From: a virus
Direction: 5' to 3' (one strand)
DNA: 64,000 nucleotides
IMG/VR virus record: IMGVR_UViG_3300027833_000021
Span: 32,001-96,000 of that record
In this document: one piece after another, positions 1-64,000 of the stretch
How positions within the stretch are numbered: the first letter of the stretch is position 1
Layout: each line of letters begins with the position of its first letter
The notes under the pieces: model-generated
What the model was told of the DNA's origin: nothing
What the model saw: the letters and a program-made list of their open reading frames with translations, nothing else
Database searches by the model: none
Position numbers and translations under genes: made by a program

Positions 1-27
1 TGAGAAAATTCAAAAGAGGAATAACTC

Positions 28-261
28 ATGCGAAACGAAAAGATGAATCTTAAGCAACAACTAGAAGAGTTGAAAGTCTTAGCAGGTATCTATAAGCCAT
101 ACCAAATGGAAGATAGTACGCAAGAGAATATTTCCTATACGGGTACTGAAAAATCTAAGTATCAAAAGAAACATAAAGTAGAACCAGGAACAAAAGAGTG
201 GTTCAAGTTATGGTTTTCAAAACCTTATATGACAGGTGAAAACCCATACGGGAAGAAATGA
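28..261 (+). CDS. Conserved phage hypothetical protein (PGTxEWFKLWF motif)
   Basis: ORF with GAGGA RBS; motif recalled from large-phage late genes. Confidence 0.7.
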   Translation: MRNEKMNLKQQLEELKVLAGIYKPYQMEDSTQENISYTGTEKSKYQKKHKVEPGTKEWFKLWFSKPYMTGENPYGKK

Positions 262-262
262 T

Positions 263-1471
263 ATGAAAGTTAGAGACATATTAGGCGCAGGCTTAGAAAG
301 AAGATTTAGAGGTCCAAGAAAACCTCGTAATAAACAAATTGGTTTTCATCAGAAGATGAAGAAACTACTGGACAAAGCACTTAATGAAGAAGGTGCTAGA
401 ATTCAGCATTTAGAAGACTTAATTATCTGGGATGGTTCAGTCGGTGGTCAAAAAGCAATTGCAAAACTACATCAAGTAGAAACTTCTCCAAAATCAATTA
501 GTATTAAATGGGATGGCTCACCAGCCGTTATCTTTGGTCGTAATGAGAATGGCGAATTTGTTCTTACAGACAAAAGTGGATTTGGTGCTAAAGGTTATGA
601 TGGCAGAGTAACAAGTGCAGATGCGTTAGGTGATATGTTTAACAATCGTAAAATGCGAGACCCATCGCCAGAAAAAGTAGCAGACAAAGAAGCGTTTGTT
701 AATAATATGAAAACTATATGGGACAAAGTTGAAAGTGTTATACCTGCGGATTTCAGAGGATACTTACACGGTGACTTGTTATGGTTCTCAACACCACAAT
801 CAAAAGACGGTAGACTTATATTCAAGCCAAACACAACAACATATTCAGTAGATGCTAAAAGTGATATCGGTAAAAAGATAATCAACTTTGATGTAGGTAT
901 CGTAGTTCATGTAGTGATTGACTTAGATGGCAATAAAAGCAATGTAGATATGGGCAAACTTCAAGCAGGTAAAACATGGATTATGCCTCCAGTATATGTT
1001 ACTAAATCTCCTGGTGTTGACTTACCAGAAGTAGACAGATTAGAAAGTTATTTAAAATCAAATGCAAATGCAATTGATAAGTTACTAGCAGTTCCAGCCG
1101 AATTAAAAATGGCAGACTTTGGTAACATTCTTTACACTTATATCAATAATAGTGTAAAAGCAGGCAACCTAGATAAACTAGGAAAAAATTTCAGTGAATG
1201 GGTAGAAACATCAAAACTAAGTGGACCTAAGAAAGAACGAGCAGTTCAGTGGGTAGAACAAAATAGTGATGGCTTTGAAGCAATCTTCCAATTCATTAAT
1301 GGTGTTATGACCACAAAGAACAAAATTATTAAAACGTTAGATTCTCAACCAGCAGATATCGAAGCCAGTACAAATGGCGAAAGAGGTGGAGAAGGCTATG
1401 TGATAGATAAAGATGTGAAACTGGTAAATAGAGCAGGGTTCACAGCGGCAAACATGAGGCAAGAGAGATAA
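263..1471 (+). CDS. DUF6267-like protein with ligase-type nucleotidyltransferase motifs
   Basis: KWDGSPA (KxDG motif I), HGDLL, GEGYV and VKLV resemble ligase motifs. Start moved to ATG 263 (MKVRDIL), just after the upstream stop. Confidence 0.7.
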   Translation: MKVRDILGAGLERRFRGPRKPRNKQIGFHQKMKKLLDKALNEEGARIQHLEDLIIWDGSVGGQKAIAKLHQVETSPKSISIKWDGSPAVIFGRNENGEFVLTDKSGFGAKGYDGRVTSADALGDMFNNRKMRDPSPEKVADKEAFVNNMKTIWDKVESVIPADFRGYLHGDLLWFSTPQSKDGRLIFKPNTTTYSVDAKSDIGKKIINFDVGIVVHVVIDLDGNKSNVDMGKLQAGKTWIMPPVYVTKSPGVDLPEVDRLESYLKSNANAIDKLLAVPAELKMADFGNILYTYINNSVKAGNLDKLGKNFSEWVETSKLSGPKKERAVQWVEQNSDGFEAIFQFINGVMTTKNKIIKTLDSQPADIEASTNGERGGEGYVIDKDVKLVNRAGFTAANMRQER

Positions 1472-1496
1472 TTTTTTAACTACTAATAATAAGACC

Positions 1497-1634
1497 ATGG
1501 GAAAAAGAGCAGTACCACACGTAAAAACACCAAAAAGAGGACAGAGAGCAACTAAGAAGAATCTCTCACACTCAACATTCGTATCAAAAAGGCACCCTAA
1601 CAGCAAACGTGTCACAAGTGGTGCAGTCACATAA
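1497..1634 (+). CDS. Small basic protein (45 aa, MGKRAVPHVKTPKRG...)
   Basis: Read manually; fills the intergenic gap; weak RBS. Confidence 0.5.
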   Translation: MGKRAVPHVKTPKRGQRATKKNLSHSTFVSKRHPNSKRVTSGAVT

Positions 1635-1642
1635 GATAAATA
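1635..1642 (+). promoter_or_regulatory. T4-type late promoter GATAAATA
   Basis: Variant of the T4 TATAAATA, upstream of the 1669/1866 genes. Confidence 0.65.
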
Positions 1643-1668
1643 CATGTGATATGTAAGAAAAGGAAGAA

Positions 1669-1869
1669 GTGATGTACAGCAAAGAGTGTAAATTGCATTT
1701 AGACGAAGCAAAGATGACACGATGGCAACATTTCAGACATGCACTTAGTATTGCTTGGAATTTAAAAAAGGCGGCAGGTGCAGTATTCATTCATGCATTT
1801 GCGCCAAGATATTTCAAATCATACGCAAGTGAAACATGTGACAGGATTGCGAAAGAGAACAAAAAATGA
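1669..1869 (+). CDS. DUF6356-like small protein
   Basis: HFRHAL...IHAFAPRYF pattern. Confidence 0.6.
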   Translation: MMYSKECKLHLDEAKMTRWQHFRHALSIAWNLKKAAGAVFIHAFAPRYFKSYASETCDRIAKENKK

Positions 1870-2621
1870 GTAAATTAAAACTTGTAAATACTTTATCAGA
1901 AAGTAGATTATTCAGAACAAAACAAATGGCTGGCAGTGTCAAAATTGATGATGCCGCAGAATTAGTTTTTGTTCATTTACTTATATTGAATATCTTTAAT
2001 AAAGATTATGACTTCTCTCCGTTGGCTGGTGATATAGCATCACGTACAATGTCTTATAGAAACTTTGATTACTTTAGAACTAATGGCACCGATATGTACA
2101 TGGCTCTCAATCGTTTGATGGGCAAAGATAATGATATTGGTGATAATGAAAAAGATGAAATAGCAAAGAGTAGACTTTCATTACAGAAAGCAGACGTTTT
2201 GAGATTTCTACTTCATTTCTCTAATAATAGAAGTGATGCATCTTTTGAACAAAGATACTTACTAAGATACCAAAGAAACCTTAATATACAAGATGGATTG
2301 TTAAAATCTTTACGTAGATTAGTTGGTGATTGGGATAATCTTAATCAAAATCAAAGAGCCTTGGTAGTTACAAGACTAGTACAATATATGCGTAGAAAGG
2401 CAAGACTTGCTGAAATAATGCCAGCACTTCTAAAATTACAGAAACGTGGTAATTATATGCATAAAGATAGTGATGAGGCTAAAGATACAGTCAAAAAAGT
2501 ATGGGATAACCCAATAGTTAAGGCTGGTGCCGCAATTGCAGGCTATAAGGCAGTACAATCACTAGGTAGAAGATTAGGTGCTACTACGTACACTACTGAT
2601 AGAAAACTTCGTAAGTTTTAA
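1866..2621 (+). CDS. Hypothetical late protein (possible internal head protein)
   Basis: Long ORF coupled to upstream gene; LSE|SR candidate cleavage site. Confidence 0.75.
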   Translation: MSKLKLVNTLSESRLFRTKQMAGSVKIDDAAELVFVHLLILNIFNKDYDFSPLAGDIASRTMSYRNFDYFRTNGTDMYMALNRLMGKDNDIGDNEKDEIAKSRLSLQKADVLRFLLHFSNNRSDASFEQRYLLRYQRNLNIQDGLLKSLRRLVGDWDNLNQNQRALVVTRLVQYMRRKARLAEIMPALLKLQKRGNYMHKDSDEAKDTVKKVWDNPIVKAGAAIAGYKAVQSLGRRLGATTYTTDRKLRKF

Positions 2622-2661
2622 TCAAAATCCATAAACAACGTCTTAATTATCCTCACTTTTT

Positions 2662-2669
2662 GATAAATA
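2662..2669 (+). promoter_or_regulatory. Late promoter GATAAATA
   Basis: Motif upstream of the 2757 gene. Confidence 0.7.
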
Positions 2670-2756
2670 AGTGTGTAGGGTTATGAAACCCTAACAGTAA
2701 AGACTACGAGATACTATCTCAAAGTTTAAATTAACATTCTTTTAAGGAGAAATAAA

Positions 2757-3047
2757 ATGGCTTCAAATACACTAGGTGGACAATCAAACGGTCTAGGTTC
2801 AAAAACTACAATCGTTAAATTAGCACTAACAAACATGACAGCGGCTAACTTAGGCACTATCTATGCGGCAATGGGCGCATTAGGTCACACAGTTGCTGGT
2901 TCAGGTACAGCAGACGGTTCAGCATTCGTGGCTGGCACAACTGACGTATTATTCATCGCTCTACAAGGCGTTGACTATACAGCAGACGCTACAAATGCCC
3001 ACGGCGTAACTGGCGCGGTTACTACTGTTGAAGCAGTAATTGGCTAA
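2757..3047 (+). CDS. Small virion structural/decoration protein
   Basis: Strong AAGGAG RBS, high-expression codon bias, Ala/Gly/Thr-rich, own late promoter and terminator. Confidence 0.75.
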   Translation: MASNTLGGQSNGLGSKTTIVKLALTNMTAANLGTIYAAMGALGHTVAGSGTADGSAFVAGTTDVLFIALQGVDYTADATNAHGVTGAVTTVEAVIG

Positions 3048-3069
3048 TACCTAAACTTTTAATTAAGTG

Positions 3070-3098
3070 AAAAAGCCCTCTTTATGAGGGCTTTTTTT
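3070..3098 (+). terminator. Intrinsic terminator GCCCTC-TTTAT-GAGGGC-T7
   Basis: GC hairpin plus U-tract; same hairpin at 53701. Confidence 0.9.
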
Positions 3099-3128
3099 AT
3101 GTCTAAACATATCCTTTTAATCTTTTTA

Positions 3129-3136
3129 TATAAATA
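3129..3136 (+). promoter_or_regulatory. Late promoter TATAAATA
   Basis: Exact T4 late consensus about 200 nt upstream of the giant fibre gene. Confidence 0.8.
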
Positions 3137-3300
3137 CATGTGTAAGAGATTCAACTCTTACAGATGGTTGAGATATCTTCCGACCAATCAGATGCATGAG
3201 ACTTTTCCGTGCAGTACATTGAGAATCCTTCCGATGTATAAAAAATAAAAATAAGTAAAATAAACGTTATGTATATTATTTCATGGAATGGTCCGTGGAG
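3137..3300 (+). promoter_or_regulatory. Structured 5' leader with tandem TGAGA-N2-3-YTTCCG hairpins
   Basis: Hairpins at 3141-3162, 3166-3185, 3193-3213, 3214-3239 and 3280-3299. Confidence 0.65.
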
Positions 3301-3335
3301 TAATTAATAACAATGGCTAATTATAGGAGATAATA

Positions 3336-6300
3336 ATGGCTGATATTAAAAACTTTGGTATCCGTGGTATAGGTGCTGATGTTCAGTTCGGTAAGTCGGG
3401 CGGTCGTGTTGTATATGATTCAGGTAATTCCCTGTTCAAAGTAACAACTGACGGTACTACTTTAGGTAACATGAATGTTGCAACTCCAACTTCGGACAAC
3501 CATGCGGCAAACAAGAGTTATGTTGACTCAATCGCTTCTGGACTTGATGTTAAACAATCAGTTCGTGCGGCTTCAACAGCAGATGTAACTCTAAGTGGAC
3601 CGGGCGCAACAATCGATGGCGTAACTATGTCATCAGGTGACCGTGTTCTACTAAAAAACCAGTCGGCAGCGGCTGAAAATGGTATCTATCTATGGACAGG
3701 TGCGGCGTCAGCAATGACACGTGCAACTGATATGGACGGTGCCGCTGAATTTGTTGGCGCTTTTTTCTTTGTTGAAGAAGGTACAATAAACTCAGACCAA
3801 GGCTTTGTATGTTCAACTAACGGTACAATTACTGTTGATACAACTGCAATCGCCTTTACACAATTCACAGGTACTGGTCAGTTAACAGCAGGTAATGGTT
3901 TATCTAAATCAGGTAACACATTCAATATTAACGTTGACGATACATTTGTGGAAATTAATGGTTCAGATGAACTAACTATTAGAGGTACTTCGACTACTGG
4001 TCAAGCACTACTTTCAGACGGTTCAAATGGTGTAACATATGGTGCAGTTAACTTAACTTCTTCAAGTGCAGTTACTGGTGCTTTACCATTAACAAACGGC
4101 GGTTTAGGTGTTGATGCATCTGATTCATCAGGCAAAACTACAGCACGTTCAAACTTAGGTTTGGGCTCAATGGCTACTCAGAACTCTGGTTCTGTTGCTA
4201 TTACAGGCGGTTCAATTGATATTTCTGGTGGTACATTAACTCTAGCAAATGACCAAATCTCTGGTAACTCAATTTCTGGTGGTACAATTGACTCAGCGAA
4301 CCTTTCAGGTGGCGCAGGCAAGACTATCTCTGGTTTCGATGTAACAATCGCGGCTGGTAAAACATTAGACGTTGACGGTGCAGTAGATATCGATGCTTCA
4401 AGTGGTAACATGGATGGCGTTGCTATCGGTGGTACAACTTCAGCGGCTGGTACATTTACAACTATGGCTTCTGACTCAGTAGATATTAATGGTGGTGCTG
4501 TTGACGGTACAACTATTGGTGCTAACGTGGCAGCGGCAGGTACATTTACAAACGTAGATGCTACTGGTACAATCAAAACTAATACACTAGACAACTATGA
4601 TGGCACAAACATTACTGTTTCTGCTCCATTGGATGTTACTGGTGATATTACTGTAACTGGTCAAGTCTCTGCGACTACCGGTATGGTTACAGACACAATT
4701 GCTGAATTAACTGGTAATGCTGGTGTAACTGTTGATAGTGTTGTACTTAAAGACGGTGTTGTAACTGGTGATTTAACTGGTGATGTAACTGGTGATGTAA
4801 CTGGTAACTTAACAGGTAACTCTGCTGGTGTTCATACAGGTAATGTAACTGGTAACTTAACTGGTAACAGTGCAGGTGTTCATACAGGCGCAGTAACTGG
4901 TAATGTAACTGGTGATGTAACTGGTAACTTAACAGGTAACTCTGCTGGTGTTCATACAGGTAATGTAACTGGTAATGTAACTGGTGATGTAACTGGTGAT
5001 GTAGCAGGTGATGTAACTTCAACTGGAACTTCAACGTTTGCAACTGTTGACGTTAACGGCGGTGCAGTAGATGGAACAGTAATTGGTGCTAACACATCAG
5101 CGGCTGGTACTTTCTCAACAATGACAACAGCAGATGCGGCTATAACAGGCGGTGCTATTTCAGGAACAAGTATTGACCTTTCAGGACAAACTTTGACATT
5201 GACTTCGGACTCTGTGTCTGGTGATTCAGTTCATGGTGGTACTATTTCTAACTTCGCATCAACTGGTATTGACGATAATGCATCATCAACAGCATTGACA
5301 ATCGATTCAAGTCAAAATGCTACATTTGGTTCAGACTTAACAGTTACTGGTGACTTAACAGTTAACGGTTCTGTAACTTCAATCTCTTCAACTAACACTA
5401 CTATCGAAGACAACACAATTGTTTTAAACAATGGTGAGTCTGGTGCTGGTGTAACTGAAGGTTCAGCAGGTATTTCTATCGACCGTGGTACAGCGGATGA
5501 TGCACTTATCAACTGGAATGAGACAACAGATGAGTTCGAACTAAAAGTTGGTGCTTCATATGGTGACTTAAAAGTTTCAGCACTTACAGGTGATGTAACT
5601 GGTGCCCTAACTGGTAACGTAACAGGTAATGTAACTGGTAATGTAACAGGTAATGTAACTGGTGATTTAACAGGTGATGTAACTGGTGATTTAACTGGTG
5701 ACGTAACAGGTAATGTAACTGGTAATACTGCTGGTGTTCATACTGGTAATGTAACTGGTAACGTAACAGGTAACGTAACTGGTGATTTAACTGGTGACTC
5801 TGCTGGTACACATACTGGTGCAGTTGTTGGTAACGTAACAGGTAACGTAACTGGTGATTTAACTGGTGATGTAACTGGTGATGTAACTGGTGATGTAACT
5901 GGTGATTTAACAGGTAACTCTGCTGGTACACATACTGGTGCGGTTGTTGGTAATGTAACTGGTAACTTAACAGGTAACGTAACAGGTAATGTTTCTGGCA
6001 ATGCTGGAACAGTAACTAACGGTGTTTATACAACTGACACTGGAACAGTAACTAACACAATGTTAGCAGGTTCAATTGGTAATGCTAAATTATCAAATAG
6101 TTCATTTACTGTTGGTTCAACTGCGATTAACCTTGGTGATACAACGACAAGTCTTGCAGGCTTATCTTCAGTAACATCAACGGCATTCGTAGGTGATTTA
6201 ACTGGTGACGTAACTGGTGATACTGCTGGTACTCATACTGGTGCAGTAACTGGTAACGTAACTGGTAACATTACTTCAGCAGGTACAAGTACATTTACAG

Positions 6301-8405
6301 ACGTTGACGTTAACGGCGGTGTTATTGATGGAACAACTATTGGTGCAACATCATCAGCGGCTGGTACATTCTCAACATTGGCATCTGCTTCAGCGACATT
6401 AACTGGTGGTACTGCTACTGGCATGACAACAGTTACAGCGACTAACCTAAACTCAGGTAACGTTGGTATTACTGGTGGTTCTATTTCAGGAACATCAATC
6501 GACTTATCAGGTCAAACCCTAACTCTAGGTAATGACTCAGTTTCAGGTGACTCAATCCACGGTGGTACTATTTCTAACGCTTCATTGGCCGGTGACGCTA
6601 CCGACACAATGACTGGTTATGATATTACTGTTGGTGCGGGACGTGAATTAGACGTATCTTCGGGTACTCTAACACTAGGTGCTAACCAGATTTCTGGTGA
6701 TAAAGTACACGGTGGCACAATCTCTGATTTTGCTTCAACTGGTATCGATGATAACGCTACATCAACTAAAGTAACTCTATCTGATACAACTGCAACATTT
6801 GGTGTTGCTGGTGACTTCGGTTCTAACGACCTAGACGCCGGTGCTTCAACACTTGGTTCGCTTTCTGTAACAGGTAATGCTTCAATTACTGGTAACTTGA
6901 CAGTTTCTGGTTCAGTAACTACAACTTTATCTGAGATTGTAAATATCGAAGATAACAACATTGTTCTTAACTCAAACGCAACTGGTTCGGCTACTGCTGA
7001 TGCTGGTATTACGATTGAGCGTGGTGATGATGATAATGCTGTTGTTCTCTGGAACGAAACTTCAAATGCATTCGAACTTACTGTAGGCGCGGCTAAGGCT
7101 GACCTAACAGTTAATGATTTGACTGTAAATGAGATGACACTAGCAACTGACCTTGCGGCAAGCATGGGTGGTACGGGTACTGATACTTCAGCATTCGCGG
7201 CTTCATCTATCATGTTAAACAGTGGTTCAGGTACAGTAACAGAATTGGCGAAAGGTGCTAACTCAACTGTATTAAAAGTTGGTTCAACTGGTACTCTAGG
7301 TTATGCAAAAGTCGATTTGACTGCTGACGTAACTGGTACAATGCCAATAGCAAATGGTGGTACAGGTATCACTTCAGCAGGTTCTGATAATAAAGTTATG
7401 ACTTCAGACGGTTCTGCATTAGGTATGGAATATGTACAACATGTACGTAATTCAACTGGTGTAGTTGCGTTAGACGGTTCTGGCGTTACTTCAGGTTCTG
7501 GTGAATATATCGCAATTACTAACGCTACTGGTAAAGTAACACTAACAGCCAAAAATGCGGCGGCATCTGGTGCTGTAGATATGTATCTACAAGGCCAAGG
7601 TGGCGGTGACGTATTTATTGTTGGTCAATCTGGCGAAGCCTTAATTCAAGGTGAAAACGATACAGACCTAACAGTTGCTGGTGGTGATGCTTCTGGCGGT
7701 GATGCTGGTGACTTAATCATCAAAGGTGGTAACGGTACAGGCGGTAACGCCTCTGGTGCAGTTGTCATTAAAGGTGGTAACGGTGGTGCATCAGACGGAA
7801 ACGTTCAAATTAAAGGTGCAGATGATACAGCAATCGCTACTTTCGTAGAGACTGCCTCAGCAACTGACTCTTTAACAGTAACTAACGGAACTGGCGGTGT
7901 AGAACTAGCAATGTCTGGTGGCACAAACGTCAACATGAACTTAGCACCAAAAGGCGCAGGTATTATTCTTGCACCAAATGGCTATGACATGTCTTCAGCG
8001 GCAGACCACGCCCTAGCAACTAAAGAATATGTAGATGACAAAGCGTCAACTTCAGGTTCTTCTGGTACTAGACGTGTTGAGTTTACTGCTAACGGTTCTT
8101 CATCATTTACAATCGGCACAATGGCTAACATTTCAGGAAAAACTTATTACATTAAGCGTATCACTGCAAAAGTTACTACTGCGTTTGTTGGTTGTGATGA
8201 ATTAGTCGTTTCTGACGGTACAAATACTCTAATGTCTGCAAGTGAGGCTGACCTTTCTGAAGGCGGTTTATATATTGTTGATTTAGGTTTTGACGATGCT
8301 ACAACAGGCGGCGCAACTATTACTGGTACTTTACAGAATGGCGGCTCATCTGCTTCACCTACAACTGGTGTTATAATTGTTACTGCGGAATACAAGCAAC
8401 TCTAA
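3336..8405 (+). CDS. Giant G/T/S-rich virion fibre protein (1689 aa)
   Basis: AGGAG RBS; fibre-type motifs (AANKSYVD, GLDVKQSVRAA, DRVLLKNQ, TLPIANGGTG-like); TG[ND][VL] repeats; late promoter and terminator. Confidence 0.85.
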   Translation: MADIKNFGIRGIGADVQFGKSGGRVVYDSGNSLFKVTTDGTTLGNMNVATPTSDNHAANKSYVDSIASGLDVKQSVRAASTADVTLSGPGATIDGVTMSSGDRVLLKNQSAAAENGIYLWTGAASAMTRATDMDGAAEFVGAFFFVEEGTINSDQGFVCSTNGTITVDTTAIAFTQFTGTGQLTAGNGLSKSGNTFNINVDDTFVEINGSDELTIRGTSTTGQALLSDGSNGVTYGAVNLTSSSAVTGALPLTNGGLGVDASDSSGKTTARSNLGLGSMATQNSGSVAITGGSIDISGGTLTLANDQISGNSISGGTIDSANLSGGAGKTISGFDVTIAAGKTLDVDGAVDIDASSGNMDGVAIGGTTSAAGTFTTMASDSVDINGGAVDGTTIGANVAAAGTFTNVDATGTIKTNTLDNYDGTNITVSAPLDVTGDITVTGQVSATTGMVTDTIAELTGNAGVTVDSVVLKDGVVTGDLTGDVTGDVTGNLTGNSAGVHTGNVTGNLTGNSAGVHTGAVTGNVTGDVTGNLTGNSAGVHTGNVTGNVTGDVTGDVAGDVTSTGTSTFATVDVNGGAVDGTVIGANTSAAGTFSTMTTADAAITGGAISGTSIDLSGQTLTLTSDSVSGDSVHGGTISNFASTGIDDNASSTALTIDSSQNATFGSDLTVTGDLTVNGSVTSISSTNTTIEDNTIVLNNGESGAGVTEGSAGISIDRGTADDALINWNETTDEFELKVGASYGDLKVSALTGDVTGALTGNVTGNVTGNVTGNVTGDLTGDVTGDLTGDVTGNVTGNTAGVHTGNVTGNVTGNVTGDLTGDSAGTHTGAVVGNVTGNVTGDLTGDVTGDVTGDVTGDLTGNSAGTHTGAVVGNVTGNLTGNVTGNVSGNAGTVTNGVYTTDTGTVTNTMLAGSIGNAKLSNSSFTVGSTAINLGDTTTSLAGLSSVTSTAFVGDLTGDVTGDTAGTHTGAVTGNVTGNITSAGTSTFTDVDVNGGVIDGTTIGATSSAAGTFSTLASASATLTGGTATGMTTVTATNLNSGNVGITGGSISGTSIDLSGQTLTLGNDSVSGDSIHGGTISNASLAGDATDTMTGYDITVGAGRELDVSSGTLTLGANQISGDKVHGGTISDFASTGIDDNATSTKVTLSDTTATFGVAGDFGSNDLDAGASTLGSLSVTGNASITGNLTVSGSVTTTLSEIVNIEDNNIVLNSNATGSATADAGITIERGDDDNAVVLWNETSNAFELTVGAAKADLTVNDLTVNEMTLATDLAASMGGTGTDTSAFAASSIMLNSGSGTVTELAKGANSTVLKVGSTGTLGYAKVDLTADVTGTMPIANGGTGITSAGSDNKVMTSDGSALGMEYVQHVRNSTGVVALDGSGVTSGSGEYIAITNATGKVTLTAKNAAASGAVDMYLQGQGGGDVFIVGQSGEALIQGENDTDLTVAGGDASGGDAGDLIIKGGNGTGGNASGAVVIKGGNGGASDGNVQIKGADDTAIATFVETASATDSLTVTNGTGGVELAMSGGTNVNMNLAPKGAGIILAPNGYDMSSAADHALATKEYVDDKASTSGSSGTRRVEFTANGSSSFTIGTMANISGKTYYIKRITAKVTTAFVGCDELVVSDGTNTLMSASEADLSEGGLYIVDLGFDDATTGGATITGTLQNGGSSASPTTGVIIVTAEYKQL
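4760..5020 (+). repeat. Degenerate 12-nt coding tandem repeat (ACTGGT[AG]A[TC][GT]TA = TG[ND][VL]), block 1
   Basis: Visible tandem units; includes a near-exact duplication at a 120-nt offset (about 4791-4855 vs 4911-4975). Confidence 0.9.
5585..6000 (+). repeat. TG[ND][VL] coding tandem repeat, block 2
   Basis: Same 12-nt unit, interrupted by AG[TV]HTG inserts. Confidence 0.9.
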
Positions 8406-8451
8406 TTTGTGAGTAATCTAACGTAATTATTACCATCATGGTGATAATAGA

Positions 8452-8479
8452 AAGGGGGACTTCGTGTTCCCCTTTTTTT
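8452..8479 (+). terminator. Intrinsic terminator
   Basis: AAGGGGGAC-TTCGT-GTTCCCCTT followed by a T-tract. Confidence 0.9.
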
Positions 8480-8608
8480 ATGTCTTATAGCCAAAGTGTT
8501 ACCAGAGTAATATTAGCATATTAGATAAATACTTACAGAACTAAAATCTTTAACGACAGACTTAATTTATTAAGACTGACATGAAATAACCGACGTTGAG
8601 GAACGACA

Positions 8609-9460
8609 ATGGCTGTAATCATAAATGCAAAAGGGACCAGTGTCCCTTACTTTAAAATTGGAAAATCTGGAACCACCTTCTATCAAGGAGATGCAGATCC
8701 GAGTAGTACATACACAATAAACACAAATGACATTTGGTTTGATACCACAAATGGCACTGTAAAGTTTCGAACATCAAACTCTTGGTCAGGCATTACAACT
8801 GCTTCTGATTTAACTGTAACTGGTGACTTAACAGTTCAAGGTACAACTACAACCGTAAACTCAACAGAGATACAAGTTCAAAATACTTTAAAGTTTGAAG
8901 GCGCAACTTCAAATGAATACGAAACAACTCTAACAGTTGTTGACCCAACACAAGATAATGTAATCACAATACCAAATGCAACAGACACTTTAGTTGGTCT
9001 TGCAACAACAAACACGTTAACTAATAAATCAATTAATCTAGCGAGTAATACTTTATCAGGCTCATTAGCAGAATTTAATACTGCATTGTCTGGTGATAGT
9101 TTTGTTTCTTTAACAGGTGCTGAAACACTTACAAATAAAACTTTAACTAGTCCAGTTCTTAATGGAACACAAATGACACCAACTGGTGCTATCGTTATGC
9201 CAGTTGGCACAACAGCACAAAGACCAGGAACAGGTGTTGTTGGTATGATGCGTTTTAATTCTGACATAGATGCTTTTGAAGGTTACAATGGTGCATCTTG
9301 GGTTAAACTTGGTGGCTTGACTCCATCAAATGATTCCAGAGACAACGGATTAATTACTGATAGTGAAGTCTTTGATGTAGATTATGGTGCTATTACTGAC
9401 ACTGACACAGCCTCATACACATTAGATAGAGGTCTTATAAGTGATAGTGATACAGTTTAA
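8609..9460 (+). CDS. Virion fibre/structural protein
   Basis: TLTNKTL repeats; GTTAQRP...MRFNSD...FEGYNGASW fibre motif; late promoter at 8524-8531. Confidence 0.8.
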   Translation: MAVIINAKGTSVPYFKIGKSGTTFYQGDADPSSTYTINTNDIWFDTTNGTVKFRTSNSWSGITTASDLTVTGDLTVQGTTTTVNSTEIQVQNTLKFEGATSNEYETTLTVVDPTQDNVITIPNATDTLVGLATTNTLTNKSINLASNTLSGSLAEFNTALSGDSFVSLTGAETLTNKTLTSPVLNGTQMTPTGAIVMPVGTTAQRPGTGVVGMMRFNSDIDAFEGYNGASWVKLGGLTPSNDSRDNGLITDSEVFDVDYGAITDTDTASYTLDRGLISDSDTV

Positions 9461-9511
9461 TTATACTGTAAATTTAGATAAATACTATTAACAAGAGTTC
9501 GGAGAAATAAA

Positions 9512-9901
9512 ATGGCAAGAACAAACGGAGCCGCATCGGCAAGTGAAGTAGTATCAGGTAACATTAACTTCTATACAATGTATGTATCGGGATTAGATAT
9601 TACACATACTGGTGATATATTAGACCAGTCACAACAAAATTTAGATGATATTGTTAATATCGTATCATTGGTAGCACAACCTGTTATTATGAATAATCCA
9701 TTATCAGTCACTTTAGGCGGACTAGCACCAACATTGACGGGTTCAGGATTTGTTTTTAAATTTGCAGTAGAACATGCAGACGTTTTTAAACGAAACTCTG
9801 ATGATGTTTTCATTCTAAAAGAATTAATTCACGGCATAACAATTGATGCTGTTGCATTATCGGCATCAAATATAGAATTTGTAATGTCTGATATACTTTA
9901 A
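9512..9901 (+). CDS. Putative virion structural protein
   Basis: GGAG RBS; late promoter at 9477-9484; terminator follows. Confidence 0.75.
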   Translation: MARTNGAASASEVVSGNINFYTMYVSGLDITHTGDILDQSQQNLDDIVNIVSLVAQPVIMNNPLSVTLGGLAPTLTGSGFVFKFAVEHADVFKRNSDDVFILKELIHGITIDAVALSASNIEFVMSDIL

Positions 9902-9927
9902 ACTAATTATTCCTAATTAATTTTAAT

Positions 9928-9953
9928 AAAAGAGGACAATGTCCTCTTTTTTT
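9928..9953 (+). terminator. Intrinsic terminator
   Basis: AAAGAGGAC-AAT-GTCCTCTTT followed by a T-tract. Confidence 0.85.
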
Positions 9954-10026
9954 GTTGTGGTTGGACATAATTTCTGGCACCAAATGATAAATACAATTAA
10001 TGAATATTAATTAGGGAGTTGCGAAG

Positions 10027-10275
10027 ATGTCAGAGAAAGAACCAAAACTAGCACATCTGGAAGCAGAGAGTTTAGAGACACATGTGGCAGTATGTTATGA
10101 ACGATACCACCACTTCAATAAGTCATTAAAAGATATTAATGATAAAATTGAAAAGCAAGAAGTTGAAATGGATAAAGGGTTCAGCGAACTAAAAAAGATG
10201 GTTATGTGGACTGCATCTACCCTGTTTTCAACAATGCTTATTGCCTTATTTGCACAGATGTTTAAAATATTTTAA
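10027..10275 (+). CDS. Small coiled-coil protein with a C-terminal TM helix
   Basis: Hydrophobic C-terminus; late promoter at 9986-9993. Confidence 0.7.
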   Translation: MSEKEPKLAHLEAESLETHVAVCYERYHHFNKSLKDINDKIEKQEVEMDKGFSELKKMVMWTASTLFSTMLIALFAQMFKIF

Positions 10276-10284
10276 GAGTTTACT

Positions 10285-10563
10285 ATGTTATTTGAAGAGA
10301 TTGCAGAAGAGATATATGAAGCCAAACTAGTCTATGCTAGAAAAGGACGTACAATCGTCCGTAAGTATAGATGTGGTTCAGGAAGACTTAAAGGTAAGAC
10401 AGTAACAACACCTGGTGCATGTTTTAAACCTGTTAATATGAAGAAACGTTTCACATTAGCAAGAACTAAAGCAAAAATGGGTGCTAGAATGAAACGTAAA
10501 GCGAAAATGACTCGTAGAATGAATCCAGCGAGTAAGAGATTAAAAACTCTAAATAGACGATAA
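10285..10563 (+). CDS. Prohead core-like basic protein (T4 gp68-like architecture)
   Basis: Acidic leader MLFEEIAEEIYE followed by a very basic body. Confidence 0.6.
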   Translation: MLFEEIAEEIYEAKLVYARKGRTIVRKYRCGSGRLKGKTVTTPGACFKPVNMKKRFTLARTKAKMGARMKRKAKMTRRMNPASKRLKTLNRR

Positions 10564-10574
10564 CGGAGAATAAA

Positions 10575-11312
10575 ATGTCATTAAAGAATGAAATAGAAAA
10601 AACAATGTTTAAAGAAAGCATCGAGGATAGATTCCAAGATATTGCTTCTCTTATTGATTCTCCAGTAGAAGATGTACAAAAAAGAATGAAAACTTTAAAT
10701 TTTTCTGATTACATTAAAGTAATGTCTGCTTTAAAATCTAAAGATATCAGTACAATTAAAAGTATGATGGGATTGACAGAAGGTTGGTCAGAACTTCCTG
10801 CTATGGACAGAGAAAAATATATAGCAAGAGATGGACTAGAAGGTCCAATTATGACTAAATCTGGTAAGGTGGTATACTATGACCCGAAAGAGGGTAGTTA
10901 TTATGACCCAGATACTGACATGTATATAGACTACGAAACATGGAAAATGTTAGATAGTGAAAACATGCATAAAATCGATATGGAAGTTCCAGAAGCATAC
11001 AGTACAGGTTCACAAGGTCCTGAGGCTGGACAAGAAGCGGAACCATCGGCATCGGATATGAAAGCCGCAAACAACAAATTAAAGACACAAAGAACACAAG
11101 CCATGCAAAGACTTGGCAGAGACAATTTAGGCGGTGCAACAGCACAGATGGCCGCAAATGCAATTGATAACGCAGAACAAGGAAAAGTATTGACTCCTAT
11201 ACAGCGACAAGCATTGGCACATCAAGCCGCCAACCTAGACCAACTGGCAATGAACCCAGATACTAGGATGCAGTTTAGAAATTTACTTAATAAACTTAAT
11301 AGAGAGCAATAA
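10575..11312 (+). CDS. Hypothetical head-associated protein with YYDP repeat (OCRE-like)
   Basis: YYDPKEGSYYDPDTDMY; GGAG RBS. Confidence 0.7.
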   Translation: MSLKNEIEKTMFKESIEDRFQDIASLIDSPVEDVQKRMKTLNFSDYIKVMSALKSKDISTIKSMMGLTEGWSELPAMDREKYIARDGLEGPIMTKSGKVVYYDPKEGSYYDPDTDMYIDYETWKMLDSENMHKIDMEVPEAYSTGSQGPEAGQEAEPSASDMKAANNKLKTQRTQAMQRLGRDNLGGATAQMAANAIDNAEQGKVLTPIQRQALAHQAANLDQLAMNPDTRMQFRNLLNKLNREQ

Positions 11313-11506
11313 TGAAGTTAAAAGAAATATTAGGTGGATTATTTGTAATGATTACTGAGGAAGAGGAAGATTTAATAACTAAATATTTCTCAGAAGGTGA
11401 TTACGTAAATGAATCGCAATTGTCAGGAAGAGAACAAGTCCTGGCAGAGAAACTAACACATAAAGGTGTGTTAGTTCCTACTTTGCGTGGATATAAAACT
11501 GTTTAA
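11312..11506 (+). CDS. Hypothetical protein
   Basis: Coupled by TAATG; begins MKLKEIL. Confidence 0.7.
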   Translation: MKLKEILGGLFVMITEEEEDLITKYFSEGDYVNESQLSGREQVLAEKLTHKGVLVPTLRGYKTV

Positions 11507-11523
11507 CAACTATGGAGTTCTAA

Positions 11524-12144
11524 ATGTCAATACCAAGTCAAAAAGATGTAAACATGATGGCCAATCTAATGAAAGTTATGAATGGCGAGACTGTTAAACT
11601 ACAAGAAGAAACATCTTCTGAACCTAATTCGCCAAAACCAATCGATATAAGCCCTGGCGTAAAACGTGCAGACGTTGATGCTATGGCAAAGATTATGAAA
11701 GGTTTCAGTGAAGCAACTACTAGTGTTGCACATAAGGTAAAGAAGACAATTACAGAGTCTACTAAAACTGAAAAAGGTGTCAAAGTTGGCGCATTTTCAG
11801 TAGAGAAAAACAAAGAAGAAAGATACGATATACTTGATACTCGAAGTGATTCTATATTATTTGAAGGTATCAAACTGTACGAAACAGTTTGTTGTATTGC
11901 TAATCATTTGAATGAAGGAAAAACAATTAATTCATCAGAAATTATGGAAATAATTAAAATTAATGAATTATTTGACCGCCATTATAGTAATGCTGTTCAG
12001 CATAAACATTCGTATCAAGTTGCCAAAAGAGCGGTTAATGAAGGTAGAATGGATATTGCACAAGCAAGATTTTCACAATCAAAGCATGAAGCAGGCAAAG
12101 CCAAGCGTAAAATAACTAATCTTTACGAAAATATAATCCTTTAA
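11524..12144 (+). CDS. Hypothetical late protein
   Basis: GGAG RBS; operon context. Confidence 0.75.
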   Translation: MSIPSQKDVNMMANLMKVMNGETVKLQEETSSEPNSPKPIDISPGVKRADVDAMAKIMKGFSEATTSVAHKVKKTITESTKTEKGVKVGAFSVEKNKEERYDILDTRSDSILFEGIKLYETVCCIANHLNEGKTINSSEIMEIIKINELFDRHYSNAVQHKHSYQVAKRAVNEGRMDIAQARFSQSKHEAGKAKRKITNLYENIIL

Positions 12145-12226
12145 TAGAGTATTAAATTAGTGCATAAATAGAATTATGTATTAAAAAGATAAATACATGT
12201 AATATGCATTAATATTGGGATTTATT

Positions 12227-12832
12227 ATGAACTTAAACGACAACAAATTTTTTAACTCAACAGACATCCATGTGTCTTCTCGTATGAATGAATACTTGAA
12301 GAAAAACTTTGGATATGCAGTTGATGGAGATATGGCTACTTTAGAAGAAGCAAAGCAGTCATTACAAGCAGAACAAGTTCAATTGAAAAAAGAAGATTAC
12401 ATGGGTAAAAAGTATATGGAAAATATGCTTATGATTGAAACAATCACTTCTTTATTAAAAGCCCACGGCGAAGATACAGCATCTTCATACAAGCATGAAG
12501 AGGTTACTGAAGAGTTGGACTTACCAGAGACTGGCGATACAACTACCAGTGACGCTAGTCCAGAAACAGAAGAAGTAGAAGTAACAGAAGCCAAACCGGC
12601 AAGTGCTGAACATCATAGATACAAAAACGACTCACAATTGGCTAGGTCAAAGGGTCAATTAATAGACACTATGAAAACACTAGAAATGGCTATTGAGTAC
12701 AGAAGCCAAAACAGTGCTGGTTTCTTTAATAATGGTGACAAAGCAGGTACAGGCGAGTTGGCTAGAATGCATGACAAACTAAAAGATATACTAGATAACT
12801 GGGATGAAAATATCAAATATTACGGAATGTAA
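12227..12832 (+). CDS. Hypothetical acidic late protein (scaffold/core-like)
   Basis: ATG at 12227 preferred; late promoter at 12188-12195. Confidence 0.7.
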   Translation: MNLNDNKFFNSTDIHVSSRMNEYLKKNFGYAVDGDMATLEEAKQSLQAEQVQLKKEDYMGKKYMENMLMIETITSLLKAHGEDTASSYKHEEVTEELDLPETGDTTTSDASPETEEVEVTEAKPASAEHHRYKNDSQLARSKGQLIDTMKTLEMAIEYRSQNSAGFFNNGDKAGTGELARMHDKLKDILDNWDENIKYYGM

Positions 12833-12856
12833 TTAATTAATAACCAAGGAAATAAA

Positions 12857-13312
12857 ATGGAAAAAACTAACTTAGAAAAGACTTTAATGGAAGAGTTAAA
12901 CGCTCTACTTGAAGTTGATGCGGCTGAGGCGGAAATCACAATGGCTGCCAGAGGCATTGTTGATGAATTACAAGACGTAATTGAGAAACTAGGCAAAATT
13001 CAAAACGACCAAATCGGTCCATTATCAGACGAAATGGCATATTCACATGGTCCTGACCAAGCGGCAACGTTTAAAGGTTCAGTTGATGATGCGATTAACG
13101 GTCTACTAGGACAAGCACGTTCGGCTAAAGATGCAGTACAAGATGCAACTTTAGTACTATCAGGCGAAAAATCATCTGATGATATGGGTGATGTTGAACT
13201 TGGTGGCGATATGGGTGATGACTTTGTTGATGACATTACAGCAGAAATTGGTGGTGACGAATCAGCATCAGGCGGAGAATCAAATCCATTAGGTAGAGAA
13301 GAAAGAGACTAA
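12857..13312 (+). CDS. Acidic prohead scaffold-like protein
   Basis: AAGGA RBS; acidic helical sequence ending LGREER. Confidence 0.65.
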   Translation: MEKTNLEKTLMEELNALLEVDAAEAEITMAARGIVDELQDVIEKLGKIQNDQIGPLSDEMAYSHGPDQAATFKGSVDDAINGLLGQARSAKDAVQDATLVLSGEKSSDDMGDVELGGDMGDDFVDDITAEIGGDESASGGESNPLGREERD

Positions 13313-13313
13313 T

Positions 13314-13634
13314 ATGAAAATTAGTGGACTTCTGTTAGAGAAGGCAAATTATGATGCTCAGTTAATGGGTGATATTAATGCTTATCTCATTTCATTGAAG
13401 GCAAATGATATTCCTTCTGTACCCATGGACATGATGGTCCGTGAACTAGAAGGTATGGGATATTCTTTGAATGCAGAGTCGATGGTAGATTTATTATCTA
13501 ATAGTAAGTATATATCTAAAGTCACTGTAGATACTATTGAATTAGATTCTAAATATAATAAAAGTGACAAGGCTGATAAAGACTCAGTACGCAAACTGGC
13601 AGTCAAAACAGCGAAAAAGAAGGTGAAAAAATAA
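13314..13634 (+). CDS. Hypothetical late protein
   Basis: Operon context; begins MKISGLLLE. Confidence 0.7.
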   Translation: MKISGLLLEKANYDAQLMGDINAYLISLKANDIPSVPMDMMVRELEGMGYSLNAESMVDLLSNSKYISKVTVDTIELDSKYNKSDKADKDSVRKLAVKTAKKKVKK

Positions 13635-14044
13635 TGGCATTTATAGTTAAAGGCGGCGTTAAAGAAATCTCTAAAAAAGAGATGTCAAAACACATGAAAA
13701 ACTTAAATAAACAAGACGATGCATTAGCAGGTCTTTCAGATGCAAAGAAGCAGATTAGAAAAGAAGTTGAATCTGCTAAAAGACACCGTGAATTTATGGG
13801 TCGTGTTGCAGAAAATGAAGCCAGAGATTTAGCAAACGCAGTAGCGACTAGTGAAATCGTATCAATTGCAGTTGGTGAAACAATTGAAACAGAAGTAGAA
13901 CCAGTTGCAGATATGATAGATGTTGATTTCTTATCAATGACTAAAAAGCAAATCGATGAATGGGCTGAAGAAAATCTAGGTATTCAATTAGACAGACGCC
14001 ACACTAAAGCAAAACTAATCGAAGAAATTAAAGAAAAACTTTAA
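13634..14044 (+). CDS. Hypothetical protein with a C-terminal HeH/Rho-N-like helical domain
   Basis: SMTKKQIDEWAEENLGIQLDRRHTKAKLIEEI. Confidence 0.65.
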   Translation: MAFIVKGGVKEISKKEMSKHMKNLNKQDDALAGLSDAKKQIRKEVESAKRHREFMGRVAENEARDLANAVATSEIVSIAVGETIETEVEPVADMIDVDFLSMTKKQIDEWAEENLGIQLDRRHTKAKLIEEIKEKL

Positions 14045-14051
14045 TAATCTC

Positions 14052-14080
14052 TTGCTTTCTATCTCAAAGTATAGTATAAT
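14052..14080 (+). promoter_or_regulatory. Sigma70-type promoter TTGCTT-17-TATAAT, giving a near-leaderless mRNA
   Basis: The -10 box ends 6 nt before ATG 14087; no SD. Confidence 0.7.
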
Positions 14081-14086
14081 AATACT

Positions 14087-14776
14087 ATGCTTAATGAAAA
14101 ATTCACTTATAATCCCTTAGAACGAGTAAACATCAAAGGCAGTCGGCATTATCAAACGCCCGACGGTCAACCTTTGCCTAGTGTTACTACCGTACTTGAT
14201 GCATTAAAAGATAAATCTGCTTTATTTGAATGGCGCAAACGTGTCGGCAATGAAGAGGCAGACAGAATCATGCGACTTGCTACTGGTATCGGAACACAAG
14301 TTCACTTACACCTTGAAAAATACATCTTAGAAGAAGACAGACCTAATGGGTCAAATCTTATACATCAAATGGCAAGAGAATTGTCAGAGATTGTAATCGA
14401 TAAAGGTTTATCAAACATAGACGAAGTATGGGGAACAGAAGTTCCATTATATTATCCTGGTCTATATGCAGGCACAACAGACTGTGTTGGTGTATGGAAT
14501 GGAAAGCCAGCAATCATTGATTTCAAAACAACTCGTAAGCCAAAGAAACGTGAATGGATTGACGATTACTTTTTACAAGGTGCGGCATATGCCGAAGCAC
14601 ATAATGAAATTTATGGAACTGATATAAAAACAATTGTTATTATGATGATTGGCTGGGATGCCGAGGCGGATAACATGGGTAACTACCAAGAATTTGTTGT
14701 TGAAAGTGATGAGTATCAACGTTATGCATTATCTTGGGCTGGTAAGGTCCAAGCGTATTTTGATAAATACATGTAA
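14087..14776 (+). CDS. PD-(D/E)XK exonuclease (Cas4/MGME1-like phage nuclease)
   Basis: LPSVTTVL, GTQVH, AGTTD, IIDFKT, QGAAY. Confidence 0.85.
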   Translation: MLNEKFTYNPLERVNIKGSRHYQTPDGQPLPSVTTVLDALKDKSALFEWRKRVGNEEADRIMRLATGIGTQVHLHLEKYILEEDRPNGSNLIHQMARELSEIVIDKGLSNIDEVWGTEVPLYYPGLYAGTTDCVGVWNGKPAIIDFKTTRKPKKREWIDDYFLQGAAYAEAHNEIYGTDIKTIVIMMIGWDAEADNMGNYQEFVVESDEYQRYALSWAGKVQAYFDKYM

Positions 14777-14791
14777 TAACGGGAGTTTAAC

Positions 14792-17020
14792 ATGGCAACA
14801 AATGTAAAAATATTATTAAGAAGAGGCAAACGTGTTGAGTTATCTGGTGAAATATTATCACCTGGAGAACTAGGTTACACGACTGACACTAACCAATTGT
14901 ATGTTGGTATAGAAGAAGCAATAAATGAAATACGCTTTGACCCTTTTGCTAATGCACATGCTACTATCCAAAACTGGCTAGATAGTGCCGACTGTCCTGT
15001 GGTAGGTTTAACAATAGACGAAGATTTAGTTGTTGCTGATATTCCAGCAGGCGAAATTGATAATATTATGACTGCGTTGAATACGTATTCCCAAACAATT
15101 GTTTTTAATAGTAACACGGCTACATTTAACTTAGGTGAACTTCTAACACAGTATAAGAAGAAATCAACGAAACTTGTCTCGCCAAATTTAATTCCAAATC
15201 TAACTTCAATCACTTCAACTTTTGCAGTTGAGGGCGAAACTATTACGGTTAGTGGTGTAACTTTATCAGCATTATTGACCACATTACAAACTAATGCGGC
15301 AATTAAAGTTGCAAACGTAGAAGTTACTTTAAATTCAAATGGTAATAAACTTGTATTCACAAAAATTGACGGTTTAGAACTAAATGTTACTTTTCCTACA
15401 GAAGCAGATGCAACTGCAATCGGTTTCATACAAAATATTAAGCCTACGAATATAGTATCATTAGTTTCAGGAACAGTGTATACAATAACATCATTAGGAA
15501 ATAACACTCTCACGTCAGTAACTGCTGGTTCATTTGTAACTGGTACAGAATATACGATATCCACTCCTGGCACTACAGACTTCACATTAATTGGTGCGGC
15601 TGATAGTAATACTAGTACGGTATTTACTGCCACAGGTCCAGGTACAGGAACGGGTAATGCTACTTACGTATCATCAAAAATCCAAGCAAACTGGGAAGCC
15701 GCTGGAGCACCAGCAATCAGAACAGCAGGTTCATTTGTAGTTGGTACTTCTTATAGAATTGTAAATCAAGGCACTACAGATTTCACTCAATTCGGTGCGG
15801 CTAATAATAACGTTGCTACAGTATTCACTGCAACAAATGTAGGTGTAGAAGAAATTAATGCAGGCTCATTTGTAGTTGGTAGACAGTATACGATTAGTAC
15901 AAAAGGAAATACAGACTTTACATTAATAGGCGCAATTAACAATAGTGTTGGTACATTATTTACAGCATCGGGCGTTGGTTCAGGTACTGGTGTTGCAAAC
16001 TATCAAGGTACTGGTACTGCATCCTCAGTTATGGTAGGAACAGTATTTACTGCAACTGGTAGCGGATTAGGAAATGGTGTTGCAACTTATGATAATGGCG
16101 CTAATACAGTAGCGGCAATTGATGGTTATGACGTTTATGCAAACGGAACAATAAAATCTGCATCAGTTAGTGGTAGTAATACTACAGTTGTGGTTGATGT
16201 TGATGAAAACTCTGATTACTTTTCTATACAACAAGAAGGCACAAATGCTAAACCTTATGCAACTGCGCCAGACAACGAAGCATTTTACTACTTCGGTACT
16301 CCTAGTACCCCTAATTATGCAACAGAAAGCCCATCAGTAGAATCAACATCAGTAACAGGTGGTACAGATACTAAGATTGGCTTGTTTGGTCATAAAAGAA
16401 GAAACGTAGAAGTTATTACTGAAGAGTCCAGAAATCAATTATTTACTAATCAACATTTAAAGTCTTATTCATCCGCAACAGGATTGCGTTCAGATTTATA
16501 TAAGAAAACGTTAAATGTCGTTGATACTACAATTAATGCAACTTCTTGTTTAGAAGGAAAGCAGTATGAAATCGTGGTAGCAGGAACAACAAACTTTACA
16601 TTAAACGGTGCAACAGACAGTACTGTTGGTACTAGATTTTATGCAAACGCAACAACTCCAGTTGGAACTGGTACTGTAAAACAAATTGGTACATTCTTAA
16701 AATATAAGAAAGCAGATTGCACATCTTTCTTCATTGATTATTCTTTGAAACAATCAGACGGCTCAAATATGTTTGTTCGTGTTGGAACAATCAGAGTTAT
16801 TAATGGCGTGCCTCAAGGTATTGCTAAAGTAAATATAACTGATGAAAACACAGAGATATGGCAAGACATAAACACCGATACTATTGTACAGGAAGACGAT
16901 GAATTTTCAAATATCGAATTTCAGACAGTAATCAATGGTGATGATTTAGAAATAAATTACACACAAGATGCAAGTAATTTCACTGAGATTAGTTATACAG
17001 TAAAAAGATGGACGATGTAA
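14792..17020 (+). CDS. Tail/baseplate fibre protein with Mtd/hyaluronidase-type N-terminal domain and AGSFVVG repeats
   Basis: ILLRRG...GELGYTTDTNQLYVG N-terminus; about 45-aa repeats; late promoter at 14762-14769. Confidence 0.8.
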   Translation: MATNVKILLRRGKRVELSGEILSPGELGYTTDTNQLYVGIEEAINEIRFDPFANAHATIQNWLDSADCPVVGLTIDEDLVVADIPAGEIDNIMTALNTYSQTIVFNSNTATFNLGELLTQYKKKSTKLVSPNLIPNLTSITSTFAVEGETITVSGVTLSALLTTLQTNAAIKVANVEVTLNSNGNKLVFTKIDGLELNVTFPTEADATAIGFIQNIKPTNIVSLVSGTVYTITSLGNNTLTSVTAGSFVTGTEYTISTPGTTDFTLIGAADSNTSTVFTATGPGTGTGNATYVSSKIQANWEAAGAPAIRTAGSFVVGTSYRIVNQGTTDFTQFGAANNNVATVFTATNVGVEEINAGSFVVGRQYTISTKGNTDFTLIGAINNSVGTLFTASGVGSGTGVANYQGTGTASSVMVGTVFTATGSGLGNGVATYDNGANTVAAIDGYDVYANGTIKSASVSGSNTTVVVDVDENSDYFSIQQEGTNAKPYATAPDNEAFYYFGTPSTPNYATESPSVESTSVTGGTDTKIGLFGHKRRNVEVITEESRNQLFTNQHLKSYSSATGLRSDLYKKTLNVVDTTINATSCLEGKQYEIVVAGTTNFTLNGATDSTVGTRFYANATTPVGTGTVKQIGTFLKYKKADCTSFFIDYSLKQSDGSNMFVRVGTIRVINGVPQGIAKVNITDENTEIWQDINTDTIVQEDDEFSNIEFQTVINGDDLEINYTQDASNFTEISYTVKRWTM

Positions 17021-17464
17021 ATGCGAGATAAAGCAATATTGCTTTATGAATGGCGACAATTACGATTAAAACTACAAGAAGAATTAACACAATCAACTCT
17101 ACAAGAAATCGTTAATTGGTGGAAAGCCTTTCCTTATCATAGCAATGGATTTAATTACGATGATGTGAAGACTTGGCCAGATGTATGGGAATACATCAGC
17201 GAAGAATTCTATACGAATAGTGGTAATGGATTAGGATGTTTCTATACTCTATACCACTCCTACCCAGAACATAACCCAGAAATATGGCTAATATTAGACC
17301 TTACGGAAGGCGGTGAAATATACTTAGTTGCCCATATGGACGGTTATGTTCTGAACAGATTAAATGGCAAAGTCGAAAAATATGAAGATATTAAGAACGA
17401 TATTGACATTATGGAACGAACTGTGTATAATGACATAGAACCGCACCTTAAGAATAGAAAATGA
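17021..17464 (+). CDS. Hypothetical protein
   Basis: Abuts upstream gene. Confidence 0.7.
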   Translation: MRDKAILLYEWRQLRLKLQEELTQSTLQEIVNWWKAFPYHSNGFNYDDVKTWPDVWEYISEEFYTNSGNGLGCFYTLYHSYPEHNPEIWLILDLTEGGEIYLVAHMDGYVLNRLNGKVEKYEDIKNDIDIMERTVYNDIEPHLKNRK

Positions 17465-17519
17465 TTAAGTGCGAAGTTTCTGACTAAATAAATACATATA
17501 ACAACAACGGACAAACAAA

Positions 17520-17831
17520 ATGCTAAAAGAAAATACATATCAAAGCGGTGACATTGTAACTTTATACTTACAAACAGGACAAGAAATTTTAGGTAAATTC
17601 GTGTCTGAAGATACGACTTCAACTGTTATTACTAAACCATTGACTATCGCAATGGGACCAAAAGGTGCGGCATTTCAAACATTCACTGTAACTGGTGATA
17701 GTGAGAAAGAAGTTCACTTTAAGTCAAATAAGATTATTTCAGTATTAAAGACTAGAAAAGATACGGCTGATTCATATACTCAAGCAACATCTACAATCAT
17801 AACTCCTGACAAAGGGGGCTTGATAACATAA
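17520..17831 (+). CDS. Sm-like fold phage protein
   Basis: IVTLYLQTGQEILGK...ITKPL pattern. Confidence 0.6.
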   Translation: MLKENTYQSGDIVTLYLQTGQEILGKFVSEDTTSTVITKPLTIAMGPKGAAFQTFTVTGDSEKEVHFKSNKIISVLKTRKDTADSYTQATSTIITPDKGGLIT

Positions 17832-18628
17832 TGCCACAGGCCGCTAGAACAACTGACCCTATTTCTGCCCACAATCCTTGTGGCGAAGAAAGATGTGGTG
17901 CCGGTAGTTCTGACGTTATCATTCAAAATCTACAAGCATATCGAGTTACTGACCAAACTGAACCACACGGTGTTCCAAAACCAAGAGTAGGTTGTGTTCC
18001 ACACGTTACTCAATTAGTACAAGGTTCATCAAACGTTTATATAAACTCCAGCCCTGCAGGAAGAGTAGGAGATTCTCATTCTTGTGGCGTTATAATTACA
18101 TCAGGTTCAGATAAAGTTTATATTAATGGTGGCGGTACACCAGGTGTAGAAGCAAGAGTTATAAACCATCATCCACCGGCACAAGCGTTCTCAAGTGTTC
18201 CTAATGATTTAACTGATTACATAAAGTCTAAAGAACAGTTTAGTCCAAATGCATTCTGGGACCACAAACAATATACTAATGGTTATGGAACAGAAGCATT
18301 AAGTTCTACAGAAAGTATATCAGAAGAAGAAGCAGTACGTAGATTAAACGAAGACCTAACACAACGTAGAAATTTTGTTGCTACCTATTCTGCTAATAAT
18401 AATCGCAATTGGTCTCCTGACCAAATTGATGCTCTTACTAGTTTCGTATTTAATTTAGGTACAGGTACACTTAACCAAGTAACTAATGGCGGAACTCGTA
18501 CAGATGCCGAAATCGCAGATTCTATGTTACTATATGATAAAGCAACAGTAAATGGCGTATTACAATCTCTTCCTGGACTTACTACACGTAGAACAGAAGA
18601 AAGTGATTGGTTTAAAAGAGGAATGTAA
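17831..18628 (+). CDS. PAAR-repeat spike-tip protein fused to GH24 lysozyme
   Basis: PQAAR/QAYR/PAGR repeats with His/Cys; C-terminal E..D..TNGYG, DALTSFVFNLG, GLTTRRTEE. Confidence 0.85.
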   Translation: MPQAARTTDPISAHNPCGEERCGAGSSDVIIQNLQAYRVTDQTEPHGVPKPRVGCVPHVTQLVQGSSNVYINSSPAGRVGDSHSCGVIITSGSDKVYINGGGTPGVEARVINHHPPAQAFSSVPNDLTDYIKSKEQFSPNAFWDHKQYTNGYGTEALSSTESISEEEAVRRLNEDLTQRRNFVATYSANNNRNWSPDQIDALTSFVFNLGTGTLNQVTNGGTRTDAEIADSMLLYDKATVNGVLQSLPGLTTRRTEESDWFKRGM

Positions 18629-18630
18629 TA

Positions 18631-20430
18631 ATGGCTAGTGAAGCAGAAATCGAAAGACTATATCAATTATTTGTAGCGAATGGTGGCGGAGCATTTTCAT
18701 TTTCTAATACAAATCTGACACCGAAACAATATTCTGAAGCAGTAAACGCCTCAAATCTAACACCATTAGAAATGGCACAGTTAGAAGCAAGGCAACATCA
18801 GTATAATAGACAAAAAGCATTAAACACAATAGCAGATGAAATTGATGCTAATACATTTACTAATCCTTATGCGGCTAGGTCAACTTATGGAAGTTCACTG
18901 TTTTCTAACTTAGGCACATCACAAGGTTCTATCAATGCAGGATTACTTGCTGGTGGTTTTAGTGGATATAGCGATGCCAATAGGGCACTAGTTGTTGCAG
19001 GAGTTTTATCAGCAACAGGTGTAGACTTAGAGAATATTATAAAAATTGCAGGATTAACTGCGTTGGGTACTACGATGTATTCATCATTAAGTAATCACAC
19101 GAATAATCAAACAGCAAACTTGCCAAAAACATTAGAAGATGCAAATTCTTTATCTAGTATGAATGCACAGTTTGGTGAACAAGGCGACCCATGTGGATTC
19201 TTCAATCAAATAATGGGAATATTAAGTGGTATATTTAATGGTACTTTAGATTTTATTGAAACAGGAATTGGTGATATAATTTCTTTGGTAAATGCAACAG
19301 GTATTCCAGCAATATTATCAAGTATCCTTTCAGCATTAACATCTGCTGGCGGCATTGTTGCGACTGGAATTGCAGGAGTAGTTGGATTGATTGCTGGTGG
19401 AATAGCAACGATTTTACAACAATTATCACCTCTAGTTGGAAAAATTATTAATGCAATTGGCGATATCACTACACAAATCGCTTCAGAGATTGCTTCTCTT
19501 GCCGATATGGCTGCCTCTCTTATAAGAAAAGCATTAGCATTACTTATTGGAAGTGCGGCAACTGACCCTTGTAAACAAAATGTATTGAAAAACACAGGTT
19601 CACCTGCCATGCAAGGTGCAATTGCTCAACTAAATCAACCATTAGGACATGGCAATCCTCATAATATACCAACAACTTTAGATGATAGAGCAAATCCAGA
19701 TGAAGTGACAAAGAAACTTACAGCGGCAAAAGCCGAAGCATTGTTAAAGGCTGGTGTACCTCAATCACCATTTACAGATGCGGCAAAAGAATATACTACA
19801 AATGATTCTGTATTACATTCTTCAGCAGAAACAACATCTGTCCGTCCAAAATCAAGACCATCGTCTAATACTACATACACAACTACAGGAGAAGCAACAT
19901 CATCTAGTAGTTTTGATGAAGAATTAATGCCAACAAGAAAAGCCGGCGAAACTATGGACGAATTTATGAAGCGTATTGGTGCAACAAGACAGGCAACAGT
20001 TGAAGAAAGAGAATCAGAAGCAATGAAGAGCCGAGAAGTAGTTTCACTACAAGTTCGAGCAATGGTAAGAGAATGGCAACCAAAACAATTAGACTATACA
20101 AGAGATTCAAGGGCATTAATGAGTAAGATGCGTTTTGCTTTGGATACTAAGAATTTTACAAACAAAACTTCACTAAAGAGTAGGTTGAAACAATTACTTG
20201 ATATTCAATACGATAACCAAGTAAGAGTAGAAAATTTAACAAATCAATATGCGGAAGCATTCAAATACTGGACTGATGGTGGTATACCAAATAAAGTAAC
20301 AGAAGCAAAACTTAGACTTCAATATAATGCTCGTATCAGACCAGCACAAACTCGTACATATAATAATGCAGTTTCTTCTAAAAATGCAGTAGAAACCGAA
20401 TGGAATAGTATTGACAGTCAGTTGTATTAA
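18631..20430 (+). CDS. Putative baseplate/virion protein
   Basis: Follows the PAAR gene; long amphipathic Ala/Ile/Gly region. Confidence 0.7.
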   Translation: MASEAEIERLYQLFVANGGGAFSFSNTNLTPKQYSEAVNASNLTPLEMAQLEARQHQYNRQKALNTIADEIDANTFTNPYAARSTYGSSLFSNLGTSQGSINAGLLAGGFSGYSDANRALVVAGVLSATGVDLENIIKIAGLTALGTTMYSSLSNHTNNQTANLPKTLEDANSLSSMNAQFGEQGDPCGFFNQIMGILSGIFNGTLDFIETGIGDIISLVNATGIPAILSSILSALTSAGGIVATGIAGVVGLIAGGIATILQQLSPLVGKIINAIGDITTQIASEIASLADMAASLIRKALALLIGSAATDPCKQNVLKNTGSPAMQGAIAQLNQPLGHGNPHNIPTTLDDRANPDEVTKKLTAAKAEALLKAGVPQSPFTDAAKEYTTNDSVLHSSAETTSVRPKSRPSSNTTYTTTGEATSSSSFDEELMPTRKAGETMDEFMKRIGATRQATVEERESEAMKSREVVSLQVRAMVREWQPKQLDYTRDSRALMSKMRFALDTKNFTNKTSLKSRLKQLLDIQYDNQVRVENLTNQYAEAFKYWTDGGIPNKVTEAKLRLQYNARIRPAQTRTYNNAVSSKNAVETEWNSIDSQLY

Positions 20431-20503
20431 TGTTATAATATTCAGTAAGATAATCACAAACTTTAAGATAAATACTACAAAGTTGTAATTTTAGGAATAT
20501 ATT

Positions 20504-21217
20504 ATGAGAGTAAATGAAATAATTGGTAGTATTGAAGAAGGTGTCGATGACCCTCATATCTTTAAAGCAGTGTTTATGGCTGGTGGACCAGGAAGTGGCA
20601 AAAGTCGTATCGCAGGTTCGCCTATTCTAAAAGGTGGTGGTCTAAGACCTATCAACTCAGATGATGTCTACGAATACAAGATGAAAAAAGCAGGATTAGA
20701 TTATGGTGACCCAGATGTTATCTATTCTGACCAAGGCCAAGAAATTCGTGGTAAAGCAAAAGAAGTTACTGCTAAAAGAGAGCAGATGTACTTAGATGGC
20801 AGATTAGGTGTTATTATTGACGGAACAGGAAGAGATGTTAATAAGATATCAACATCCGTAGAAAAACTAACACAAATGGGCTATTCATGTATGATGGTTT
20901 TTGTGAATACAAGTTTAGACATTGCACAAGAAAGAAACTTGAATAGAAAAAGAACTCTAAAGCCAGAAGAAGTCGAAAGAATGTGGAACGAGGTTCAAAA
21001 CAATATGATGAAGTTTCAACAGTTGTTTGGTAAAGGAAAGTTTCAAATCGTTGACAACAACGGTGGATTAGAAGACCCAGAAAGAAAGAAAAACTTTGAC
21101 AAAGTTCAGAAGAATGTTACTGCATTTCTAAATCGACCACCTTCAAATCCTCATGCGAAAAAATGGATGCAAAATCAAAGACGATTGAAGAATGCACAAA
21201 ATCAACAAGAAAAATAG
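20504..21217 (+). CDS. P-loop kinase (AAA_33/zeta-toxin/Pnk-like)
   Basis: Walker A GGPGSGKS, IIDGTG, ERNLNRKR lid; late promoter at 20467-20474. Confidence 0.8.
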   Translation: MRVNEIIGSIEEGVDDPHIFKAVFMAGGPGSGKSRIAGSPILKGGGLRPINSDDVYEYKMKKAGLDYGDPDVIYSDQGQEIRGKAKEVTAKREQMYLDGRLGVIIDGTGRDVNKISTSVEKLTQMGYSCMMVFVNTSLDIAQERNLNRKRTLKPEEVERMWNEVQNNMMKFQQLFGKGKFQIVDNNGGLEDPERKKNFDKVQKNVTAFLNRPPSNPHAKKWMQNQRRLKNAQNQQEK

Positions 21218-21224
21218 GTAAGCG

Positions 21225-22070
21225 ATGGTAATAGTAGATAAGTTGGCTGAATATAGAAAAGATATTGACTTAAATTTTATCAAAAAGACACACGTTCATT
21301 ATTGTACACCCTGTTACGCTGGACAAATTTCAGAACCATATTTTAGGTCATGGACTAAAGGTCACATGATGTTCACAAAATATGATATTCCATATACATT
21401 AACTACCTCAGCAAATGAGAGTTTAATATCACGTGCAAGATGTCATATGGTTGCATACTTCATGGCTAATCCAGAAGCAACACATATGATGTTTATCGAT
21501 GCAGATATTAATTTCGATGCTATGGATATATTGCATATGTTACAACATGATAAAGACATTATTGTTGGTGCATATCCGAAAAAACAATTAGACTGGGAAT
21601 CTATTAAAGACGCATCAGAAAGAGGATTAGATATAGGAACACTCAAAGATTGTGCGGCAAATTATGCCATAAATCCTGACTGGGATTATAACGAAGAAAC
21701 TGATACACGCAAATTGCATATCGAAGATGGAGTAGTACGGCTTAAAGATGCCGCAACAGGCTTCATGCTTATTAAACGAAGTGTTATAGAAAAAATGGTA
21801 GAAGCATATCCTGAAATGCACTTCAATAATGATTTACACTTTGAAGAAGAATTTGCTAAATGGACATACCTATTCTTTGATTGTATGCATGAAGAAGGTA
21901 CAAAGAGATACTTAAGTGAAGACTATGCATTTTGTAGAAGATGGCAAGCATTGGGTGGTGAAGTTTGGTTAGACCCACTTGTAAAACTAGACCATGTTGG
22001 TCATTATACATTTAATGGAAACATTGGCAAAATGTTCTATACTTCTTCTCCAAAGATAGAAGATTTATAA
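21225..22070 (+). CDS. GT-A fold glycosyltransferase-like protein
   Basis: ESLISRAR, FIDADI (DxD), TGFMLIKR, SEDYAFC. Confidence 0.8.
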   Translation: MVIVDKLAEYRKDIDLNFIKKTHVHYCTPCYAGQISEPYFRSWTKGHMMFTKYDIPYTLTTSANESLISRARCHMVAYFMANPEATHMMFIDADINFDAMDILHMLQHDKDIIVGAYPKKQLDWESIKDASERGLDIGTLKDCAANYAINPDWDYNEETDTRKLHIEDGVVRLKDAATGFMLIKRSVIEKMVEAYPEMHFNNDLHFEEEFAKWTYLFFDCMHEEGTKRYLSEDYAFCRRWQALGGEVWLDPLVKLDHVGHYTFNGNIGKMFYTSSPKIEDL

Positions 22071-22083
22071 TATAAATAGTAGC

Positions 22084-22545
22084 ATGAAAGATGCTATACA
22101 AAAATGGTTGGATGATTTTGTCACCAAACCTAATCCATTATTAAATGGATTCCCGCCTTGTCCTTATGCAAGAGCGGCAATTGTTGATTATATTGAGACT
22201 AACCATATTCGTTCAGAACTACATGATTTATTAAATAATTGGACAGATGATGTCCAAGTTGTAATCGTACACACATCTACAGATAATTACACACCAGAAC
22301 ATCTTTCCCATATAGTTGATGAGTTTAATGAAATAGCAATGAAACAAGATATTGTTGCTTTAGAAGACCATCCTAATGATGAAGAATTTGTGAATGGTGT
22401 ACATATGAACTTTGGTGAATGTATCATAGTCTTAGTACAAAGATTGAGTAAAGTAAACGAAGCAAGTACAATACTTAAGAAAAAAGGATACTATGATACA
22501 TGGAGTAAAGAAAACTTAGATGATGTCGTCAACTGGAGAGAGTGA
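22084..22545 (+). CDS. DUF1415-like protein
   Basis: N-terminal W..FV...PCPYA and DHP motifs; late promoter TATAAATA at 22071-22078. Confidence 0.6.
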   Translation: MKDAIQKWLDDFVTKPNPLLNGFPPCPYARAAIVDYIETNHIRSELHDLLNNWTDDVQVVIVHTSTDNYTPEHLSHIVDEFNEIAMKQDIVALEDHPNDEEFVNGVHMNFGECIIVLVQRLSKVNEASTILKKKGYYDTWSKENLDDVVNWRE

Positions 22546-23024
22546 TGAGTTATTCATATGCGAGGATTAATTTAGAAAAAACAAACTATAGTAAAATAGA
22601 TAATTATCAAATACTTCTTAATCCAGTTCCTAAAGAACTAGATGAGATTTACTTTACATATTGTAGGCATCATAATTTTAGTAGTGTTATGCCTATATTT
22701 GATTCTGAATACTATGATAATGATGTTATAGGATATTATGACGGAGATGTACTAGTTGCATTTTCTCTTATAACAAGATATAATGATGAGAATGCAGAGT
22801 GTTTGCAATTCGCATGGGATTATAATAAACCAAAGATGTTTTTAGGTCTTGCAAGTTTAAGAAATGAATGTGCTATGTACAAAGAATTAGGTTTTAAATA
22901 TCTTTATGTTGGTGGTGCAGATGCATATAAAAACAACATGGATGGGTTAGAAATTATGACACCCGTTTCATGGATAGATAATAGGTGGAGAATAGATGGA
23001 TTCGAAAAAGTACAAGGTAAATGA
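22545..23024 (+). CDS. Arginyl/leucyl-tRNA-protein transferase C-domain-like (ATE/Bpt) GNAT protein
   Basis: YYDGDVLVAFS...WDY..PK..LG..SL..E..MYKELGFKYLYVG resembles ATE_C; TGATG coupling. Confidence 0.6.
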   Translation: MSYSYARINLEKTNYSKIDNYQILLNPVPKELDEIYFTYCRHHNFSSVMPIFDSEYYDNDVIGYYDGDVLVAFSLITRYNDENAECLQFAWDYNKPKMFLGLASLRNECAMYKELGFKYLYVGGADAYKNNMDGLEIMTPVSWIDNRWRIDGFEKVQGK

Positions 23025-24180
23025 AGTAAACGCATGGAATGGATGGGATCCGTTAAAGCAAGTAGTTCTTGGTAATTGTTTCCCACCTGAGTTCTTCGAG
23101 GATGTGAAAGACACAAAACTCAGAGACTTATTACAACGTCTACTATATGAAACAAGAGAAGATTTACAAAATATTCAAAATACACTTGAGGGTTTAGGGG
23201 TAGAAGTAGTTCGTATGCCAGAATATGGCATGACTAATTTTCCTTTAGTGCGACATGAAAGCCCAAAGACGATAAACGAAGCCGCTGAACTAGGTATGCA
23301 AGGTGCATATAGAGACGGTAAAGTTCACGGTTTTCCTAAACCTTGTCTTACTCCACGTGATGATATTATAACTCTTGGTAATAAATGTTTGTTTACTAGT
23401 AATCTATTAGACAATGTTATAGAGGATGGTGAGATATTTAATCCTGACCACTTAGATTTGTTTAGTCAAAAAGAATGGAATTTATACAGACAAGGTAAAG
23501 TATTAAAAGGACCATTAAATCCTACACCTCATTTAATAAAAGATGCTACTGAACAAAGAAGATTTGATGCATCATTCCAGTTTTGGGCACCACTCATACA
23601 TAGGGTTGGCGACAGACTTGTTGTAGACCAACAAGATTGGGCAAATCTATCTGATGTAATATTGAAAAGATATCCACAATTCACAGCGGCAAATATTGCA
23701 GTTGGTGGACACACAGATGGTTCAATGAATTTACCAAAACCTGGACTTGTTATATGTGGTGATTGGATGGGACCAGAAGACTTTAAACATACATTGCCTG
23801 GATGGGATGTATTGAGAATAGAACATCCAAATCAGACAAAAAGTGAGTTTGGAAGTTGGGCTGATGAGAAACATATCACACAGGGAAGATGGTGGACACC
23901 AGAAGCAAAATCTAATCCTGAACTTGTAGATTTTGTAGACAATTGGTTAACTAATTGGGTAGGTTATGCAGAAGAAAGCATATTTGAAGTAAATATGTTA
24001 TCTGTAAATCCAGAAACGATATTAAGTTTGAACTATCAACCAGAAGTACATAACGCACTGAAAAAACACGGAATAGAACCAATCTATTGTAGATTTAGAC
24101 ACAGAAACTTTTGGGATGGTGGATTACACTGTTTAACAGTTGATACAGTAAGAGAGGGCGGAATACAGTCATATTTTTAG
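22996..24180 (+). CDS. Amidinotransferase (glycine/inosamine-phosphate amidinotransferase family)
   Basis: WDPLKQVVLG, PRD, GHTDG, GGLHCLT. Confidence 0.85.
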   Translation: MDSKKYKVNEVNAWNGWDPLKQVVLGNCFPPEFFEDVKDTKLRDLLQRLLYETREDLQNIQNTLEGLGVEVVRMPEYGMTNFPLVRHESPKTINEAAELGMQGAYRDGKVHGFPKPCLTPRDDIITLGNKCLFTSNLLDNVIEDGEIFNPDHLDLFSQKEWNLYRQGKVLKGPLNPTPHLIKDATEQRRFDASFQFWAPLIHRVGDRLVVDQQDWANLSDVILKRYPQFTAANIAVGGHTDGSMNLPKPGLVICGDWMGPEDFKHTLPGWDVLRIEHPNQTKSEFGSWADEKHITQGRWWTPEAKSNPELVDFVDNWLTNWVGYAEESIFEVNMLSVNPETILSLNYQPEVHNALKKHGIEPIYCRFRHRNFWDGGLHCLTVDTVREGGIQSYF

Positions 24181-24190
24181 TAATTTGCTA

Positions 24191-24219
24191 TTGCATAATG
24201 ATTAAAAGTGTGTTATACT
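24191..24219 (+). promoter_or_regulatory. Sigma70-type promoter TTGCAT-17-TATACT
   Basis: Consensus spacing, upstream of yggX. Confidence 0.65.
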
Positions 24220-24248
24220 TATTAGATGATTATTATGGAGAATACTGA

Positions 24249-24509
24249 ATGAGTATGGTTTATTGTACAAAATATGGCAAAGAATTGCCTGCCCTAACAA
24301 CTGCACCTTTTCCTGGCGAAGCAGGTGAAAAAATCTTAAATGAAATCTCAGCACAAGCATGGTTTGAATGGCTTGAGATGCAGACTATGTTTATCAACGA
24401 AAATCAATTAAACATGATGGACCCACAGGCTAGAGAGTTTCTAGCAGAACGAAGAGATGAATTTCTTTTCGAAGGTGGTGATATTATTGAACCGCCAGAG
24501 CCTATCTAA
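24249..24509 (+). CDS. yggX: Fe(II)-trafficking/oxidative damage protection protein YggX
   Basis: VYCTKYGKE..PFPGEAG..IS..AW..W...QTM.INE..LNMMDP.AR.FL. Confidence 0.9.
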   Translation: MSMVYCTKYGKELPALTTAPFPGEAGEKILNEISAQAWFEWLEMQTMFINENQLNMMDPQAREFLAERRDEFLFEGGDIIEPPEPI

Positions 24510-24904
24510 TGAAAGAGTTGACTTATCAACTTCATGCGGCAGATGTTCCATTGAATATGCATGGAAGCGTAACGGGTGCATGGTTGTTTGATGTACTAGA
24601 TAGAGCGGCACTTGTTTGGATTAATGAAAACATTACCAACAAAATCAAAGGTGTCTCCGTAGCAACACATACTGCCGATGTAAAGTATCATCAGAGAGTT
24701 TTACAATATGGTTTTGTTTCGGCATATGCTGAATGTATCAGTGTTACTCCTGGTAAGATTACAATTGATGTTGATTTATACAATAGAACACAAGATGAAG
24801 CGGAAGGCGAATTAGCCGTTTCTGGCACATTAGCATTTAGTATGATAGATAATGCTACTTATAGATTAAAAAAAATACCAAGAGAATTCTTAAGTATTAA
24901 ATAG
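24509..24904 (+). CDS. Hotdog-fold acyl-CoA thioesterase (YciA-like)
   Basis: N.HGSVTGAWL...D.AA motif. Confidence 0.75.
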   Translation: MKELTYQLHAADVPLNMHGSVTGAWLFDVLDRAALVWINENITNKIKGVSVATHTADVKYHQRVLQYGFVSAYAECISVTPGKITIDVDLYNRTQDEAEGELAVSGTLAFSMIDNATYRLKKIPREFLSIK

Positions 24905-24912
24905 GAGAATAC

Positions 24913-25815
24913 ATGCAAACAAATGGCAAAGTGCTTGTCACTGGCGGAGCGGGATTTATAGGAACTGAATTAGTACAACAGTTACACAATAAAGGTTATG
25001 AAATAACCATCTTGGATAAACAAGAAAAACCAATCGGTCTAGACCATGTGAAATATATTCAAGGTGATTTGTCAAGTCCTGCAAGATGTGTTATGGCATG
25101 TGCTGGTCAAGATTATGTTATTCATTTGGCAGCCAAAGCCAGAATACCAGAGAGTTTTATTAATCCAGATGCATACTTTGATGCAAATGTAACGGGTACA
25201 AGAAACATCTTAACAGCCGCAAGTGCGGTAGGTATTAGAAAATTTGTGTATGCGGGTTCTAGTTCAGTATATGGAAACAATGTTGCACCTAACAAACCAA
25301 CTCATAAACCAGACCCACTAAATTATTACGCAATGTCAAAGTTATTTGGCGAACATCTATGTAAGCAATACAAAATTATGTTTGATTTGAACTATAACAT
25401 TATGCGTTTCTTTACAGTATACTCTAAAAATCAACCTACTTCTCTTATGTTTGGAAAGTTTGCCCAACTTGTTAAAGAAGGTAAACCAGTCACTATCCAT
25501 GGTGATGGAGAAATGAGAAGAGATTACATACATATTTCTGACGTAGCATCAGCACTTATTGCCAGCATAGAAAGTAAAGTTAAGAACGATACATTCAATG
25601 TAGGAACTGGTAACAATATATCAGTTAATGCAGTTGTTGATATATTAAGAGAATATGCACCAGAATTAGAAGCAATTAACGTAGAAAAACCAAAAGGATA
25701 TGCACCAGAAACATTAGCAGATATTAGCAAGACTAAAAATCTACTACAATGGTCTCCAGATACTTTAATAGTTCCTGGACTAAATGAGATGTTTAAGACT
25801 ATATTTAAGAAATGA
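24913..25815 (+). CDS. NAD-dependent epimerase/dehydratase
   Basis: TGGAGFIG, HLAA, SSSVYG, YAMSK, RDYIHISD. Confidence 0.92.
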   Translation: MQTNGKVLVTGGAGFIGTELVQQLHNKGYEITILDKQEKPIGLDHVKYIQGDLSSPARCVMACAGQDYVIHLAAKARIPESFINPDAYFDANVTGTRNILTAASAVGIRKFVYAGSSSVYGNNVAPNKPTHKPDPLNYYAMSKLFGEHLCKQYKIMFDLNYNIMRFFTVYSKNQPTSLMFGKFAQLVKEGKPVTIHGDGEMRRDYIHISDVASALIASIESKVKNDTFNVGTGNNISVNAVVDILREYAPELEAINVEKPKGYAPETLADISKTKNLLQWSPDTLIVPGLNEMFKTIFKK

Positions 25816-26801
25816 TAAGTATTGTACAATTTTCAAGTAAAGCCGGAGCGGCAAGTAATTACATTGCTAAACAATGTATGTGGGCAGGAGTCGTAGATAA
25901 GAGAATTGACAGAGAACCAAATAAAAAAGTCAATGAATATACTATTCCAAGAACTAAAATAGGAAATCATTTTGAAAATAGACATGAACTCTGGAAGATG
26001 AAATGTGACGATGAAGAACTATTACAAAAGACAAGTGTAATTAAACCAAAATTAATGGAATTACATTACTGGTGCAAAGATAATAAACCTGAAACATTAC
26101 TGAATTCTGCTAATGCAAAAGAAATAGCACAGCGAATGGAACACAATAGACGACAAGTAATTGAAAAACTTGATATTATGTGGAAAGACGAATGGTGTAT
26201 GGCTTATTCTGCTTTTTGGAACTGGGAAGATTGGGGTAGATTATCAGGAAAGTCAGTTGTACTATCTGAATATGTACTAGACCTGATAGAAGATGTTCAG
26301 CAGTATTTCGTAGATTGCAAATTGTATTATTGGAAAGTTTGTGAACAAAAAGGTTGGAATATTCTTAGTATTTCACATCAGCATACATACGTAGAAACAC
26401 CAGGACTTATATTGCCTGATAATTTTGTACACGGATATCTTAGATGCGATATCGCTTCAAGCAAATATATAGATACTTTATTAGAAATAAAGCGTGGCGT
26501 AACAGTTACATCTGAGTATTTGAATAAAATACTAAGTTCAGATATAGATAAAGACCATGACCCAACATGGGGTGTGTCAAAATGGACAGAAGAATTATCA
26601 CATGAAATATTTGACTATAGAAAGATATTCATAGATAACGATAGCAATGAGATACAGCGGTTGTATGACTTCTTTCTTAATTTAGAATACTTTGAAGAAC
26701 ACAAAGAAAGAATTCTACAAGAGTTCTTTGATTATAATGATAAAAATATGAAACTTATGAAATCATTAGCATTGCCAATGTATGAAGAAGTGAATAAATA
26801 A
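25812..26801 (+). CDS. Hypothetical protein
   Basis: Long ORF with ATGA overlap. Confidence 0.7.
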   Translation: MISIVQFSSKAGAASNYIAKQCMWAGVVDKRIDREPNKKVNEYTIPRTKIGNHFENRHELWKMKCDDEELLQKTSVIKPKLMELHYWCKDNKPETLLNSANAKEIAQRMEHNRRQVIEKLDIMWKDEWCMAYSAFWNWEDWGRLSGKSVVLSEYVLDLIEDVQQYFVDCKLYYWKVCEQKGWNILSISHQHTYVETPGLILPDNFVHGYLRCDIASSKYIDTLLEIKRGVTVTSEYLNKILSSDIDKDHDPTWGVSKWTEELSHEIFDYRKIFIDNDSNEIQRLYDFFLNLEYFEEHKERILQEFFDYNDKNMKLMKSLALPMYEEVNK

Positions 26802-26833
26802 AATATATAGTTAAGGAATAACAAGGAATTATA

Positions 26834-27262
26834 ATGAAATTAGTAGATAAAACAAATAAGATATTAAAGACTGTCTGCGATGAACATATCATTTCAGAAC
26901 ATTCTGAAAAAATGGCATATGATATGATTTTAGTAATGCAAGAGCATGATGCAATTGGACTTGCCGCACCACAAGTCGGTGAGAATACAGCATTGATGAT
27001 AATTGGTCATAAAGACAATGGTTATGTTGTTTGTTCAAATCCAACGTGGGAAGAAGCAGAAGATAGTGAAGATGAAGAATTCTTAGAAGGATGTGTTAGT
27101 TTTCCTGGATTAGAATTAAAAATCACTAGACCTAATAAGATATTGGGTACATTTACAAATTTAGCAGGAGAAAGAAAAACATCAATGTTCGTAGGAGTAT
27201 GGGCTCAAGCATTTCAACATGAGTGTGACCATCTAAATGGCATTACATTTGATACTCTATAA
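26834..27262 (+). CDS. def: Peptide deformylase
   Basis: GLAAPQVG, EGCVS, QHECDHLNG. Confidence 0.95.
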   Translation: MKLVDKTNKILKTVCDEHIISEHSEKMAYDMILVMQEHDAIGLAAPQVGENTALMIIGHKDNGYVVCSNPTWEEAEDSEDEEFLEGCVSFPGLELKITRPNKILGTFTNLAGERKTSMFVGVWAQAFQHECDHLNGITFDTL

Positions 27263-28185
27263 TGAATTTTTCTGAATATACATTAATCAGTCTAGGTGAT
27301 AGTTTTACATTTGGGCAAGATACTATTCCTGACCCAAAACACCTTCCAGGTGAAGATTCTCCAACTTTTGGTAGACGATGGAAGAAAGCATGTAATAAAC
27401 TTTCTTTTACTAACCGTCTTACTGAAAGAATGGAGTTCAAATATAACGTGAACTTTGGAATAATGGGTGGGTGTAATGAAAACTCTCTCACAATATTAGA
27501 ATCATTTTTACGAAGCAATCCAGGTATGAAGATATTTGTGTTGTTTAATTTTACTAGTTCTGGTAGAATGATGAATTTCTTTCAACTGCCAGGACAGAAA
27601 GTGTATCACAAACGAAATGTAGTACCACATCATGCAGTCGAAGTTGACACATTAATAAATTACGGTATTAATTCAAAAGATGTTGCTGACTATTATACTT
27701 TGTGGAATAATTCCATACAAGAGATATACAATCATATAGGATATAGAAGAAGATTACAGCACATTTTATCTTTTTATAAAACCCCATACATATCATTTGA
27801 TATTGCTAATAATACTGACTATCTAATAAATAGAGATAATCCTTTACGATATATAGGACCAAAACATCAACACAGTATTGATGGTCATTTCTTTGATGAT
27901 ATGTATGACGATGATAGGTTTAATTTTCCAGAATTTGATTATGTAAAGTCTTACATTGATAATGTAATAAATGAAGTTCCGCCACTTACTAATCATATAA
28001 CAATGCGTGATATGAATGGTAGTCGTAACCTTATAGAATACATGGCTCTTAAAGCAATTTCTGAGGGTAGAAAAAAGGATTACTATTATGCAAAAAGAAT
28101 TGCTGATGGTGGACATTGGACAGAAGACGGACATCTCGTAGTAACAGATTTACTACAAAAAAAGATATATGAGAGATACAATTAG
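27262..28185 (+). CDS. SGNH/GDSL-like hydrolase
   Basis: GDSFTFG at the N-terminus; GHW..GH at the C-terminus. Confidence 0.65.
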   Translation: MNFSEYTLISLGDSFTFGQDTIPDPKHLPGEDSPTFGRRWKKACNKLSFTNRLTERMEFKYNVNFGIMGGCNENSLTILESFLRSNPGMKIFVLFNFTSSGRMMNFFQLPGQKVYHKRNVVPHHAVEVDTLINYGINSKDVADYYTLWNNSIQEIYNHIGYRRRLQHILSFYKTPYISFDIANNTDYLINRDNPLRYIGPKHQHSIDGHFFDDMYDDDRFNFPEFDYVKSYIDNVINEVPPLTNHITMRDMNGSRNLIEYMALKAISEGRKKDYYYAKRIADGGHWTEDGHLVVTDLLQKKIYERYN

Positions 28186-28198
28186 AAAGGAGTAAAAT

Positions 28199-28357
28199 AT
28201 GAAATTCTTAACAAGTAGATTAAAAGAAAAAGCCTCACACGGCGGACTAGGTTTGGTCGCAGTGGGTTTAGTGATTCTTTTTCTAGGTAGTTGGGTAAAT
28301 ATAGCCGCTTATGCCGCTATTGCCTTCGGTGCATATCAAGTACTAACTAAAGGCTAA
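28199..28357 (+). CDS. Small two-TM membrane protein (52 aa, MKFLTSRLKEKASHGGLGL...)
   Basis: Read manually; strong AAAGGAG RBS; hydrophobic. Confidence 0.75.
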   Translation: MKFLTSRLKEKASHGGLGLVAVGLVILFLGSWVNIAAYAAIAFGAYQVLTKG

Positions 28358-28371
28358 AACTCTAAAAATAG

Positions 28372-28419
28372 TTGACAATTACGCCAGTTTGGGTTATAAT
28401 ATATCTAACTGGCGTAATT
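28372..28419 (+). promoter_or_regulatory. Consensus promoter TTGACA-17-TATAAT with a 13-bp inverted repeat flanking the -10 box
   Basis: AATTACGCCAGTT (28377-28389) / AACTGGCGTAATT (28407-28419). Confidence 0.85.
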
Positions 28420-28433
28420 TATGGAATAGAGTC

Positions 28434-28586
28434 GTGGCAAAGAAGAAGAGTAAGAAGAAAAAATTAAAAATTAATAAAAGAAATCCTGTTGCAAAAGCAC
28501 TTCGAACTCCTAAATTTAGAAGCCGAGTAGAGATAGATAGAAAAAGAGAGATGAAAAGTACAGGAAAGTATTTAGATGAGGAATAG
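28434..28586 (+). CDS. ArfA-like small basic protein
   Basis: GTG start; [19 protein letters not shown] resembles ArfA (N.I.ALL..PLFRQRVE). Confidence 0.55.
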
Positions 28587-28591
28587 ATGAG

Positions 28592-28936
28592 ATGGCGTAT
28601 GTAGTAACACAAGATTGTATTAAATGTAAGTACACGGATTGCGTAGAAGTGTGTCCAGTGGATTGTTTTTACGAGGGCGAAGACTTTCTAGTAATAAACC
28701 CAGATGAATGTATTGACTGTGGAGTTTGTGAGCCAGAATGTCCAGCAGATGCTATTATAGCCGACAATAATCCATTGTTTACTCAACGTCTTTTGGATAT
28801 AAACGACAAGATGTCTCAGATATGGCCGGTAATTGTAGAACAGATAGACCCATTGCCAGATGCAGACAAATATAATCCTAAAAAGGGTTATACAGAAGAT
28901 AAAACACCATTATTAGATAAGTTTGATAAAGAGTAG
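28592..28936 (+). CDS. fdxA: 7Fe ferredoxin
   Basis: [21 protein letters not shown]...[12 protein letters not shown]. Confidence 0.95.
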
Positions 28937-28950
28937 AGGAATACAATACA

Positions 28951-29457
28951 TTGATGAAAACATTTAAGACACGACTTGATGACTTTTTTCATTGGGTTAA
29001 GGGAACTGAACTTGTAGAACTAACAGATATTGATGTCAGTGAAGACCCAGTAAGACCAGGTTTAGATTTAGAGTTTAGAACAAGTTATGGTCGCAAGATA
29101 TATGGGTTGAAATACGAGAATAATATAGAAGGTATCATTTGTATAGCATATTGTAATGATGTACCCGAATCAGAAAGAGAATTAGACTTGATAAGTCAAA
29201 ATGCACATTACAAAGAAGAATTCAATACAGCAGTAGCATATACGGTCTGGAGTCGCAAGAGAGGGGCTGGTAAAGAGATTATGACGAAACTAAAGGATTA
29301 CTTGATTGCTAATACAAATGTCAAAAGAGTAGTCACATTATCACCATTAACCCCTATGGCAACCCATTTTCACATCAGAAATGGTGCAAAATTGATTAAT
29401 ATTAACGCTACCACACAAAATTTCGAATATAAACTTAAAAAAACGGCAAAAACTTGA
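28951..29457 (+). CDS. Conserved phage protein, GNAT-like
   Basis: YTVWS.KRGAG...VTLSP.T.MA..FH..NGA. Confidence 0.7.
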   Translation: MMKTFKTRLDDFFHWVKGTELVELTDIDVSEDPVRPGLDLEFRTSYGRKIYGLKYENNIEGIICIAYCNDVPESERELDLISQNAHYKEEFNTAVAYTVWSRKRGAGKEIMTKLKDYLIANTNVKRVVTLSPLTPMATHFHIRNGAKLININATTQNFEYKLKKTAKT

Positions 29458-29481
29458 CAAAAGCGGAGTTTGTGCTATAAT
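29454..29481 (+). promoter_or_regulatory. Promoter TTGACA-16-TATAAT
   Basis: Consensus hexamers. Confidence 0.8.
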
Positions 29482-29512
29482 AATTAAGAATCAACAACTA
29501 AAGGAAGTAAAA

Positions 29513-30031
29513 ATGAAAAATATAGTAACTATAATTGCATTAGCAGTGAGTATGTTTTCAGTTAGTGCAATGGCTTCGGCTTCAACAGCAACAATTGATG
29601 GTACTGTTATATCAAGTACTCCTATCATGCAAGAAGTAATTAGAAATAATCCAACGCAATCTTGTAACATCATAGAAGTTCCTGTTTACGGCAATACTAA
29701 AGGCACTGCCGGTGATGCAATCGCAGGCGCACTTATTGGTGGTATTCTAGGTAATCAAGTTGGTAAAGGCTCTGGTAAAGATGCCGCTACTATCTTCGGT
29801 GCTATTCTTGGTGCGAAAGCAGGTGAGAACAACGGTGGTAAAAAAGTTATCGTTGGCTACAAACAAGTAGAACAATGTGAAGTAAGATATGTACAAGTGA
29901 GAGAATCAGTGGTATCTGGTTATGAAACATCTGTCGAGTTGTACGGTGAACTTATTCATACTTTCACTACTAAAAGACAGTACAGCACAGGTTCTATTGT
30001 ACCAGTCAGAATGACGTTATCATTGAATTAA
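29513..30031 (+). CDS. Glycine-zipper 2TM exported protein (YcfJ-like)
   Basis: Signal peptide; GALIGGILGNQVGKGSGKDAAT..GAILG. Confidence 0.85.
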   Translation: MKNIVTIIALAVSMFSVSAMASASTATIDGTVISSTPIMQEVIRNNPTQSCNIIEVPVYGNTKGTAGDAIAGALIGGILGNQVGKGSGKDAATIFGAILGAKAGENNGGKKVIVGYKQVEQCEVRYVQVRESVVSGYETSVELYGELIHTFTTKRQYSTGSIVPVRMTLSLN

Positions 30032-30098
30032 GTACACACTTATTATAACTGATGATGTAATTTCTCTATAATATCTCATAAATACATATGAGAGAAAC

Positions 30099-30124
30099 AA
30101 AAGCCTCTTTTTAGAGGCTTTTTT
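30099..30124 (+). terminator. Terminator-like hairpin
   Basis: AAAGCCTC-TTTTTA-GAGGCTTT followed by a T-tract. Confidence 0.75.
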
Positions 30125-30150
30125 ATTACATTATAGAGGAGGTATTTATT

Positions 30151-31641
30151 ATGTTATTTCCAATAATTACATTTATAACCGCTATCACTATCGCGGCAAT
30201 TGCCGCATACTTTTCAGTTGCTGGTCTTATGGCTATCTTTACTGCATCGGCAATTTCTGTTGCCATTATGGCAGTAGCATTAGAAGTCGGTAAACTAGTT
30301 TCAGCATCTTGGGTTTATAGAAACTGGAAAAGGGCACCATTTCTTTTGAAATCATATCTTACTATTGCAGTAGTGATATTGATGTTCATCACTTCAATGG
30401 GCATTTTCGGTTTCCTATCAAAAGCACATTTAGAACAAGCCGCAGACAGCGAAGAGAACACTGCTCGTATTGAACGTATCGTACAAGATATGGCTAGATA
30501 CGAAAATACAAATGATAGACTTGAATTAAAGATTGTAAAATTAGATTCCGAGGGCGAAACAGATACCTCAAAGGTACAAGACCAAATTGATACAGAAGAA
30601 AATAGAATGGACAATGTTATGGTCCGTATTCAACCTTCTATTGATGAACAGAATTTAATCATCACTACTGAACTATCGAAAGATGATGATAAAATTGCTC
30701 CGTATCTAAATCAAATGGATAGCCTAGATAAAGAACTTGATAAACTTGAAGAACAGGCTAAGAAGTATGAAAATGATATTACTAACGTTGGCAAAGATAC
30801 AACAAGTTATGATTATGCGATAGCACCATTCCAGGACCAGATTGATAAAATTAAATCTGATACTGCTACACTTAAAGAAATGTCAAAGTCTGGCACACAA
30901 GAAGACCTTAGAAAAGCCCAAAACGCAGTTGGTATTCCTTGGGGTTTCTGGAGAAACTCAGAAGTTCTTAAAGAATGGAATGAAGCAAACACGTTAAAAT
31001 TGACTGAACTAGGAATGAAGATTGCAGATGTTCGTAAAGAGTATGAAGAGCAATATAAACAAGAACGCATTAGACTAAGTAATCTGGTAGTCAAGTTAAG
31101 AGGTGTTGATACTCAATCTGTGAATAAACGTAAGATGGACTTACTAGAAAAGATTGAAGATACAAGAGGCGTAGAGTCTCCTGTAATATCTTCCGCTAGA
31201 GAAGAAATCAAAAGATTGCGTGAGAAAGCAGATAGAGAAGTTGCAGGTTCTTTAATTATCCTTGATAGATTACGTAACGAATTATTGAACGTATCACAAG
31301 TTGACAATTCAGTAGAAGTTGAGCAGTTGCAGTTGAAAATAAATGCAAATGATGATGCTGTCGATGAATTGATTGACCAGAAGTTTGAATTAGAACGTGA
31401 GATTAGAGCAATAGAAACTGAAGTAGGACCTATCAAGTATATTGCAGAACTGGTTTATGAAAATACAGATGGCGATACGATTGATGAAGCAGTTAGATGG
31501 CTTATCATTATATTCATCTTTGTGTTTGACCCGTTAGCAGTATTACTATTGATTGCGGCAAACTATAGTTTTCAAAACAGAAACAGTGGTGGCAGACAGG
31601 AAGAAATCTTCGACAAGTTTACTTTCAAAAAAAAAAATTAA
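30151..31641 (+). CDS. Membrane-anchored long coiled-coil protein; possible frameshift extension to 31922
   Basis: Three N-terminal TMs, coiled coil, EVGPIKYIA...FDPLAVLLLIA; ends just after an A11 run. Confidence 0.85.
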   Translation: MLFPIITFITAITIAAIAAYFSVAGLMAIFTASAISVAIMAVALEVGKLVSASWVYRNWKRAPFLLKSYLTIAVVILMFITSMGIFGFLSKAHLEQAADSEENTARIERIVQDMARYENTNDRLELKIVKLDSEGETDTSKVQDQIDTEENRMDNVMVRIQPSIDEQNLIITTELSKDDDKIAPYLNQMDSLDKELDKLEEQAKKYENDITNVGKDTTSYDYAIAPFQDQIDKIKSDTATLKEMSKSGTQEDLRKAQNAVGIPWGFWRNSEVLKEWNEANTLKLTELGMKIADVRKEYEEQYKQERIRLSNLVVKLRGVDTQSVNKRKMDLLEKIEDTRGVESPVISSAREEIKRLREKADREVAGSLIILDRLRNELLNVSQVDNSVEVEQLQLKINANDDAVDELIDQKFELEREIRAIETEVGPIKYIAELVYENTDGDTIDEAVRWLIIIFIFVFDPLAVLLLIAANYSFQNRNSGGRQEEIFDKFTFKKKN

Positions 31642-31650
31642 AGAAACCAC

Positions 31651-31679
31651 TTGACATTTCACCCAAAATAAGCGATAAT
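31651..31679 (+). promoter_or_regulatory. Promoter TTGACA-17-GATAAT upstream of clpX
   Basis: Near consensus; a late motif is also present at 31856-31863. Confidence 0.6.
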
Positions 31680-31939
31680 ATTACTAATGACGAAGTAATA
31701 GAAGATACAATCACGTCAGAAGAACCTGAAGAAGAAAGTTTTGGTGTAATCTTAGATGATGCTAAGATTGATGAGGGAATAGAAAAAGTTGACGAAATCG
31801 AAGAAGACTTAACTCCAGAAGAAGTTGAAGAAGTTAAGAAAGAAGTCCAACGTAAGATAAATACAGAAGTGTTCAAGCGAGACGGTTGGTTAGATGATGT
31901 TGACACTAATACTAAAAAGTAAAAAGGCGTAGGTACATA

Positions 31940-33202
31940 TTGGCAGAAAATAAAGAATTTAAATGTTCGTTTTGTGGTAAACCAAAGAACGAAATTAAAA
32001 CATTAATTGCAGGACCTAATCAATACATTTGTAATGAATGTATTGACTTGTGCCATAATATTATACACGAAGTAAAATCAGATGATATAAACAATCCTGA
32101 TTATAACCCAGTAGCGGTTACTCCTGAAGAAATCAAAGAGTACTTAGATGAACATGTTATCGGTCAAGATGAAGCAAAAGAAGTCGTTTCAGTTGCAGTG
32201 TATAACCACTATAAACGTATCAATTCTACTGACACAGATATAGAATTAGATAAGTCTAACATCCTAGTCTTTGGTCCAAGTGGTACTGGTAAAACTTTGA
32301 TAGGTAAAACTATTGCTAAATTCCTTGATGTGCCATTTGCTCAAATTGATGCTACCTCACTTACTGAAAGTGGTTACGTTGGTGAAGACGTAGAGAATGT
32401 AGTACAGCGTTTGTTAATTGCATCAGATTTTGATATTGAAAAAGCCGAACGTGGCATTGTTTACATTGATGAAATTGATAAGAAAGCCAAGAAAGGTGAA
32501 AACTTATCAATCACAAAAGACGTTTCTGGTGAAGGTGTACAACAAGCACTACTTAAAATCGTTGAAGGAACAGTTGTTCGTGTCCCACCTGGCGGGGGTC
32601 GTAAACATCCAAACCAAGAAATGATTGAAGTAGATACTAGAAAAATCTTATTCATTGTCGGTGGTGCATTTGTAGGTATAGATAAGATTGTAGAAAATAG
32701 AGTTAACACAAGTCCTGGGATTGGTTTTGGTGCATCACACAAGGTAGACACATGTAAGTGTGTAACTAGCAGAGAAATTAGAACACAAGACCTTCTTAAG
32801 TATGGACTAATTCCAGAATTTATGGGTAGATTTCCAATCGTTGTGGGACTTGAAGACCTGACAGAAGCAGAATTAGTCAGAATTCTAGTTGAGCCAAAGA
32901 ACAGTATAGTTGCACAGTTTAAGAAACTATTCTCATTAGATAACGTAGAGTTAGAAATGGGTGATGATACATTATCAGCCATAGCCAAAATTGCACATGA
33001 AGATACTACAGGTGCAAGAGGACTACGAAGTGTTATAGAGAAATCATTACTCAAGGTGCAGTTTACTCTTCCAAAATTGGCAAAAGAAGGACTAGAGAAA
33101 GTTATTATTACTAAAGAATTTATTAATGCAGATGTAGATACACCAATCTTAGTATATGCAGAAGATGAGTCCAAGGAGACTGAACAAGGCATAGATGGGT
33201 AA
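31940..33202 (+). CDS. clpX: ATP-dependent Clp protease ATP-binding subunit ClpX
   Basis: CSFC...CNEC zinc finger, [21 protein letters not shown] loop, GARGLR. Confidence 0.97.
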
Positions 33203-33734
33203 TTATTACAAAAAGACTAGTAAAGTTAATATAATTTCTAATAATCAGATAACATTTGATAAATTAAGAGTAATAGATAAAGACAGAGAGCCACTAGGAA
33301 TAATGGACAAGTCAGAAGCAATAGAACTTGCTTTATCTCAAGGATTAGACTTAGTATTGATTGTAGAAAAAGCAGACCCTCCAGTTGCTAGAATAATCGA
33401 ATTAAATAAGTATAAATACGAGATACAAAAGAACGAGAAGGAGATGGCTAAAAAAGCCAGAGCCTCAAGGATAGATACTAAAGAAGTTAAGTTTAAGCCT
33501 AATATAGGCGAACATGATTTACTTATAAAACTAAATCATGCACAAGAGTTTTTAGATAATGGATGTAAAGTTAAGATTACTATTCAGATGCGAGGTAGAG
33601 AAAACTCAAATAGTTCGGAAGTATTTAAACATTTTAAAAATGCAATTGAAACACATCTAGTCAATTTTAGATGGGATTCAAACTTAGCATTAAACGGAAA
33701 TAGAATAATAGGATTACTATATAAAGATGGCTAA
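33195..33734 (+). CDS. infC: Translation initiation factor IF3
   Basis: LDLVLI...PPVARI...[30 protein letters not shown]. Confidence 0.92.
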
Positions 33735-33990
33735 ATTTACACCAAGAAAGGTAAAAACAGGTAGAGAAAGACCAATAGGAACTCACGTAGAAGTACAACA
33801 TGATAACTTTGAAAGAGCATTAAGACTTTGGAAAAGAAAATGTTCAGATGCAGGCACAGTACAAGAAGTTAGAGAACGACAAGCATTCATTAAGCCTACT
33901 GAAAAGAAGAAGAAAATGAAAGCGGCAGCCAAGCAACGAACTAGACGTGAACAAGCAAAGAATAAATTACATAAGAAAAGATTGTATTAA
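33727..33990 (+). CDS. rpsU: Ribosomal protein bS21
   Basis: NFERALR..KRK...G...EVRER..F.KPTEKKK. Confidence 0.9.
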   Translation: MAKFTPRKVKTGRERPIGTHVEVQHDNFERALRLWKRKCSDAGTVQEVRERQAFIKPTEKKKKMKAAAKQRTRREQAKNKLHKKRLY

Positions 33991-34232
33991 TGTCAATTGA
34001 AATACTTGAAACACTAGATGTAAGAACTCTACAGAAAGAGTCCGCTAGAGCATTATTAACCATGGACGGAACAAGTCATGGTATATCACGTTTCAACAAA
34101 CAAGCACAACATAACTCTCAGAATTGGTACAAAGCAGTGCTAAAAGAGTATATAGAAGAACATGGAGGCTTACCTTGTGATGTAGGTCCCGCAAAGGATT
34201 TAGTGTTATTTTCCGAGAAAATTGGTTTATAA
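33990..34232 (+). CDS. Hypothetical protein
   Basis: TAATG coupling. Confidence 0.7.
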   Translation: MSIEILETLDVRTLQKESARALLTMDGTSHGISRFNKQAQHNSQNWYKAVLKEYIEEHGGLPCDVGPAKDLVLFSEKIGL

Positions 34233-34244
34233 AGACTAAATAAG

Positions 34245-34336
34245 AGTGTACTGAGCAATAGTGTTTAGTATATTACCGAGATGCCGATAGGGTCTCAAAC
34301 AATAATAACTTGCTTAATATAAGGAGAAAAATTATG
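34245..34336 (+). promoter_or_regulatory. ROSE-like RNA thermometer leader of hsp20
   Basis: Two upstream hairpins, then CTTGCTT-aatat-AAGGAG sequestering the SD with a bulged G. Confidence 0.7.
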
Positions 34337-34762
34337 ACAAGACACGTAACCACACTAACCCTGCCTGACTTTCACAGAACAATGCTAGGATTTGACCGAC
34401 TGGTCGAAGACTTTCAAACGTTCAATGCTGGAGCAAACAATGGGTATCCCCCTTTCAACGTAGAGACTTCTGGTGATGACAAATATCAAATCACACTAGC
34501 ACTCGCTGGTTTTGTACGAGACGATTTAAAAATCGATGTACAAGAAGGCATTCTTACTATTACAGGTGAGAAAGTAGAAGTGGAGTCAGAAGAAGTTCAA
34601 TATCTACATAAAGGTATCGCTAATAGAAGTTTCACAAGAACTTGGAAATTAGCAGAATACGTTGAGGTAGTAGAAGCCAAGATGGAAAATGGTATGCTTT
34701 ACATTTCTTTAGAACGCATTGTTCCAGAAGAAAAGAAACCAAAGTCTATCAAAATTAACTAA
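34334..34762 (+). CDS. Small heat-shock protein Hsp20 (IbpA-like)
   Basis: LGFDRL, YPPFNV, LALAGF, YLHKGIANRSFTR, NGML.I.L; start set at ATG 34334 after the SD. Confidence 0.95.
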   Translation: MTRHVTTLTLPDFHRTMLGFDRLVEDFQTFNAGANNGYPPFNVETSGDDKYQITLALAGFVRDDLKIDVQEGILTITGEKVEVESEEVQYLHKGIANRSFTRTWKLAEYVEVVEAKMENGMLYISLERIVPEEKKPKSIKIN

Positions 34763-34770
34763 AAAGTTAC

Positions 34771-34799
34771 TTGACTTTAACTACTAATTTAGTTATAAT
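34771..34799 (+). promoter_or_regulatory. Promoter TTGACT-17-TATAAT
   Basis: Consensus spacing; followed by a hairpin/T-tract at 34804-34833 and a late motif at 34857-34864. Confidence 0.65.
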
Positions 34800-34888
34800 T
34801 AAGGGAGACAGACAGAAATGTTTGTCTCTTTTTTAATAGCCGACACGTGAAATTTGCATAAATACATAGTATATGAGGGAGAGTATAA

Positions 34889-35206
34889 ATGATTGAAAGT
34901 AACGAAAAAGAAAAAGTACAGTCATCTAATAATTCGTTATTAGCAATAGGCGAACCGAAGCAATATTATGTTGTAATGCACAATGATGATAAGACTCCAT
35001 TCGACTTTGTTATTGATATACTTATGGCGTTGTTTAGCCATGATAAAGATACATCGGCAGACTTAGCACACAAGATACACGTAGACGAAAAGGCAATTGT
35101 AGGAATGTATAACTTAGAAATCGCAGAACAAAAAGTTGAAGAGACTGTAAAGGCAAGCAGAGTTGCTAACTATCCTCTATCGGTATCTTTAGAACCAACG
35201 ACTTAA
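34889..35206 (+). CDS. clpS: Clp adaptor (N-recognin) ClpS
   Basis: YYVVMHNDDKTPFDFVI, IH..EKAIVG.Y..EIAEQK, YPL. Confidence 0.92.
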   Translation: MIESNEKEKVQSSNNSLLAIGEPKQYYVVMHNDDKTPFDFVIDILMALFSHDKDTSADLAHKIHVDEKAIVGMYNLEIAEQKVEETVKASRVANYPLSVSLEPTT

Positions 35207-35908
35207 TTGACTATGCGCCATCGCATACTTCAATATTGTACTAATGACTTTCTACACGGTAGTGATTACTTTGATGAAGTAACAACTGATGTGGATTACG
35301 CATTATTTCAAAGATTGCCAATTGCGAATGAGTTATCTGGACCAAACATAAAAGAAATTCATTTAGAACGAAGTATTTCTAATATGAGAGATTCTTTGTA
35401 TGTGGGTGTAGCAAGATTTCATGGTAAGTCAAAGTTCGACTCATGTGTTTCATTTAATTTGCCAAGCAAAGACATAGTTAGAGCAACTAATAATAAGTTT
35501 CAAGGTTCTAAAGCGTTATGTACTGGCATAGACAAAGTAGTGTTCTGTAGTATATTACCATGTTATCCTGACGGTCAAGACGGTGGGACTATTGTAGGTA
35601 AAGATACATTAGATGATATTGAGTTTATTCTTAACAAACTTAAATATACTAAATGTATCATAGCAGGTGATTTTCATCATGCTCCTGGCATGTTCAATAA
35701 GTTAGAAACATTAATTGAGTCTTATGGGTTTAAATCATACTTAGATAATTATGATACATTTATCAAACCAGAAAATGGTGATAAGTTTAACTTAGACAGA
35801 ATGATATCAAATATACCAAATTTAGAAGTTTCAAATATCAAGGTACATCAACCTTCACATCCAAAAACACATTTAGCAATATCTTATGATATTGATTTTG
35901 ACATATAG
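35207..35908 (+). CDS. Endonuclease/exonuclease/phosphatase-family protein
   Basis: IIAGDFH, LDRM, THLAI. Confidence 0.65.
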   Translation: MTMRHRILQYCTNDFLHGSDYFDEVTTDVDYALFQRLPIANELSGPNIKEIHLERSISNMRDSLYVGVARFHGKSKFDSCVSFNLPSKDIVRATNNKFQGSKALCTGIDKVVFCSILPCYPDGQDGGTIVGKDTLDDIEFILNKLKYTKCIIAGDFHHAPGMFNKLETLIESYGFKSYLDNYDTFIKPENGDKFNLDRMISNIPNLEVSNIKVHQPSHPKTHLAISYDIDFDI

Positions 35909-35919
35909 TAGATATATAA

Positions 35920-36600
35920 ATGAACTTAAAAATATTAAACGAATTAGATAGAATTCTTAAATACAATCCAAGTCTATTACAGGATAAACATGCATTCTGT
36001 CAAGTTGTAAATGGCGTATTTGACATTGAATTGACACAAATTGTTTCTACAGAAATTCATACACTAGCAGAACAAATCGATAGAGCGGTATTGAAAAATT
36101 ATTTCGGTAAAGTTTGGCAAGCAGAAACAAAGAAATTCAAATATAGCGGACTTGCAATTATTGATGAAGTGAATGATATGTTGCCTACTAACGTTATCGA
36201 TATCGGTTGTGGTTATAATGAGTTCAAAGGAAAGATTAAAAATCTAGTTGGCATCGACCCATATAATGATAGAGCCGATATTAAGTCTCAAGTATTAGAC
36301 TATCAAACAGATGTTGAATATGATGTTGCTATTTGTCTAGGTAGTATCAACTTTGGTAGTAGTGACAAGATAATTTCTGAACTTGAGCATGTAGTTGATA
36401 TGGTCAAGCCAGGCGGTTTCTTATATTTCAGAGTTAATCCAGGAATTCAACACGATAAAAAAGAAGCAAAATGGATTAACTTTTATGACTGGGACCCAGT
36501 CTTTATATCAAATGTTGCACAACATATTAAGTGTGATGTGTTAGTATTGAGACAAGACGACAATAACAGGCTTTATTTTGTTTTACGAAAAAACGGTTGA
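35920..36600 (+). CDS. Class I SAM-dependent methyltransferase
   Basis: VIDIGCG, GIDP, YDVAICLGS, VKPGG. Confidence 0.85.
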   Translation: MNLKILNELDRILKYNPSLLQDKHAFCQVVNGVFDIELTQIVSTEIHTLAEQIDRAVLKNYFGKVWQAETKKFKYSGLAIIDEVNDMLPTNVIDIGCGYNEFKGKIKNLVGIDPYNDRADIKSQVLDYQTDVEYDVAICLGSINFGSSDKIISELEHVVDMVKPGGFLYFRVNPGIQHDKKEAKWINFYDWDPVFISNVAQHIKCDVLVLRQDDNNRLYFVLRKNG

Positions 36601-36654
36601 CAAATCCTAGAACCTGATGTATAGTGATTCTGTATTAATCAAAGGATAAAATAA

Positions 36655-36855
36655 ATGACTGATTTTGTAGAAACAAAAGAAACATCTTTCACATACACAC
36701 CAGAAAAAGCAGACACATTTCTATTTGAAATGCTTCCGCGTTTTGCAAAACAACTCGGCGTCACTTATGTAATTAATGATGACAACTCAATCACTTTTTC
36801 TTGTGATAATCCTAACTATCTCCAAGAGTGTTACGACCAACTATACCAAAATTAA
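36655..36855 (+). CDS. Hypothetical protein
   Basis: Own promoter TTGACA-17-TATAGT (36597-36625); AAGGA RBS. Confidence 0.7.
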   Translation: MTDFVETKETSFTYTPEKADTFLFEMLPRFAKQLGVTYVINDDNSITFSCDNPNYLQECYDQLYQN

Positions 36856-36908
36856 CTAAAAATAACTCATGTTTACGCTAACGATTAGTATATTGAGTAA
36901 ATATACGT

Positions 36909-37097
36909 ATGTCACATAAAGAAGCGTACAGAATGTTTTGGATGGTCAAAGGACACTTTAACACGTCGGAATCGACAGTGCTATCTTGTGCCGAAGGATA
37001 CTTTAAACGTGTATGGAGAGCAGGCTGTGACGGAGCACCATTATCAGAATGGGAAGAAGGTTTCGAAGAAGCATATTCAAAAATAATTCAAAAATAA
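36909..37097 (+). CDS. Hypothetical protein
   Basis: ORF fills the gap. Confidence 0.65.
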   Translation: MSHKEAYRMFWMVKGHFNTSESTVLSCAEGYFKRVWRAGCDGAPLSEWEEGFEEAYSKIIQK

Positions 37098-37108
37098 TTA
37101 AAAAAATG

Positions 37109-37359
37109 TTGACATTCCTTGTCAATTCTGTTATTATGTTCGTACTAATAAGATAAATAAAAACTAGTGCAGAGTTGCACTTCCGCATGTATTACAGAGT
37201 GTAAGCATGTCTTATCTATTTTCAAATTATAGAATAGGACAATGGTGTTTGCTCTCTAATAGTGTGCAACAAATCTCCAAAACCCTATTCTAAAATCACT
37301 TAAGTAATAAGCCACGCCTACTTAAGTTTTTATTAATGTGGTTAACAACGGAGTAAATA
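37109..37359 (+). promoter_or_regulatory. Promoter TTGACA-17-TATTAT plus late motif and a structured leader of about 200 nt
   Basis: Hairpins TAGAATAGG/CCTATTCTA and ACTTAAGTA/TACTTAAGT; possible pseudoknot beside the SD. Confidence 0.55.
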
Positions 37360-38415
37360 ATGTTTAAAAAACTATTAATCTCAGCAGTACTATCAGTAGG
37401 TATTGCAACATCAGCCATGGCTGATTACACCCTAATCGTACCACAAGCACCTGGTAAAGGTACTTCAGTATGGGGTGAAATTATTGCTAAGAACTTAGAA
37501 AAGTTTCTAGGTGAACCAGTAGTAGTTCGTCATATTCCAGGCGCACGTGATATTCCTGGATTTAACAAGTTCCACGACAGCCTACGTTTTGACGACAAAA
37601 CAATCATGGTTGCACATGGTGGTAACGGTGTATCATACTTACTAGATAAAGTTAGATATGATTATTACGATTATGAATTAATTGGTTCAATGAATAATGA
37701 TATCGTTCTTGGTAAGCAAGAAGGCAAAGACGAAAAATCAGGCACTTGGACAATTGCAGGTGGTTCAGGTTTTGAACCAGATGCGGCTGCGGCGGCAATG
37801 TTAATTTGTGGCCCACAAGAAAACGGTTCAATCGATGCCTACTTGGCATGTTGGAGAGAACGTGTTGTATGGGTTAACGGTGTATCAGGCGGTGAAAAGC
37901 GTCTAGGTTTCCAAAATGGTGAATTTGATATCGCACGTGAATCACCAGCGGCGTGGAAACGTTTCTATACAGGTATCGAAGGTAACGAACTATGGTTCAC
38001 ACATGGTATCTTAGATTTAGAAAACAATGTACAAATGGATGACCCTAACTTTCCAAATACACAATTTGAAGACGTGTATGAAAGATTATGGGGCGAAGCA
38101 CCAGCAGGAGATTTATATAACGCATATAAACTTACTCGTAACTGGCGTGATGCAATCCAAAAGTCACTTTGGATGAACAAAGGTAACCCGAATGCGGCAA
38201 AAGTAAAAGCGGCTGTAACTGAAATGATTAATGACCCAGTTGCAAGTGCAGAAATTTATGCTAAGACAGGTGTTTATCCTTGGATCCAAGACGGTGATAG
38301 TCTATTAGCGGCTCTTAAATCTTTGATTACAGAGAAAGCACTAAGAGATGCGGTTAAGTGGAACCAAGAAGCATATGGCTTCCCATCAATCTACAAACCT
38401 GAACTTTTAGACTAA
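37360..38415 (+). CDS. Tripartite tricarboxylate transporter substrate-binding protein (TctC/Bug-like)
   Basis: Signal peptide; LIVPQAPGKGT...LGEPVVVRHIPGA. Confidence 0.75.
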   Translation: MFKKLLISAVLSVGIATSAMADYTLIVPQAPGKGTSVWGEIIAKNLEKFLGEPVVVRHIPGARDIPGFNKFHDSLRFDDKTIMVAHGGNGVSYLLDKVRYDYYDYELIGSMNNDIVLGKQEGKDEKSGTWTIAGGSGFEPDAAAAAMLICGPQENGSIDAYLACWRERVVWVNGVSGGEKRLGFQNGEFDIARESPAAWKRFYTGIEGNELWFTHGILDLENNVQMDDPNFPNTQFEDVYERLWGEAPAGDLYNAYKLTRNWRDAIQKSLWMNKGNPNAAKVKAAVTEMINDPVASAEIYAKTGVYPWIQDGDSLLAALKSLITEKALRDAVKWNQEAYGFPSIYKPELLD

Positions 38416-38425
38416 GGAAAATACT

Positions 38426-39934
38426 ATGGAATATGTTATCTGGGCATTAATTGGCACTTGTTATGGAATGCTAGTTGGTATTATACCTATCGCAGGTGTA
38501 ACTACCGCTCTGATAACTGTCTTTAGTATGGGAGCATACTTTATGGCCGACCCCTATTTGGGGTTGGTCTTTTTAACTGCAATCGTGGCAAGTTGTGCGA
38601 GTGCAGATAGTTATACAAGTATTCTTACTGGTATTCCAGGCGCAAGTACCACTGCGGCATGTGTTATTGACGGTTATCCTATGGCAAAGAAAGGTCAAGC
38701 GGCGAGGGCAATGGGAATTGCTATTGCAGACTCGACATTTAATGGTGTTGTATTTGCGGCACTGACTTTCTTTTTACTTCCTTATTACGGGAAGATTATT
38801 GTATTATTTGGACGTCCAGAATTTCTGGGCTTTATGACAATGGCACTAGCCTGCGTAGGCTTTGTTGCAAGTAAAAATGTTTTCTTAAGTATCTGTGCAA
38901 TCATATTTGGATTAGCAGTAGGTATGGTAGGAGAAGATGTTGTAAGTAATCCTAGATTGACATTCGGTTGGGAATATTTACAAAATGGAATTGGCATGGT
39001 AGTTCTATTATCAGGCTTATTCGGAGTTCCTGAATTATTAGACGGATTTAGAAAGAAATTAAAATCAGCGGCACCACCGTTAGAAGGAAATTATTGGACA
39101 GGACTGAAACAAGGTTTTGGTGATGTTCGTAAAAACTGGAAAGATATGATACGTGGTGGACTGATTGGCTTCGTTACTGGTTTATTGCCAGGTGTAGGCG
39201 GAGCAGTAGGCGACTTCTTGGCATACGGTGCCACGAAAGCCGCACACAAAGATAAAGACCAAGAAGTTCCATTTGGTGAAGGTAATCCTGTTGGGTTACT
39301 GGGTTGTGAAGGTGCCAACAACGCACAGAAAGTATCTAGTATGATACCTGCTTGTTTGTTCGGTATTCCAGCGGCACCATTTGCGGCTATGGTTATGGCA
39401 ATCTGTATGTACTTCGGTATGGAGATTGGCACACCTAGTCTACTAGATGATTTACAGTTCACAAATAGTTTAGCATTTGGTTATATATTTGGAACTATCG
39501 GTGTAGCACTCTTAAGTATATTCTTATATAAATGGATTCTTAAAATATTAGAAGTTCCTTTTTGGATATATGCTACATTTATTTTAGCAGTGATTGTTTA
39601 CGCTAATATGCAATACACAGGTGGTTGGGAAGACTTAGCCTTACTGGCTATCTTAAGTGCTATCGGTGTTGTATGTAAAACATATAATATTAGTAGACCA
39701 GCAATTCTAGTTGCGTATGTTGTAGCATTCAAAATTGATGAATACTTTTGGGGCACACTACAGTTATATGGTTACAAACAATGGAAACCAGGATTTAGTT
39801 CTATGGCAGATTTTAGATGGTTTGATTTATTCAACATTTACAATCACCCTATATTCCTTGTATGTATTATCATTGCTGTGGGTATATTCATAAATAGTCT
39901 GGTAAGAAAAGATAAAGGATTGGACTACACATGA
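38426..39934 (+). CDS. tctA: Tripartite tricarboxylate transporter permease TctA
   Basis: SILTGIPG, DGYPMAKKGQAARA, GLLPGVG, EGANNA; many TM helices. Confidence 0.9.
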   Translation: MEYVIWALIGTCYGMLVGIIPIAGVTTALITVFSMGAYFMADPYLGLVFLTAIVASCASADSYTSILTGIPGASTTAACVIDGYPMAKKGQAARAMGIAIADSTFNGVVFAALTFFLLPYYGKIIVLFGRPEFLGFMTMALACVGFVASKNVFLSICAIIFGLAVGMVGEDVVSNPRLTFGWEYLQNGIGMVVLLSGLFGVPELLDGFRKKLKSAAPPLEGNYWTGLKQGFGDVRKNWKDMIRGGLIGFVTGLLPGVGGAVGDFLAYGATKAAHKDKDQEVPFGEGNPVGLLGCEGANNAQKVSSMIPACLFGIPAAPFAAMVMAICMYFGMEIGTPSLLDDLQFTNSLAFGYIFGTIGVALLSIFLYKWILKILEVPFWIYATFILAVIVYANMQYTGGWEDLALLAILSAIGVVCKTYNISRPAILVAYVVAFKIDEYFWGTLQLYGYKQWKPGFSSMADFRWFDLFNIYNHPIFLVCIIIAVGIFINSLVRKDKGLDYT

Positions 39935-40668
39935 TACACAACACAGATTGGCATAAGACTTTAGAAGACCCATCTAAATTCAAATCGAATTGGGATTGGA
40001 CAGTAGCACACAGTGAATATCATTTTGATGATACTATACAAGACCAAGAAGGTGAATGGTTTAAAGTATTAGGTCGATTTGAAGGTGATTGGCAAGAAGA
40101 AAACGAGAGACTAATTAAAGAATCGAAAAAAGCGATTAATTGGGAAACTCGTAAATTTTCTTATAAGAACGAAGTATCACCTATGTTAGAACAAGAAGAG
40201 TATGACATCGCTCAAGGCGGTGGAGACCCTAAGAACCTTATGTTGACTAACATGACTGACGATTTAGCAGACTATCCAGTAATTACTAAAATGAAAGATT
40301 CATTTGGTGTACTAGGAGAAGTAGGAGTTAATTTTAAATTTCGCAGTCATGTTCAGTTACCAGGTCAAATGTTTAATAAACATATTGATAAACTATGGGA
40401 TATATGTCCAGAAGACCCAGAACAAGTATGTCGTATTACATTCTTTTTAGAAGATTGGAGACCAGGACAGTTTTATATGTATGGCAATCATATCTATGAA
40501 AGATGGAAAGCAGGAGAAGCCCATATATTTGATTGGGCTAACGTACCACACGCAACTGCAAATGCGAGTAATTATCCAAGACCTGCATTACAAATTACAG
40601 GGTTAAAATCTGATTTGACAAGAGAGATTATTGCAAACGGTTCCAGAGATGTTGTCTGGAAGATATAA
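39931..40668 (+). CDS. 2OG-Fe(II) oxygenase-like (cupin) protein
   Basis: PGQ...HID...W..GE...FDW...PHATAN....R. Confidence 0.7.
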   Translation: MIHNTDWHKTLEDPSKFKSNWDWTVAHSEYHFDDTIQDQEGEWFKVLGRFEGDWQEENERLIKESKKAINWETRKFSYKNEVSPMLEQEEYDIAQGGGDPKNLMLTNMTDDLADYPVITKMKDSFGVLGEVGVNFKFRSHVQLPGQMFNKHIDKLWDICPEDPEQVCRITFFLEDWRPGQFYMYGNHIYERWKAGEAHIFDWANVPHATANASNYPRPALQITGLKSDLTREIIANGSRDVVWKI

Positions 40669-41310
40669 ATGAACCCCACTTTAACGATTATGACCGGCCC
40701 GCAAGGTTCAGGTAATCACTTGTTCAGCAAAGCGTTAGGACAAAATAAGAATATATTTGTCTGGCCCAGTCTACAAGAAAAGTATTGGGAAGGTCACGAT
40801 TTAGAACCCTTTGCAGAATACTGGAAAGACCCATCAAAACTAAATGACTTTGATTGGAAACAGAGTAACTATTTCATTACAAGCATCAGTTGTCCATATT
40901 TCGATGATGGTGTAGAAACTATTCCACAATATAATGAGTTCATAGATGAAGCAAAGAAATTTGCTAACATTCAGTTTCTAATAATTGGTAGAGACAGAAA
41001 TATTATGAAATTACAACAAGAACGTGTAAGAGGTAAACACACTACACCTGAATTCTTGTCACAAATAGATAGTGTAATTTTCAATTATAAAACTATTTTT
41101 GCTAGCCAAGAAATGTTATACTTATACGAGTTGACTTACTTACAGTGGTTAGAAAAAGAATTAGGTTTATACCCAATAGAAATAACACCAGATAATATCA
41201 AATTATTAGATATACTATCTAATGATGCAAATGAGAAATATATATCACAAACAAAGTCTGACCTAGACAAAACAATAAAACTAGCAAGTAGTTATAAAGG
41301 CGCTCTATGA
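40669..41310 (+). CDS. P-loop/sulfotransferase-like protein
   Basis: TGPQGSGNH; IIGRD. Confidence 0.55.
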   Translation: MNPTLTIMTGPQGSGNHLFSKALGQNKNIFVWPSLQEKYWEGHDLEPFAEYWKDPSKLNDFDWKQSNYFITSISCPYFDDGVETIPQYNEFIDEAKKFANIQFLIIGRDRNIMKLQQERVRGKHTTPEFLSQIDSVIFNYKTIFASQEMLYLYELTYLQWLEKELGLYPIEITPDNIKLLDILSNDANEKYISQTKSDLDKTIKLASSYKGAL

Positions 41311-41657
41311 GTTTATTATTCATAAACATTACATATGTAGCATACCGATTACTTGTATCAGCACATATTGTAAAGTTCTTTAACAAGTATATGCCCTATG
41401 GGTTTGCAGTATTAATAATGTCGCAGGTTAGTTTTGCATACGACTTTGGATTATTTGCATATTTATTTTCAGCACAGTCGTTTCCAAGCATTATGGAAAT
41501 AGTACAATCAGATATCATGTATACACTACGAGTTGGAATAGCCTGGTGGATAATTAAAATTCTATGGGATAGATTAAATAATTATTATCTAGCAGTATTC
41601 ATTGGAGCAGAAATGACATTCGCAGTAGACTACTTTATATTTGATGGAATGTTTTAA
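41307..41657 (+). CDS. Small multi-TM membrane protein (candidate TctB substitute)
   Basis: About four hydrophobic segments; last gene of the tct operon. Confidence 0.65.
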   Translation: MSLLFINITYVAYRLLVSAHIVKFFNKYMPYGFAVLIMSQVSFAYDFGLFAYLFSAQSFPSIMEIVQSDIMYTLRVGIAWWIIKILWDRLNNYYLAVFIGAEMTFAVDYFIFDGMF

Positions 41658-41741
41658 AATTATACTAAATATACCTAGAAACTCTTTACTATTCGTATTC
41701 GATGTGTTATAATAAGTGTTTATATTGAAAGAAGGAATCAC

Positions 41742-42455
41742 ATGGCAGTAGGAATAATTTCAGCAATACCAGAAGAATATTCAAGGTTAGAGTGGGATGC
41801 TGAACCAAAGACAGAAATAATTGTAAATAAGATTTTTAAATTTGGTAAGATTAATGGTATAGATGTAATTGCCGCAGAGTGTGGAATAGGTAAAGTAAAC
41901 GCCGCACTAACAACAGGTTTGTTACTAGGTCACTTTGGTTGTGATAGTATAGCATTTAGTGGTGTTGCTGGTGGTATAAATCCAGAGTTGAAACAAGGTG
42001 ATATTCTTATTGCTGACGAACTTATTCAACATGACTACGGTGCAATTGTAAATGGTCAGTTAATTAGTTCTATTCCTGGTAGTTTTCCAGCATTAGACGA
42101 TACAGATGATGACATAGCATATCGTATGCCAGAGAGATTAAAAAATGCACTAATTAATGTCATAGGACTAGAACCAAAGTTTGGTCGTATTCTTACAGGC
42201 GATACTTACTTGTCTTGTGAAAGTACAAGAAAAATGTTTCGTGGACAGTTTGGTGCAGATGCAATTGAAATGGAAGGCGGTGCAATTGCACAGGTATGTT
42301 GTTCATGGCATGTACCATTTGTGGTTGTAAGAGTATTAAGTGATTTGGCTGGTGCTGAATCACAATATGAATTTGAGGAGTTTGTAGATGATGCGAGTAA
42401 GAAAGCCGCAAGTATCGTAAGTAGAGTTCTCCCAGTATTGGATGTTTGGAAATGA
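41742..42455 (+). CDS. mtnN: MTA/SAH nucleosidase
   Basis: GIGKVNAA, SGVAGG, TGD, EMEGGAIAQVC, R.LSDLAG; promoter TTTACT-17-TATAAT at 41685-41713. Confidence 0.93.
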   Translation: MAVGIISAIPEEYSRLEWDAEPKTEIIVNKIFKFGKINGIDVIAAECGIGKVNAALTTGLLLGHFGCDSIAFSGVAGGINPELKQGDILIADELIQHDYGAIVNGQLISSIPGSFPALDDTDDDIAYRMPERLKNALINVIGLEPKFGRILTGDTYLSCESTRKMFRGQFGADAIEMEGGAIAQVCCSWHVPFVVVRVLSDLAGAESQYEFEEFVDDASKKAASIVSRVLPVLDVWK

Positions 42456-42901
42456 TTGAGAACTTTAGTGATACACCATTTGAAGTAAACGAACAAGAAG
42501 TTCTTATCGATGGAGAATTTTACAAGGTATATCCTGACATGTGGCCAGCATGTGAAGGACATCTATTATTCGTTCCTAAAATAAATACAATTGAATATAT
42601 AACGAAGACAATAGGCGAAGTAGTTGCTTACGGAGAAAATTTGGTAAAAACTGGACAAATTGACGGATATCATTTTGGTATGAATATGAGAGAACCAGCA
42701 GGACAATCAGTTTTGTGGCCTCACGTTCATTTCTTACCAAGACATAAAGATGATGTAGAAGGTTTTCCTGGTAGTGTCAGATTAGCACACAGAGGACATA
42801 GAGGTTCAGAGTATTATGGATTTCATCCAGAATATAAAGATGAGTATCGAAATGTGCATAAACATATAAAATGGAATGATGAGGAGACAAGGAATGAATA
42901 A
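42452..42901 (+). CDS. HIT-family nucleotide hydrolase
   Basis: GHLLFVPK, AGQSV.WPHVHFLPR. Confidence 0.85.
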   Translation: MIENFSDTPFEVNEQEVLIDGEFYKVYPDMWPACEGHLLFVPKINTIEYITKTIGEVVAYGENLVKTGQIDGYHFGMNMREPAGQSVLWPHVHFLPRHKDDVEGFPGSVRLAHRGHRGSEYYGFHPEYKDEYRNVHKHIKWNDEETRNE

Positions 42902-44306
42902 ATCATACGAATCAAAATCAGCAATAATTCTTCTTTACGGCTCATCAGAGTATAAGACGTTAGATAAGAAACTAAACGGTCAATTAGATACAATGTGCTT
43001 GGCAAATAGTGTTGATACTAAAGATAATTTAGAAACTGAAATGACATATCCATCTAAAGTCAATACACGAGCGATATGTGTAGTTAAGACAGACAAACAA
43101 TCAGATGATGATTGGAGAAACATTGGTGGAAAATATTACAGTAGATATAAAGAACAAGTAGACCATGTTTACTTTGATGATGAAATGCCTAAAGAAGTCT
43201 ATGACGGCGCAATGATGGCAAAATATTCATTTTCAAAATACAAAACTAAAGATAAACCTTCATCCGCAGAAATTCATGTTGACGATATTGATACGATTGA
43301 TACATTACATGAAAGTATTTACTTCTCACGTGACTTGGTCTCAGAACCAGGAAATGTTTTATATCCAGCAGAGTATGCCAAAAGAATTAATGATACATTA
43401 TCACCACTAGGTGTCAATGTAAAAATATATCATCAAGCACAACTAGAAGAAATGGGCTTAAGTCTATTATTGAGTGTTGGTCAAGGTTCAGCAAGAGACA
43501 GTTATGTTGTTGTTATGGAACACATGAATGGTAAGGTTGGTAAATCACCAATTGCACTAGTAGGTAAAGGTGTTACATTTGACACTGGCGGTATCAGTCT
43601 TAAACCAGGACGTAACATGGGCGATATGAAATACGACATGGGCGGTAGTGCCGCAGTTGTAGGTGCTATGCATGCCATCGCAAAAAATAAGTTGAAGCAG
43701 AATGTTGTTGGTATTGTAGGGCTTGTTGAGAATATGCCTGATGGTACAGCAATTAAACCTGGTGATGTTGTTACATCATTAAGTGGATTAACAGTCGAAA
43801 ACCTCAACACAGACGCCGAAGGCCGCTTGGTATTAGCAGATATTCTAACTTACATACAAAACGAATATAGTCCTTCTTGTATGGTTGACTTAGCAACATT
43901 AACTGGTGCTATAGTTGCCACATTAGGAAACGAAATGGCAGGATTATTTACAAACTCTACAGATTGGTCTAATCATATCATGGATGCTGGTAAACAATCA
44001 GGTGAAGGTTTCTTCCGTATGCCAATGGGCGAAAACTGGAATAAAATGACAGATAGTAAGATTGCTGATATGCAGAATATAGGTGGACCATATGGTGGTT
44101 CAACAACAGCCGCTGAATTTTTATACAGATTTGTTGACCCAACAATACCTTGGGCGCACTTAGACATTGCTGGTATGGCTTGGAATCGTTCAGACAAAGA
44201 TACTTGTCCCGTTGGTGCAGTTGGCTTTGGTGTAAAGACACTTTTTAATCTAGTTAAAGAAAATAAACCATGTGAAATGGCTATAGATGAAGACATGAAG
44301 TACTAA
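42894..44306 (+). CDS. pepA: Leucyl aminopeptidase (M17)
   Basis: VGKGVTFDTGG, MKYDMGG, NTDAEGRL, ATLTGA, WAHLDIAG. Confidence 0.95.
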   Translation: MNKSYESKSAIILLYGSSEYKTLDKKLNGQLDTMCLANSVDTKDNLETEMTYPSKVNTRAICVVKTDKQSDDDWRNIGGKYYSRYKEQVDHVYFDDEMPKEVYDGAMMAKYSFSKYKTKDKPSSAEIHVDDIDTIDTLHESIYFSRDLVSEPGNVLYPAEYAKRINDTLSPLGVNVKIYHQAQLEEMGLSLLLSVGQGSARDSYVVVMEHMNGKVGKSPIALVGKGVTFDTGGISLKPGRNMGDMKYDMGGSAAVVGAMHAIAKNKLKQNVVGIVGLVENMPDGTAIKPGDVVTSLSGLTVENLNTDAEGRLVLADILTYIQNEYSPSCMVDLATLTGAIVATLGNEMAGLFTNSTDWSNHIMDAGKQSGEGFFRMPMGENWNKMTDSKIADMQNIGGPYGGSTTAAEFLYRFVDPTIPWAHLDIAGMAWNRSDKDTCPVGAVGFGVKTLFNLVKENKPCEMAIDEDMKY

Positions 44307-44350
44307 ATTGTATAAATACGAATATAATATTATTCGTAAGGAAATACAAT

Positions 44351-45340
44351 ATGTCATTCATTATAGCGTTCACACTTAGGTGGTTAATCAAAGGGTGGCT
44401 ATTAGCCAAACTCGCAGTAGTTGTCAGACGGTCAATAGTAAGAAAGTACAACTTAGAAAAGAACTTCAAACAAACTCAATCAAACGAGAAAATCAGATGG
44501 GCAGACTTGAGATGGTATGCCGATTTGGCGGCAAATGTATATAGTTCTAAAGATAAAATACATGCTATCTATGATAAAGACTTTTCAGTTTATATTAATG
44601 AAATAAACGAAATACAGTATATTGTACTAACTGATAAAACCACAAAGAACAACTATGTGTCAATAAGAGGTACATCTAATTCACACAACGCAATGCAAGA
44701 TATCAATTTCTTTAAAGATAAAAGTAAGCGATTAGGCATTCAAATTCACACAGGATTTCATAGAACAGCAGAAATGATTGCTGATGATTTATTATCCAGA
44801 CTTAACGAGAAATATGCAGTTACAGTTACTGGACATAGTCTTGGTGGTGCCGCGGCTCTTGTTACTTCTTGGTATCTCGACCATGCAAATTTCAATGTGA
44901 AAGAATGTATCACTTTCGGTCAGCCTAAAGTTACAGACTCACACGGCAATAGAGTAATGCGTGACAGAGTTAAACTAACCCGTGTTGTGAATGAAACAGA
45001 TGTTGTGCCTTTAGTGCCACCTACAGGTACACACAGACACAGATATGCTCATATTGGGACACTAGTGAAGTTACTAGACAATGGCAAATATTGCCACTTA
45101 CAAGAACCAGATAGTTTGAACTTCGGTGTAAATAGTTTTTGGTTATTTGCAGCCAGAGAAAGTTTCTCTTTCTATGAAATTGGTAAAGAATTACCAGACC
45201 ACTTTATGACTAGTTACATTGATAACATGAAAATGTGTTCAAGTACTGAAGAAGGTCAAGAAGTATTGTGGAAAGATAGACTACAATACATCGCTGATGA
45301 AGGTATGCTTGGTGAATTTGGCAAGAAAAAAGACAAATGA
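44351..45340 (+). CDS. Class 3 lipase
   Basis: IRGT, HTGF, GHSLGG, TFGQP, DVVPLVP, DH; late promoter at 44311-44318. Confidence 0.9.
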   Translation: MSFIIAFTLRWLIKGWLLAKLAVVVRRSIVRKYNLEKNFKQTQSNEKIRWADLRWYADLAANVYSSKDKIHAIYDKDFSVYINEINEIQYIVLTDKTTKNNYVSIRGTSNSHNAMQDINFFKDKSKRLGIQIHTGFHRTAEMIADDLLSRLNEKYAVTVTGHSLGGAAALVTSWYLDHANFNVKECITFGQPKVTDSHGNRVMRDRVKLTRVVNETDVVPLVPPTGTHRHRYAHIGTLVKLLDNGKYCHLQEPDSLNFGVNSFWLFAARESFSFYEIGKELPDHFMTSYIDNMKMCSSTEEGQEVLWKDRLQYIADEGMLGEFGKKKDK

Positions 45341-45534
45341 AAATAAAAGACATATTACAACTACCTAACATAGAAATCGGTGACGAGATACTAGTAGGTA
45401 AGTTTAAGAATCGTAAAGCAACAGTAACGGGCTTTGACATAGACGACAACAATCAGCCAGTCCTAAAAACAACCAAGGGTGACCAGAAGTTATTCAAACC
45501 TAGACTAGTTAAATTAATGAATAAGGAGAAGTAA
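45337..45534 (+). CDS. Small conserved phage protein
   Basis: GDEILVGKFKNRK...D.NNQP. Confidence 0.7.
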   Translation: MKIKDILQLPNIEIGDEILVGKFKNRKATVTGFDIDDNNQPVLKTTKGDQKLFKPRLVKLMNKEK

Positions 45535-45535
45535 A

Positions 45536-45991
45536 ATGGCAGAGCAACAACATATTCAAGACCCATTTTTATACAGATGCGTAATACAGAGAATAGTAGA
45601 TGGAGATACAGTAGATATCGATATCGATTTAGGATTTGGTATTTGGTTACGCAAAGAAAGAGTTCGTGTAGCAGGCATTGATACACCTGAAAAGAGAACT
45701 AGAGACAAAATTGAAAAAATGTTTGGATTGGCAGCCACTGCTAAAGCACATACATTGATTCCAGAAGGTTCAGAATGTATAGTTAGAACTCGCAGAGATA
45801 AAGCCGGTAAGTATGGTAGAACTATGGGTGACTTTGTAATGACTGATGGCAGATTGTATACAGAAGTTATGGTTGAAACTCATCACGCAGTTCCTTATGA
45901 AGGACAAGCAAAAGCAGATGTTGAAGCCGCTCACTTAGTAAATAGAGAAATCTTGTGGGAGAGTGGAGAAGTTGAACGCCTTGGGCTCTAA
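45536..45991 (+). CDS. Thermonuclease (SNase)-family nuclease
   Basis: VDGDT, RVAGIDTPE, KYGR. Confidence 0.9.
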   Translation: MAEQQHIQDPFLYRCVIQRIVDGDTVDIDIDLGFGIWLRKERVRVAGIDTPEKRTRDKIEKMFGLAATAKAHTLIPEGSECIVRTRRDKAGKYGRTMGDFVMTDGRLYTEVMVETHHAVPYEGQAKADVEAAHLVNREILWESGEVERLGL

Positions 45992-46691
45992 GATTGCCTT
46001 TGTAGGCGATAGTTTTTGTTCAGAATTTCCAGAGTTAGAATTCTGGACTTCTAGGACATCAGATATGATTTCTGACTATCCCGCATGGACTACAATGCTC
46101 TTAGAAGAATACAATGCCACTGCTATTCAAAAAGGTATTAGAGGAGATTGTTTATTTCATGCATTTCAGAAATTACTTGAAGTCATAGATGATGCAGACT
46201 ATATAATAATCTGTGTAACTGAACCGCGAAGATTAGCAAACTCTAGTAAAATTCCCATGACTATTACTATCGCTGAAGACCCAGAATCTCGTTATTTCAT
46301 CAGCAAAGAAGTCACATCCTCATCTCTAATGTATTATAAGAATCTTATGAACTACGATTTTCATAGAGTAGCACAACGAGGAATTATAACACAGATGGAC
46401 CAATTGTTATTAAAAAAGAAGAAAAAATGTATATGGTTTCCTTGTTTCTACAATTCAACATCAAGTGACGTACTAGAAAAGCCAGGTGACATATTACAAG
46501 AAGACTATCAAATTACAAGCGGACCATATGGTACAAAACCTCTGTATGAGTTTGCAGAACTTCACACTCCTATGATACCACATAGTAATCATTTTTCGAA
46601 AGAACAGAACGAAAATATGTTTAAACTTATAAAAGATATAATAGATACGGATGCATTCTTGCCAAGAGAACTAAATATGAGTGTAATATAA
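45963..46691 (+). CDS. SGNH-like hydrolase
   Basis: FVGDSFC; NHFS near the C-terminus. Confidence 0.6.
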   Translation: MEKLNALGSKIAFVGDSFCSEFPELEFWTSRTSDMISDYPAWTTMLLEEYNATAIQKGIRGDCLFHAFQKLLEVIDDADYIIICVTEPRRLANSSKIPMTITIAEDPESRYFISKEVTSSSLMYYKNLMNYDFHRVAQRGIITQMDQLLLKKKKKCIWFPCFYNSTSSDVLEKPGDILQEDYQITSGPYGTKPLYEFAELHTPMIPHSNHFSKEQNENMFKLIKDIIDTDAFLPRELNMSVI

Positions 46692-47980
46692 TGAGTGAAA
46701 CTGAACCAATGAAACAAAAAGAAATCATATCTAAGACATATTGTCCACTTCCGTTTAATCACTTATACGTACATCCCACTAATATGGCAAGTGTATGTTG
46801 TATATATCGTAAAACTACAGAGAAAATGAGTCTACCTAATATCAAAGATTATAAAAATCTAGGTGACCACTTACATCATCCATTCATAAAAGACATACAA
46901 CAAAAGATGTTGAAAGGCGAGAAAGTCGATGGGTGTGCTACTTGTTATCATGCAGAAGAACATGGCTTTCAAAGTTTCCGAGAGAGAGAAATACAAACTT
47001 GGCATGTTGAAACTGGCCGTGACTTCACTCCGCCAGACTTAAACAATCCAAAACTAGAATACATGGAAATGACATTTGGCAACTATTGCAATCTAGCGTG
47101 TAGAACGTGTGACAGTAACCTAAGTCACAGTTGGATAGATGACGAAGAAGAACTTGTAAAACGTGGACTACTTAATGCACTACACAACGCATCCCCTACA
47201 TCAATGCCATTATTGCAGTCAAAAAGAATTAACATTGAAAAAGAATGGCATTCAGATGATTTCAAAGATTTACAATACATAAAGATAACTGGTGGTGAAC
47301 CAATGTTACATCCTGACTTTCCTAAATTTATGGCACAGTTAGAACAAGAAAACGTTCATTGTTTCATATTTACTAATGCAAGTTGGGTACCTAAACAAAG
47401 AATATTTGACATGATAAAGAACTTTAAATTTCTTCAGGTGTTTATGAGCGTAGACGGCACGGGCGATGTACAAGAATACATGAGGCATAATGCTAAGTGG
47501 AAAACTACAGACAAATCAGTAAGAGCATGGATGCAATTTGCATCCTCTTCAAGTAATGTTCAGATAGCGTGGGCACCAACATGGTCACTAATGAATGCAC
47601 CTTATTTTGTAGAAACATGTAATTGGTGGTTAGGACTAACAGAAGAAATTAAACAGCCAACTAGTTGGGGATGTCTTAAGACAAATTTCGTATATGGTCC
47701 ATCAATTTATCAAATGAGTTTATTGCCAAATGAGGCAAAAGAAAAACTAAAAATACAAGCATTAGAGTATATTGAAGAATTAAAAAATAAAGATATCGAT
47801 GGTAAAGAACATATAATTGAGATGTCAGAAGCATATATAAGCAACTTTGATAATGATAATAAAAAAAGTGACTTAGAAGACTATCACAAAATGACAGATG
47901 CATTAGATGAAATGCGTGGACAATCCACAGAGAAGATGTTACCACTAACTTATGAAGCAATGCACAATCGCAACAAATAG
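46691..47980 (+). CDS. Radical SAM protein with N-terminal Twitch/SPASM-like domain (paralog A)
   Basis: CNLACRTC, GGEP, SVDG; N-terminal C..CC..C..C. Confidence 0.9.
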   Translation: MSETEPMKQKEIISKTYCPLPFNHLYVHPTNMASVCCIYRKTTEKMSLPNIKDYKNLGDHLHHPFIKDIQQKMLKGEKVDGCATCYHAEEHGFQSFREREIQTWHVETGRDFTPPDLNNPKLEYMEMTFGNYCNLACRTCDSNLSHSWIDDEEELVKRGLLNALHNASPTSMPLLQSKRINIEKEWHSDDFKDLQYIKITGGEPMLHPDFPKFMAQLEQENVHCFIFTNASWVPKQRIFDMIKNFKFLQVFMSVDGTGDVQEYMRHNAKWKTTDKSVRAWMQFASSSSNVQIAWAPTWSLMNAPYFVETCNWWLGLTEEIKQPTSWGCLKTNFVYGPSIYQMSLLPNEAKEKLKIQALEYIEELKNKDIDGKEHIIEMSEAYISNFDNDNKKSDLEDYHKMTDALDEMRGQSTEKMLPLTYEAMHNRNK

Positions 47981-47993
47981 ATGGGAGTAATAT

Positions 47994-49286
47994 ATGGATA
48001 ATAAATGGCAATTACATACAGGTCTAGGTGACCCGACATGTGCATTAAAATTTGGTTGGTCTACTGTTAAATTATCAGAAGGAACATCTGCATCTTGTCA
48101 TAGAACTGCATACGATAAAGTACCTGAGGGAGACTTTGGTAAATTTCATCACACTCCTACTCAGATGGAAACTCGTAAACTTATGTTGGAAGGTAAATGG
48201 CCGGGTCAAGGCTGTGAGTACTGCAAGAAAATAGAAGATGCTGGTGGTATATCAGATAGAATGGAGGCTAACTCCATGGACCCTAAACACTTTAGTACAA
48301 CTGAATGTAAAATATTAGAAGTATATTTTAGTAATGTATGTAATCAAGCATGTATATATTGCTCTCCTGAATATAGTTCTATGTGGGAAGTTGAGAATAA
48401 GAAGTTCGAACTAGAAATGGTTGTTAATCCTCATGGAAAAGAATTCCTTAAAGACAAAGATAATTTCAAAAGAATAAAGAGTGAGTTTTGGGAATGGATG
48501 GAAAACAACCATAAGCCATTAGTTAAATATAATATACTAGGAGGTGAACCATTCTTTCAACCAGAACTCGCAGAGAATTTAGACTTCTTTGAAACTCATC
48601 CTTGTCCTAATTTGGAATTAACAATAATTAGCAACCTCAAGTGCCCAGAGAAAAGATTTCGTGCAACAATGGATAAGATAGATAATCTTCGTGCCATTGG
48701 TCATCTAGGACAGGTAAGAATTACTGGTTCTATTGATTGTTGGGGGGATGCATTTGAATACACACGTTGGGGTGCAAAGTTAGAAGAGTTCGACAGAAAT
48801 CTTGGTATACTTATGTTAGATTATAAAGAGATAGAAGTTGAAATACATATGACTATGGGTGCTACAACAATAAAAGATATGCCAGAACTAATAACAAGAT
48901 TAAACTATTGGAATAATCTAAGAAATCCATTAAGAGAAAAGTCATCTCAAGTAGAGTCGGGTGTGAAAGAGAATAGTCATATTAAACCTATACATCTCAA
49001 TGCTAACTTTGTTGTATGGCCGCATCATATGGCACCTGACATATTCCCTACAGGATTCTTTAAAGAAGATTTTAAAAGGGTAAATGCAGAGTTAGACAAA
49101 GGCATCTGGCGCCGTACTTTGTATGAATTGATGAAAGGATATGAAAAGTCAATAGATAATTCACCGGGTGATTATGAACTAATAAATAAACTAAAAGAAG
49201 ATTTAACAAATATAGACAGAAGAAGAGGATGTGATTCGAAGAAAACATTCCCTTGGTTATATAAATTTAATGAAAAAAATACATGA
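47994..49286 (+). CDS. Radical SAM protein
   Basis: CNQACIYC, GGEPF, SID; N-terminal C..CH..C..C. Confidence 0.9.
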   Translation: MDNKWQLHTGLGDPTCALKFGWSTVKLSEGTSASCHRTAYDKVPEGDFGKFHHTPTQMETRKLMLEGKWPGQGCEYCKKIEDAGGISDRMEANSMDPKHFSTTECKILEVYFSNVCNQACIYCSPEYSSMWEVENKKFELEMVVNPHGKEFLKDKDNFKRIKSEFWEWMENNHKPLVKYNILGGEPFFQPELAENLDFFETHPCPNLELTIISNLKCPEKRFRATMDKIDNLRAIGHLGQVRITGSIDCWGDAFEYTRWGAKLEEFDRNLGILMLDYKEIEVEIHMTMGATTIKDMPELITRLNYWNNLRNPLREKSSQVESGVKENSHIKPIHLNANFVVWPHHMAPDIFPTGFFKEDFKRVNAELDKGIWRRTLYELMKGYEKSIDNSPGDYELINKLKEDLTNIDRRRGCDSKKTFPWLYKFNEKNT

Positions 49287-50542
49287 AACAAAAAGAAATC
49301 ATATCTAAGACATATTGTCCACTTCCCTTTAATCACTTATATGTACATCCCACAAATATGGCAAGTGTATGCTGTGCATTTCGTAAAGAGGGCGAGAGAG
49401 AAAGTTTACCTAATATCAAAGAGTATAAGAATTTAGGTGACCACTTAAAGCATCCATTCATAAAAGACATACAACAAAAGATGTTGAAAGGCGAGAAAGT
49501 AGATGGATGTGCTACGTGCTATTATGCTGAAGAGCATGGATATGAGAGTATGCGTGAGAAAGAAATAGCAACTTGGCATATTGAAACATTTCGAAACTTT
49601 ACCCCACCTGATTTAGAAAATCCAAAACTAGAATTTTTAGAAATGACATTTGGCAACTATTGTAATCTAGCATGTAGAACATGTCATAGTGACCTAAGTC
49701 ATAGTTGGATTGAAGACGAAGAAGAACTCGTAAAGCGTGGTCTTATGGGTAAAGTAGGTAATAAGAGAATTAATATTGAAAAAGAATGGCACCCAGACGA
49801 TTTTAAAGATTTACAGTATATAAAGATAACTGGCGGTGAGCCTATGTTACATCCTGATTTTCCTAAGTTTATGGCACAGTTAGAACAAAAAAATGTTTAC
49901 TGTTTCATATTTACTAATGCAAGTTGGGTGCCAAAGAAAAGAATCTTTGATATGTTAAAAGACTTTAAATTCCTTCAAGTATTTCTTAGTGTAGATGGCA
50001 CTGGTGATGTACAAGAGTATATGAGACATAACGCTAAGTGGGACACAACACACAAATCAGTAAGAACATGGATGGAATGGTCAGTCACTATGCCTAATGT
50101 TCAGGTAGCATGGGCGCCAACGTGGTCATTAATGAATGCAAGTTACTTCGTAGAAACATGTAATTGGTGGTTAGGACTAACAGAAGAAATACTGAGAGAT
50201 AAAAAACCTGGTGCAGACTGGAACTTAGTAAAAACAAATTTCGTATACGGTCCATCAATCTATCAAATGAGTTTATTACCAAAGAAGACAAAAGAAAAAC
50301 TAAAAATAGATGTACAAGAGTATATCGAAGAATTAAAGAATGGTGATATTGGCACATCTGAACTTATAATTGAGATGGCAGAAGCATATGTTCAATTCTT
50401 TGATAAAAACGAAAGCAATATGAATAAAAATTTTACAGACTATCACAAAATGACAGATGCATTAGATGAAATGCGTGGGCAATCTCTTAAGAAAATGATA
50501 CCATTGACCTATAAAGCAATGTACGAAATAGAGAAAAAGTAA
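49283..50542 (+). CDS. Radical SAM protein with N-terminal Twitch/SPASM-like domain (paralog B)
   Basis: CNLACRTC; close paralog of 46691. Confidence 0.9.
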   Translation: MKQKEIISKTYCPLPFNHLYVHPTNMASVCCAFRKEGERESLPNIKEYKNLGDHLKHPFIKDIQQKMLKGEKVDGCATCYYAEEHGYESMREKEIATWHIETFRNFTPPDLENPKLEFLEMTFGNYCNLACRTCHSDLSHSWIEDEEELVKRGLMGKVGNKRINIEKEWHPDDFKDLQYIKITGGEPMLHPDFPKFMAQLEQKNVYCFIFTNASWVPKKRIFDMLKDFKFLQVFLSVDGTGDVQEYMRHNAKWDTTHKSVRTWMEWSVTMPNVQVAWAPTWSLMNASYFVETCNWWLGLTEEILRDKKPGADWNLVKTNFVYGPSIYQMSLLPKKTKEKLKIDVQEYIEELKNGDIGTSELIIEMAEAYVQFFDKNESNMNKNFTDYHKMTDALDEMRGQSLKKMIPLTYKAMYEIEKK

Positions 50543-50611
50543 AATATAGGTTGACATTTAGTAATAGTTTGTGGTATAATAGACTTAATTAACAATACAA
50601 ATAGGTAGAAT

Positions 50612-51040
50612 ATGAATGATACTCCCGAAACACCAAAACCATTAGTAAGCGAATCTGGTGAATATGAAAACCTTATGGACCTCGCTGACCAGAATAAGGC
50701 AGAAGCAGAAGAAAATCCTGATGCTTTTCAAAGTCTATTCGAAGTAGAAGAAACTGTAATCGACCCAGACCATTGGACGCAACACTGGAAGGGAATGCCA
50801 GAGTATAAACAAGAAGACAACGGTCCATGGAAGACAGTGAGAATTCACTTCAGAAATGAAGAAGACTATAATGAGTTTGCAAAGTTAACTGGTAATACAC
50901 ACCTCACAAAGAAAACAAAAAGTGCTTGGTATCCGAAATTAGAGATTACTAAAAATGCGTTACTACGTTGGATAGAAGATGACGACGGAGACGAAGACGA
51001 CATACCATCAACGTATGACGAAGACAATGAAGAGGTGTAA
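50612..51040 (+). CDS. Partner protein of the TAGT-like glycosyltransferase
   Basis: WKGMPEY.QED..VHF.NEED..TKS.WYP; promoter TTGACA-18-TATAAT at 50551-50580. Confidence 0.7.
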   Translation: MNDTPETPKPLVSESGEYENLMDLADQNKAEAEENPDAFQSLFEVEETVIDPDHWTQHWKGMPEYKQEDNGPWKTVRIHFRNEEDYNEFAKLTGNTHLTKKTKSAWYPKLEITKNALLRWIEDDDGDEDDIPSTYDEDNEEV

Positions 51041-51982
51041 ATGAGAACAGCACCAAAATATCCAGTCTATATTATCTCTAAAACAAGACACGAATCTATG
51101 TTTACTTCTAGGTCATTGTCTCGTATGAAGATACATCATTATATTGCCATTGAGCCACAAGACTATGACAATTACGATAAATGTTTAGATACTTTTAATA
51201 TTAGAGACTATGTTACACTATTAGTATTGCCATTCAGTAATCACGGTGATGGTCCTGGTAGAGCAAGAAATTGGTGTTGGGACCACTCTATGGAAGTCCT
51301 AGGCGCTAAAAGACATTGGGTAATGGATGATAACATACAGGACTTCTACAGATTACATAACAATCAACGTATTCGTGTTGAGTCAGGTGTAATGTTTAAG
51401 ATTATGGAAGACTTCTGTGATAGATATGATAATGTAAAGATTGCAGGTCCACAGTATCGTTTCTTCTGTGCGGCAGACCAATCATATCCACCTTATGTAA
51501 AGAACACAAGAATTTATTCTACACTTCTAATCGAAAACGATTGTAAGTATAGATGGCGAGGCAGATATAATGAAGACACTGATATCTGTTTGAGAGTTCT
51601 TAAAGATGGTGATTGCACTGTACAGTTTAATGCGTTCTTACAAGGTAAGTGTGCAACTCAAACAGTCAAAGGTGGTAATACCGAAGAATTCTATCATGCT
51701 GAATTTACGGAAAATGAAGACTTTAAAAAGACAGGTTATAATACTGACGGTACAATCAACAAGTCACAGATGTTAGCAGACATGCATCCAGACGTTGCAA
51801 AAGTAGTTTGGAAATATGGAAGATGGCATCATTATGTAGATTACCTGCCATTTAAAAAGAATATGTTATCTATCAAAGAAGGCACTCATTTGCCAGAAGG
51901 TATAAATAACTACGGACTAGAACTAAGAAAATATTCTAGTGTCCAAGATTTTGAAATAGAACAGAGAGTAACAAGCAAATAA
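51041..51982 (+). CDS. TET-associated/GREB1-like glycosyltransferase (putative DNA-base GT)
   Basis: PVYIISK.R, ARNWCWD, WVMDDNI, YNEDTD.CLRVL. Confidence 0.75.
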   Translation: MRTAPKYPVYIISKTRHESMFTSRSLSRMKIHHYIAIEPQDYDNYDKCLDTFNIRDYVTLLVLPFSNHGDGPGRARNWCWDHSMEVLGAKRHWVMDDNIQDFYRLHNNQRIRVESGVMFKIMEDFCDRYDNVKIAGPQYRFFCAADQSYPPYVKNTRIYSTLLIENDCKYRWRGRYNEDTDICLRVLKDGDCTVQFNAFLQGKCATQTVKGGNTEEFYHAEFTENEDFKKTGYNTDGTINKSQMLADMHPDVAKVVWKYGRWHHYVDYLPFKKNMLSIKEGTHLPEGINNYGLELRKYSSVQDFEIEQRVTSK

Positions 51983-51996
51983 AATAATAATAATTA

Positions 51997-52072
51997 GCCG
52001 ATGTAGCACAGTTGGTAGTGCAACTGATTTGTAATCAGTAGGTCGGGAGTTCGAGTCTCTCCATCGGCACCA
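51997..52072 (+). tRNA. tRNA-Thr(UGU)
   Basis: Cloverleaf; anticodon loop TT-TGT-AA; CCA encoded. Confidence 0.95.
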
Positions 52073-52082
52073 TATTTAAAAT

Positions 52083-52156
52083 GCGGCTATGATGTAAGGG
52101 TAGCCTCCCTCGTTGCCAACGAGAGTGTCCGAGTTCGAATCTCGGTAGCCGCTCCA
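52083..52156 (+). tRNA. tRNA-Gly(GCC)
   Basis: Cloverleaf; TT-GCC-AA; ends TCCA. Confidence 0.93.
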
Positions 52157-52162
52157 GTTCGT

Positions 52163-52238
52163 TCCTCAGTAGTTCAGTTGGTAGAACACCGGACTGTTAA
52201 TCCGTATGTCGCTAGTTCGAGCCTAGCCTGAGGAGCCA
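52163..52238 (+). tRNA. tRNA-Asn(GUU)
   Basis: Cloverleaf; CT-GTT-AA; ends GCCA. Confidence 0.95.
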
Positions 52239-52244
52239 AAATTC

Positions 52245-52334
52245 GGAGAAGTGGGAGAGTGGTTTAATCCACCGGTCTTGAAAACCGGCGTACCTTTATC
52301 GGTACCGTGAGTTCGAATCTCACCTTCTCCGCCA
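52245..52334 (+). tRNA. tRNA-Ser(UGA)
   Basis: Long variable arm; CT-TGA-AA; ends GCCA. Confidence 0.95.
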
Positions 52335-52353
52335 CTCTAAAGAAAGAAACAAC

Positions 52354-52578
52354 ATGTTTACAGTCGAAGAAGAATTCGATGAAAGTATCGTAACTATATT
52401 GGACATAAATGGACAATATGAAGATATTATGATGTATTATTCCGAGAATGGTGTATACATTACACAGTATAATGAACAAACTGATGAAGATACAATCATA
52501 GAATTGACTACAGAAATGTGGGAAACAATGATTGAAGCCTATAATAGAACTAACGGAACATATATAGTCACAAAATAG
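52354..52578 (+). CDS. Hypothetical acidic protein
   Basis: ORF after the tRNA cluster. Confidence 0.7.
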   Translation: MFTVEEEFDESIVTILDINGQYEDIMMYYSENGVYITQYNEQTDEDTIIELTTEMWETMIEAYNRTNGTYIVTK

Positions 52579-52581
52579 TTA

Positions 52582-52641
52582 TTGACATCTCCTGGAATTA
52601 TGTTATATTAATTACATAATCAATAGAGAGAACGAATCACA
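52582..52641 (+). promoter_or_regulatory. Early promoter cassette TTGACA-16-TATATT
   Basis: Shares TGTTATATTAATTACATAATCA with the cassette at 52838. Confidence 0.8.
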
Positions 52642-52833
52642 ATGAACATTTTTACTTTTACTGCATATGGTGAAGAATTTACAGCACCAGCGGAAGCAGG
52701 ACGTGACCTATTCCGAGAAGCAACAAATGAACTTTTATGGCAAAATCCTGAGTACAAACCAGGCATGTGGGTAGAATCATATAATAACACTTATATCTGG
52801 ACAGAAGGTGCAATGCCTAAGATTTTTGAGTAA
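52642..52833 (+). CDS. Early hypothetical protein
   Basis: Own promoter and GAGAG RBS. Confidence 0.7.
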   Translation: MNIFTFTAYGEEFTAPAEAGRDLFREATNELLWQNPEYKPGMWVESYNNTYIWTEGAMPKIFE

Positions 52834-52837
52834 AAAC

Positions 52838-52896
52838 TTGACAAACCAGCGAATCGTGTTATATTAATTACATAATCAGAGAAAAGAGAGAATCAC
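52838..52896 (+). promoter_or_regulatory. Early promoter cassette TTGACA-16-TATATT with CGAATCG in the spacer
   Basis: Repeat of the 52582 cassette. Confidence 0.8.
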
Positions 52897-53142
52897 ATGT
52901 CAATCATATATTCAACATTAACAGACTCAATTACTAAAGCAACTTTCGACCCAGACAACTGGAATGCTGATGGTAGCATTAACTGGAGTTTTGTTGACTC
53001 AGATGCGTACCACGAATGTTTTAAATTGTATGCAAGTGTTGAGGGTTTCTACCGTGATTTTAACGAGATTGTTAACTGTATAATCGCAGAAATGCGTGAA
53101 GAAGCAGATGCAGAAGCACGTTTTGAGATTGTAAATTCTTAG
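52897..53142 (+). CDS. Early hypothetical protein (DG.INW.FVDSD motif)
   Basis: Own promoter. Confidence 0.7.
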   Translation: MSIIYSTLTDSITKATFDPDNWNADGSINWSFVDSDAYHECFKLYASVEGFYRDFNEIVNCIIAEMREEADAEARFEIVNS

Positions 53143-53150
53143 TCAAAAAC

Positions 53151-53179
53151 TTGACAGATTCGTGAATCTGTGGTATAAT
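53151..53179 (+). promoter_or_regulatory. Promoter TTGACA-17-TATAAT with palindrome ACAGATTC-GT-GAATCTGT
   Basis: Consensus hexamers; inverted repeat in the spacer. Confidence 0.85.
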
Positions 53180-53211
53180 ATAAGTATATTCAACAATAGA
53201 GAGGTAATAAT

Positions 53212-53562
53212 ATGACAAACGCAACAGTAGATTTAGAGTTGATTCCAGCAATTATAGAAGAGGCAAAAGAAGCCGCTTATATTGCCGCTGATAAGTTTTT
53301 TAACGAAAAACTTGGTGGTGAAGACCAGATGGCATGTGGTTTCGCATGGGTTAACATTTACGGTGTTAAGATGAATACTAAGTTAGGTAAAGCGTTTAAA
53401 GCCGCTGGCCTTGACAAGGATTACTCAGGTGCTATTAGTATTTGGAATCCATCAGGTATTAACGTACAAAACGTTGATGTTAAAGAAGCGGGTGCCGAAG
53501 CGGCCGCTGATGTGTTCACAAATTATGGTTTCAAAGCATACGCAGGTTCTAGGTTAGATTAA
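53212..53562 (+). CDS. Conserved phage early protein (CGFAWV motif)
   Basis: GAGG RBS; ends SRLD. Confidence 0.8.
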   Translation: MTNATVDLELIPAIIEEAKEAAYIAADKFFNEKLGGEDQMACGFAWVNIYGVKMNTKLGKAFKAAGLDKDYSGAISIWNPSGINVQNVDVKEAGAEAAADVFTNYGFKAYAGSRLD

Positions 53563-53576
53563 TAAAATTATGAAAT

Positions 53577-53668
53577 TAATTACAGAAAACTTTTACTCTT
53601 GGTGTTTTATGCATGTATTAGGCAGTCTGCCGTATGAATACATGCGTAACGAGGGTCAGATGTAATTA
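53577..53668 (+). ncRNA. Long hairpin RNA candidate
   Basis: TAATTACA/TGTAATTA and TTATGCATGTATT/AATACATGCGTAA stems. Confidence 0.4.
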
Positions 53669-53700
53669 TAATAATAAGAAACTATTAATAATAACTTCAG

Positions 53701-53724
53701 GCCCTCTTTATGAGGGCTTTTTTT
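53701..53724 (+). terminator. Intrinsic terminator (same hairpin as 3070)
   Basis: GCCCTC-TTTAT-GAGGGC-T7. Confidence 0.9.
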
Positions 53725-53726
53725 AT

Positions 53727-53802
53727 GACTACACTTCGCCTTACTGCAATAAGGTGTCTTTGCAGAGACAGAGGCCTCGAAAGGGTCAAAGATAGTGTAG
53801 TT
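53727..53802 (+). ncRNA. 76-nt four-way-junction RNA with complementary loops
   Basis: 9-bp closing stem; three hairpins; loops CTGCAA and TTGCAG. Confidence 0.6.
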
Positions 53803-53815
53803 TTAAAAGAATAAC

Positions 53816-53889
53816 GTTGGCGTGGCAGAATGATTATGCGACGGATTGCAAATCCGTTTATATAGGTTTGATTCCTATCGCCAACTCCA
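53816..53889 (+). tRNA. tRNA-Cys(GCA)
   Basis: Cloverleaf; TT-GCA-AA; U73; CCA; T-loop variant TTTGATT. Confidence 0.9.
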
Positions 53890-53891
53890 AT

Positions 53892-53965
53892 ATCGGTGAA
53901 GTGTTTCGGTAGCACGACAGTCTCCAAAACTGTAAGGCGGGGTTCGACTCCCTGCACCGATGCCA
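53892..53965 (+). tRNA. tRNA-Trp(CCA)
   Basis: Cloverleaf; CT-CCA-AA; ends GCCA. Confidence 0.92.
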
Positions 53966-54049
53966 CTTGACATTAGGTATTCAATGTGTTATTATAATAG
54001 AGTAGTAATAATGCTACAACACACAGAAACATACACACAGGAGAAGTAA

Positions 54050-54280
54050 ATGGTTTCAAATAATAAAAATGCGTATGAGATACGCACAGAGATACTAAGC
54101 ATGGCTCAAGGTTTTGTTATGGATAAATTTCATAACAAACATCAAAAATGGTTAGATTCGACAGATAGACATCCAGAAACGGGTGTTATATTGTATGTTG
54201 GCGAAGCGCCAAAGTATCCTACCTCTGACGAGATACTAGCAGAAGCAGAGAAGTTATATTCTTTCGTTGATACTAAGTAG
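54050..54280 (+). CDS. Conserved phage hypothetical protein (NAYEIR..IL.MA)
   Basis: AGGAG RBS; promoter at 53967-53998. Confidence 0.8.
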   Translation: MVSNNKNAYEIRTEILSMAQGFVMDKFHNKHQKWLDSTDRHPETGVILYVGEAPKYPTSDEILAEAEKLYSFVDTK

Positions 54281-54288
54281 TTAGATTA

Positions 54289-54311
54289 AGCCACCTTCGG
54301 GTGGCTTTTTT
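54289..54311 (+). terminator. Terminator between convergent genes
   Basis: AAGCCACC-TTCG-GGTGGCTT followed by a T-tract. Confidence 0.9.
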
Positions 54312-54453
54312 ATTTGGCGTAGTTAATACTTCTTTTCGACCCTTTTTGAGGTCGCATTCCTGCTGAAAAATGTCTATCAGGATATCCTGTAGCATATAGT
54401 ATGGACTTTGTTGGTATAACTCTACGAAATGGTTTCTTTACTAAATGTGTCAT
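54310..54453 (-). CDS. Small basic protein (47 aa, MTHLVKKPFRRVIPTKS...)
   Basis: Read manually; continues the minus-strand operon. Confidence 0.45.
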   Translation of the reverse strand: MTHLVKKPFRRVIPTKSILYATGYPDRHFSAGMRPQKGSKRSINYAK

Positions 54454-54604
54454 TTGTTTCTCTTGTAAATTTAATCCCACAATATCCACATACTACATAT
54501 CCTTCTTCAGGTACAGAGTAATAAACTTTAGGATGACTATTATCCTCACCCATACAAGATACACCTTCATCTTTAACATAGATTATTGTTTCTGGATTTG
54601 TCAT
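54422..54604 (-). CDS. zf-CHCC zinc-finger protein
   Basis: VSC.G...HPKVY......VVCGYCG. Confidence 0.85.
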   Translation of the reverse strand: MTNPETIIYVKDEGVSCMGEDNSHPKVYYSVPEEGYVVCGYCGIKFTRETNDTFSKETIS

Positions 54605-55278
54605 TATTGCTTTTGGATATATAGATAGATTTTTTTGAGTAATCGTTTGATTACAGGATTATTTGTGTCCCAGTTGAATAGGGCAAAATAACCAAGCAAG
54701 TCAGGACTTAAGAATTGTCCTACTTTAGTTTTGAATTGTGCTGTTTTCTTAGCCATTCTTAGTAAGTCTACTGCACCTTCTTTACCAACCTTACGAATGA
54801 ATTCATCACCAATGTTCATAGCATAGGCTTCGATTTCATCAGGACGGCTCATGTATTCTTTATGACTGTCACTTTTGTCATAACCTTCAGAACCAGGATG
54901 ATAATCTCTGTTTCTGTATTGTGTCATATGAAGAAGTTCATGTTTCAGAGTATCTTTTAGATGATTTAAGAAATACTTTTTACTGTTCTTTGACCAAGTG
55001 AAACTCTCAGGTCCTTTAGAACTTAACACTATTCTAATGAATATTGATGTTTCTTGACCTTCGGATTCTTCGTCTTTGTCTGGGTCATAGTGGGCACCTA
55101 GAGTTAGTTCGCCTTCTTCTAAATCGGGAACTCTTTCTATTTTTACTGATGCAATAGGAAAATGTTTTTCTACGATATCTATTATTTCGCTATGGGATTG
55201 GGTTCCCTTAATATCTTTTGCAATTCCAGACAAGTCTAATTCTTGTCCATCAGGTGCAATTATTTCCGATATTAACAT
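54604..55278 (-). CDS. HExxH metallopeptidase-like protein
   Basis: HELLHMTQ...Y...PDEIEAYA; start moved to MLISEII (55278). Confidence 0.7.
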   Translation of the reverse strand: MLISEIIAPDGQELDLSGIAKDIKGTQSHSEIIDIVEKHFPIASVKIERVPDLEEGELTLGAHYDPDKDEESEGQETSIFIRIVLSSKGPESFTWSKNSKKYFLNHLKDTLKHELLHMTQYRNRDYHPGSEGYDKSDSHKEYMSRPDEIEAYAMNIGDEFIRKVGKEGAVDLLRMAKKTAQFKTKVGQFLSPDLLGYFALFNWDTNNPVIKRLLKKIYLYIQKQ

Positions 55279-55279
55279 T

Positions 55280-55672
55280 TTACCAAGCCTTACAAGACCA
55301 GTAACGTGCTTTAGTTTTAGGGCCAGGATTTTTGCAGTTATGTCTTGCACGGAAACTAGCACGTGCTTTAGGATTAGACTTACGAATTTTCATAGTCTTT
55401 TCACCTTTTGATTTAGCACTTGTTCCGCCATGTCCAAAGTTTACTTTGATAACGTTACCTTTATCATTGTTGACATATACTTTAAACTTCTTAACATCAC
55501 CACGCATTGGTTTGTTTAGTTTAACTTTGCGACCTTGATATTCTGCTTCAAATAAATCGTTTTCGTCTTCACTATACGCAAGATATCCAAACTCTTCATG
55601 GAAGTCTTGGTTATCCTCTAAAGTAATTTCTTCAACGATTATTGATTCTTGTAATAATTCTGTTAGTTTCAT
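55280..55672 (-). CDS. DUF6321-like internal head protein (acidic leader, basic body)
   Basis: E|AEYQGRKVKLNKP...FRARHNC...RYWSC; late motif at 55703-55710. Confidence 0.75.
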   Translation of the reverse strand: MKLTELLQESIIVEEITLEDNQDFHEEFGYLAYSEDENDLFEAEYQGRKVKLNKPMRGDVKKFKVYVNNDKGNVIKVNFGHGGTSAKSKGEKTMKIRKSNPKARASFRARHNCKNPGPKTKARYWSCKAW

Positions 55673-55676
55673 ATCT

Positions 55677-55949
55677 TTACTTCTCTGTTATTGAACTAAC
55701 TGTATTTATGCTTTTGGCTTCTCTTCGTTTTCTTTTAATTCGTCTAAAAACTTTGCCCCATGCTCTTTCATGTAAGAAGTATACAACAAACTTTATCATA
55801 GCATCAATAGATGCGATAGTACCGGCAACAGTAGCACTTCCAATTAGACCAAACGATATCATAAAGGTAATACATATAGATAGAAGTCGGTATGATAACG
55901 ACTTATATAAGTGAATGTGTAGTGCTTTCATTATTTTCTCCCCTCTCAT
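55677..55949 (-). CDS. DUF2061 small membrane protein
   Basis: KSLSYR...YFLHERAW. Confidence 0.8.
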   Translation of the reverse strand: MRGEKIMKALHIHLYKSLSYRLLSICITFMISFGLIGSATVAGTIASIDAMIKFVVYFLHERAWGKVFRRIKRKRREAKSINTVSSITEK

Positions 55950-56066
55950 ATGTATTTATGGGTTACTTTTGATGAAATATATGCTTATTTTTCTCAAAAA
56001 CTTGACAAAAGTGGCTAATATGCTATAATTAGTGTATAAGTTAATTTTTATAGGGATGGTGGGTAA

Positions 56067-56645
56067 ATGAATACAGAATCATATGCAAAAGAATTGCGTG
56101 ATATCTTTGACAGAAATGCATACTCAACACTAATTGCACAAGTAGGTGACCAGTTAAATGACCGAAAGGACCGCTTTGATAAGAGTGATATTATCGAACA
56201 AGCAGTTGCAGTCTATTCTGGTGACAGGCTTATATGGGTAGACTTAATTGGTCGTGACCACGTAGACCCAACAAGAAAGTTTGATTTAGAGTTCAAGTAT
56301 GTATCGAACGGATTGTTTACAAAAGTTCAAAAGTTACCAAAAAAAATTGTGAATGTAAAGTTAAAGAATAACTTAGGTTCACATAAAGGTATTACAGTTG
56401 ACCATCCAGCAGATTTCTATATGATTGGGCAACAAGACGCAATTGCAATAATCAGTTGGGAAGATATTCAGAAATATCTAGTTGCAGTACCTGATGGTAT
56501 CGAGGCACGTATTCCATTTGATGCTCTTAGTTTTATATTTGATTTCAATGATATTGAATACAGTCAAAAACAGATTAATGCAGATTATAAGAAGATTAAA
56601 ATGGATGCTCAACGCCAATTGATTGAGACATTTAAAGATAGTTAA
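56067..56645 (+). CDS. Putative PD-(D/E)XK endonuclease
   Basis: E...GRD...DLEFK motif; own promoter TTGACA-16-TATAAT at 56002-56029. Confidence 0.55.
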   Translation: MNTESYAKELRDIFDRNAYSTLIAQVGDQLNDRKDRFDKSDIIEQAVAVYSGDRLIWVDLIGRDHVDPTRKFDLEFKYVSNGLFTKVQKLPKKIVNVKLKNNLGSHKGITVDHPADFYMIGQQDAIAIISWEDIQKYLVAVPDGIEARIPFDALSFIFDFNDIEYSQKQINADYKKIKMDAQRQLIETFKDS

Positions 56646-56923
56646 CACGTTGTTAATTAGTAGGCAATAGGAATAAATAGATAAGTTCGTAAAATAACAT
56701 TGAAAAACTTGACTTTCAATGTTCGATATGTTAATATAGATATATAATTAGTTGAATTCACTAGATTAGATTATATTTGAAAAAATAATTTAACTAGGAA
56801 TTAGTCGAGGGTTTCCTATCGTTTCAAAGCGATAGCGTTGCCGTCGATATCGTGTGTTCTCTAAAAAGAACATATGCATCCGCACTGATGTAAAACTACT
56901 TTTTAATATAACAGGAGTAACAT

Positions 56924-64000: not shown

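What the first reader, a model, noticed from the sequence alone, without database searches (positions are those of the whole stretch)
3137..3300. Tandem array of covarying hairpins with a conserved TGAGA-N2-3-YTTCCG cap in the leader of the giant fibre gene
Seen: after TATAAATA (3129) and a first hairpin come three adjacent hairpins: GGTTG-agatatcttc-CGACC, TGCATG-agacttttc-CGTGCA and GTACATTG-agaatccttc-CGATGTAT. The stems differ in sequence but all pair, while the U-G/G-C closure and the AGA...UUC loop are kept. A degenerate copy (TTCATG-gaatggtc-CGTGGA) sits at 3280-3299. This is the pattern expected of repeated structure-plus-loop protein-binding sites. Inference: a multivalent operator for translational control, antitermination (nut/put-like) or stabilisation of the 5-kb mRNA. 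I do not recognise it as a known family.
Basis: seen in the sequence. Interest (0 to 1): 0.75.

Follow-up and report, generated by a model that had tools for sequence, protein, structure and literature searches.

The report
Hairpin-array leader RNA of phage fibre gene
The three look-alike hairpins are real, evolutionarily maintained RNA structures in the untranslated leader of a giant fibre gene of an uncultured marine jumbo T4-like phage, and they most likely form an undescribed gene-specific switch on translation of that one mRNA.

Summary
Observation confirmed. TATAAATA (3129) is followed by a 5'-terminal hairpin H1 and three adjacent hairpins H2-H4. They share one cap: closing U.G/G-C, bulged A, G-C, A-U, 4-5-nt pyrimidine loop. 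A fifth hairpin, H5, lies at 3275-3304.

The + strand folds far better than shuffles (z -4.7); the - strand does not (z +0.27). In 16 distinct homologous leaders 96% of pair cells stay paired and 11 pairs show compensatory changes. Across marine viromes I found 38 distinct hairpin units with about 20 different stems but a nearly invariant cap.

Copy number is 3, 2, 1 or 0 in progressively more distant relatives. The motif occurs only in this leader: in the 115-kb fragment, and once each in two near-complete 342-kb relatives. Rfam has no match.

The pyrimidine half of the cap (YCUUCC) is complementary to the fibre gene's Shine-Dalgarno sequence: 7-9 bp in single-hairpin relatives and 7 bp for H2 here. 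The statistics are only modest, and H3/H4 keep structure rather than complementarity.

Best reading: a cis-acting translational operator that masks the ribosome-binding site, probably read by an unknown factor. Antitermination is unsupported. The scan had already found this family on another genome (e1-5359848), with the same reading.

The parts
3074..3099 (+). Intrinsic terminator of the upstream 96-aa gene (7-bp GC-rich stem, T-run)
   Evidence: Sequence. Conserved in relatives even where the upstream gene differs.
3129..3136 (+). T4-type late promoter box TATAAATA; predicted start about 3141-3142
   Evidence: A (T/C/G)ATAAATA box is conserved 4-5 nt before H1 in all clades. NATAAATA occurs 42 times on the + strand and 11 on the - strand of the record, mostly 19-45 nt before start codons. 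The start site itself is inferred.
3141..3162 (+). H1, 5'-terminal hairpin (8 bp)
   Evidence: Compensatory A-U to U-A and G-C to C-G changes in relatives, and loop length differs by 5 nt.
3165..3186 (+). H2, cap hairpin 1: 6-bp lower stem, bulged A3171, G3172-C3180, A3173-U3179, loop UAUCU. Nucleotides 3174-3180 (UAUCUUC) are complementary to 3326-3332.
   Evidence: 99.2% of cells paired and 2 compensatory pairs. Model R1 scores 36 bits. Complementarity to the Shine-Dalgarno region: 7 bp, -6.1 kcal/mol.
3193..3213 (+). H3, cap hairpin 2: 6-bp lower stem, bulged A3199, 2-bp upper stem, loop CUUU
   Evidence: 99.2% of cells paired and 3 compensatory pairs, including the upper A-U to U-A change.
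3214..3239 (+). H4, cap hairpin 3: 8-bp lower stem, bulged A3222, 2-bp upper stem, loop AUCCU. It abuts H3 with no linker.
   Evidence: 96.9% of cells paired and 4 compensatory pairs. Model R1 scores 37.7 bits.
3240..3268 (+). A-rich single-stranded spacer (AUAAAAAAUA... conserved). Relatives insert an extra hairpin here.
   Evidence: Alignments.
3275..3304 (+). H5, 13-bp hairpin with loop AUGG. Its 3' arm (GGAGUAAU) resembles the real ribosome-binding site and its 5' arm can pair with that site instead.
   Evidence: 91.5% of cells paired and 2 compensatory pairs. The alternative duplex with the ribosome-binding site is -11.7 kcal/mol.
3313..3333 (+). Six-codon upstream reading frame (MANYRR) covering the Shine-Dalgarno sequence. 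Its stop lies 2 nt before the main ATG.
   Evidence: Sequence. Kept in the closest array clades but absent in the L273 clade and in single-hairpin relatives, so it is probably not essential.
3325..3338 (+). Shine-Dalgarno AGGAGA (3325-3330), spacer and ATG (3336) of the fibre gene
   Evidence: Invariant in 16 leaders. In nested folds the Shine-Dalgarno sequence is mostly unpaired (p 0.88) and the AUG is paired.
3336..8405 (+). Fibre gene, 1689 aa
   Evidence: ORF. PHROG matches to tail-fibre and decoration families. N-terminal relatives in many phages.
8449..8477 (+). Intrinsic terminator closing the single-gene unit
   Evidence: It is followed by the same 12-mer as the terminator at 3074-3099.

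Best explanation
The stretch is the roughly 195-nt 5' leader of a single-gene late mRNA for the 1689-aa fibre. It folds into a 5'-terminal hairpin (H1), three tandem bulged-A hairpins (H2-H4), an A-rich spacer, a fifth hairpin (H5), and a small hairpin that displays the Shine-Dalgarno sequence.

The array is a gene-specific, cis-acting translational operator. The pyrimidine 3' half of each cap (YCUUCC) is an anti-Shine-Dalgarno sequence. In the simpler relatives a single hairpin exposes it in a 10-12-nt loop, which can pair with GGAG plus its 3' flank. That would form a long-range pseudoknot that masks the ribosome-binding site.

In this phage the module is triplicated. H2 keeps 7 nt of complementarity (3174-3180 with 3326-3332). 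Each anti-Shine-Dalgarno sequence is locked against a Shine-Dalgarno-like GAGA across an invariant bulged A. Access is therefore probably set by co-transcriptional folding or by an unidentified factor that reads the caps.

Shown here: the structure, its conservation, its strand, its restriction to this one leader, its varying copy number, and the complementarity. Inferred: the transcription start, the pairing with the ribosome-binding site, the direction of regulation, and any binding factor.
For: Structure:
- + strand z -4.70; - strand z +0.27.
- RNAalifold recovers H1-H5, including the bulged A.
- In 16 distinct leaders 96.1% of pair cells are paired, against 49% or less in slid controls. 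Eleven pairs have compensatory changes, and 0 of 500 shuffles reach the covariation score.
- 38 distinct cap hairpins: bulge A in 37, the G-C pairs invariant, about 20 different lower stems.

Gene specificity:
- A covariance model of one hairpin finds no other copy in the 115-kb record, nor elsewhere in the 99-kb and 90-kb array-bearing relatives among the five larger records searched.
- The single-hairpin loop motif occurs once in each of two 92-100% complete 342-kb relatives.
- The leader travels with the fibre gene even when the upstream gene differs.

Anti-Shine-Dalgarno reading:
- In 9 of 10 single-hairpin leaders tested, RNAduplex picks the hairpin loop as the best partner of the ribosome-binding site.
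- Matched pairs: GUUUCUUC with GGAGAAAC, GUUCUUC with GGAGAAC, UAUCUUC with GGAGAUA.
- The one loop position outside that duplex varies (U, C or G), while the rest is invariant across at least 6 different stems.

Context:
- The usual late leader in this phage is 19-45 nt; this one is 199 nt.
- The Shine-Dalgarno sequence is otherwise unpaired, so masking would need the cap.
Against: - The complementarity is only modestly beyond chance for a pyrimidine-rich loop: p about 0.02-0.08 by loop shuffling.
- The own-versus-cross matrix of loops and ribosome-binding sites is only partly specific, because G.U pairs are tolerated.
- Two other three-hairpin clades (L265, L273; Shine-Dalgarno GGAGAAAUU) keep only the 4-5-bp core.
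- H3 variants CUAAUCC and CUAUACC lose the complementarity but keep the 2-bp upper stem through compensation. The hairpin architecture and the bulged A are therefore selected in their own right, which points to recognition by a factor.
- In this phage the anti-Shine-Dalgarno sequence of H2 is partly buried in a stable hairpin.
Confidence: 0.45

Rival explanations
1. A multivalent protein operator. The caps (closing pairs, bulged A, G-C, A-U) are three binding sites for an RNA-binding protein of the phage or the host, possibly a multimer such as the trimeric fibre itself or its chaperone. That protein represses or activates translation or protects the mRNA. The resemblance to an anti-Shine-Dalgarno sequence would be incidental or secondary.
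For: - Both strands of the cap are nearly invariant while the lower stems change freely.
- The bulged A is kept in 37 of 38 units, and also as the first loop base of the single hairpins, where it lies outside the proposed duplex.
- H3 keeps its upper pair by compensation while losing complementarity to the Shine-Dalgarno sequence.
- Spacing between bulged A's is held at 26-28 and 23-26 nt (sum 51-52), while the distance to the ATG varies from 113 to 137 nt.
- The architecture (lower stem, bulged A, 2 bp, 4-5-nt loop) is the same as that of the coat-protein operators of RNA phages. This last point is from my own knowledge.
Against: - No candidate protein was found. There is no RegA-type repressor in this record or in two complete relatives, although the control genomes did not match that family either.
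- Neighbouring proteins have no RNA-binding family.
- No second site exists anywhere in complete relatives.
- It does not explain the extended loop-to-flank complementarity in single-hairpin relatives.
Confidence: 0.3
2. An mRNA stabiliser or processing barrier. H1 and the hairpin array protect the 5-kb late mRNA from 5'-end-dependent RNase attack, or define a processing site in the A-rich spacer. No sequence-specific reader would be involved.
For: - H1 starts at the predicted +1 in every clade.
- Many late leaders of this phage begin with a hairpin.
- An A/U-rich single-stranded tract follows H4.
- Protection of mRNA by 5' stem-loops is established knowledge.
Against: - Stability needs only stems, yet the caps are nearly invariant and the stems are free to vary.
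- More distant relatives of the fibre gene manage with H1 alone and a roughly 70-nt leader.
- Other long genes of the phage have short leaders.
Confidence: 0.12
3. A processive antitermination element (nut- or put-like) that lets RNA polymerase read through the 5-kb gene.
For: - The gene is long, and there is one weak terminator-like hairpin inside it at 3743-3759.
- Tandem hairpins close to the promoter recall the put elements of phage HK022. This is from my own knowledge.
Against: - No Rfam match.
- The loops are pyrimidine-rich and not boxB-like, and there is no boxA.
- The unit ends at a strong terminator.
- Terminator-like hits inside the gene are few and weak.
- T4-type late transcription is not known to use such elements (established knowledge).
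Confidence: 0.05
4. A leader-derived trans-acting small RNA. H1-H4 would be released by cleavage in the A-rich spacer, and its CUUCC caps would target Shine-Dalgarno sequences of other phage or host mRNAs, as the C-rich loops of RNAIII or RsaE/RoxS do.
For: - Several hairpins carry anti-Shine-Dalgarno-like pyrimidine motifs.
- An A/U-rich tract after H4 could be an RNase E or Hfq site.
Against: - No terminator follows H4.
- In the array form UUCC is base-paired, not looped out.
- The best complementarity is to the gene's own ribosome-binding site.
Confidence: 0.05

Closest known systems
5' UTR of the maturation (A-protein) gene of MS2 and other Levivirus phages
   Same: - Both are leaders of a virion attachment-protein gene.
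- Both have a 5' hairpin followed directly by an upstream complementary sequence, which pairs over a long distance with the Shine-Dalgarno sequence.
- Further hairpin arms lie in between.
- The complementary sequence can be held in a hairpin (PMC4615214). Here the anti-Shine-Dalgarno cap of H2 sits directly 3' of H1, and H3-H5 lie between it and the ribosome-binding site.
   Different: - This is a DNA jumbo phage with a T4-type late promoter, and there is no sequence or Rfam relationship.
- The complementary sequence lies in the cap of a stable, covarying hairpin (a pseudoknot geometry), not in a metastable one.
- The module is repeated three times with an invariant bulged A.
- The kinetic gating of MS2 has not been shown here.
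Coat-protein translational operator hairpins of RNA phages (MS2/R17, PP7, Qbeta)
   Same: A lower stem, a single bulged A, a short upper stem and a small loop. The MS2 operator has 2 upper pairs and 4 loop bases, as H3 has. This description of the operators is from my own knowledge.
   Different: - The loop adenines that MS2 coat protein needs are absent; the loops here are CUUU, UAUCU and AUCCU.
- The hairpins lie more than 100 nt upstream of the start codon instead of containing it.
- No coat-like protein is known here.
uS15 operator on rpsO mRNA (a pseudoknot with a U-G/C-G motif) and other ribosomal-protein entrapment operators
   Same: A hairpin whose loop pairs with the ribosome-binding region to form a pseudoknot, with a conserved wobble pair next to a G-C pair that matters for recognition (PMC10931766).
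   Different: - The wobble motif has the other strand arrangement here: U and G on one strand, C and G on the other.
- It is replaced by C-G or U-A in natural variants.
- There are three copies, and the gene is a phage late structural gene.
Small RNAs with several C/U-rich anti-Shine-Dalgarno loops (S. aureus RNAIII, RsaE/RoxS)
   Same: Several hairpins each carrying a pyrimidine motif complementary to GGAG. This comparison is from my own knowledge.
   Different: - This is a leader, not a separate transcript with its own terminator.
- The motif is CUUCC, partly inside a stem.
- The likely target is in cis.

Membership tests
Any Rfam 15 family | Covariance-model match at or near the gathering score | tested here: not met
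   cmscan of 2900-3500 at E up to 10. The best hits score 27 bits or less, lie on the terminator at 3043-3100, and are all far below their gathering scores. Nothing falls on 3163-3239.
Levivirus maturation-gene 5' UTR (upstream complementary sequence pairing with the Shine-Dalgarno sequence) | An upstream sequence directly 3' of the 5' hairpin is complementary to the Shine-Dalgarno sequence | tested here: inconclusive
   H2 cap 3174-3180 with 3326-3332 gives 7 bp; single-hairpin relatives give 7-9 bp. By shuffling, p is only about 0.02-0.08, and two array clades keep only 4-5 bp.
Levivirus maturation-gene 5' UTR (upstream complementary sequence pairing with the Shine-Dalgarno sequence) | Homology or RNA-phage context | tested here: not met
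   The record is a DNA phage with a T4-like terminase, UvsX and a gp32-like protein, and there is no Rfam hit.
Levivirus maturation-gene 5' UTR (upstream complementary sequence pairing with the Shine-Dalgarno sequence) | Kinetic gating by a metastable hairpin | not testable with these tools
   This needs folding kinetics or translation assays.
MS2-type coat-protein operator | Bulged A, 2-bp upper stem, 4-nt loop | tested here: met
   H3 has exactly this layout; H2 and H4 have 5-nt loops.
MS2-type coat-protein operator | Adenines at the first and last loop positions, and a hairpin that contains the regulated start codon | tested here: not met
   The loops are CUUU, UAUCU and AUCCU, and the ATG lies 97-162 nt downstream.
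Lambda nut / HK022 put antitermination RNAs | boxA plus a boxB hairpin with a GNRA-like purine loop, or the two-stem put fold | tested here: not met
   The loops are pyrimidine-rich and there is no Rfam match.
uS15 rpsO operator | An obligatory U-G/C-G motif | tested here: not met
   The strand arrangement differs, and the wobble pair is replaced by C-G or U-A in several natural units. The motif definition is taken from PMC10931766.
Trans-acting anti-Shine-Dalgarno small RNA (RNAIII / RsaE type) | An independent transcript ended by its own terminator | tested here: not met
   There is no terminator-like site between H4 and the ATG on the + strand.
T4-type late transcription unit | A TATAAATA box a few bases before the start, on the coding strand, with no -35 element | tested here: met
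   The box lies at 3129-3136 and is conserved in all clades. It shows a genome-wide bias to the coding strand and to positions just upstream of genes. The late sigma factor gene was not looked for.

The most novel reading that the evidence does not exclude
The three evenly spaced bulged-A caps are a trivalent operator read by a trimeric protein, either the fibre itself or its assembly chaperone. Unassembled fibre would then feed back on its own translation by freeing or clamping the anti-Shine-Dalgarno caps. That would be autogenous translational control of a structural gene in a jumbo DNA phage, using an RNA design that arose independently of, but resembles, the MS2 maturation-gene leader.
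Probability: 0.12. Interest if true: 0.8.

Novelty: new variant of a known kind. Interest (0 to 1): 0.6.

Why it matters
Very little is known about control after transcription in jumbo and marine T4-like phages, and late structural genes are usually assumed to be set by promoter and Shine-Dalgarno strength alone.

Here one gene, the largest fibre, carries a dedicated structured leader of about 200 nt. The leader is conserved in a widespread group of uncultured marine phages. Its repeat number has evolved from 0 to 1 to 2 to 3.

It is a clean natural series for asking how an anti-Shine-Dalgarno hairpin module is duplicated and tuned, and it is a candidate new RNA family for Rfam. If a protein reads the caps, it would be a new RNA-protein pair of potential use as a tool.

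Tried and rejected
- Coding reading. The 54-codon ORF at 3084-3248 starts inside the terminator and crosses H1, whose loop differs by 5 nt between relatives, which shifts the frame. Rejected.
- DNA-level operator or cruciform. Conserved T.G wobble pairs would be C.A mismatches on the other strand, and the - strand does not fold. Rejected.
- Dispersed repeat or regulon. There is no other copy.
- Known RNA families, ribozymes and riboswitches. No Rfam match.
- uS15 mimicry. The motif orientation differs and the wobble pair is dispensable.
- RegA-type repressor. PF01818 was not found, but the control genomes did not match it either, so this is weak.
- Neighbouring proteins. PHROG and Pfam scans gave no RNA-binding family.
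- DNA search of cultured phages. No match. The 96-aa upstream protein has no match there either.
- Two gapped-pattern scans of the virus collection failed on the server. An exact 16-mer scan worked, but about a third of its hits were chance matches.
- Sigma-70-like promoter inside the array (3219-3246). It is at chance level (16 sites found, 16 expected).
- Literature. No paper describing such a leader was found.

Full report
**1. What is there**

The upstream 96-aa gene ends at 3047 and is followed by a strong intrinsic terminator (3074-3099). An exact TATAAATA box lies at 3129-3136. H1 (3141-3162) begins five bases later. Then come H2 (3165-3186), H3 (3193-3213) and H4 (3214-3239), an A-rich spacer, H5 (3275-3304), the Shine-Dalgarno sequence AGGAGA (3325-3330), and the ATG of a 1689-aa ORF at 3336. 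That ORF has tail-fibre and decoration-like PHROG matches. A second terminator at 8449-8477 closes the unit. The fibre gene is therefore a single-gene late transcription unit with a leader of about 195 nt.

**2. Is it more than chance?**

- TGAGA-N(2-6)-TTCCG occurs three times in the window against 0.32 expected.
- It occurs three times in the whole 115-kb record, all here.
- The + strand RNA folds to -55.9 kcal/mol, z -4.70, with no shuffle of 200 as good.
- The reverse complement folds to -29.7 kcal/mol, z +0.27.
- The conserved U.G pairs also point to an RNA made from the + strand, not to a DNA palindrome.

**3. Anatomy of the repeated unit**

RNAalifold and single-sequence folding agree on the layout. 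It is a lower stem of 6-8 bp, a bulged A, a G-C pair, an A-U pair, and a loop of 4-5 mostly pyrimidine bases.

**4. Relatives**

No cultured phage matches at DNA level. Protein-guided and pattern searches of IMG/VR and marine metagenomes gave many homologous leaders.

- On 16 distinct leaders of the closest clade, 96.1% of pair cells are standard pairs, against 26-49% when partners are slid. Eleven of 39 pairs show changes on both sides, and no shuffle of 500 reaches the observed covariation score.
- H1 also shows compensatory changes and a 5-nt difference in loop length. That rules out the 54-codon ORF at 3084-3248.
- Across all loci I counted 38 distinct cap hairpins with about 20 different lower stems. 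The bulge is A in 37, the two G-C pairs are invariant, and the upper A-U pair is once replaced by U-A through a double change.
- The pair below the closing G-C is usually U.G, but C-G or U-A in some clades.

**5. Distribution**

- Three copies: the window clade and three further clades with entirely different stems (L262, L265/L284, L273/L281/L298/L306).
- Two copies: L245.
- One copy: relatives with 62-88% identity in the fibre N-terminus. Their loop is open, 10-12 nt, A-N-GU(U)UCUUC(C).
- None: more distant relatives that share only the first 50 or so residues. They have a roughly 70-nt leader with H1 only.

The leader stays with the fibre gene when the upstream gene differs. Within arrays the distances between bulged A's are 26-28 and 23-26 nt (sum 51-52), while the distance to the ATG ranges from 113 to 137 nt.

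**6. Gene specificity**

- A covariance model of one unit finds only these hairpins in the record. The next best hits are 13 bits or less, at E 0.24 or worse.
- The same model finds array copies only at the fibre leader in the two array-bearing relatives, of 99 and 90 kb, among the five larger records searched.
- CheckV estimates shown by the tool put this record at about 31% of a genome, so the negative result here is incomplete.
- In two 342-kb relatives rated 100% and 92% complete, the single-hairpin loop motif occurs exactly once, and one-mismatch hits are at control level.

There is no regulon. The element serves one mRNA.

**7. Promoter**

- (T/C/G)ATAAATA is conserved 4-5 nt before H1 in every clade.
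- In this record NATAAATA occurs 42 times on the coding strand and 11 on the other. About half of the 42 lie in the 6% of non-coding DNA, typically 19-45 nt before a start codon.
- The phage has a T4-like terminase, UvsX and a gp32-like protein.
- TATAAATA is the T4 late-promoter consensus (established knowledge). The start near 3141-3142 is inferred from that, not measured.
- At 199 nt this is one of the few long late leaders.

**8. Function**

The 3' half of the caps is YCUUCC, which can pair with GGAG.

- In 9 of 10 single-hairpin leaders tested, RNAduplex chooses the hairpin loop as the best partner of the ribosome-binding site, at -8.5 to -12.5 kcal/mol.
- The loop tracks the flank of the Shine-Dalgarno sequence: GUUUCUUC with GGAGAAAC, GUUCUUC with GGAGAAC. 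In the window clade H2 has UAUCUUC with GGAGAUA.
- The geometry is that of an H-type pseudoknot: lower stem, two or three bridging bases beginning with the invariant A, then the loop-to-ribosome-binding-site helix.
- In nested folds the Shine-Dalgarno sequence is otherwise exposed, with unpaired probability 0.88.

This fits the logic of the MS2 maturation-gene leader. [quoted passage not shown]

**9. Limits of that reading**

- Loop shuffles reach the observed complementarity in 2-8% of trials.
- The own-versus-cross matrix is only partly specific.
- Two three-hairpin clades keep just the 4-5-bp core.
- H3 variants lose the complementarity while preserving the upper stem by compensation.
- The bulged A, which lies outside the proposed duplex, is almost invariant.

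Something therefore also reads the cap architecture itself: a protein, or a tertiary contact. I found no candidate. PF01818 (RegA) gave no hit, although the control genomes did not match that family either. Neighbouring proteins have no RNA-binding family. I keep masking of the ribosome-binding site as the lead mechanism (0.45) and a protein operator as a close rival (0.30). The two are not exclusive.

**10. Other readings**

- Antitermination has no positive support.
- Stabilisation fits H1 but not the invariant caps.
- A released small RNA is unlikely without a terminator.

H5 is not a simple degenerate cap. It is a 13-bp covarying hairpin. Its 3' arm resembles the real ribosome-binding site, and its 5' arm can pair with that site at -11.7 kcal/mol. 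This hints at a second, local switch.

**11. Earlier scan notes**

A look-up made after I had reached this reading showed that the same family was noted and followed up on another genome (e1-5359848). Its conclusion was the same: one to three copies, and masking versus protein binding left unsettled.

**12. Verdict**

This is a real, conserved, undescribed cis-regulatory RNA family. It is a new variant of the anti-Shine-Dalgarno leader idea, repeated and capped by a bulged-A motif. The mechanism is inferred.

Noticed in passing
window 3093-3104 and 8474-8485: The 12-mer TTTTTTATGTCT occurs only twice in the 115-kb record, directly after the two terminators that bracket the fibre unit. The repeats may mark the borders of an exchangeable fibre cassette. 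Upstream genes differ between relatives while the terminator and leader are kept.
   Followed up: partly
whole record (G000, 115,064 bp): The record is rated about 31% complete. Relatives are 342-369 kb, and one has direct terminal repeats. This is therefore a fragment of a marine jumbo phage with a T4-like terminase, UvsX and a gp32-like protein.
   Followed up: partly
whole record; for example window 2662, 8524, 9477, 22071, 44311, 57254: NATAAATA boxes, most often GATAAATAC, lie 42:11 on the coding versus the other strand and usually 19-45 nt before start codons. This gives a late-promoter map of the phage. Other unusually long late leaders begin at window 37152 (200 nt), at window 56672 (244 nt) and at genome position 113847 (212 nt).
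   Followed up: partly
window 3313-3333: A six-codon upstream frame, ATG GCT AAT TAT AGG AGA TAA, covers the Shine-Dalgarno sequence and stops 2 nt before the main ATG. The stretch from the H5 3' arm to this ATG looks like a duplicated ribosome-binding site. The frame is present in the closest clades and absent in the L273 clade and in single-hairpin relatives.
   Followed up: partly
relatives, between H4 and H5 (for example L016:3494-3514, L018): An optional extra hairpin (GAAUCCUCUUUGAGG...) is inserted in the A-rich spacer of some relatives, with its own compensatory change from CCUC/GAGG to CCUU/AAGG.
   Followed up: no
window 3310-3345: A conserved AGCUAUU-like block upstream of the Shine-Dalgarno sequence can pair with AAUGGCU (the start codon and second codon). 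This displays the Shine-Dalgarno sequence in a loop while burying the AUG, whose unpaired probability is 0.02-0.17 in the hairpin-bearing clades.
   Followed up: no
window 3743-3759: A terminator-like hairpin with a T-run lies about 400 nt inside the fibre ORF on the coding strand. It could be chance.
   Followed up: no
window 236-1471: The 411-aa protein three genes upstream of the fibre gene matches only DUF6267 (Pfam, 1.7e-33) and a PHROG of unknown function.
   Followed up: no

What the first reader, a model, noticed from the sequence alone, without database searches (positions are those of the whole stretch)
53727..53802. tRNA-sized four-way-junction RNA with two mutually complementary loops next to tRNA-Cys
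Seen: P1 GACTACACT/AGTGTAGTT; P2 CGCCTTA-ctgcaa-TAAGGTG; P3 (TG)TCT-ttgcag-AGA(CA); P4 GGCCT-cgaaa-GGGTC. The loops CTGCAA and TTGCAG are exact reverse complements, and both display GCA, the anticodon of the tRNA-Cys 13 nt downstream. There is no T-loop or CCA, so it is not a tRNA. Known: phi29 pRNA oligomerises by hand-in-hand pairing of two loops. Inference: a self-assembling kissing-loop RNA, a double anticodon decoy (for nucleases or CysRS), or a new processing ribozyme. An alternative TCTTTG/CAAAGA helix suggests conformational switching.
Basis: partly seen in the sequence, partly recalled or inferred. Interest (0 to 1): 0.75.

Follow-up and report, generated by a model that had tools for sequence, protein, structure and literature searches.

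The report
Relocatable folded RNA in phage spacers
The 76-base cloverleaf-shaped RNA is real and strongly conserved in uncultured marine phages, where it always fills the cut-out spacer of a tRNA-type precursor (usually the middle of a split tmRNA gene, here the gap between a tryptophan-sensing stop signal and the tRNA genes); it is probably a small phage RNA of unknown job and has no specific link to tRNA-Cys.

Summary
Observation confirmed. Window 53727-53802 (+) folds into a four-way junction. Homologues keep 99-100% of its pairs, with compensatory changes in P1 and P4. The two complementary hexaloops are unchanged in 178 of 179 copies, although the searches left them free.

It matches no Rfam family, even at E<=10, and is absent from 185,579 prokaryote species genomes.

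It occurs once per phage record, in one of two settings:
- In T4-like marine myophages it is essentially the whole 82-nt intervening sequence of a phage-encoded permuted, alpha-type tmRNA gene.
- In this window's larger phages it lies between a leader-peptide attenuator with a Trp codon and a tRNA cluster that always contains tRNA-Trp.

tRNA-Cys comes first in only 5 of 52 such loci, so the GCA/tRNA-Cys link is incidental.

In both settings the flanks pair and extend P1, and an RNase P site follows within 5-16 nt. The core is better conserved between lineages than the tmRNA or tRNA-Trp.

Best reading: a relocatable passenger RNA freed by tRNA-processing enzymes, acting through its two invariant loops. 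Its job is unknown.

Self-assembly, decoy and ribozyme ideas remain untested.

The scan had already noted the attenuator and other tmRNA-spacer cargo RNAs on other DNA.

The parts
53570..53665 (+). Short leader ORF (31 aa plus stop) with adjacent Trp and Cys codons at 53600-53605. It starts 7 nt after the stop of the upstream 116-aa ORF.
   Evidence: Read. Homologous or analogous 18-31 aa ORFs with an invariant Trp codon precede the terminator in 51 of 52 distinct tRNA-context loci.
53651..53657 (+). GAGGGTC near the end of the leader ORF. It is the candidate antiterminator strand, complementary to the terminator's 5' arm (53700-53706).
   Evidence: With the terminator's 3' arm left out, the minimum-energy fold pairs this stretch with 53700-53706. 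The same kind of pairing appears in 47 of 52 loci, with GGGG/CCCC in the main type and GAGGG/CCCTC in the window type.
53699..53726 (+). Intrinsic terminator (attenuator): an 8-bp G+C-rich hairpin followed by a run of seven T.
   Evidence: Terminator scan and folds. An identical terminator copy without the element lies at window 3075-3100.
53719..53725 (+). P0, 5' strand. The terminator's U-tract pairs with the A-rich run just after the element.
   Evidence: Minimum-energy fold. Consensus fold of 10 relatives gives 8 pairs, nearly all kept.
53727..53802 (+). The 76-nt four-way-junction element. P1 is 53727-35 with 53794-802. P2 is 53737/8-43 with 53750-55/6, loop CTGCAA at 53744-49. P3 is 53756/7-61 with 53765-69, loop TTGCAG at 53760-65. 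P4 is 53773-77 with 53783-87. Conserved AAG lies in the P4-P1 joiner (53789-91).
   Evidence: The covariance model scores 104 bits on + and 20 bits on -. Many G-U pairs fit the + strand only.
53804..53810 (+). P0, 3' strand (TAAAAGA), pairing with the terminator's U-tract.
53816..53889 (+). tRNA-Cys (GCA), the first RNase P site downstream, 13 nt after P1.
   Evidence: ARAGORN; Rfam tRNA model, 61.9 bits.
53892..53965 (+). tRNA-Trp (CCA), the tRNA present downstream of the element in all 52 distinct tRNA-context loci.

Best explanation
The element is a member of a conserved, phage-only family of about 76-nt structured RNAs. It behaves as a self-contained, relocatable module.

Shown:
- It is a four-way junction closed by P1 and carries two invariant, mutually complementary hexaloops (CUGCAA and UUGCAG).
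- There is one copy per phage record.
- It always sits in the stretch that lies between an upstream RNA 3' end and a downstream RNase P site.
- In T4-like marine myophages it is the intervening sequence of a permuted tmRNA gene. Only 1 nt separates it from the CCA end, and 5 nt separate it from the first G of the coding piece.
- In this window's lineage it lies between the terminator of a Trp leader-peptide attenuator and the tRNA-Trp/Cys genes.

Inferred:
- It is transcribed with these precursors.
- It is cut free when the flanking stem and the RNase P site are processed.
- It then works on its own as a small RNA whose functional face is the pair of invariant loops on P2 and P3. These loops could contact each other, another copy, or a partner that holds UGCA.
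- The tmRNA gene and the tRNA leader serve only as carriers.

Its molecular target is not known.
For: Real, conserved RNA structure:
- Pairing is kept at 99-100%, with compensatory changes in P1 and P4.
- The G-U pattern fits the + strand only.

Selection on the P2-P3 face:
- 25 positions never vary in 52 distinct sequences, while the P3-P4 joiner, the P4 loop and P1 vary freely.
- The loops are invariant in 178 of 179 copies, found with the loops left free in the search pattern.
- The core is 86-93% identical between lineages. The tmRNA pieces are 61-80% identical and tRNA-Trp 76%.

Independence from its carrier:
- The same module, including a near-identical P1, occurs in two settings: AAGCACAYTA in group C tmRNA spacers and in tRNA-context loci L022/L031/L056.
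- Records with the tRNA-context copy carry tmRNA genes whose spacers lack P2-P3. L079 keeps only the P1 and joiner-like ends; L024 and L080 have short hairpins.
- The 91%-complete T4-like record G001 has the element only in its tmRNA. Its tRNA-Trp has no element in front.

Transcription is assured in the tmRNA setting, where strong promoters lie upstream of the genes.

Excision architecture:
- The flanks pair in both settings, with changes on both sides between the settings.
- The next mature 5' end lies 5 nt away in the tmRNA setting and 9-16 nt away in the tRNA setting.

Phage-only: there are 0 matches in 185,579 species genomes.

Precedent: one permuted tmRNA holds an intact tRNA-Ala gene in its intervening sequence (PMC11915505).
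Against: - A discrete, stable RNA has therefore not been shown.
- Invariant loops give no covariation, so neither loop-loop pairing nor a trans target is demonstrated.
- A purely cis role in processing would also place the element exactly where it is found.
- Part of the sequence identity between lineages could reflect recent transfer and not constraint. However, the neighbouring P1, P4 loop and joiner positions have diverged.
- No candidate protein or RNA partner was identified.
Confidence: 0.5

Rival explanations
1. It is a cis-acting processing or insulation module. The compact junction on a long closing stem (P0 plus P1, about 18-22 bp together with the neighbouring helix) presents the flanking ends to host nucleases such as RNase III, RNase E or RNase P. 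It would also keep the upstream 3' end and the downstream tRNA-like 5' end from misfolding. After that it is discarded.
For: - It always lies exactly between a 3' end (CCA or the terminator U-tract) and an RNase P site.
- The flanks pair in both settings, with changes on both sides between them.
- Other phage tmRNA spacers also have a closing stem that starts right after CCA.
Against: - tmRNA genes of related phages work with 29-54 nt spacers that lack P2-P3.
- The tRNA-Trp of G001 needs no such element.
- A scaffold role does not explain 25 invariant positions, or two invariant loops, while P1 and P4 drift.
- One copy per record, in either of two carriers, fits a function that is independent of the carrier.
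Confidence: 0.22
2. It is a self-assembling kissing-loop RNA. The CUGCAA loop of one copy pairs with the UUGCAG loop of another (hand in hand, as in phi29 pRNA), or the P3 hairpins convert to an extended duplex. This would give dimers or rings.
For: - The loops are exact complements in all copies.
- The loop duplex alone is predicted at -6.1 kcal/mol.
- The 14-nt P3 hairpin is a near-palindrome, and the co-fold of two copies is 15 kcal/mol better than two monomers.
- P2 and P3 abut with no linker. By my reasoning this makes a full 6-bp kiss within one molecule sterically hard.
Against: - There is no covariation, because the loops never vary. In pRNA the loops covary and are not conserved in sequence (my knowledge).
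- Both loops follow the pattern pyrimidine-UGCA-purine. Given a palindromic UGCA core, complementarity is then nearly automatic.
- The one natural variant (CTGTAA in L103) gives a U-G pair, which is uninformative.
- Co-fold gains arise for any hairpin with a palindromic loop.
Confidence: 0.1
3. It is a decoy or partner for RNAs that display UGCA. Candidates are the anticodon loops of tRNA-Cys (U33-GCA-A37) and tRNA-Ala (UGC-A37), and the UUGCAA resume-codon region of alpha-type tmRNAs. It would act either by mimicry, for example against anticodon nucleases or synthetases, or by loop-loop pairing.
For: - Loop 1 contains UGCAA and loop 2 contains UUGCA, read directly from the sequence.
- The Rfam alpha_tmRNA consensus and several phage tmRNAs have UUGCAA at the resume codon.
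- The element rides in tmRNA genes in most copies.
Against: - The loops are 6 nt long and not 7, and there is no tRNA body.
- tRNA-Cys is adjacent in a minority of loci only.
- Group B phage tmRNAs carry AUGCAA or ACGCAA at that site, so the complementarity is not kept.
- UGCA is only four bases, so matches arise easily by chance.
Confidence: 0.07
4. It is a new self-cleaving ribozyme, or a cis-acting processive antitermination RNA of the HK022 put type (two adjacent hairpins that modify RNA polymerase). It would act on the untranslated tRNA or tmRNA transcript.
For: - It has a conserved junction with invariant A residues and two adjacent conserved hairpins.
- It lies at the head of untranslated RNA genes, just after a terminator in the tRNA setting.
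Against: - No match to any ribozyme or other Rfam model, even at E<=10.
- The invariant positions sit in the hairpin loops and the P2 stem, not in internal loops of the kind known small ribozymes use.
- In tmRNA genes it lies mid-gene.
- Other tRNA arrays of the same phage lack it, for example window 51997-52334.
Confidence: 0.07
5. It is a DNA-level site, such as an operator, a recombination site or a packaging site, built on the inverted repeat CTGCAA-N10-TTGCAG.
For: - There is a single copy per record, and a 22-bp block is perfectly conserved.
Against: - All single-sided changes keep G-U pairs on the + strand. On the other strand they would be A-C mismatches.
- The compensatory changes in P1 and P4 lie outside the repeat.
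- It lies inside transcribed tmRNA genes.
Confidence: 0.03

Closest known systems
Intervening sequence of circularly permuted (two-piece) tmRNA genes (Keiler, Shapiro and Williams 2000; Sharkady and Williams 2004; Rfam RF01849 and RF04321; database paper PMC11915505)
   Same: In 51 of 73 viral contigs the element is that spacer. It lies between the encoded CCA of the acceptor piece and the GGGG of the coding piece, and it must be cut out by tRNA-processing enzymes.
   Different: - Known spacers are treated as discarded and unconserved. The Rfam consensus spacer is about 47 nt and has no modelled structure.
- This spacer is a conserved four-way junction that evolves more slowly than the tmRNA itself.
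- It also occurs outside any tmRNA gene, as in the window.
Permuted tmRNA with an intact tRNA-Ala gene in its intervening sequence (reported in PMC11915505)
   Same: A cloverleaf-shaped passenger RNA sits in the tmRNA spacer, placed so that the processing enzymes can release it.
   Different: That passenger is a high-scoring tRNA. The element here has no T-loop, no D-loop, no 7-nt anticodon loop and no CCA, and it gets no tRNA score.
Phage T4 small stable RNAs of the tRNA cluster (species 1 and 2, rnaC/rnaD); cited from my own knowledge, not tested here
   Same: They are small structured RNAs of unknown function, co-transcribed with phage tRNAs in T4-like phages and released by tRNA-processing nucleases.
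   Different: They have no detectable sequence or structure relationship to the element. The T4 RNAs are longer (about 120-140 nt) and are not known from tmRNA spacers.
   Same: A phage RNA with two mutually complementary loops.
   Different: - There is no Rfam match.
- The architecture and size differ.
- pRNA loops covary between phages, whereas these loops are invariant.
- The carrier phage G001 is T4-like, with a Gp23-type capsid.
trp operon attenuator (trpL; Rfam RF00513) and the wider class of leader-peptide attenuators. This is the closest match for the upstream context, not for the element itself.
   Same: A short ORF with a Trp codon, alternative antiterminator and terminator pairings, and a downstream gene matched to that codon.
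   Different: - The controlled genes are tRNAs (tRNA-Trp and neighbours), not biosynthetic enzymes.
- There is one Trp codon (sometimes two) and a two-structure design.
- The Rfam leader models score only sub-threshold: 17-22 bits, E 0.4-1.

Membership tests
tRNA (RF00005) | Detected by tRNA covariance and heuristic models | tested here: not met
   ARAGORN finds six tRNAs in the window but not this stretch. Rfam tRNA gives no hit at gathering score or at E<=10.
tRNA (RF00005) | T-loop, D-loop, 7-nt anticodon loop, and a 7-bp acceptor stem abutting the T stem | tested here: not met
   The P4 loop is 5 nt and variable (CGAAA, CGTAA, CGCAA, CACGA, CACAA). Both candidate anticodon loops are 6 nt. 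A joiner of 5-6 nt separates P4 from P1.
Intervening sequence of permuted tmRNA genes | Lies between the CCA end of the acceptor piece and the 5' G run of the coding piece of a permuted tmRNA gene | tested here: not met
   In the window there is no tmRNA; the flanks are a terminator and tRNA-Cys. In 51 of 73 viral contigs the homologue does meet this test.
phi29-type pRNA (RF00044) | Match to the family model | tested here: not met
   No Rfam match at E<=10.
phi29-type pRNA (RF00044) | Two loops complementary between copies, with covariation between phages | tested here: inconclusive
   The loops are complementary in all copies but never vary, so there is no covariation for or against.
phi29-type pRNA (RF00044) | Forms rings on a packaging motor | not testable with these tools
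   This needs biochemistry.
Known small self-cleaving ribozymes (hammerhead, twister, twister-sister, pistol, hatchet, HDV-like) | Match to the family models and their conserved cores | tested here: not met
   No Rfam match at E<=10 on either strand. The GAAA in the P4 loop is not conserved.
Known small self-cleaving ribozymes (hammerhead, twister, twister-sister, pistol, hatchet, HDV-like) | Self-cleavage | not testable with these tools
   This needs an in vitro assay.
Leader-peptide transcription attenuator (context at 53570-53726) | A short translated ORF with regulatory codons matching the controlled gene | tested here: met
   51 of 52 distinct loci have an 18-31 aa ORF with an invariant Trp codon, and tRNA-Trp lies downstream in 52 of 52. 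That the ORF is translated is inferred, from the Shine-Dalgarno sequence and promoter in most loci.
Leader-peptide transcription attenuator (context at 53570-53726) | Mutually exclusive antiterminator and terminator structures, with the ORF end inside the antiterminator | tested here: met
   The G-run at the ORF end pairs with the terminator's 5' arm in 47 of 52 folds. It co-varies by type: GGGG/CCCC, GAGGG/CCCTC, TAGGGG/CCCTTA.
Leader-peptide transcription attenuator (context at 53570-53726) | Read-through responds to the supply of charged tRNA | not testable with these tools
   This needs coupled transcription-translation assays.

The most novel reading that the evidence does not exclude
The excised element is a trans-acting kissing-loop RNA. 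Its two invariant loops dock on UGCA-bearing loops of the translation apparatus. Candidate targets are the UUGCAA resume-codon region of alpha-type tmRNA (host or phage) and the anticodon loops of tRNA-Cys or tRNA-Ala. Through such contacts the phage would tune ribosome rescue or decoding during infection. tmRNA spacers and tRNA leaders would then be a general launch pad for phage small RNAs.
Probability: 0.1. Interest if true: 0.85.

Novelty: new variant of a known kind. Interest (0 to 1): 0.64.

Why it matters
- Spacers cut out of tRNA-type precursors are usually treated as waste. Here one spacer holds an RNA that is better conserved than the tmRNA and tRNA around it, and phages have moved it as a unit between a tmRNA gene and a tRNA leader.
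- This points to a class of phage small RNAs that borrow the host's tRNA-processing enzymes for their own release.
- The carrier phages resemble published myophages of SAR11 and OM43, which are abundant ocean bacteria. That host link is inferred from the literature.
- The family has a clear covariance model and could be added to RNA family databases.
- Its two invariant loops give a simple handle for experiments.
- The adjoining Trp leader-peptide attenuator, if it works as inferred, extends classical attenuation to tRNA genes.

Tried and rejected
- Second copy in the window: rejected. The match at 3075-3116 is only a duplicate of the terminator.
- Cultured phage relatives: none found. blastn of the locus and of a relative's tmRNA against 50,697 phage records gave only short tRNA or tmRNA matches. 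tblastn of a window protein was uninformative.
- Bacterial or archaeal copies: two scans of 185,579 species genomes with the core 22-mer, the second degenerate at two positions, found nothing.
- Variants with other loops or stems:
  - The pattern with a free P2 3' strand gave one chance hit, L060.
  - Patterns with free loops gave only canonical loops, chance hits and one CTGTAA variant.
- Diverged copies in other phage tmRNA spacers: the covariance model finds none. There is one strong hit per locus.
- Glutamine riboswitch reported in the ssrA gene of phage Melnitz (PMC9004378): considered and rejected. That one is in the 3' domain, and no glnA-type model matches here.
- Protein coding: ORFs 53634-53795 (+) and 53697-53966 (-) overlap the element. 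I reject them because the same sequence lies inside tmRNA genes and its changes follow base pairs.
- Degenerate tRNA relic without function: rejected because of the strong conservation of P2-P3.

Full report
**1. What is in the window**

It has a 9-bp closing helix and two adjacent hairpins with loops CTGCAA (53744-49) and TTGCAG (53760-65). A fourth hairpin carries loop CGAAA. tRNA-Cys starts 13 nt downstream and tRNA-Trp follows it.

- The minimum-energy fold is this four-way junction, at -24.8 kcal/mol with z -2.7.
- The pair of complementary hexamers at this spacing occurs once in the window and never in 100 shuffles.
- ARAGORN and Rfam find no tRNA or other family here, even at E<=10 on the isolated 93 nt.
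- Immediately upstream is a strong intrinsic terminator (53699-53726).
- No promoter lies between that terminator and the tRNAs, so the element and the two tRNAs can only be made by read-through.

**2. Relatives**

The window is part of a 115-kb IMG/VR virus record estimated at 31% complete.

- The core 22-mer occurs exactly in 57 viral contigs.
- Patterns anchored elsewhere, or with both loops left free, raised this to 73 viral copies.
That makes 179 copies and 52 distinct sequences.
- The contigs whose record names say so (TARA and ENA titles) are marine.
- Two scans of 185,579 bacterial and archaeal species genomes found none.
- No cultured phage in the held collection has it.

**3. Two settings**

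*The tmRNA setting.* In 51 of 73 viral contigs the element lies between ...CTCCACCA and GGGG... of a circularly permuted, alphaproteobacterial-type tmRNA gene.

- ARAGORN calls these genes permuted tmRNAs, with tags such as ANDNF....ALAA. Rfam RF01849 and RF04321 match well above threshold.
- The intervening sequence there is 82 nt: 1 nt, then the 76-nt element, then 5 nt.
- These genes are in phage DNA. Their neighbours are endolysin, thymidylate-synthase-like and other phage genes.
- One such record (G001, 160 kb, 91% complete) has a T4-type Gp23 capsid gene.
- Two-piece tmRNA genes are published for this kind of marine myophage (Melnitz and pelagimyophages, PMC9004378). No paper I could find describes a conserved structure in their spacers.

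*The tRNA setting.* In the other setting (22 viral contigs, 52 distinct loci in all) the element follows a terminator and precedes a tRNA cluster, as in the window. CheckV completeness figures imply genomes of about 300-370 kb for this lineage.

**4. Structure is conserved, and on this strand**

- On 30 and on 52 distinct sequences, 99-100% of cells in P1-P4 form standard pairs. The figure is 33-50% when the partners are slid.
- P1 has four pairs with changes on both sides, and P4 has two.
- P2 and P3 change only by wobble: G-U to A-U, C-G to U-G, U-A to U-G, G-C to G-U.
- The many G-U pairs would be A-C mismatches on the other strand. So the structure belongs to the + strand RNA, the strand of the tRNAs and tmRNAs.
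- The covariance model built from the alignment finds one strong hit per locus (98-109 bits) and nothing else.

**5. What is under selection**

- Twenty-five positions, comprising most of P2 and its loop, the P2-P3 junction and the P3 loop, never vary in 52 distinct sequences.
- The P3-P4 joiner, the P4 loop, one joiner base and P1 take two to four states.
- Both loops are unchanged in 178 of 179 copies. The one exception (CTGTAA) still allows a U-G pair.
- Between lineages the core is 86-93% identical. The tmRNA pieces are 61-80% identical and tRNA-Trp 76%.
- Because the loops never vary, loop-loop pairing can be neither supported nor refuted by covariation.
- Both loops follow the pattern pyrimidine-UGCA-purine. 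With a palindromic core, complementarity is then close to automatic.

**6. It is a module, independent of its carrier**

- Each record has one copy.
- Records with the tRNA-setting copy also carry permuted tmRNA genes, but their spacers lack the element. L079 keeps a P1 like that of group C and a similar 3' joiner, with a different interior. L024 and L080 have short hairpins.
- Conversely, in G001 the tRNA-Trp is preceded by tRNA-Arg and a coding gene, with no element in front.
- One tRNA-setting subtype (L022, L031, L056) has a P1 nearly identical to that of group C tmRNA spacers. So the unit that moved included P1.

**7. Flanks**

In both settings the bases just outside P1 pair.

- In the tmRNA setting, ACCAA pairs with UUGAU.
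- In the tRNA setting, the terminator's U-tract pairs with an A-rich run just after the element. In the window this is 53719-25 with 53804-10.
- Three of these five pairs change on both sides between the settings.
- The consensus fold of ten loci predicts an 8-bp helix below P1.
- The window fold of 124 nt has z -5.0.
- The next mature 5' end is 5 nt away (tmRNA) or 9-16 nt away (tRNA).

This is the layout of an RNA that is cut out by cleavage in a flanking stem together with RNase P. That reading is an inference.

**8. The upstream context in the tRNA setting**

- In 51 of 52 distinct loci an 18-31 aa ORF ends 58-100 nt before P1 and contains an invariant Trp codon. Cys and Pro-Pro codons are often next to it.
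- Most loci have a consensus promoter and a Shine-Dalgarno sequence in front of the ORF.
- A G-run in the last codons is kept at the nucleotide level under different amino acids (Trp-Gly, Gly-Gly, Arg-Gly, Glu-Gly). It pairs with the terminator's 5' arm in 47 of 52 folds made without the 3' arm.
- This pairing co-varies by type. The window has GAGGGTC (53651-57) against GGCCCTC (53700-06).
- tRNA-Trp is downstream in 52 of 52 loci. It comes first in 47 and tRNA-Cys comes first in 5.
- This fits a leader-peptide attenuator for a tRNA-Trp operon.
- Two earlier follow-ups of this scan reached the same reading on other genomes.
- The window's leader is a different, longer version. It has no promoter of its own and follows a 116-aa ORF. 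Its Trp codon lies about 50 nt before the G-run, against about 15 nt in the example loci of the main type that I read. One close relative (L025) has a weaker G-run. The model is therefore less secure for the window itself.

**9. Interpretation**

The element is a conserved, relocatable RNA that occupies cut-out spacers. The link to tRNA-Cys is incidental.

I favour a passenger small RNA that is released by tRNA-processing enzymes and acts through the invariant P2-P3 face (confidence about 0.5). My main reasons:
- Related phages process their tmRNA and tRNA-Trp without it.
- Selection falls on the loops and on P2, not on the scaffold.

A purely cis processing role is the main rival (0.22). Self-assembly, UGCA-directed decoy or pairing, ribozyme or antitermination, and a DNA site rank lower.

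Alternative folds lie within 3-4 kcal/mol. A conformational switch is therefore not excluded.

**10. Limits**

- No expression data could be obtained.
- Hosts are inferred only from the alpha-type tmRNA and from the literature.
- IMG/VR and metagenome copies overlap, so copy counts are not independent.
- E-values from my covariance model are rough.

Noticed in passing
window 53570-53726, and loci such as L059, L086, L033, L024: Leader-peptide attenuator in front of the element and tRNA-Trp. It has a short ORF with an invariant Trp codon, and a G-run at the ORF end that pairs with the terminator's 5' arm. Most relatives have a dedicated promoter. Sub-threshold Rfam hits to Phe_leader and Trp_leader cover the same stretch.
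   Followed up: yes
window 3075-3100 and 53701-53726: Two identical 26-nt copies of the same terminator hairpin plus T-run lie 50 kb apart. The first follows a large repeat-rich structural gene and has no element after it.
   Followed up: partly
L024:4929-5274(-), L017:9568-9932(+), L079, L080: The larger phages that carry the element before tRNA-Trp also encode permuted alpha-type tmRNAs (tags ANDNYAPEMALAA, ANNNYAPEMALAA). Their spacers are only 29-54 nt. L079's spacer keeps a P1 like group C's but has a different interior, as if the cargo had been lost or swapped.
   Followed up: partly
L014:677-1099, L023, L032, L035 and others: In group B phages ARAGORN's tmRNA call overlaps a tRNA-Gly(TCC) by about 45 nt. 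The tmRNA 3' end is probably over-extended, or the two genes are tightly packed in one transcript.
   Followed up: no
L012:11250-11345: One tRNA-context locus has two tandem terminators before the element. Its leader ORF (MTTMMTHIQQICIRWFSEGRSVS) ends 100 nt upstream, and the downstream tRNAs are Trp, Cys, Met and Phe.
   Followed up: no
window 53756-53769: The P3 hairpin (GTCTTTGCAGAGAC) is a 14-nt near-palindrome. Two copies could form an extended duplex, as hairpins with palindromic loops do. The co-fold of two elements is 15 kcal/mol better than two monomers.
   Followed up: partly
window 52582-53179 and 53967-53995: A series of near-consensus sigma-70-type promoters (TTGACA, 16-17 nt spacer, TATAAT-like, often with TG) each drives a single small gene around the tRNA region. 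The tRNA-Cys/Trp pair itself has none.
   Followed up: no
window 46691-50542 and 58630-59991: Several radical SAM genes, two of them 86% identical at DNA level (repeat families D5, D6, D11 and D16), lie next to a glucosyltransferase-like gene at 51041-51982.
   Followed up: no
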